DNA of 38,437 bases from positions 1 to 38,437 of the forward strand of contig JAVEBF010000055.1 of assembly GCA_051941275.1 (NCBI GenBank), in the 5' to 3' direction. The DNA is from Dirinaria sp. TL-2023a (taxonomy: Eukaryota). Of the stretch, positions 1 through 38,437 are shown piece by piece. The notes under the pieces are model-generated. The model had not been told where the DNA came from, ran no database searches, and saw only the letters and a list, made by a program, of their open reading frames with translations. The translations under genes and the position numbers were made by a program. The first letter of the stretch is position 1. Each line of letters starts with the position of its first letter.

Positions 1-1100
1 AGCGATAACGTGTCGAAGAGACTGAGACTTCTTACATTCATCGAGATATCTGCGATTTTTTGACTCTGATCATCTTCATTTAATTCTTCGATCATCTGTG
101 AGATAGTTGAAGAGAGATCTGCTTCATTCTAACGATCATTCGTCTTCTGAGTGCCTCTGCTCTGTTCAACTGATGTCTATGAAGTAGCTATGATATTCTT
201 GAATACTGATTTTGTAGAAGTCGAAGAGACGAGAGTACGACGATTGTTAGAAATCGAGATAGACTTGATTGAGTCTTCTGAAAGTCGTTTTTTGAACACT
301 TTGTCTCTAGTACGTTCTTTCTTCAGCGCAGCATGAAGCTGCTTCTCAAAGATAAGAATCGATCCTGAATTCTCTTCGACGTCGTCATGTATCTCATCGT
401 TCGCTGCTTCATCTTCTTTATCATCTGAAGCTGACTTCTTGATCGCGTCATTCTTCTTGTGGTCTCTCTTACGCTTGCGGGTCTTGAGCTTCTCATTAGC
501 GATGAAGCGGCGAGAACTGACATCTTCGTCGAATTTGAACTTGAACTTAGATTTGAATTTCCTCGAGTCTATTATTCGTGAGAGACATTCAAACTGAGAT
601 CAGCAAATCTACGTTTATGCTTCTTCTTGAAGTCATCTTGAAGCTGCTCATTCGACATCTCGAGGTCAGTCATCTTCTTCACAAAGAGATATAACGCTAC
701 TGACTAAGAGCAATATTAAAGCTGACTGCGCGTCATCAGAGCGCTGTATCTTTCTAAGTTATGATCTGAATAACGATGTATGACTGAAATATGAATGTAA
801 GAGAATGTGAAAAAGAAAAATGATTTAGAAAATCGTTTACTATCTGACTTTGTTATTGTTACTCTCTAGACAATCATCGAATCCGCGACAACGAAACGCC
901 GACATGATTGCCTCATCTAAACAAAGAAATCACTGATTACACATCATTTTTACGAGAACTGATCATGAGCTTAATAACAGCTTCTTCTTGACTATTATCT
1001 GAATAGACGATTTTCCTCTTTTCTCTACAATAGAGTTTTGAGATTTTTCATCAGTCTATCAAAACATCATTCGATGCAGAGAAACTGACACTTTAATTCA
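1..1100 (-). mobile_element. Degenerate, RIP-like mutated repeat or transposon relic (family not identifiable; runs off the left edge)
   Basis: AT-rich with very few CC/GG dinucleotides and an abrupt return to normal composition near 1100. A charged protein-like minus-strand frame (..KFDEDVSSRRFIANEKLKTRKRKRDHKK..) is broken by scattered stops. Confidence 0.6.
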
Positions 1101-1480
1101 TGTTATTGGTGTTAAGAAACACCTTACACATGTGATTTTAGCGCTGAGGAACCAGCGCATTGAAAGGGGAGGCTGTTGTCATGATATTTTGACCCTTACG
1201 GCCTAGTGACTTATTACGTGAGATGAGTGGAAGCTTTCTCAAGGTTCTCTGAGGTCAGTAGAACTCAAGCGGATACTCGGAAACTTCTAGATGGTTTGAT
1301 GTCATCGCTCTATAAGCGCTGCGTAGGCTTCAGTACAATATATCCGCAATACTGCCAAGTGATTGCGGGGTCGTATAGAATAAAGAGGCCATTCCCATCC
1401 CGAGGACTTGAGTTCCTCAGTAATTAGTCTTGATAGCCATAGACTTCTTGTTTCCCATACTGTTGCACATTGCCACATAA

Positions 1481-2111
1481 CCTAGCTAGTACTTGATTTC
1501 CATAAGGAACTTCTTACTAGCATAACAGTTGAATAGGAATTTGCTTGCGATCGTTGGCCCATTTCCATAATTTTTCTCTGATGAGTACGCTTTTGAGGTC
1601 GGTGCGCCAACTCAGTCAGTTCTTTTTTCTCTTCAGCTTCTCGATATGATATAAGTTGTCTTTGCCCATGATGTGTAGTGTAATACTGACTTCTTCTAGA
1701 TGTCAAGTATAGACTGTTCATCATGTGCTCTTGCCAACTCGATTCAATGTGGGTGAGGATAAGGTCGAAGTGAGAGTAGGGTGAGATTCTTGTTTTGAGT
1801 TCTCTAGTTGCTATGCAACAATACAATGTAATGACTTCATTTACTTTGCTTGCAGTATTTGCAGTGAACACTAATCGAGCTCATAATCTGTTAAGATTAT
1901 GAGGGTGCGATTTAGGATAAGGTGCAAGTAGCAAGGTAGGGTGCATAGTATGTATTGTGTAGAGACTATGGAAGGAAGTTCAAGCAGGTGAAGAAGGAAA
2001 AGTGCTAAGTACCCGGTGTGTGGGTGCCAAGCCTCTAGTGTACCGCGCTAAGCCTATTTGGTTAAGCTATCCCCACGATCACCAGGTAGGTGGTTATTGC
2101 CTTTCTTAACA
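1481..2111 (-). mobile_element. Truncated Ty1/Copia-type LTR retrotransposon fragment: 5' LTR, PBS and ~400 bp degenerate internal sequence
   Basis: The LTR is followed on the minus strand by GATTATGAGCTC, resembling the GGTTATGAGCCC PBS of fungal Copia elements. Flanks CATAA (1476-1480) and TATAA (2112-2116) are a near-identical 5-bp pair. Confidence 0.6.
1889..2111 (-). repeat. LTR, 223 bp
   Basis: Begins TGTTAAGA (1889) and ends TCTTAACA (2111): a perfect 8-bp terminal inverted repeat with TG...CA ends, directly abutting a PBS-like sequence. Confidence 0.7.
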
Positions 2112-4631
2112 TATAATGCTCTCTGTAAGTATTTCTGCCACAAAATCGTCCGAATCCACTTGGAGTAGATCCGAAAGATACTCTAAGGGGTTCGAAGCAA
2201 AGTCCCCCATCGACTTTGATTTGATGAGCATAGCACCGGTAAGCGTTTTCACGCTTAATTTGTGTAGTGAGAGTTATTAGCGATAGAGCTTGCTCTAGAC
2301 CGTTGAATCAGGACGAATCATCTTTTGATGCTGGTAATGTAGCTCAGACGGGAGTCATGAAGTCGATCGCCTATACGAACAGTGCTGGGGCCGCTGTCCG
2401 AAAGACATCCCGATGATAGATAAGATATGACTGCAGCATAAATTCGGTCGATGTGGGAAAATCGCCTTCAAAAGGTCAGGAATTGCCAGCGTAGAGTGAG
2501 GAGAAATCAAGTAAGTATAGATCTCGCACCCATTCTAAAAGGATGCTCAATTGAGTATCACTTTTTAAAGCTTATTTGATCTTACCTCGTGGCAACGTGA
2601 ACAAGGTCTGATGGAGAATGGATAGAAATCCTGAACCGAGGAAGAATAGTACTTGAAGTACAAGCAATAATGTATTATACATGAATTTATCTGTACTCGT
2701 GCCACGCCTTGAAGTCTGGCTTATCTAATCTCTCTAGAGGCTTACAGCCAGCTTGCATTCTAGACTCTATAGGTGGGCTCTGGGTGATCCAGGGGCACTC
2801 TGGGTAGCACTTTTGTGATGATTTTGGCTGTTCTTCAAACGATTTTCAGTTCGCAGCACTGATGGTGCAGATCGCGCTCGTCATGACCCATTACAGCGGT
2901 TTTTTCTCTTTGACTTTTCAGGAGATAGGCCAGAGCTCTTCGAGCTGCCGCGCTTCGGTTTTCTTTCACATATCGTCGGAGGAAAGGAGTTTGCATCGAT
3001 TTCATGACTGGTCGGCGCTGCCCCACATGTGTTCAGCTAGGCATCATTAATCCACAGCTGCGCAATACAGTAAAATTGCAGTATCGATTCCTACTACAAG
3101 ATCAAAGCTTATGTACTTGCAGCATTTCGACTTTCCCATTTTAGGAGGCAGAGTTGGTCCATTTTTTCAATGTATTCAAGATTGGAACTTGATTGCTTCT
3201 GGTAGCATGCGGAGTCCCATCTTGCTGCATGTCGGGATAGGAATTTGAAAAATAACGATACCGTCAAAGGTGTTGAATTGTCTTTCTGTTAGTCTCCACT
3301 ATCTAGACGCGTTTCGACGCATGCCGTATATACTGGTAAATAGACACGTCCCGAAATTCGAAAGAGATAAAAAGTCCTCTTGTCGTTGATCTTTGTTAGC
3401 AATCTGCATGAAGCAAGGAAGCCCGGTCACTACACTACAGGACTCCGGAATCTCATCCCTCTTAGGCAGGGAATATTATATTGTGATAAAGGCAACACAG
3501 ACGAAGTGAGCACATCTGGAACTCATGGGATCATTCAAGTGCATGTTTTCCGCTCAACTTTCTGAAAGCACTAGAGCAGGCCGTCGTGTTTTAGCAGCTC
3601 TCATTGCAATGCGACCGAGTGGATGAGGTGGCAAGAAAATGGGGTTGGTAGTCTTACATCCAATGGCGTGGTATTGGTGACAAATTTTCAGCAGACCGAC
3701 TTGGTCTTTTTTCTTGTTCTTCTTTTCTGTAGATGGTGTTCGAGAGAACTCACAGTTGGATTTGTGGGCGAGTGTGCTTAGTAGTAAGCCACCTGTCACT
3801 AGCGCTGCCTCACTTGCCCTGGATGTGAAGCCGAAACCGGGAATAGCTGGTGTGTTGCAGCCCCCCGAGGTGACGCCATCTTGCGCTCGATACAGTACAA
3901 CTAAGGTACCTTAGTAAATGCAGCCAATACGCAGGCTTGTTTGCCGATATGCGCGCCAATCTCTCGGCTCAAGGTAAGTATCGTGATATCTTGCATGTTT
4001 CTGGCCGCTACTGTACCCCGCCATGAGACCATCGCATGCCGTCGACTCCCCGTGAATCAGATTTTCTCCGTGTCACCCCTCCCATAAGATATCTTACCAA
4101 TGGCTCATCTTGGTTGAGGAGCTTCGGCATTCGCGTGTGCCCGGGACAATTACCTATGGATCGCTTCACCTGCTGCCACTCGGACGGTACGTACAGTACT
4201 GTACTTCACCCTGGCCTTACCTTATCTCGCAGTCCAGCATGCCCCACACGGACCCGAATTTATCTTACATACTGTCAGGCAATAATGTGCCTTTTGTTCT
4301 CTTCCAACAGAAGTCGCATGGCATATGCAGGCTGCCCGGCGCCCACGTGTATAAGATCTTTCCCACACCGACGGGGTAGTTTCAGACGCTGCTGCGGGAG
4401 AACATCCAGGCTGCATGCTGGTAAGATGTAGAAATGGACACTCTGGAAGTCGAACTGAGAAAAGGGTATCGACATCATCACCATCTATATAGTTCCATCA
4501 AATAAGTTGTGAGTATATTACAATATCATGGCGTCAGTCTCAGCAATGTGCCAGCCTGCACGAGCATGAACGACCAAAACGGACTGAAGAACATGGTCTC
4601 CGCTCTCTTTAACCCTCCCATCCAAACCGAT

Positions 4632-5876
4632 TCATCCAACGAAGTGACCCTCAATCCACCGTGTTCCTTCTTTTTCACTGTCCGCACTACTTCGAATGAT
4701 CTCCTGCTCGCTTTCGCTCGGACTCTGCCCTCGCGTCCGATGCTCTGGCTCAGGACGAGAATTTCGCGCCGCTCGGCCCGGCATAAGAACAGTAGCAGTG
4801 CCCATTAAACTCTTCGCTTTCGGTGCTGGCTCCCCGGCTGTGACTGCCGTTGAGGACGAGGCGTTTGATTGATCTGAATTGACCGGTTCCGACACAACGT
4901 CCACATGTTGAACCTTGAATATCTGCTCCTGAGGGTCTACTGCACCGTGTGATGCACCGGACAATGAACCCCGGACGCCTCTCGCGGTCGTCCATGTCCC
5001 TGCTTTCCGGGGCGGAACTCCGGCTTCAGGATCGTGCATGGAAGGAAGTGTTCGTTGCTTCAGTTCATGGCTATTGGGATCTCCGCCGCTCCGCCATCGG
5101 TTTCCCTCCGTCAGACCCGCCTTTGTGAGACCCATCAGCTGATTCAGGACAGCAAATTCAAGCTTGAGTTTAATAGCATAAATCATTGGCTTGATCGATG
5201 CCTCGCCCACGTAGTTGTTCGAAAATTCGAGGCCAATTAGGACGATATCCATACCGATACAGATGCAGTTGATCAGGATCAGTTGGAACATTACTTTCCG
5301 AGTCATGCTGTGGTAGATTGCCCCGAGAAGCCTGACAGTCGATACAATGTAAATCGTGGAGATTATGAATTCCTGGAGGCAGAAGCCTACAAGCTGGATC
5401 CGCTCCATGACGTTGAACTTGTGAACCCAGACGTCGGCTTGCGGTGAGTTGCTGCCGTAGGTAAATACGATAGTTGGGATGTGCAGTGCGACCGCATCCA
5501 AGACAATTAGCGCAAGGACATAGTGTAGCGTCTTCGGTTTTCGCACGACGAGGTGTAAACGCGAATAGAGGACGAAAGCCTGCCCTGTCACCATCCATAC
5601 CCATCCCAGCTCAATGAAAGGCAAGTCGACAAGCCATGAAGTCCCGACTAGAAATTTGAGAATGAACCCCAGAGCATGGAGCGTACAGCCCCATGAGCTG
5701 ATGAGGAGCGACCAGAAGTAAAGACCCTTACGGCGCCTGAAGGTATATAGAATGACTAAATCGAGCTCTATCGTGTAGGCCCAGGCAACCGCAGTCCCAG
5801 CAGCCAATATACAATACTGGAGCGGATCGTAGGGAAGGGCGCCGGTGACACCTGTGGTAGAGCGTCCAAGAATCAT
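4632..5876 (-). CDS. Fungal multi-pass integral membrane protein (about 7 TM, DUF7703-like), intronless, with S/P-rich C-terminal tail
   Basis: 414-aa ORF with hydrophobic helices and family-typical motifs GLYFWSLLISSWG, MVTGQAFVLYSRLHLV, MERIQLVGFCLQE and YAIKLKLEFAVLNQL. Confidence 0.85.
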   Translation of the reverse strand: MILGRSTTGVTGALPYDPLQYCILAAGTAVAWAYTIELDLVILYTFRRRKGLYFWSLLISSWGCTLHALGFILKFLVGTSWLVDLPFIELGWVWMVTGQAFVLYSRLHLVVRKPKTLHYVLALIVLDAVALHIPTIVFTYGSNSPQADVWVHKFNVMERIQLVGFCLQEFIISTIYIVSTVRLLGAIYHSMTRKVMFQLILINCICIGMDIVLIGLEFSNNYVGEASIKPMIYAIKLKLEFAVLNQLMGLTKAGLTEGNRWRSGGDPNSHELKQRTLPSMHDPEAGVPPRKAGTWTTARGVRGSLSGASHGAVDPQEQIFKVQHVDVVSEPVNSDQSNASSSTAVTAGEPAPKAKSLMGTATVLMPGRAARNSRPEPEHRTRGQSPSESEQEIIRSSADSEKEGTRWIEGHFVG

Positions 5877-7411
5877 TTTGGAAGCGGTGAGTGCGCATGC
5901 GCTCAGGAAACTCGTAAGACTTTGAGAACTCTAGCAATGGCATGGAACAATTCTACACATATTATGTAGCGGTTCTCAAATGGGGAAAAAAAGGAATACA
6001 ATAATGAGTGGTCGCAATTTCATTAATTTGAGGGACGGCTGAAAAAGAGAAAGGTTGTAGTATAATTCTGTTCCCAAGCTGATGAAAGGACGGGAGGTGG
6101 ACTTTGCTTGATCGTCGAGAGCTAGCAGACGGCTTGCTTGACCCATGTCCGTCCTAAATATTATTGCGTAAAGGCACCAGGAGCAGGAACACGGGGTAGC
6201 TCCGAAATAGTCCTTCAACCTTGAATTAAAAGTTGCACCGGTGGCTAAGAGGACACCCAATAACACGCACCAGCAGTACGATGGCTTTTCCTCGCACAGA
6301 CCTACCAGATCCATTGAGAATTTAAGATGGCCCATCGACCTGGCAATACTCTAAAGTTCGGTACCTGCATCGTGGTCGCCCAGAAGCAGAGAGCCTGCTG
6401 CATTATTGCCTCATTGATCAAATTTGCTACCCGTGGCCCGTCCTACACGCTCAAAATATATCCTTCTCTCTGCCGATCAAGCAGGCAACAGCTGCGCGGG
6501 CACAACAGACTTTGGTCACTGGTCAGGCACATGACAGCCCCAAGACTCTAAGAGACGGTCTATGAGCCCGGCCACCACGAAGAAAGAGCGTAGAAAGGTT
6601 CGAGATGGGAGGAACCCCCTGAGATTCGGAGAATTTCCTACATTAGCGGCTCGGTGGTGTCGCACAGGCGGTGCCGGTTACTACCTAGATACCTTAGATA
6701 CCTGAATGATGGACAAAAGGATGATCTGAGATGGGTTAGATCCAGGTACGACAAGGGAGTTGTCGTTGGCGCGCCTCTATCCTCATTAGAGACCTACCAT
6801 GCCCGGTTTAGCGCCGTGCGTTAGTGGCGCTGCGAACGCACATGGAGGATGATTCCTTTGCTGATCTTACTACTACTGTTGAGGCGAGCTGAATTGTGTC
6901 CCTACTTGATCCATGATGTATCTCTCGGCCTCTACTGTACTACCAAATTCCCGTCGCTGAGTCGAATCTAGACTACATCCTGCATACCTCGTTGCACTAC
7001 CACGTGTACCGCTGCATAAAGTACACAATTGGCACTACCGCTTTGAGAGAGGGTGATGACAAGGACCGCTGGTTGTGGGTGTCTACAGGACCTGAACACT
7101 TTTGGCTCGCTGCAGCAGCCTGCATGAAGGAAGTGAGCGATTCTCTCTACCGCATATCTAGACCTGCACCATACGCGTACGGACTACGGAACGAGTCCAT
7201 GCATATTCTCAGCCCCCTACAATTATCACGATGACTCTCGACAGATGCCCACCTACCCAAACGATGTTACACGTCATGGAGCTGAGTCTAAATGACGATG
7301 CTGCACAACACTAGCATCTTGCATTACGATCGGGCTGTGTACTCAGTATCTTGACGCTCGATGAACCTGTGAGTGCCAATTCACCTCGAAGAGCCAAGGG
7401 ACATCACAGTC

Positions 7412-10400
7412 ATGGATGCTAAGGTCACATCTTCTGTCCCTCCCGCAGAGGGAGCTGGAATGGCTGAGATAGTTACCGGCGTACATGCCCACTCTCAAGA
7501 GCACTTGGGATCGCTCAATGTCCCGGCTGCCACTGCAGTCAAGAAGGAGACAGGAGATTTGGAGGAAATTATGCCGCAGAGATCTGGCGAGCAATCTAGC
7601 AAGGGCGCACGCAAAAAGGCAGGTAAAATCAATGTAACGCCGCAGACACCAACTTTTCCGCTGCTTTCGAACAACGTTCCGACTTCTCCTGTTATGAATT
7701 TGAAACACAGCCAATTTGATGGCGAAGATGAGGAGCCCGCGACAGCGAGAGGCTTCCAGCGTTCTGCCAGCCCGCCATTGATTCTACAAAGGAACCAGGG
7801 TGCAGTCTACGAAAAGATTGGCGAGGAAGGGATTTGCAAGATGCACAAATTTTCGCTCTATGAAACGGCCAGCCGGTACTATTTGGTTGGAGGAGACATT
7901 ACCGACCGAAAGTACCGCATCTTGAAAATTGAACGCAATGCGGATGTAGAGGAGTTAAGCGTCACAGAAGATGACATTGTATATACCAAGAAAGAGATGA
8001 ACCAGCTACTCAACGCTGTCGATGATGGTAATAAAGCATCTGGAGGCTTGAAACTCAAGTGTAGTACTTGGGGTCTCCTTGGTTTCATTCGATTTACTGG
8101 TGCGTACTACATGCTGCTTATCACTAAGCGTAGCCAAGTCGCCATGATAGGAGGTCATTATATCTATCAAATCGACGGCACAGATTTGGTACCCCTAACA
8201 GCCCCATCTTCATCCCGGTTTCGATTGGACCGCGATGCGGAGGAAGCACGGTTTGTAGGGATTCTTCACAATCTTGATCTATCCCGATCCTTTTATTTCA
8301 GTTACTCGTATGACATTACAAGGACGTTGCAGTACACAATAATACGCGAGCAGGGTGGCTTTAAACCGAATCAGTCCGGAATACCTGAACACCGCTTCAA
8401 CTCCATGTTCGTCTGGAACCACCACCTGCTGGATCCCGCCTTGAAAGCGTTAAGGAACACCTACGACTGGTGCCTTCCCATTGTCCATGGCTTCGTTGAT
8501 CAAGCAAAAGTGTCAATCTACGGCAGAACTGTTTATCTCACGATCATTGCCAGGAGATCGCGATTCTTCGCAGGCGCACGGTTTTTAAAGCGTGGCGCCA
8601 ACGACTTGGGATACGTTGCCAATGACGTCGAGACAGAACAGATAGTATCCGAGATGCTGACGACATCATTTCATGCTCCGGGCTCCGAACTCTTCGCAAA
8701 TCCCAACTACACTTCATACGTACAGCACCGAGGCAGCATACCATTATATTGGACCCAGGATAATACCGGAGTCACACCCAAGCCGGACATTGAGTTGAAT
8801 TTGGTAGACCCATTCTATAGTGCAGCGGCTCTCCACTTCGATGACCTCTTCGAGCGTTATGGAGCGCCGATCTACGTTCTCAACCTTGTAAAATCGAGAG
8901 AACGAACGCCTCGAGAATCTATCCTGCTCAAAGAATACACAAATGCAATCAAATACTTGAACCAGTTCTTACCTGAGGGCAAGAAGGTTAGATACAAGGC
9001 ATGGGATATGAGTAGAGCCTCCAAGAGTCGAGATCAAGACGTAATTGGAACTCTGGAGTCTATCGCAGAAGATGTCATGACTACCACAGGGTTCTTTCGT
9101 AACGGAGGGTTTCAATCCAATGAGGATATGAAGTTGCAGTGCGGCGTTGCAAGAACAAACTGTATCGACTGCTTGGACAGAACAAATGCTGCTCAATTCG
9201 TCATCGGCAAACGTGCCCTTGGATACCAACTGCATGCTCTTGGAATCATTGATACTACGTCTATTGAATATGACACCGATGCTGTCAATCTCTTTACTCA
9301 TATGTATCATGATCATGGTGACACTATTGCTATCCAATATGGGGGCTCACACTTGGTGAATACGATGGAAACATATCGAAAGATCAATCAATGGTCCAGC
9401 CACTCTCGAGACATGGTGGAGAGCTTCAAGCGCTACTATAATAATTCATTTCTTGATCGGCAGAGGCAGGAGGCGTACAATCTCTTCCTCGGCAATTACA
9501 CATTCGTGCATGGGCAGCCATTGCTTTGGGACTTGGCTACAGACTATTACCTTCACCACGCGGATCCTCGGGCATGGTCTGGCAAACAGCGCAAAAGCTA
9601 TGTACAATGGTATAGCCCCGAATATCTAACACAACGAACCGTTTCGAAAGATGTTCAGCCTTTTCGATCGTTCATGGGAAAATCTCTCGGATTTTTCGAT
9701 GATTACTGGATCGAATACTATCGCCCGCTCGCTCTATCTTCATTACAGAAGATCTTTTCTTACCGTATGAATTCTACATTGCAATACATCCCTTTCAAAT
9801 CTACCCAAGAGGGGAAATACGACTTGAGCCCTTTTCGAATCAGGGCCAGCCAAGAGCATGAAATGCCGGAGAAAGTCCGTCAGCGAAAGGAAGTGTCTAT
9901 AGCCGACCCTCAGCAAGGCAGGTTGGAAAGTCGATCTGTGGAATCCTCCCAAGTAATCTCACCTACTAAACCTACGCAATTGCCCAGCTGGCTCCACTCG
10001 CAGTTGAATGAACCTTCACCCTCGTATACTAGCATCTTGAAACCTCGAGAACCAGGACAAGAGTCTCTGGAGGGCAAGGACTCGAATGAAAAACCTTTGA
10101 AAGACAAGTCGGCTATGACACAGTGGACTCTCAATCAATTTGTCTTCAACTCGCTTAACCCCTCCGTGACAGACAACGAAGCATACGAGTATCAACGCTA
10201 CATTAGCCATCCGCAAACACTAGCTCTTGTTACAACAGCCGAACTCCCGCCAAATCCAGACATGAACTTCTTACTCTATGTGAAAAGTAATTCGCCAGAT
10301 GTTGTCAACAACATGCATAGCACCGAAGACGAAATTGCGGATTATGCAGAGTTTTTGGACGTTGCTGATGACGCACTCACGGTTCTGGAGACCGACACGC

Positions 10401-10477
10401 CGAAGAAGAGATACAAAGCTTATCGGCAATGGTTGAAGGGCAAGTCCCTCTTCAAACAGCAGCGCATCGATCCGTGA
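7412..10477 (+). CDS. FIG4: Polyphosphoinositide phosphatase Fig4 (SAC domain), apparently intronless
   Basis: SAC-domain motifs RRSRFFAGARFLKRG, VANDVETEQ, QHRGSIPLYW, catalytic CIDCLDRT (CX5RT) and HGDTIAIQYGGS. First in-frame ATG is at 7412 (the ORF track starts at GTG 7373). Confidence 0.95.
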   Translation: MDAKVTSSVPPAEGAGMAEIVTGVHAHSQEHLGSLNVPAATAVKKETGDLEEIMPQRSGEQSSKGARKKAGKINVTPQTPTFPLLSNNVPTSPVMNLKHSQFDGEDEEPATARGFQRSASPPLILQRNQGAVYEKIGEEGICKMHKFSLYETASRYYLVGGDITDRKYRILKIERNADVEELSVTEDDIVYTKKEMNQLLNAVDDGNKASGGLKLKCSTWGLLGFIRFTGAYYMLLITKRSQVAMIGGHYIYQIDGTDLVPLTAPSSSRFRLDRDAEEARFVGILHNLDLSRSFYFSYSYDITRTLQYTIIREQGGFKPNQSGIPEHRFNSMFVWNHHLLDPALKALRNTYDWCLPIVHGFVDQAKVSIYGRTVYLTIIARRSRFFAGARFLKRGANDLGYVANDVETEQIVSEMLTTSFHAPGSELFANPNYTSYVQHRGSIPLYWTQDNTGVTPKPDIELNLVDPFYSAAALHFDDLFERYGAPIYVLNLVKSRERTPRESILLKEYTNAIKYLNQFLPEGKKVRYKAWDMSRASKSRDQDVIGTLESIAEDVMTTTGFFRNGGFQSNEDMKLQCGVARTNCIDCLDRTNAAQFVIGKRALGYQLHALGIIDTTSIEYDTDAVNLFTHMYHDHGDTIAIQYGGSHLVNTMETYRKINQWSSHSRDMVESFKRYYNNSFLDRQRQEAYNLFLGNYTFVHGQPLLWDLATDYYLHHADPRAWSGKQRKSYVQWYSPEYLTQRTVSKDVQPFRSFMGKSLGFFDDYWIEYYRPLALSSLQKIFSYRMNSTLQYIPFKSTQEGKYDLSPFRIRASQEHEMPEKVRQRKEVSIADPQQGRLESRSVESSQVISPTKPTQLPSWLHSQLNEPSPSYTSILKPREPGQESLEGKDSNEKPLKDKSAMTQWTLNQFVFNSLNPSVTDNEAYEYQRYISHPQTLALVTTAELPPNPDMNFLLYVKSNSPDVVNNMHSTEDEIADYAEFLDVADDALTVLETDTPKKRYKAYRQWLKGKSLFKQQRIDP

Positions 10478-10697
10478 TCAAACCTGGCTACTCTTCGGAT
10501 CTAATGTGACCACCGGCTTGATGGCCCACGCACTGACTGCTACTTCTCTGTGGCCTCTCATGAAAGTTTTCGACGTAGCATGCTCGGTAACGTTGCACGA
10601 TTCTTCCCAATTTGCTGTGATATTGCTCATTTTCAGGGCCGAACTGTCGTTTTTTCAGGAGAGCCTCACTTTGATCTTATAGAACGTGCAGTACAAT

Positions 10698-12528
10698 TCA
10701 TAGCACTGCAAAAGGCTCGCATGGCAACAGGACCTTCTGAAGCCTCCCATCGCTGTCGACCAGCAATCGGTATTCCGATTCGATTTCTACATCTCGTTTT
10801 AGCATGGGGGTAAGCAGATCCAGAATTCGTCCGATCTTAGTCTGAATCCCTTCAAGCTTGTTGCGCAGTTCATCTTCATCTTCCACTTTGAGCCAGCAGG
10901 AGATTAGTCCTCTCAGTATCTCTCCTCTATGATACGTCATCCGAGGCCATTCGGTTTTGATGATCGCTTCGAGAACTTGGAGCGCTGCCATTAATAATGG
11001 TGGATACGCTGTTGCAAATGGATGGCTTAAAATGTCTGAAAGCAGCGGTAGCAAGTGCTGATTCGACATTAGCAATCACTTTCGGAGGTCTCTATAGTCA
11101 TGAGCTACCTTGAGATGCTTGCAAGACTCGATCCCCATCTCCTTTGTCAACTCGTTCATCTGCTGCAACAATAGTTCTGCAATCTTTACATTCTCCCCCG
11201 CAATGGTGAATCCTTTCATGATACCGTATCGGAAGAGATGGTCGAGTGCCTTCTGTCTTGGCGCCAGATCCTTGACATCTTTATATCTTACCCGGATCAA
11301 AGCAAACAAAGCTGGATACACTGCGTCCAGTAATTGTAAGGATTCTTCCTCCGGCGTCAATGTGGGTAAGTAGAGCAAAACCGGCATGAGCGTGCTATCA
11401 AAGACTTCACCCAGACCTGTACGTTCTAGCATGCCGCTTGGTACCGAGTGTAGAAAGAGTATCATAGATGAGCAGCCTCGGACTTTGTTCACTGTCGAGC
11501 TATCATCGAGGAGGGCCAAAAGCGGGGGAATGATAAGCGGCCAGTTGCCCTCTACCGACGAATTCTGAAGCCAACATCAGCGCGAAAGTGGAGGACAATG
11601 GCTAGGGCGATATCGTACATCCAATTGATCCAAAATCCATTCAAACACAGTTACGATGTAGACATTTTGATACTTCCACGGCTTCAGCGCTATGTCATCG
11701 ATGCTGTGTACTACAGGGACAGGAAGCGGGGAGATGGCTTTTCGGCCAGCTTCAGTTACATTTGGATTTTTAGATTTTGCGAAGAGCGGCTTCACTTTCT
11801 CACGCAGGAGATGGGCAAGGAGGTTCTCGAGATCTTGCTTTTCATACTGCAAAAGCAGAATGGATCGTTCCAGCAAGTTTTCAGCTTGGTTCTTCAATGC
11901 CTCTGTTGTCCACGAGTCGCGTGATTGAGTAAAAGATGCCAAGGCTTGAAAGAACTCCACTGCCGAGTAGTCATCTCGTAGTGGTGCTGTATCTAGTAAA
12001 TTGGAGAGCGACTGAAGGCAGACTCCGTAGAACGCGCGGAATTTTTCGCAATTATAATTTCTTGAACTCGAGTCAGTCCCTAGTCAGCACATCAGCAAGA
12101 CTCGTTTGATCAATCAATTGGTAGTAGCCGACCTGCAGAGAATGGTGATTTTTCAGCAAACGCGGCTCCTGGAAGACACGAGCGGCTTATCTGATCGCGG
12201 ATTCGGAAGATCTCTCCTTCGGTGAGGATGTTTTGGATCTGACCCATATCACGGAGGTAGACCTCCAGAGCGAGGATGTCTTCATGAAGCTATTCTCATT
12301 CAACATCCTCAATACCACCAGCAGACTTACTACATAATCTTTCCAACTTACCACGGAACGATGTTGGTTTTCCGTATGCCATGGAGCGTCAGCCAAGAGG
12401 GAAAGGACTTCTGCCTTGCTTGGCGGTTTTATGTCGAGGTCATGAGGGAGGCAGATTGGCAGATTAGGGCTATGAATAGCTCTCGCACTATGATCACGTG
12501 CAGTTTTCCTGAGTACATCTAGATCCAT
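10698..12528 (-). CDS. TTI2: TEL2-interacting protein 2 (TTT co-chaperone subunit); 5 exons: 12528-12331, 12289-12133, 12079-11619, 11564-11109, 11057-10698
   Basis: Tti2-like motifs KPWKY, WPLIIPPLLALLDD..KVRGC, LLYLPTLTPEEESLQLL and WPRMTYHRGEILRGL..CW. Introns are GT-AG and restore the frame; the first intron is the least certain. Confidence 0.75.
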
Positions 12529-13543
12529 TGAGTGTAGTATGGCTACGGGTTGCAAAGTCCCAGATTCTCATATATGCTGCTACCTTGCAACAATGATCCC
12601 GGGTGTCTGAACAACGCTGAGTAGGAAAATCATGATTGGTTGGGTTCCAGGGTTGTCATACTTTGGATGCCCGTTTTCGGTGATCTAGCTCTTGCATCAA
12701 TAATGTTGAGCTATTAGGAATCTTTCTTCTACGTTGTTTAGTCTTAATGTCGAGGGAAATCACAGTAACTTGGATACGGAGTAAGAAAATATAACTACAC
12801 AAGTAAGGTAAGGTAAATGCAATATCGGCCCTGAATCAGCCCTAATATGGGACCTCCTTAACGTTTATTAAAAACCGCCGTCTGCAAGGCCACTAGTCTC
12901 GGGGGCATAGGCACTGAGGTGATCATACAGAGAATAGTTTTTCGGTCTTATGATTCCGAAAATTCTTGTTTCTTACTAAAAGTGGTGTTCAGCTCTCATA
13001 CACTTCGAGATGAGGTCAATGTGGTTTCTCGTGAGTAAGCACTGACTTCTCTGCAGTATTTAACAAGTGTAGTATAGCTGTGCTTGAGTGTGTGCTTGAC
13101 GAGCAGTTCTCGATGGGTCTGCACTTCAAGCTCGGCAAAGTCCTTTTCTCTTATTACTAGTCTATCCACGCCTAGAATGCTCGTTTTCGCCGGAATATCA
13201 TAGCATGGAGACGCATCTCCTACCCACTCGTCAAAGAATTACTTAGCTCTTTGATGGTCCCGCCTGGAAACTTTGGAGACGCTCGAGCTAGTCCTAATAC
13301 TAGTTGTGTGAATTTCATAGTTGCCACATATGAAAAGATGGCGGAAGGTACAATGTTTGTCAGTCTTACTGGCAACCGGCACTTTTTTAAGCTGGGAATC
13401 GTAATACCTGTTGAAATCCGTGGTCCATTTCCACTCATCCCTTATAACAACCATAGCGGTGGCGACTTGCGGACCGTTTTGCATCAGCCAATGTAAAAGA
13501 GAAAAGGTGCGTGAGACGTTTATGGGTGAGCCCCCTTGCTGAT

Positions 13544-15434
13544 TCAACCAAGCCCAAATTCCTCTTTTCGGCGTCGTACGTGCTCAATCGCCCCTTTCGG
13601 GTCAGATTCGTCCGGCTTACCGAGTTGCCATTCGACAATCGTCTCCATAGCAGGCTTCATCCAAGGGCCCGGCTCTTCACCCAAAGCTTTGCAAAGTTCG
13701 TGGCCATTTACTAGAGGCTTCAGAGAATAAACTTCCAGTAACGAGTGGGACTCTAGAGCCAACAGCCAAGCCCTATACCCGTCTGCAATTGTAGGTTGCT
13801 CTTTGGAAATGTAAGTGAAGGCACATTTAGCACGCAGCATTTCGACTTACCCGTACCCTCGCTCTCGGATATCTGAACTAGCATGGCGTACAAAACACAA
13901 GACCGCCAGTAAGAGCCCCAGCGACGGATCGCTTTGCCATGGATTTGACGATCGACCAAGTTAAACTCTTTTTGCGCTCCAGTGGTCCGTGACTCTGCGT
14001 CTGGGGCCCCCAACCTTCGCATTTCTATAATTTCTTGCAAATATTGGACGGCATCTTCAACCATGCCCAAAACATTATTCTCAACCTTGATACCTTCTCT
14101 AGCAGAAAAGCCTGCCAGGCTTCGTGGCTTCTTGTTGGAACGCTTTTCTGACGATGGCATTGGGCTTCTGGCCCAAGGTACAAATGCGCACAGAAGCCAT
14201 GCACGGTAGAGATCCTCAGAGCCCCGTAATAGGATCCTTCTAAGACTTTCGAGATTCATTTCGGGATCTTTGCTCAGGGTTTGGCTTTGGGTTTGGCTCT
14301 GGACGAGAGAAAGTAGGAAATTGTATGCCCGGTGCCAATGTCTCGTATCGGCGATATCGGCACTTCGGGCCTCAGGATTTGTGAAGATATTATTATACAG
14401 CCCAAGCTCGTCAATGAGCCTCAAAGCCATGCAGGGGTTGACGCCTAGCAATTATCCAGTAAATTGCACATTTATGAATATAAATCACACCAACCTCTCA
14501 GCATCTTCTCAATCTCCACTCCAACCCTTTCGCGACTGATCTTCAGAGTCTCTTCGGCTTTGGTTTGTGCCTTCTTGCGGTTGGTCTTCACCGCTTTTCC
14601 CACAGGACCATCATCTTTCTCGACAAGTATTCTTCGCATGAACTCAAGCTTAATCTCCGAACAGCTCATGGCTTGAAGGTCGCCTGCATCAATAATGAAT
14701 CCAAGTCGGCTGGCGAAGCGTATGTGCCTCAAAACCCGTAATGGATCGTCTTTGAACGTTTGTAATGGCGGCAAGGGCGTTTTGATTATTTTACGTTCCA
14801 TATCTTCAAGCCCCCGACCTGTGAAGTCTTCGATTTCCAACGTATGGATGTTATAGAATAGTGCATTGACGGTAGCATCTCGCCGCAGCGCGTCTTCTAG
14901 CGCTGTGCCGAACTCCAACTTGGTGGGATTGCGACTGTCTGCAACATAAGTTTCTTTACGCAGGTTAACAAGGTCTATTTGCAAGCCAAATATCTTCACA
15001 GTAGCAGTCTCAAGATGTTTGGATTTTTCGGGATTAGCCTCAATCTTCGTTAGAGCACCTACGACACTCTTTCCTCCCTTATTGAAACCTTCGTTGGCTG
15101 TTGCGCCAGGGAGTGTTACGAAGTGCTTCAACAAAAGCCCGAACTCATATCCGCTCAAGTTATCGATGGCAACATCGATATCATCGCTTGATTTTCCTAG
15201 CAATTTGTCTCGTACCCACCCGCCGGCGAAACGTAGTGTTGGTTTTGCATGATCTGGTAACGTACCGACGTGATCAGACGCGTCGACGAGAAGCTTTCGG
15301 ATTCTGGCCTCTTGCTCCGTTAGATCGGACAAGGGGAGGGTCTTCTTCATTACTGTTCGGGACTGTTGTAGAGAAGATCGCAGCACTCGAACAAAGTAGC
15401 TGGAATGCTTTTGGAGATTTGAGAAAGGAGACAT
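13544..15434 (-). CDS. CCA1: CCA tRNA nucleotidyltransferase (class II); exons 15434-14495, 14444-13851, 13800-13544
   Basis: Motifs AGGWVRDKLLG..DIDVA, DLVNLRKETY..DSRNP, EDALRRDATVNALFYN, DDPLRVLR..RFASRL and KISRERVGVE; two 50-nt GT-AG introns. Confidence 0.92.
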
Positions 15435-16051
15435 TCATTGTAGGGCTCTCTACTAAACTGCGTTACTGCATGGGATCGATTAGTGACTCAATATCTGAAG
15501 GGTGAATTGGAATCCAGAACAACTTTTCTAGTTGTCACTTCAGTCATGTGACTTCGCGCAGAAGCGAAAAAGCGCGGCAAAAGCTTAGCATTTTTAGGAG
15601 TCTTCGCTTCTTGGCACTGCTGAAAAAATCTTACTACACACATCAGCACATCAAACTTTGCGGCAATTTACACAATGTAGTTCAGCCATCTTGAAGTAAA
15701 CGTGTACATCAAGGTTCAGAATGCAAATAGAGCTCTACAGATTGAATATATTTTTGAAGTGATGGCGGTCGTTTCGATAGCCATGAAATCTGGTTGCTCT
15801 TACAAAACATCGTAATTTTAGCTAAGAAGTTGAAACAAAATACGCAGATTGTAGAGCTTCATTTACTCATGGATTCGATATACAAGGTTACCCGAAAACA
15901 TCTAAGTTGCGCTGTGTAAATTGCTGTTGAGGGTGCAAAGCTCTTCTGCAATGCCAAGAAACGACGAGACCCAAGCTGTAACAACCGAGTACGACATCCA
16001 TCTTTACTGTCCCATTTCAGCTTTCGCCACAGGCTTCATACCAAATTGGCA

Positions 16052-16980
16052 ATGGCTACAAGTCAGGCTGGCGCTCTGCATGCGCCCAATCCTACGTGTG
16101 TAATCGTGTTCTTCCTCTACTTCACTTGCTGACAATCGTACAGAGTATACGTGGGTCTCGGATACCGTTCTGGCTTACAAGGCGCAATTGCACTGATGCT
16201 GCCTTTAGGTCAAGAACCTTGAAGAAAGCATTAAGGTTGACCAGATGAAGGAAGCTCTCACAGAGATCTTCTCGGAGTATGGTAATGTCATCGACCTCGT
16301 CGCCAAGAAGAACTTAAAGGCGAAAGGCCAGGCTTTTGTCGTCTTTGATGAGACCGAGGCGGCCGAGCGAGCTATCAAAGAAGTACAGGGGTTTGAGTTA
16401 TTCGAAAAACCTATGGTCCTTGATTATGCGAAGACGAAGAGTGATGCGACAGTAGAGAGGGAGGGTAACGCCGAGGAGCTGGAATCGCACAAGCGTAGAC
16501 GGTTGGCCGAAAAAGGTCCGTATCAATTTCGCGAAGTAAAGGAAGATCCTCAACAGCTGACCTTCTTCATCCGCATTAGAACGAAAACAAGCTGCCGAAG
16601 CCGCAGAGATCCAGAAGAAGCTCAAGCGCTCCGCCGCGGCCGCACCGTCAGAGGCTGCAAGGCCTGTCAAAGCCGCTCGTGGGTCCGGCCTCAAGGCTTC
16701 AAACCCTTCAGCAGGCGCCGTGATACCGGAGGAGTACCTACCACCAAACAAGATCCTCTTCGTCCAGAACTTACCGGACAACTACGATGTCGACAGCCTC
16801 ACGTCAATATTTGGCATATTCGAGGGTTTCAGGGAGGTTCGTTTGGTGCCTGGACGGACAGGGATTGCTTTTGTTGAATACGAGGCGGAGGCTGGTGCTA
16901 TAAGTGCAAAGGAACGAACAGCTGGCATGGCACTCGGAGATGAGGGGAAGATCATGAAGGTAGTCTACCAGAGGCAATGA
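16052..16980 (+). CDS. usp102: U1 snRNP protein A (U1A/Usp102, two RRMs); exons 16052-16095, 16144-16150, 16209-16515, 16580-16980
   Basis: Spliced N-terminus ..APNPTVYVKNLEE (RNP2) and KAKGQAFVVF (RNP1). C-terminal RRM PPNKILFVQNLP..EVRLVPGRTGIAFVEY is typical of the U1A/U2B'' family; the two-RRM form matches fungal U1A. Confidence 0.88.
16179..16205 (+). promoter_or_regulatory. Putative intronic U1A-binding stem-loop overlapping the branch point of U1A intron 2
   Basis: AAGGC-GCA [ATTGCACTGA] TGC-T-GCCTT: 8-bp stem with one bulge and a 10-nt loop starting with the U1A recognition heptamer AUUGCAC. Confidence 0.6.
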
Positions 16981-17200
16981 TACCCAGTGGGCACGTGGGG
17001 CTTGGCCTACCATGACCCAATGACAATGGCCTTAGATACATCAAGAGCGAATACACGCCAAGCCATGTGTCCATTGCTCTTCAAACTCTGGAAAGCTTCT
17101 AAGCCCACTAGGTAACACGCCCACACTGCTACCACGGCCTCTGGTCTTCTGATTCTCCGGGTCGTATCAACTTCAACCGTCCCTGTTATAGGCATACGCT

Positions 17201-18429
17201 TTAGAAGATGACATCCTGATCTTCCTGCTCGCCAAGCACGTCTATTGGCCCGGAATTCTCAGTGTTCTCCTTGTCGCTACCGCGCCTAGTCTTCTTCTCC
17301 TCCGCTTCTGCGTTCTCGCTATCCCGTTGCTTGTTGTTTTTGACCTACGCAAGCGAATATTAGCAGCTTTGTGGATGCCGTCAGCTCTGCAGCTTACCTT
17401 TTTTAGGCGGTAAAATTCTTCCCTATCAAGTTCATCGAGTTCTGAGTTGATGTCTGTCGATCTTCAGTTGAGTCAAAAGGCCAACAGTAAAGGCCAACCC
17501 ACATTTGATGGTGTTCTCTGTCCGCGGTATGATAACCTAGCTCACCTTAGCAAGCTAAAAGCGAACTACATATACATGTACTTACATGCTCACTATATAA
17601 GAGAAAGTGATTGAGACCGTAAGTTCGTTAAGCACCTGGGTTCGGGGCTTACATCGCATTTACTAGAAATCGGGTTATTCGAAACCATGATAAGAAATGC
17701 CGAGCGACCAATCTTACCTCTCCGATTCACAACCTTGATCACTTCGTCGAGGATAACGAATGCGGTCTGCCATAAGATCAGAAGAGGCATCAGCGCTGTC
17801 CAGTGACTGCCCACCTGTAAACTCGCAAGCTCCACAAGAGTCTCGACAGCTCGCGAGTAAGTTTCTCGACAGCGCTGAACTTGCTGCCCGCCCTTACCCA
17901 GCCCTGTCAGACCAAAATCGTTGTTTCCCTCTGTACTATAGCTCTCGAATTGTGGTAGAAATACGCCGGAGACATTCTCCTGCTTTGTCCGAACACGAAA
18001 GCGGGCACTCTTAGCTGATTCTTGAACTTGATATCCAATGTCTCCCCCCACGGCATATGTGACTTCTGCCAGTGAAAATGCCGCGATCTGCATTACCCGG
18101 CCCATCTTCCGCTTTGCTTCATCGATGCGCCGTGTGATTTCTGCAGCAGTTCAGTACTGAAAGGAAGCGGTTCAGTGGACGTGCACTACCTCGGAATCGC
18201 CTGAGCTCGAGTATTAGTAGCCGCATAGCATAGGGATTGGATATACGCACTTAGTCAAAGCTTCGCTCTTCCTCTTGAGGAGACTGTGTCCTGTCTCTGC
18301 ACCTTTGAGCTTACCCTTCATAGCTCCTAATGACTGCCGAGTTGGGAACACGGGCTCCCTGTCCTACAAATACAAATTAAGTGACGACTCATGTTTGCAG
18401 GTCATATCACCTACGCCTGCACCGGACAT
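17201..18429 (-). CDS. VMA8: V-ATPase V1 subunit D; 10 exons: 18429-18415, 18363-18251, 18200-18190, 18140-17815, 17766-17718, 17662-17653, 17592-17586, 17536-17503, 17453-17398, 17344-17201
   Basis: Spliced product [85 protein letters not shown]..DVIF*; all nine introns are GT-AG. Confidence 0.95.
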
Positions 18430-18873
18430 CTTAGCGAAGTGATTGCTTCCACTGACTTGGCTCTATTATAGTATGATCCAAGACACTCTTTTCGCTGAAT
18501 CAAACCCTTCTCATTGCCCAGACGAGAGTGTGTGTTTTATCTTCGGATTGCGAATATTCACCCGCTTTAGACCACTTGGTTGTCCAAGCTTCTTGTCGAA
18601 GGAATGCTGGTAAAGCAAGTGGGATGCGTAGGAGCAGTAATTGGATACGTCAGCGTAACGGAAACAAGAGCTTTAGCGCTTTAGCGCCGGACGCGTTGGA
18701 TGGCTACCGTAATCACCGTCACTATTGTGCAGCTCATATCATACAAATATCTGCCTTAGTAGTACTACGTGGTCCGCGTCAAGGCCTCAGCTTTCCTTGC
18801 TTTTGGAGCTCTAATGGGCTCATACCTTGATCAGTGATTTGATGATTCCTGGGTCTCACCCTCAAGCTACACT

Positions 18874-21616
18874 ATGCCTGGTGAACTCTTGCGCCCGATA
18901 GCACCTACCAACCAGCCCGCCAAATCTAGCAATGCGAAGCCAGACGTAGACTTATATCTCATTGTGAGCTACCTTTACTCCATAATATATGTTACATCCC
19001 CTGTTGACACATGCCAGTCTTCAGACGACTTAGTCTACGAGCAAGATATCCTCCGGGATCCCACCAGCATCAAACCTTGGCTAGGCTACATCAATTACAA
19101 ACACCAACATGGCTCACTCCTGGAACAGGCTTTTGTATGTCCTCCAAAGCTTAGAACAGAGGTAAAGAAATTAACACGAGTCCAGATCATGGAACGCGCC
19201 TGCATGCATCTACCAAGGTCATACAAATTATGGAAGATGGTAACCCTAAGCTACTGGAGGTCCTTGGGATAAGACGCTGATCATCATACAGTATCTGGAT
19301 CTCCGAGTCCGACATTTGCGGAATAGAAACCCTGCGGTTCATTTAGCAGATTACGCTAAAGTCAACGCGCTGTTCGAGCGCGCACTGATCCTGCTAAACA
19401 AAATGCCAAAGATCTGGGATATGTACCTAGGATTCCTAATGCAACAACCTCTCGTCACGCATACTCGCCGAACCTTTGATCGGGCTCTCCGAGCTTTACC
19501 AATAACCCAACATAACCGCATATGGGCACTGTTCCGGCCTTTCGCTAATTCCGCTTCTGGGCAAACGGCAACGAAGATCTGGCAGCGATATATGCAGATT
19601 CATCCAGAGCATAGCGAGGATTTCATCACTCTTCTGTTGGAGCTTGGTCATTATACTGATGCTGTAAAAAGATATATGGATATACTGAACAATCCAAGAT
19701 TCCGGAGCAAGGAAGGAAAGAGCAATTTCCAACTGTGGTCCGAAATGGTAGATCTGTTGGTTGACAAAGCTAATGAGGTCGAGACGGGCGATACAGCAGG
19801 GATTGACGTGGAGATTATCATACGAAGCGGTATCGATAGATTTGCCGACCAGCGAGGCAAATTGTGGGCAGGTCTTGCAACGTACTGGATCACAAGGGGA
19901 AATTTTGAAAGAGCTCGGGATGTATTCGAAGAGGGGATTACCACCGTTATGACTGTACGGGACTTCACTTTGATCTTCGACGCCTACGTAGAGTTCGAGG
20001 AATCAATCATTGGCACCCTAATGAGTGCGGCAGCGATCCGATCCGAGAAGGGTAAACTGAACGAGGACGCTGATTTTGATCTGGATATTAGAATGATGCG
20101 TTTCGAGCAATTGATGGATCGCCGACCTTTCCTAGTGAACGATGTGCTCTTGCGACAGAATCCGAACAACGTCGTCGAATGGGAGAAGAGGGTAGCTCTT
20201 TGGGGTGACAATAAGCAAGAAGTCGTCAATACATACACTAACGCTATCGCCGCAATCCAAGCTCGAAAGGCCGTTGGCAAGTTTCACGATTTGTGGCTGA
20301 ACTATGCCAAGTTTTACGAAGAGGGAGGTGATCTACGAACTGCGCGGATCATCCTTGAGAAAGCCGTGAAAGTCCCTTTCAAGTCAGTCGCAGAACTCGC
20401 AGAGACATGGTGTGGATGGGTTGAGATGGAGCTTCGCAGTGAGAACTTCGACGGAGCCGTAGGTATCATGGCCAAAGCAACACAAGCACCAAAAAGATCC
20501 ACCGTTGACTATTTTGATGAGTCATTATCGCCGCAGCAACGTGTACACAAGAGCTGGAAACTGTGGAGCTTCTATGTCGATCTGGTCGAGAGTGTTGGTA
20601 CACTTGAAGAAACCAAGAAAGTCTATGAAAGAATTTTCGAGCTTCGAATAGCCACCCCGCAGACTGTCGTCAACTTCGCTAACCTTTTGGAAGAGAATCA
20701 GTATTTCGAAGAGTCGTTCAAAGTCTACGAACGTGGCTTGGATTTATTCAATTATCCTGTTGCTTTCGAAATATGGAATTTATACTTGGAAAAGGCGGTA
20801 GACCGCAGAATTAGCGTGGAAAGACTCCGGGATTTGTTTGAGCAAGCTGTTGAAGGGTGCCCACCCAAATTTGCGAAAGTCTTATACCTTATGTACGGAA
20901 GCCTTGAAGAAGAGCGCGGACTCGCTAGACATGCCATGCGGATCTACGAGAGAGCCACCCGAGCGGTATCCGACGAAGATCGCTTTGTGATGTTTGAATT
21001 TTACATTACGAAGTCGGCATCGAATTTTGGACTGACATCCACTCGGCCCATCTACGAGCGTGCCGTTGCTGCACTGCCTGACAAGGAAGCCAGAGACATG
21101 TGCCTCAAATTCGCGGAAATGGAAAGGCGCCTGGGTGAGATTGACCGTGCTAGAGCCATCTATGGACACGCTTCGCAATTCTGTGACCCTCGTACTACGC
21201 CTACCTTTTGGTCGAAATGGGAAAGTTTTGAAGTCCAGCACGGTAACGAAGACACGTTTAAGGAAATGCTGCGCATTAAGCGAAGTGTCCAGGCTCAGTA
21301 CAAGTATGTACTCTAATTCCTATTCGTCTTTCCCGGAATCAACTAACCCCTTCCCAGCACCGACGTGAATTTCATCGCCTCCCAAGCGCTTGCTCGAAGC
21401 CAAAAACGCCCCACGGAGGACAACGAAGAAAATGATCGGGTCGAAGATACAGAGAGCTCAGATGCAATGGCGGCTTTGGAGCGGCAGGCTCGGGCTCCGG
21501 TGGGCTTCGTTGCTGCCAGCAATGGGCCCGAAGGCGGAACCAGGCAGCCGCTAGACCAGCCTCCGGATCAACCCCCTGTAAATCCTGATGCCATTGAGGT
21601 TGATTTGGACGAGTAG
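18874..21616 (+). CDS. SYF1: Pre-mRNA splicing factor Syf1 (HAT repeats, NineTeen complex); introns 18964-19017, 19135-19185, 19240-19291, 21304-21357
   Basis: Motifs YEQDILRDP..IKPWL, LPRSYKLWKMYL, RRPFLVNDVLLRQNPNNVVEW, LGEIDRARAIYGHASQFCDPR and HGNEDTFKEMLRIKRSVQAQYNTD. Confidence 0.95.
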
Positions 21617-22509
21617 TTGAACACTGGGATTCCTTTTCCCTTGTGTTTCGAATGAAGGGTTGACAAACGTAGTCAATAAATCATTGAATCCGCGTCCGAA
21701 TCAGGATCCAAAGGCATCACTGCAAGGCCGTGCCTCACATTCAACTGGCAACTTAGACCTTCGCGGTCTGGGTACGACCATAAAATCTCAGGTTCGGGCA
21801 TTACCTAGGTTTGGAGGAGAGTCAGACTCTCGGGTCTTGATTGCTAACATGCATGGTGTTTGACAGGCTACCTGTCTACTTCTATAGAGGTAGGCTCTCT
21901 CTATCGAGATGCGTGGCCGTATCTCTCTGCCCTGATTGTACCACATATCTTTGTATATCACAGAACAAACTAAGCTAGGGTCTAGATCATTGCGCAAATC
22001 TACTTGAGGTAGTCTGGCATTGCTGTCTTGCTTGCATGAACTAAATCATCTTGTTGTACTAAGATATTCTAATCAACCTACCGAACAATAATGCCAAGTG
22101 GGCCTTCCCAATACAGAGAGCCCCTGGATCCTCAATCCCGCTATAACCCAAATAGCGCTATTATCTTCGCGCTTTGTGAGCCTTCTTGTATCACTCGATT
22201 GAGGTTGCGGATTCTTTCAAAAGTTGGACGTAGAGTCAAGTGCTCAGGGTTGAGAGGATAGTAAAATGATAATGAATTGAGAGATAGCACGAAGTTGCAC
22301 GGTGTCATAATAACAGGGCGGTGGCGGGGACCCGGGGTTTTATTCTGATGACATGCTGCACACTATAACACTAGAGAAAAGCGTTTCGAGCCTGGCCGCA
22401 GAATGCAAGAGTACTCCCAATTTGCCTACAATACAGTCGTCCGACTTGATAAAAGCATGCTCGATGCGGGAAATGCTAGATCTACTATACATTAATATAG
22501 GCTCAACGT

Positions 22510-25500
22510 TTAAGCTGCCTGTTGCGCTTTCTCGTTCTCAGCCTGCTCAGAAGAGGGTTTGGAACTATTTCGTTCGAGCACGTGAGACTCCTTCGGCTCT
22601 TCTTGTGCCTCGTGTCTCTCTGTGGGCGGAGGAGCTTTGGGTTGGGGAAAGACTTCCCGGAAAAGGTCCGGTAAGAACCGGTCGACGCGCTTAGATGTCT
22701 CTTCCCAGATTTCTGAAGGCCTCTCGTTCTCCGAAGGCGGGACCAAATAGCCTCCATCGGCCATGACGAGAAGAATGTTTTTTAAACTCTCGGGAATAGC
22801 TTCCTCCTGTGTAATGAACAGGTCATTAGCTTGCTTGGGTTGAGCAGATTAGTATTCTGCATGTCGACTTACCAGACTGTCTCCCTGCCCGCTGTTCATA
22901 AGCCGGTCCATAATATCCAGGATCTTCAGCCAGAGGTCTAGCATACCCTCCCATTCCGAGAGGAGCACAAGATAATGCAGAAAGATTTTACAAAGTAGCG
23001 TCGCGGCCTGGACTCTTGTCTCTCCCATGCCCATAGGATCTGATTGGTAGATCTCAGGCTTAAGGAGGCGCGAAATCAGTGGAAAGAGGACCTCGCCAAA
23101 AATGGCTGTCCATTCTTGGTGATCCGCTGAAGCGAGCTCAGGTGAGAGGAGTGAACGCTGAAGACAGGAGAAAGCTTGATGCCTTATTTCTCGGCAAGGG
23201 TTCAAGCACTGCGCCCGGAGAGCTTGGAATATGGGGGACCAGTAGGTCATCCAGGCTGCCTGGGTTAGTTGAGCATGAATAGGAAAGGCCGAATTACATA
23301 CCTTCTCTTCTTTCAAGATGAGATTGCTCGATTAGACTCGGAACCCGGTTCGTCAACTGATATATCATTGCAAGCGCTCTATAGCCGCGATTTACTACCG
23401 GGCTTTCTCTGCAGGGTATTAGTACGGTATATTGTCTGCATCAGCGAGATCACCAACCGAGGCTTAGCGGGTTTTGAAGGCTTCTGTCTGCGAGCATCTT
23501 TATCTCGCTTTTGTTCAATGATCGCACCAACGCTGCCAGATGTGGCAAAGGCGTTGAGTAGGCCCACGGTAGGCTCGTAATTGTCAGCAGTTACAGCGGA
23601 TGGTTGGCCTGCTGCAATATTCTCCAACAGAGCAAACACACTCCCTGCCACATCCTGACTATCATGTAGACTTTGCAAGAGAGACCAGAAATCTGGCGTG
23701 TTCGTAACCTCATTCCTTAATGGTCCTGTCTTTCGTAGGCAGACAGCTAGTCCTTTCAAGATTGGGGCGGCGGCCTTTTCAAGCACCGACTGTTCGAAGC
23801 TTGAGATGGTATGCAAGACTACTGGCGCACGGACGAACGAATGTTCCTGGGCAGATATGTGAGCTCTCAAGTTTGAGTAGATGAGTTTGGCGAATAATAC
23901 TTGGCTTGCATTTAGGATGTGGAGCAGATAGTATACCGCTCGGGACAACACCACTGGATGTACCTTTGTGGCGTTTCGTGCAACAGTATGCAGTGCGTCT
24001 GCGACCATCTCACCAACAGTGGTAATAGATTCCGTATCTCGCATTGCCAGAATGGTGGCAAGCTCAAGTACAAACACTATTGCTGGATCATAGATGGGAC
24101 TTTGGCTCCCTCGATGACCATTTGGTTTCGTAGGTGTCAGTGGTGGCCTATCCGGTTTCACAACAATGACAACCGGTGAAGATTCTTCCGGAAGCTGTTC
24201 CAGAAGTGCGCAGACAAGATGGTTTAAGGAGTCTGACGGTAAGGCGCTGCGAGATTTAGCGAACTTGGTCGGGCGCTTTACAGAGTGTACATACAGCACG
24301 TCCGCAAAAACGGTTTCCATGGCGCACGCGTTCACACAGTCAACGGTGCACATACTGCTCTCTAACTCCTCTTCCGAAGGTTCTGGTGGCTCGTCGGTAG
24401 CGTAGGAAGAGAGGTATGATGTTAAAGACTGGAAGAGCCCACTTTCATTTGCACGCTCTGCGCGGTCGATGACCTGCGATGGGGAATGGAGGGGTATCTG
24501 GGCAATATCGAGTAACTCATGAGCTTGCGAGAAAGTTGATGGTATTAACGAATTCACAAAGAGATTTAGCCAAATGCGGATGATCTGGTAATACGCCATT
24601 AGCCAAGTGTTTTAAGTAGTTGTTATCATAAAGTCTTACCTGCTTCCAGCCCTTCTTAATCTTAGATCCTTTGCCTGAAATGATTCCAAAGAGTACTACG
24701 CAGGCTAGCTGTGCCTTGAAGTCTCTACCAAATCTGACAGCCAGTTCACTGACCATGACACTCTTGTTGCCAGCTTGCACCTCGGTATTCAGAGCGGTAC
24801 TCGAAGTCTCCGGTGAAGCTAGGCCGGTGATGGAGCTGAGGCAAAAGATGATATGATCAAGTGCATCTGTAAGGTCATACTTAGCCGCAATCTGCGCACA
24901 TTGATCGAAACCCGCTATGACTCTTGAGAAGACGGCGTCATCGGAAGCTGACATGAAGACATATGACAAGGTGGCGACTGTGGGCTTCCATGTGGCACTA
25001 AACATGTCCGCATCGAATATATTCGTATCGCACAGCACCAGTGGTCCTGCTGCGCGGGCTTTGAGCAATAGGCCTTCCCAAGCATAGTCAAATGCCTGCT
25101 TGTTGTTGTGCTCATCTGGGAGAATGATTTCATTTGTTTTGATTGAATCATAAATTTCCTGAAGATATTCTGGTGCAAAATCCCTGCCCCCATTAACACC
25201 ACGAAGGTTCTTCGAGAAATCAGTGTAAGTCATGCGCTTTTGATTTTTCAATGTTGGATTATGCAAGTCTGTGTTCAGCATTATGATTGCGTATGTCAGA
25301 ACGAAAACAGCGTCTTTGTCAGCTATTTCTTCCGGAGTAGAGCTTGCACAGTACTTTTCAGAAAACACGGTCACGATGCGCTCAATCAGTTGCGACTCTC
25401 CGGGAAGACGGAAAGAATTGAGCAAGTCGCGCAATGCTTCGTCTACCCGTTTGTGGTCGAAATTGAACAGGTCAATGAATGCTCTGAGGTACTGGTCTTG

Positions 25501-27681
25501 TTGCCTCTTAGATAGAAACTCTCCAAGGACGCCTTTGCTGATCCTTGTAGTACCTTTCAGAAACCTTGTAACGGATTGAGCGTCATCATGGTTCTCAATG
25601 ATTCCTTGGCTGGCCAAAAAAGCAATGCCAGCCTTAGGGTTTTCGTTGAACTTGGTGGCACCGCGGATGATGACTTGTTTGCGAGCTCGCTGATCACGCA
25701 ATCTCTTCCTGTCAGGATAACCTGTGATTTTGGGCTCGTCTTCGAGGCGGTCTGCCAGAAATTGGATATAGCCAAGCAACGAGTCCAAGCACAGTGGTGG
25801 CACATTAGTTGTACTCCAGGTGGCAGAGTCAGGGAAAGCATTTCTAGAAAGCAAACCTACAAGATCTTCGCACAGATCGGCTCGATCAACTTCGCAGTCG
25901 TAGTTGATGAACAATTCCACAAGGAAGCTTGGTATGCGAGAGAGCGTGCCAATGCATTCAACCATTGCTTCCCTGGCGTCTGGTTTTCTCGAGCCCCCCT
26001 CCATACCAAGCCGCTGTCGATCTTTGACTGGCACAGGCGTTGACCGTCCACTGCTCGTCTGGGAAGGAGGTTGCTTCACCAGCTTTGGCGCCTGCGGAAC
26101 ACCCTCATACAGAGCCGGATCAATTCCGGGCTCAAGTGGAATCTCCACGCGAGGATGCAGGCATGCAACAAGATACGACAGGAAAAGTTCTTGTTGTAAC
26201 TTCAGCACTCCGCGGCATGTTGCGAGCAATGTGCCTGCAACTCGGAGCGACTCGTTCAAGAGGGCCACGTGTTCTGAGCGCACTAATTGGAAGAGATACC
26301 TGCACAGATCGTTCCTAGCAAGCGTCGCAAGACTTGGATGCTTAGCTATAGAGGGCCCTGCTACCTCAAGCGCTACATCAATGATCCGCAGCGCCATTAC
26401 TCTCATCGTATCTGCGTGTTGCCGATTGTGAGGCTGCAGTAGATCGACGAGGACTCGAAAGAGCTCACGAATGGATGGTAAAGAGTAAGGCTTGATCGTG
26501 ACCTCGACTTCACCATCCTGAGTCGCTTCAGAATGCTGTGTAAGATCGACGGCGCTAGCACTCATAGGAGGATTGGATGCCGCCTCAACGCCTCCAAACG
26601 GTCTCTCAAAGCTTGCTGAAGAACGTGGTTCAGCATTCTCCTTCTGTGAGTCTTCAGTAGAAGCAATGCCTGCCAAACTTGACTCCCCTTCCGGAGCCTT
26701 TTCGGGTGAAACCACTGTAGTCCCGTCTATAGACGGTTCCATTTTCAGAAAGTTTGTGCCAGACTCTTCTTCCGCATCCAATGCCTCTATATCTTCACCA
26801 GCTTCGGCTTCCAGGTATTTCAGTCGTTCGAACACAGTCTGGCACATGGCGATCATAGACATCTCTGCAGAACGCCTCAGTAACTCCGAGAGTCGCATCT
26901 GGCAACACATGCTCAAGCCTGTCTCCATCATTTCGCAGACGCTCTCATCCCCCAGTAGGTCCCCACCCGGTCCCGAGAGCATTCCCTCCATCAGCTTCAA
27001 TATACGGAGTAGTACGGTCTCGTCAGCTGCTGAATCGCTAGCTTCGAAGCGGCAATGGGTTATGGCTGCTGACAGCAGTTGCATTCCTAACGGTAATCGT
27101 GGCGATTCCCGTCCAATGAGGTTATAGGCGAAGAATTTGGTTATTGATATAAGAGCGAGAGAGGTTATTGGAGCAGAAGTGGACGAGGAGCGAATTACTT
27201 GAAGGAAAGGGCGTAGGAGGGAAGGGATGTCGAACATTCTGATATCTGCCATTCGATTAGGCCCGCGAGAAATCGCTCGTTCCATATATATCTTTTACTG
27301 ACCGGTACATCCTCTCAAGTCGTTTCTCAACCTAGCAAAAGCAGACATCAGAGGATTGTCTTGCATGCTCTTCCCTTTCTTGCCCCGAAGGCCCCATCGG
27401 CTGGCCAGACTATCATCTTTACTGACAGCTCCGTTTGGTATTTGCGTAGGCCTATTTGCTTGACCCCTATTTGAGCTTGTGGTCTGTCGTCCAAGGGGTG
27501 TGACCTCGCGTCCACTCGACACGGGAGCCCCCCCGCCCAGTATAGCAGAGACGGAAGAGTGAGCCCAGCGAGTATGCTTTCTCATGGCCGAGGTGACTGT
27601 GATACATTCTGTCGTAATCAGCGCGACTGGATCCACCGCTATAGCAACTTTGCTAGGGGGATAAGCTATTCCATCCTCCAT
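22510..27681 (-). CDS. GEA2: Large Sec7-domain ARF-GEF (Gea1/2-GBF1 family); introns 27302-27246, 24639-24585, 24294-24247, 23900-23847, 23457-23409, 23301-23256, 22872-22807
   Basis: DCB motif AITHCRFEASD, HUS box NYDC, Sec7 catalytic FRLPGESQLIERI and YAIIMLNTDLHN, and C-terminal HDS motifs (QCLNPCREIR, EAIPESLKNILLVMA). Confidence 0.95.
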
Positions 27682-28198
27682 GTTGCGGACCTAGTCGCAA
27701 GCTGCGGTATGTTGGAGTCGATCATTAGGTGGCAATATGCCAACTTATCCTCGTGGTAGAGAATTTTGTTGTGGCAGTATGTTCTGCATTATTCTCCAGT
27801 GAATCGTCATTATGTGCAAAGATTATGGATGTATTCATCGGTGTGGATTTGCGGAGTAGACTTGCTGTCCTTTCTTTAATGGGCCAGAAAGGCCGCACCA
27901 TGTTCAGAACGCCTCCATGCCGGCAAAGGCTACATGTAGCCAATTCACTGGGGCAGAGCAGATTACATGATTTCTAGGAGAATTTCAATGTGGTGATATA
28001 TTGTATGGTACATTGCTTCTCAAAATCTAAATTTCGCCCCATCCAAGGAGATACTCGTAAGACACCAATCATCATTACATATGTAAGTACGCCTCAATGT
28101 GATGCTCCTTCTTATGGACGCCTGCCTCCTCAACGGGGTATACGAGTGAACTCGTTTTTCGCCAATACAATGATGTAGTTTTGTATATCTTCGCTGCT

Positions 28199-30107
28199 TC
28201 ACGACAGCTTTCCCGAGTCTCTCGCTTTCTCATCCTTCGAGCCTTTGGCTTCCTTGGCTTCCAAAGTCTCATCCTCGTCCTTTCGCGGGCTTGCTTTCTT
28301 GGTATCCCTTACTCCAGCGGCCTTAGTATCTTCAGTATCTGACTTGTCATTAACACCCTTTCCCTTGGAAGCCCCCTTAGCTTTTGGCGGTTCGACATCC
28401 TCGACGTCTTTCGTCTCCTCCTTGTTGCTAGATTTGACAGTGTCTTTCCTGTCGTCTTTCGAAACCGCCTTATCGGGTTCTTTGCTTTGTCCCTTGGGCA
28501 GCTTCTTTTCTGCGTCATTCCTCTCGGCTGTATCCGTACTGTCCTTCGCGGCACCCTTGCCAGCCCCTTGATCAGGGCTCTGTTCCCGCTGCTTCTTAGC
28601 TTCTTCGTCCTTCTGGGTAATACCTTCAATGTCCGCCTTGTCTTTATCCCACTGTGTATTTGGAACATCAAAGTCTTCCTTGATTTTCTTCATACGCTCG
28701 GCCCGCTCTTTCTCTTCCCTCTCGCGATTTTTGCGCTCTTGTTCCATCTCCTCCATGTGCCGGATGTCATCAACACTTGGTTCGTAAAGATGCCACACGG
28801 TATAGTGTGGTAGCCCGACGACAGAGAAATCCATCCGCTTGGCCATCTGAATTCGTTGTGAGCTTCATTCAAGTTTGCTCAGCGTTCCTCAAACGTACCT
28901 TGCCAAAGCCCTCTGTCTCTGCATGCTTTTCGAAGCTGAAGGCCGGAAAATGGACACCAGAACGAAAAACTTTCGCTTTTGCCAGAATACTCACACCACC
29001 AACACCATCTATTTCCATTTCCATGTCCGGATCACCATAAGGATCCCTCAGGTATGCGAGGTGCGGCCGCCAAGTAGCATACTCCGCGTAACCTTCCACG
29101 ATGACAGCGTCTTCGTCTAAAGTATCCGCCAAAGCTAGTGCAGTTTCGGATTCTTGCCAGGAATTGAGGTCATACGGCTGCTCTCCGCCCAGCCAATCCG
29201 GTAGTGGTCGCCAGACGTCTGTTACCGGAAAGTTAGTATTTGTGCGGCGATTGCAATAATGTAGACCTACTAGGTACTATGACATCCTTGTTGTGTCTCA
29301 TCAGATCTTCTAAGATTGTATACGGTGCCGTTTCCACGTCCACGTCCCGCCAGTAAACCCAACTATGCGTTGGTCTTAATGCGGCGCTAAGTAGCCAATT
29401 ACGAGCTTGAGCCATCAATTTCCTCCTACTCGCTTGGGCGGCGAAACCATGACGGCTTTCAACGTCTTGGTTAACCTTTTGCCCAAAGTCCTTCTCTAAA
29501 ATAGAGATTTCACCGTACGGCTGCTTAGGGTCAGGATCGTTCTGCAGGTCAGTCAAGAGACTTGAAAGTGTGTTAAGCGTGCTATCCTTGGAATCCGATA
29601 CTAGGAATGCAAGATCGATGAGGTGGTGGGGGTAGGTAAAATTTCGAAGGTGCGCAAAGAACATTGGGAGATGAGACTGGGCATCTCGAAGAGGAGCACA
29701 TAGTAGAACCCTTTCCTCTCGTTCCCACCCTCGTTCGGTTCCACCCACGTTTGAGAGGTCGTAATACCTGACGGTTTCGAGCTGAAGGTCTTCAGCCTGA
29801 GAGAGTAGGCCAAGGGAAAAGGTCGCCAGGACAGAAGATCGGAGTGAAGGAAACAAGACTAGGCTGAATAGAAGAGAGGCGCTGCCCAAGATCGCTAATC
29901 GGATGAGAAGCTGCCTTCGTCGTCGGTGGGCCGGCTGCCAAGGTGGCTGAACCCTGCTGCTTCAATCAGTCGATGATTTGCCGCGACAGAACCTGCTGTA
30001 AATGAATGTTACGAGACTACCGACCTGTGCGGCGATATCGACAAGCCACTCCTCCTGGTAGGATACGCCGCCGTATGCCCATTGATGTAGGCATGTCTGT
30101 TATTCAT
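28199..30107 (-). CDS. ANP1: Golgi mannan polymerase subunit Anp1 (GT62, Anp1/Van1/Mnn9 family); exons 30107-30025, 29953-29271, 29218-28899, 28846-28199
   Basis: Type II membrane topology (RRRR followed by a TM helix); motifs LCAPLRDA, RRKLMAQARNWLL, WRDVDVE (DxD), QPYDLNSW, DGVGGV and HAETEGFGKMA. Confidence 0.9.
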
Positions 30108-31918
30108 CCTCTACACTTTGTCACTGGCGTCGCTCATAGCCTTAGTCGGGCTCTCGCATGCATAGGGAGTTCGGAGACTGGTTTAGGTTTCGATGTAGAG
30201 TTGGGTGTCTACACGGTGAAGGTTGTGGGTTGAAACGGTGAAGTAGTTTGATTGCAAAATCACAGAAATAACAAGGCCCGGGCACCAAGCGATCGACCGT
30301 TGGCTGTATGGCTGCTTTTGTTGAAGATGGCGATAACGGTCTCAGGGACACATTGAGAGGGAGTTGCGAAAGGTAAGAGGATATCGTATTTGTCGTGCAG
30401 CAGCTTTACGAAAATCTGTTCGCATTATTGGAAGTATGTACGTACGCTATTACTGCTTTGGACTTTGCTTTGCTCGGCGATTCCAGTCACCCCTGCATTT
30501 AATCGCTTGGCGTTGGACCCCCTTAACCTTCCGGTACCACCACCACCCCACATGGGCACTGGGTACCTTATTGTGATATTGTGAAGCCGCTTAATTGGAG
30601 TAGCATATTACAAGCAAAATGGCTTTGGGCTTCGCTATGCACATAACACACAAAGCAGCTTGACTACTGCGACGTCCCGATGAATGTACGCTACGACTTT
30701 GTGGAAGCGTGTACTGCTATCGCCGTCATCCCATTATCCCATACAAGCTCATGGATTAGACGACCGTGTTCCTCCTTCACCATACAAATTCGTAGGCGCA
30801 CTACCACGTGAGCACCTGATGGAATTGATAATTAGCATTCAGAGTGAAATGGGGTATTCTTGGTGAGGCAGAGGATATGGTGAGGTGCTCAGAGAAGCCG
30901 TCTTAATCAAGGCCCCGTAACCGGCTATACATCTCCAGGAACAAGACGATCCAGAAAGATGCAGAACTCAAAACCGACATGACGTTCCTTCAGCACGACT
31001 GTAAACCGAACCAAAAGAGTAACTCCACAACCAATCATACCAGCTCAAACAAGCCAGTCCGGTGCGGGAGGGCGGCCTGGAGAGGTGCACTTCAGGGAAT
31101 GGATTGACTTTCTTTCATCGTAGCACGGACTTCAAGAATCATTGAACTTACTCACGACCCAAGGGATCTAGCTCAAGACCTATTGTAGAAGTCAATATAA
31201 TTCCGGCGACGATCGACAATTTATTTGAGCGCCCATGTGGAAGGAATCAGAACAATGGTAAGTTTGGTAGATGATTATCGACACAAAATTTCAGTAGCAG
31301 AACTGATAATAGAACCATTCATCATAAAGGGTGACTTGTATGGCACAACATCTGTAATCGCACAAGAAATATAACTGACCTGTACCTAGAGCTTCCACTG
31401 TGTCCGTGCTGTGGTCCCACAATATCAGTAATTATTCGGTACGGTTGAGATGTAATGGCAAGATGGTAGAGTACAACGCAATATCAGATGGTAGTGCATG
31501 TGAGTTAAAGGCTCATAGAAACGTCGCTAGAACTCTAGAGATTGATTTCTTCCTTGACTTTTTGTGGGAGGATCAGCGATGAGGATCAAGTGCAGACTCA
31601 CTCGCGCAATTGCTTCTTAAGCAAGCTTAACGAATATCTGTCGCCTTGTATTCAGCTCTTTTTATAAGCTTGCAAAGTAGAGAATGCGAAAGAGATGAGA
31701 TAGATGGAATAATTTAGGGAAAGTTCTCGAGCAATGGCACCCAAGGTACCTTACCTTACCTAAATCGAGGTATGGTAAGGTAGCACTAGCGTTACGATAC
31801 CACAGTTACCTTAGCGAGATACATGCACTTGATCTTACATACCTTAACATTATATCAGTGAAAGAACCATGTGATCACTGGACTTTATACTGCTTCCACT
31901 GGCAGCTAAGGAAAGCTG

Positions 31919-32972
31919 ATGGGAGACCGAAGGCGCATAAATGGACCGCCAGGCGATACTGCACCACCGATCTTTGCGCTGCCCGCCGAAGCGCTGAGGA
32001 GTCAACGCGTCGACCGCACAAGAGAGCCGAACGAGATCAGGAAGATCTGTAAGAGCCGCATTGTTAATCGGCCCATAATCCAAATTTCTTTGATCTAACG
32101 CCGTACTAGTCCTTAAAACTGGCCTCACGCCTTCCGCTTCTGGCTCTGCGTACTTAGAACTTGAGCCTTCGCCAGCTACTCCTCTCAATCTATCACTAGC
32201 AAAAACAGGTTCGGCTCTAAAATTATCCTGCGCAGTTCACGGTCCACGCCCACTGCCAAGATCAGCTCCGTTCACTCCTCAAATACTGCTATCTACGCAT
32301 ATCAAGTATGCTCCTTTCGCCTCGCGACAGAGACGAGGTTATGTTCGAGACGCTAGCGAGCGAGACCTTGCAGTACATCTTGAAACAGCTTTGAGAGGCA
32401 TAATTATTAGTAAAAGGTGGCCGAAGAGTGGGCTCGATGTTGTGATCACTGTGCTGGAGGGTGAGGAAGATAGCATATCTGGTAGTGAAGATGTTTCTGA
32501 GGAGCAAGGGGGGACTGGAGCTTGGGGAATAATGTCACTCCTATCGGGCTGTATCACAGTCGCCTCTGCTGCTATCGCTGATGCAGGTATTGACTGCGTG
32601 GATCTTGTGACCGGTGGAGTGGCTGCGATCGTTCGCCCAGCAGGAGCAATCGCAGAACAAACGTCGAAGGCGGCAATCACTTCCTCAGAGAATCCCACCA
32701 CAATCGTCAAGGACATATGTCCAACAGTTCATGAGAAGATTTTTGCTGTGTGTGTTGTAGGCTACTTACAATCGCGCGACGAAATAACGGAGATCTGGAT
32801 CAAGGGCGATGCCACAACCCCTGCCGGGAGTAAATTTCCGGGGCAATCGAGGCTCGATGTTTTGATTGAAAAGGCAATCGAAGCGGCTATGGCGGCTAGA
32901 CTTGTTCTTAAAGAAGCTCTCATGGAATCTACAGAGTTACAAGTGCAGAGAAGCAATTTAAACCAACCGTGA
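31919..32972 (+). CDS. MTR3: Exosome core subunit Mtr3 (RNase PH-like); intron 32049-32109
   Basis: MGDRRRINGPP..RKIFLKTGLTPSASGSAYLE..CAVHGPRPLP..KYAPFA..WPKSGLDV..ITVASAAIADAGIDCVDLV. Confidence 0.9.
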
Positions 32973-33305
32973 AGTTGTAGAACTTACCCAAGAAATTCGT
33001 ACGGGAATGTTAAACCTACCTTACAAAGGGACATGGTAATTACGTTCTTTGCTGGCTAGCTGCAGATTCTTTTCTGCTCTACATGCGTCCTCTCATTGTC
33101 TGTTTGCCGAACTACCTTAGAGCCTGGCTTCTTTCATATGAATTGTTACAAGACTCAAAGCCATACGACATCGTGGTCCTATCATACCTTAGAGTCCAGA
33201 GTCAACATCTCATATATTCTAAGAGAACGCCTCGTAAAAACAGCGCATTGCTGCCAGGGCCGAACATCAAGGTCATCAGTTTGTCTCATACGAGCAAAAA
33301 TCGCC

Positions 33306-33942
33306 ATGCCCTCCAGGATTGAGCTTGCAGAGAATCTTTGGCTTCTCTACATATGCCTCCAAAATTCAGACTACAAAGCTGTAATTTTCTCCGAACGATG
33401 GGAAGTGCGAACAGAGGCGCTGATGTATCTAGATCGATTTCAGTGCCGTTGGCGAAATTACGAACCTCAAGCCTCCGGCGGCTCGGATGCGTTTCACGCG
33501 CCTGCGTCGGGCTATTGAGGACGGCACTCTTATTGATACTCATGGCAAGCACTTCCAAGGCAGCTCGGATAAGATTGCCGAGGCACAAAAGAAACGAAAG
33601 AGGCCGTCTAGCAAAGATGCGGACTACGACGGAGACAATGAAGAGCCAGAGTCATCTCGGCCTAGGAAGAAAGCTTCTCGAAGTCCCGGCGTCAGATATG
33701 AGGCGGAGAGCTGTAACGCGCCATGCATGGGCGAGGGTGAGATTAGTTCACCAGAGGACACACACATGGATACGGAGTACCAAAGGTCAATAGAGAGCCG
33801 CTCTTCAGATTCGGCAACTGAAAACATCGACTATAGTCGGCCTCCTGCAGATACGGTCGCCTGGGATTTGAAGGAGGAAGCAGCTGAAGAAGCCCAACGC
33901 CACGTATTACCTAGCGCAGCCCTACTCACAAACGAGCAGTAA
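33306..33942 (+). CDS. Small fungal protein with N-terminal Myb-like domain and basic/acidic disordered tail; intron 33381-33432
   Basis: Spliced frame LWLLYICLQNSDYKA|IDFSAVGEITNLKPPAARMRFTRLRRAIE matches the fungal Myb-like pattern ID..AV......AARMR..RL; NLS-like KKRKRP follows. Confidence 0.7.
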
Positions 33943-34629
33943 ATGCTGGGGTCGGAACATACCTTATGCGCCTACCATCTGGCTCAGAATGTTGCGAGGG
34001 ATCGTTTTGCCTACTCTTGAGACCTCATCTAGGTATTTGCCGATTGAAGATGTCGATGGTATAGATTATGCACTGGTACTCATCTCCACCTCAGCTACAA
34101 TTGCACTTAGTATGTAAATCTTCCCAGGACACTTGTGACCATAACGCTGTTCATCAACCTCGTGGCCATCGATGTGGATAAGGTAAGCTCATGCTAATGT
34201 GCTTATTGCCATGACCTTAGTTATCGCTATCTTCTTTGTTCATGTCGTACACCGACATTTCCCTAATAGTACCTTATGATTCAGTACTTTATACCTTGGT
34301 AGTACTTAAGGGGCATTCCCTACCTACATCGGCCCGCGTAGCCGCTACTCAATCGCCACCCGGTCCGAAGTGCCCCTCGGCCTACTTTACCTTACTTAGC
34401 GTCCCGGCAAGAGTTATCACTACCTTGTACACAATCCTTCAAGCCCTTCCTTTGTGTGCGGCTGAAATCCTCACAAATCGAACGTTTTATCTCATGATGC
34501 CTGGGAAGCATGCTACTCCCATTTGTGATCTTCTTATCGTTGTATATTCTTCAGTCGAAGTTGCTCGCTTGGTAGTCGTGCGAGAGGGCAGAATAAATCA
34601 ACATTCATACATTGCATCTTAAGTCGAGA

Positions 34630-36672
34630 ATGCCCTACGAGAGCTTGAATGGGACTATCGAAATTTCGAACGGCTCACACTCGTCCTTGGGCCCGCTTCC
34701 GCTGTCAAAAAGTTCTGGCGAATCCGAGAGCTTGGAAGATTCCGATGATGGAGGTGGGAACTCCAAACCGTTCGTCCTTGACGAAATTGCAAAGACCTCA
34801 ATCGATACTGGAAACCATGTAGATTCTGAGACCGGGGATGAAATTACTGACGATGAAGGTCTCGAATTGAATGATCTTGGAGGTCCGAGTCGCCGTGGAA
34901 GTCATACTAGTGCCCAGACGTTCATGCTCTATACGCCGGATGAAGAGCAGTCAGTAATTCGCAAATTTGATAGCCGCTTGGTCCTATTCGTGGCGCTACT
35001 TTATATGCTTAGTTTCCTTGATCGCTCTAGTATGCTCTGTATTGGATATTGTAGCACAGCATACTAACCCTTAGCGTTAGATGTTGGGAACGCAAGAATC
35101 GCCGGTTTGTCAAGGGATCTCGAGTTGGATTCGGGTCAATATGAATGGCTTCTCAGAGCTTTCTATATCACATATATTACATTCGAATGGAGTATGTATT
35201 CTCTTGCTCATTACTTTCTTTTGTTTCTACCGAAGAGATTCCATAAAGAGGACGCAGTAGTATTGACTGCCCTGGTCATTCCTGCGACCACTGTCTTAGA
35301 ATTGGAGGACTGACCGAAAACTAGTGACATTGCTTTATCGCGTTATCCCGCCACATATCTATATCGCAGTATGCGTTGCATCCTGGGGCATTTTAGCTTC
35401 CTTGCAAGCCGTCGCAACGTCGTTTGGCATTCTTCTTCTACTACGGCTGCTTCTGGGCATAGGTGAAGCAGCATTCGGGCCTGGTGTCCCTTTCTACTTA
35501 TCTTTCTTCTACAAACGCGACGAGCTTGCTCTGAGAACCGGATTATTTATCTCTGCTGCACCGTTGGCGACTTCTTTCGCAGCAAGCCTCGCTTGGCTTA
35601 TAACAAAGATATCGGATTATGTCCCCATCGCAGCGTGGCGCATGCTCTTCCTGGTGGAGGGTTTCCCAAGCGTCATTGTGGCCATTTTTGCATGGCATTG
35701 TCTTCCTGATAGCCCTAACACAGCGGTATATCTAACCAAGCGTCAAAAGCGTGTGGCAACATTGAGACTACGAAAAGAAAGAGATCCTTCATACGCTGCT
35801 CAAGCCGGACGAGGTGTAAAGTGGACAGAGATAATGGAGGCTCTTGCTGATCCCAAAAACTATGTTACTGCTGCACGTGATCCATCGTTGACAAGATTAT
35901 ACAGGCTGACCGAGTATCTAGGGAATGTTTTTCTGCTGCAATGTAGCGTTCAGTTCATTGCCGGTATTCTTGCCGACAATAATTGAAGAGTACGTTCAAC
36001 CAAAGGCATTCTATCAAGCCTAGGCAGCCGGGTTATCTGATTGCTCGATAATCGCACGATCCTGCGGGTTCCAAGAGCTGACAAGTTTCTAGGATGGGGC
36101 ACTCTGCCCGCGCTTCCCAAGCATTGGCAGCACCCCCGTACCTTGTTGCGTTTTTGTCCGTGTTGTCGACGAGCTGGCTCTCTGATCGATTTCAGGATCG
36201 GAGTTTGTGTGTTTGCTTCCATTCTGGATTGGCAACGCTGGGCTACAGTACGATCGCTTATGCTGGCTCGCAAGGCGAGGCGGGGAGCGTTGCGTGGCGC
36301 TATGTAGGCGTTTACCCAGCGGCAATGGGCTTTTTCTCAGCAATTACAATAATCATTACCTGGACGATCAACAACCAGGACTCGGACTCCAAAAAAGGAA
36401 CGGGAGTCGCTATGCTTAACGTAATCGGGCAGCTTGGCCCATTGATTGGCACTCACCTGTATCCGGAAAGCGACGGGCCCTACTATGTCAAGGGTATGTC
36501 GGTCTGTGCAGCCTTCATGGCTGTTGTTGGATTTCTGAGTCTTGTGTTACGCTTCATTCTAGCCGGGAAGAACAGAAGATCGTCTGAGTACATGCCGGTC
36601 GGCGCTGAGGATGAAGTAGTAGGAATACAGGAGCGAAAAGGCCCTGGCATGACCTTCAAATACATGCTTTGA
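34630..36672 (+). CDS. MFS transporter, anion:cation symporter (Dal5/Tna1-like) family; introns 35030-35080, 35192-35324, 35873-35921 (GC-AG), 35990-36092
   Basis: Motifs RKFDSRLV..LYMLSFLDRSNVGNARIAGL, RLLLGIGEA, LSFFYKRDELALR, WRMLFLVEG, LPDSP, APPYLVA and WTINNQ. Confidence 0.9.
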
Positions 36673-36813
36673 ACTCGAGCATCTGGCACTCCATAGTGTA
36701 ACTCTACAAATTGCTGTTCGCCATCCAAGGCTGGTCTTGTGCATTTATTTCAAGCTACAGCTGGATCCACGCCTCCCACCTGAAAATGGCCGGGTCGCCA
36801 TCTCGGCCTGGTG

Positions 36814-37906
36814 TCATACGGGCTTGGAGTTGATGTCGTCTTTTCGTCTCCTGCTGATACCAATGTCGACCTCTTCTTTTATCCTCCTCACTACTTCCTC
36901 CAGCGCCCTACAAGCAAAACTATCTGGGAAGTTATCAAAGAAACTTTCTCCATAATCACAAGCCATTCCAATCCTCGGATCTAAGGGCACTGCACCAAGG
37001 AAGGGAAGTCCGGTCTCCTTCGCTAATCGTCGTGCTCCACCTGTCGTAGCCTTGAAGATCTGCGTCCGATGTGTGCAATTCGGGCACACGAATCCCGACA
37101 TATTTTCCACAATCCCGAGAACCTTGATGTCTGCTTTGCGACAGAAGTCAATCTCTTTCCTCACATCCAACAGGCTGACCTCTTGTGGCGTCGTCACAAC
37201 AATTGCGCCATCAACACCGGATTCCTTAAGAAAAGAATTCACACTAAGATGTTCGTCGCTCGTCCCAGGCGGAGTATCAACGATCAGATAATCCAGCTCG
37301 CCCCATTCCACGTCTTTGAGGAATTTCTTGATCAATCCATTCTTCTTCGGACCTCTCCAGATCACAGCATCATCCCTGTTCGGCAGCATGAATTGCACAC
37401 TCATGACGCCGAGATTATCCGCCACCCAAACGGGACTCCAGCCGGCGTTACTGACGTGTATTGTTTCAGCCTCCACGCCCATCATTTTCGGAATGCTGGG
37501 CCCGCAGATGTCGGTGTCCATTATCCCCACCGTACTTTCAGTATCTAATGCGAAGGCATGTGCAAGCATTGCTGAGAAGGTGGACTTTCCTACACCACCT
37601 TTGCCACTCAGAACGAGAATCTTGTGCTGTATAGCGGAGAGACGGGTAGTGATGAGAGGTAGGTCAGGATCAGGGCCTTTGGGGGTTGAGGCGCATATTT
37701 GCTGATTTGGACAGCCTGCGCAAGCATCGCCTTTGCCCGCGAGATTGGATTCCGGGCCGGGACAGTGCTCTGCCGGCTCAGTCAGATGGTCGCGATAGCA
37801 TGGTTCGATATGTGGGCGCACCTGGTTCGGGTGCAACGAGTTCGGGTGTGTTCTTCACAGGTGCCGCGAGATCGACCTGTACGGGCTCTTCCAATGAAGG
37901 AGCCAT
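36814..37906 (-). CDS. NBP35: Cytosolic Fe-S cluster assembly factor Nbp35; exons 37906-37822, 37769-36814
   Basis: N-terminal four-Cys ferredoxin-like motif ([19 protein letters not shown]), deviant Walker [21 protein letters not shown] and [11 protein letters not shown]. Confidence 0.95.
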
Positions 37907-38327
37907 ACCTCCTCTTTCAGGGCTATGAGCGGAAGCGGAGCAGTTCTATGTGTGAGCACAAGAGTCAGACGGTAGCCGTGGCGCATCATACATTATCTTG
38001 GGCCGAGGGGTGAATAGAAGTTGTGGTTCAGCTGTGGCTTGTAATCTACCTGGAGAACTTACCTTATCTTTCCTTCGGCACTTCACTCCACGCGGGGTGC
38101 ATTAGAGTCAGGGAAAATAAGGTAGGGAGTATCTAATCATTCTAATGCTTGATTTCTAAGGACTTGAGCAACACGTGTGGCATTGAAGATCCACAACCCG
38201 TTGAGCCTAGGCACGCCTGATTTTGCCATTTCTTGCTAGCACGAGATGTGATATTGATAAAGTACCTCATAATACAGTCATTCATTACCCTACCTACCTT
38301 ACGATCACACAGCAAACAACAAACAAC

Positions 38328-38437
38328 ATGAACGCTTCAAAACCGGATGTGACGCCGTCTCGCTCGCCAAATGCATCGACGATGGCCTTGGCAACGACGT
38401 CACCAGCGCCCGCCCCGGACCCCAGAAACCCCAAACC
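38328..38437 (+). CDS. Probable 5' end of a gene truncated by the window edge (MNASKPDVTPSRSP...)
   Basis: ATG in a typical CAAACAAC context, open to the window end, divergent from NBP35. Confidence 0.45.
   Translation, partial: MNASKPDVTPSRSPNASTMALATTSPAPAPDPRNPK

Follow-up and report, generated by a model that had tools for sequence, protein, structure and literature searches.

The U1A/U2B''/SNF-family gene on the forward strand of a 38,437-nucleotide contig of Dirinaria sp. (JAVEBF010000055.1; this whole stretch of DNA is called the window here) has in its second intron a hairpin whose loop begins with AUUGCAC. It raises the question whether a mimic of U1 snRNA stem-loop II, laid over a splice signal, could let the U1A protein hold back the splicing of its own pre-mRNA. 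U1A autoregulation is a textbook case, solely as the inhibition of polyadenylation in vertebrates. Passages of the published papers state that the ten-base loop AUUGCACUCC is the loop recognised by U1A (PMC10466895), that U1A makes contact with AUUGCAC and with the C-G pair that closes the loop (PMC2203988), and that vertebrate U1A binds AUUGCAC-type sites in its own pre-mRNA and reduces the expression of its gene (PMC9977717, PMC6884704, PMC2203988); the U1A of Arabidopsis, in a passage of PMC5829640, does not bind its own mRNA.

The gene occupies 16052-16980 (+) and has four exons and a 252-aa product. Exon 1 (16052..16095) starts with the ATG at 16052 in the gene model, and RNA contigs place its end at 16095; intron 1 (16096..16143, 48 nt, GT..AG, with a CTGAC branch motif) is absent from the RNA contigs, and then follow a 7-nt microexon, AGTATAC (16144..16150), and intron 2 (16151..16208, 58 nt, GT..AG), which hosts the hairpin and whose limits, as given in the previous sequence-only reading, agreed with the sequence and with the RNA contigs. 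Exon 3 (16209..16515), placed by protein match and RNA contigs, encodes RRM1, intron 3 (16516..16579) has 64 nt, and exon 4 (16580..16980), from the gene model and RNA contigs, encodes the linker and RRM2 and includes the stop codon; all of these are on the forward strand. The microexon finishes a Thr codon and then encodes Val-Tyr of the RNP2 motif, and contigs of three of the four RNA runs join 16095 to 16209 through exactly AGTATAC, while the joint left by removal of intron 3 is present in contigs of all four (four runs of one sample in one study, ~95% alike). For the window gene we saw spliced RNA contigs and no retained-intron form, the contigs being uninformative on the absence or the level of such a form.

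By its sequence, the gene product is a fungal U1A protein. Exon 3 matched human U1A chains (E = 2e-24) and U2B'' (2.9e-21), RNP1 GQAF is conserved, VYV falls in the microexon, and both the RRM1 similarity and the RNP1/RNP2 motifs place the protein in the U1A/U2B''/SNF family. The two-RRM architecture (252 aa, PF00076 and PF13893, precomputed) is present, and a database protein of 252 aa (P0001), from a metagenome-assembled genome of a Dirinaria sp. lichen fungus, is 100% identical across the 102-aa exon-3 query; the names on related proteins are U1A/U2B''/SNF, usp102 and U1 small nuclear ribonucleoprotein. Several database protein models (P0023, P0099, P0104, P0107, P0119) read through or skip the microexon/intron region (alignment A1, columns 29-50), and the 5' end of the U1A gene is often mis-annotated in protein databases.

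Within intron 2, the 5' arm AAGGCGCA (16179..16186, +) pairs with the 3' arm UGC-U-GCCUU (16197..16205, +), with U16200 bulged, around the 10-nt loop AUUGCACUGA (16187..16196, +), as found in the sequence and in the fold of the intron alone. The stem has 8 bp with one bulge, and the U1A heptamer AUUGCAC (16187-16193, +) stands at the 5' edge of the loop; a site of the U1 stem-loop II type would have this register, this loop length and a C-G closing pair, and here the closing pair is A16186-U16197. The best branch-site match read from the sequence, ACUGAU (16192..16197, +; consensus CTRAY), with candidate branch A16196 in the loop, takes in the closing pair and the final two bases of the heptamer, and the 3' arm covers the pyrimidine tract. 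When intron 2 is retained, translation shows the frame shifted into a premature TGA (16220..16222, +). The pairing with its bulge, the branch motif in the loop, the covered pyrimidines, the shift to this TGA and the caveat of an A-U closing pair had all been described before from the letters of this DNA, and every sequence statement in that description is correct.

The stability of the hairpin is marginal. It is present in the minimum free energy (MFE) fold of intron 2 alone and is not in the MFE fold of a 248-nt context, and the probability of its loop-closing pairs varies with context length from 0.04 to 0.69, whereas the canonical 5'-splice-site hairpins described below reach a pair probability of ~1.0 in every context. 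A constrained fold allows the helix to be extended to 14 bp (-12.7 kcal/mol) by a possible outer helix, in which GGCUUA (16172..16177, +) pairs with UAG/GUC (16206..16211, +) across the intron end, including the 3' splice site.

These features have to be weighed against coincidence, in which the heptamer arose beside the branch site out of a CAC context common to relatives and the arms are accidental and without function. We consider this explanation possible, on the unlikely side, and the properties of the intron bear on it in both directions. The stability of the intron 2 fold is ordinary (z = -0.73; 38 of 200 shuffles fold as well), and the heptamer alone occurs at chance level (5 in the window vs 5.86 expected; the three other forward-strand sites named earlier as chance occurrences are indeed among the five), as coincidence would have it. 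On the other hand, a stem this good around the fixed loop was reached by 13 of 20,000 random flank pairs and by 9 of 10,966 real window contexts (~7e-4, a statistic picked after the hairpin had been seen). With ~0.06 heptamers expected in the 929-nt pre-mRNA from the measured window rate, an exact heptamer that begins a 10-nt loop on a stem this good would arise in the pre-mRNA with a joint chance of ~4e-5, which speaks against coincidence, as does the fact that the product bound by that loop is the gene's own. Neither intron 1 (16096..16143) contains an AUUGCAC hairpin, nor does the gene or its 3' flank contain a further ATTGCAC, and Rfam gave no family around the window gene at E <= 10 except a chance sRNA match (E = 4).

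Whether other fungi place such a hairpin in the same gene was examined in metagenome contigs, a scan of which gave 238 confirmed relatives, the best 80 being kept as L001-L080. A canonical hairpin was found in the 5' part of the U1A gene in 35 of these 80 fungal loci (best 80 of 238), all on the sense strand, and its loop is AUUGCAC followed by 3 nt, often exactly AUUGCACUCC. In many loci the 5' splice site itself forms the 5' arm of a perfect hairpin with which intron 1 opens; typically GUACGUGUC leads into the loop AUUGCACUCC, followed by GACACGUAC. Of the 21 5'-splice-site hairpins listed, 12 have exactly AUUGCACUCC as their loop, and many orthologue loci agree with U1 stem-loop II in every one of the ten loop bases and in the C-G closing pair. 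When ATTGCAC sites were counted in the 80 loci together with a 4-kb slice of the window, 21 of 31 sense-strand sites stood in a loop of 10 or 11 nt closed by 7 or more consecutive pairs, and none of 18 antisense sites had a stem longer than 4 bp. So frequent a hairpin in orthologous genes is a further point against coincidence at the window.

The stems of the family also covary. In alignment A2, 25 hairpins are lined up by their loops, with duplicates, L039, the L075 group and the window excluded. Pairing extends to 90.8% of its cells and both partners vary in 8 of 9 pairs, values reached by 0 of 500 shuffles; because its rows are anchored on the motif, part of this covariation signal reflects different stems around one loop and not descent. 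The closing pair is C-G in 23 of 23 distinct hairpins. A first covariance model, R1, was tied too closely to the 5'-splice-site stem, and with default filters it found L039 alone among 44 non-training loci and missed the L075 hairpin. A second model, R2, was built from 8 diverse hairpins and gave 36 matches when run over 275,512 bases; every one is on the sense strand and falls in the 5' region of U1A, and they comprise canonical matches in 35 of the 80 loci at 23-36 bits and a weak second site in L018; members held out of R2 training scored 26-32 bits. Rfam, run against one canonical hairpin locus, gave no family match. The weak second site (L018:1273-1303) is an AUUGCAC hairpin upstream of the canonical one, with a 9-nt loop, G-C closing and 16.6 bits.

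A loop variant, AUUGUAC, is present in two unrelated hairpin designs (L066, L067, L069 and L075-L080), which suggests from sequence that the fungal U1A protein tolerates it. AUUGUAC is a known U1A site in PIE, the vertebrate polyadenylation-inhibition element. Within the literature passages retrieved, a U1A paper holding AUUGUAC was not found, and the one relevant passage concerns Pumilio.

The position of the hairpin differs among loci, and its relation to splice signals recurs. In most canonical hairpins the 5' splice site of intron 1 lies inside the stem. In the L075 group the loop is AUUGUAC plus 3 nt and the 3' arm, GGCUGAU, is itself the intron 1 branch motif; L038 has its hairpin in intron 2, with the 3' arm GCU continuing into GCUGAC; and in L042 the hairpin ends 5 nt ahead of ACUGAC. 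These branch-site designs (L038, L042, L075 group) recur in unrelated stems. Two related loci without an intron 1 hairpin, L012 (37-68) and L017 (1421-1452), have a short C-G-closed AUUGCAC hairpin ~70 nt upstream of the ATG, which may be a 5'-leader version of the element. In L008 (1467-1499) the 5' splice site is GCACGU instead of GUACGU, one stem pair is broken, and the intron is probably a GC-AG intron.

Evidence that the hairpin segment is really an intron comes from L013, a 100%-identical spliced form of L071 that differs by the loss of the 204-nt hairpin intron. All 22 of the hairpin introns examined would make the transcript unproductive if retained, 18 through an in-frame stop inside the intron and 4 through a frame shift. 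L009 is without intron 3 and without the neighbour-gene introns present in its relative L074, yet it keeps the hairpin intron, with TAG directly after the hairpin; it is probably an intron-retaining transcript, the alternative being an intron-poor genome, and L039 resembles it. Taken together, the sequences suggest that U1A keeps its own output down by preventing the splicing of its transcript.

As for the hosts, a well-supported clade of 20 rows includes 18 with 5'-splice-site hairpins, the other two being a contig of cDNA type in its spliced form and a contig that breaks off within the hairpin, and its members are closest to a Helotiales protein (up to 87%). One of these members, L026, belongs to Sordariales (92% to Staphylotrichum, 87-89% to Neurospora), and the named relatives of L038 reach no more than 65%. 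The window protein has Lys at the positions of human U1A Arg52 and Asn15; since L026, which has a canonical C-G-closed hairpin, also has Lys at the Arg52 position and has Arg at the Asn15 position, changes of this kind are no argument against binding. The gene arrangement extends beyond U1A: the convergent downstream gene of the window (~17200-18150, -), whose product we take to be V-ATPase subunit D, has a product resembling the U1A-neighbour protein in L009, L013 and L074, and the U1A/neighbour arrangement is conserved across distant fungi. Upstream, an open reading frame of 320 aa (14472-15434, -) contains motifs that we presume to be those typical of a CCA-adding tRNA nucleotidyltransferase, and elsewhere the window has a C/D-box snoRNA of the snR61/Z1/Z11 family (31244-31330, -; 56.9 bits vs a gathering score of 45).

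Like the members of this family, the window hairpin belongs to the U1A gene, lies on the sense strand in a 5' intron, overlaps a splice signal and presents the exact heptamer in a loop of 10 nt; its location on the sense strand, in the 5' part of the U1A gene and at a splice signal is paralleled in L038, L042 and L075. It departs from the family in the A-U closing pair, the bulged stem, a last loop base A in place of the usual C, and its marginal stability. R1 left it unmatched at E <= 10, both in the whole window and in the gene alone, which is weak evidence because R1 is too tied to the 5'-splice-site stem; R2 gave it 3.3 bits, where canonical members reach 23-36 bits, and did not report it in its 9 window matches, so that neither covariance model scored it significantly. 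Both the low R2 score and the A-U pair, where the family has an invariant C-G, favour coincidence.

The nearest relatives sampled, L049, L050 and L053, are 90% identical to the window gene in RRM1, and their homologous intron 2 has neither the heptamer nor the stem: in the aligned segment AAAUCAC stands ahead of the branch motif and both arms are different. Like these three, L001 and L070 are without the hairpin in the aligned intron. The expectation that orthologues of intron 2 would share a conserved AUUGCAC loop with a covarying stem therefore fails, and the absence of the hairpin from the nearest relatives sampled, with AAAUCAC in place of the heptamer, favours coincidence. The same can be said of the two-intron-type genes, most of which have no hairpin (3 of 21 distinct sequences have a canonical one). 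Against coincidence, both arms and three heptamer positions differ between the window and L049 in a coordinated way. One-mismatch heptamers near the intron-2 branch site of L070 and L054 were also considered; they have no canonical stem and are compatible with chance.

A different reading is that the helix is a structural splicing element that works without U1A, for example by tuning the use of the branch site or the 3' splice site in a short intron after a 7-nt microexon. The microexon architecture is real, and the helix does cover the branch motif and the pyrimidine tract and, in its extended form, also the 3' splice site; but the exact U1A heptamer in the U1A register is left unexplained, and the microexon-type genes L001, L049-L058, L065 and L072 splice without any such helix, so we judge this reading improbable. 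It is also conceivable that U1A binds the hairpin with an outcome other than repression and nonsense-mediated decay (NMD), such as nuclear retention, a delay of splicing or definition of the microexon. The data do not discriminate between these outcomes, spliced RNA alone being seen, yet the elements occluded are core splice signals and retention is unproductive throughout the canonical introns examined, and to such an outcome we would give a very slim chance.

We favour, by a small degree of confidence, the reading that the window hairpin is functional, with U1A binding, a block of splicing and decay of the transcript as its proposed steps. Function is favoured by the low chance estimate, the strong prior from the family and the recurrent branch-site designs, and it is disfavoured by the broken C-G rule and the lack of conservation. 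Under this reading of function, U1A in excess of free U1 snRNA would bind the loop through RRM1 and lock an otherwise marginal helix; BBP, U2AF and U2 would lose access to the branch sequence and the pyrimidine tract, and perhaps to the 3' splice site as well; intron 2 would stay in the transcript and the frame would run to the TGA at 16220-16222; and the retained transcript would be unproductive and probably degraded, presumably by NMD.

Because the hairpin shares the traits of the family while it breaks the C-G rule and is unconserved, it would be either a young, relaxed, lineage-specific version or an accident, and we read it as a lineage-specific and divergent variant of a more widespread Pezizomycotina system that is apparently undescribed. 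In that system U1A pre-mRNA apparently has a stem-loop II mimic covering one of the splice signals of a 5' intron, in most cases the 5' splice site of intron 1. The proposal of the sequence-only reading, splicing-level feedback through a U1 stem-loop II mimic, has thus fared differently in its two parts. As a general idea, a stem-loop II mimic that would block the splicing of U1A pre-mRNA is well supported by comparative sequence, because canonical hairpins with covarying stems, all on the sense strand, were found in 35 of 80 loci; the particular hairpin in intron 2, A-U-closed, not conserved and at 3.3 bits, did not gain the same support. Further, with our confidence evenly divided, we propose that filamentous ascomycetes control U1A dosage via a relocatable stem-loop II mimic over core splice signals, rebuilt at the 5' splice site of intron 1, at the branch site of intron 1 or 2, or in the 5' leader, of which the window would carry a young, relaxed version (A-U closing, branch A in the loop), and that this would be a second solution distinct from PIE.

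If this is true, feedback by snRNA mimicry would be much older or more recurrent than thought, U1A feedback would be able to act at the splicing step, the element would be able to move between splice signals in evolution, and there would be a second, mechanistically distinct answer to the problem that vertebrates solve with PIE. The hairpin system would also give annotators a reason for the frequent mis-modelling of the 5' end of the U1A gene, and it would provide a natural protein-responsive splicing switch. The idea is testable in tractable fungi, since the RRM1 of one hairpin locus shares 87-89% identity with Neurospora proteins. In the passages retrieved from the open-access literature on U1A autoregulation we found PIE-type 3'-end control alone, and the main texts of that literature, as far as retrieved, and Rfam gave no description of a splicing-level stem-loop II mimic in U1A pre-mRNA. 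The retrieved parts of two surveys of fungal structured RNA (PMC5640933, PMC8216456) make no mention of 'U1A' or 'snRNP', and one literature match, PMC7049704, was rejected as false, the matching string being 'u1AUG'.

Among known systems, vertebrate PIE is alike in that a U1A site modelled on U1 stem-loop II is placed in the gene's own pre-mRNA. PIE is a 3' UTR element whose two internal loops bind two U1A molecules and which inhibits poly(A) polymerase, whereas the fungal element is a single terminal hairpin in a 5' intron at a splice signal; the window element, intronic and single, accordingly lacks the 3' UTR location, the two internal-loop sites and the fixed distance to a poly(A) signal. 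U1 snRNA stem-loop II itself has the same 10-nt loop beginning with AUUGCAC, but the fungal hairpin lies in a pre-mRNA intron and not in an snRNA, and in the window the loop tail is UGA and the closing pair A-U. For yeast L30/L32, Vilardell and Warner reportedly found that the protein binds a mimic of its own RNA site near a splice signal and blocks spliceosome assembly. A mimic of the protein's own site near a splice signal of its own transcript is likewise what we propose for U1A, with a different protein, a different RNA motif (a kink-turn-like internal loop in yeast) and a different lineage. U1-70K levels, according to PMC3798272, are controlled by U1C through unproductive splicing, so that here too the level of a U1 snRNP protein is set by unproductive splicing, as is proposed for fungal U1A; the U1C/U1-70K case is cross-regulation via alternative splice-site choice and has no snRNA-mimic hairpin. 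Finally, a stem that holds a 5' splice site lowers the use of that site, as a passage of PMC9977717 gives for SMN2 exon 7, and the canonical fungal hairpins have the same 5'-splice-site-sequestering geometry, to which they add what SMN2-type hairpins do not have, a cap loop of the kind that would bind the gene's own product.
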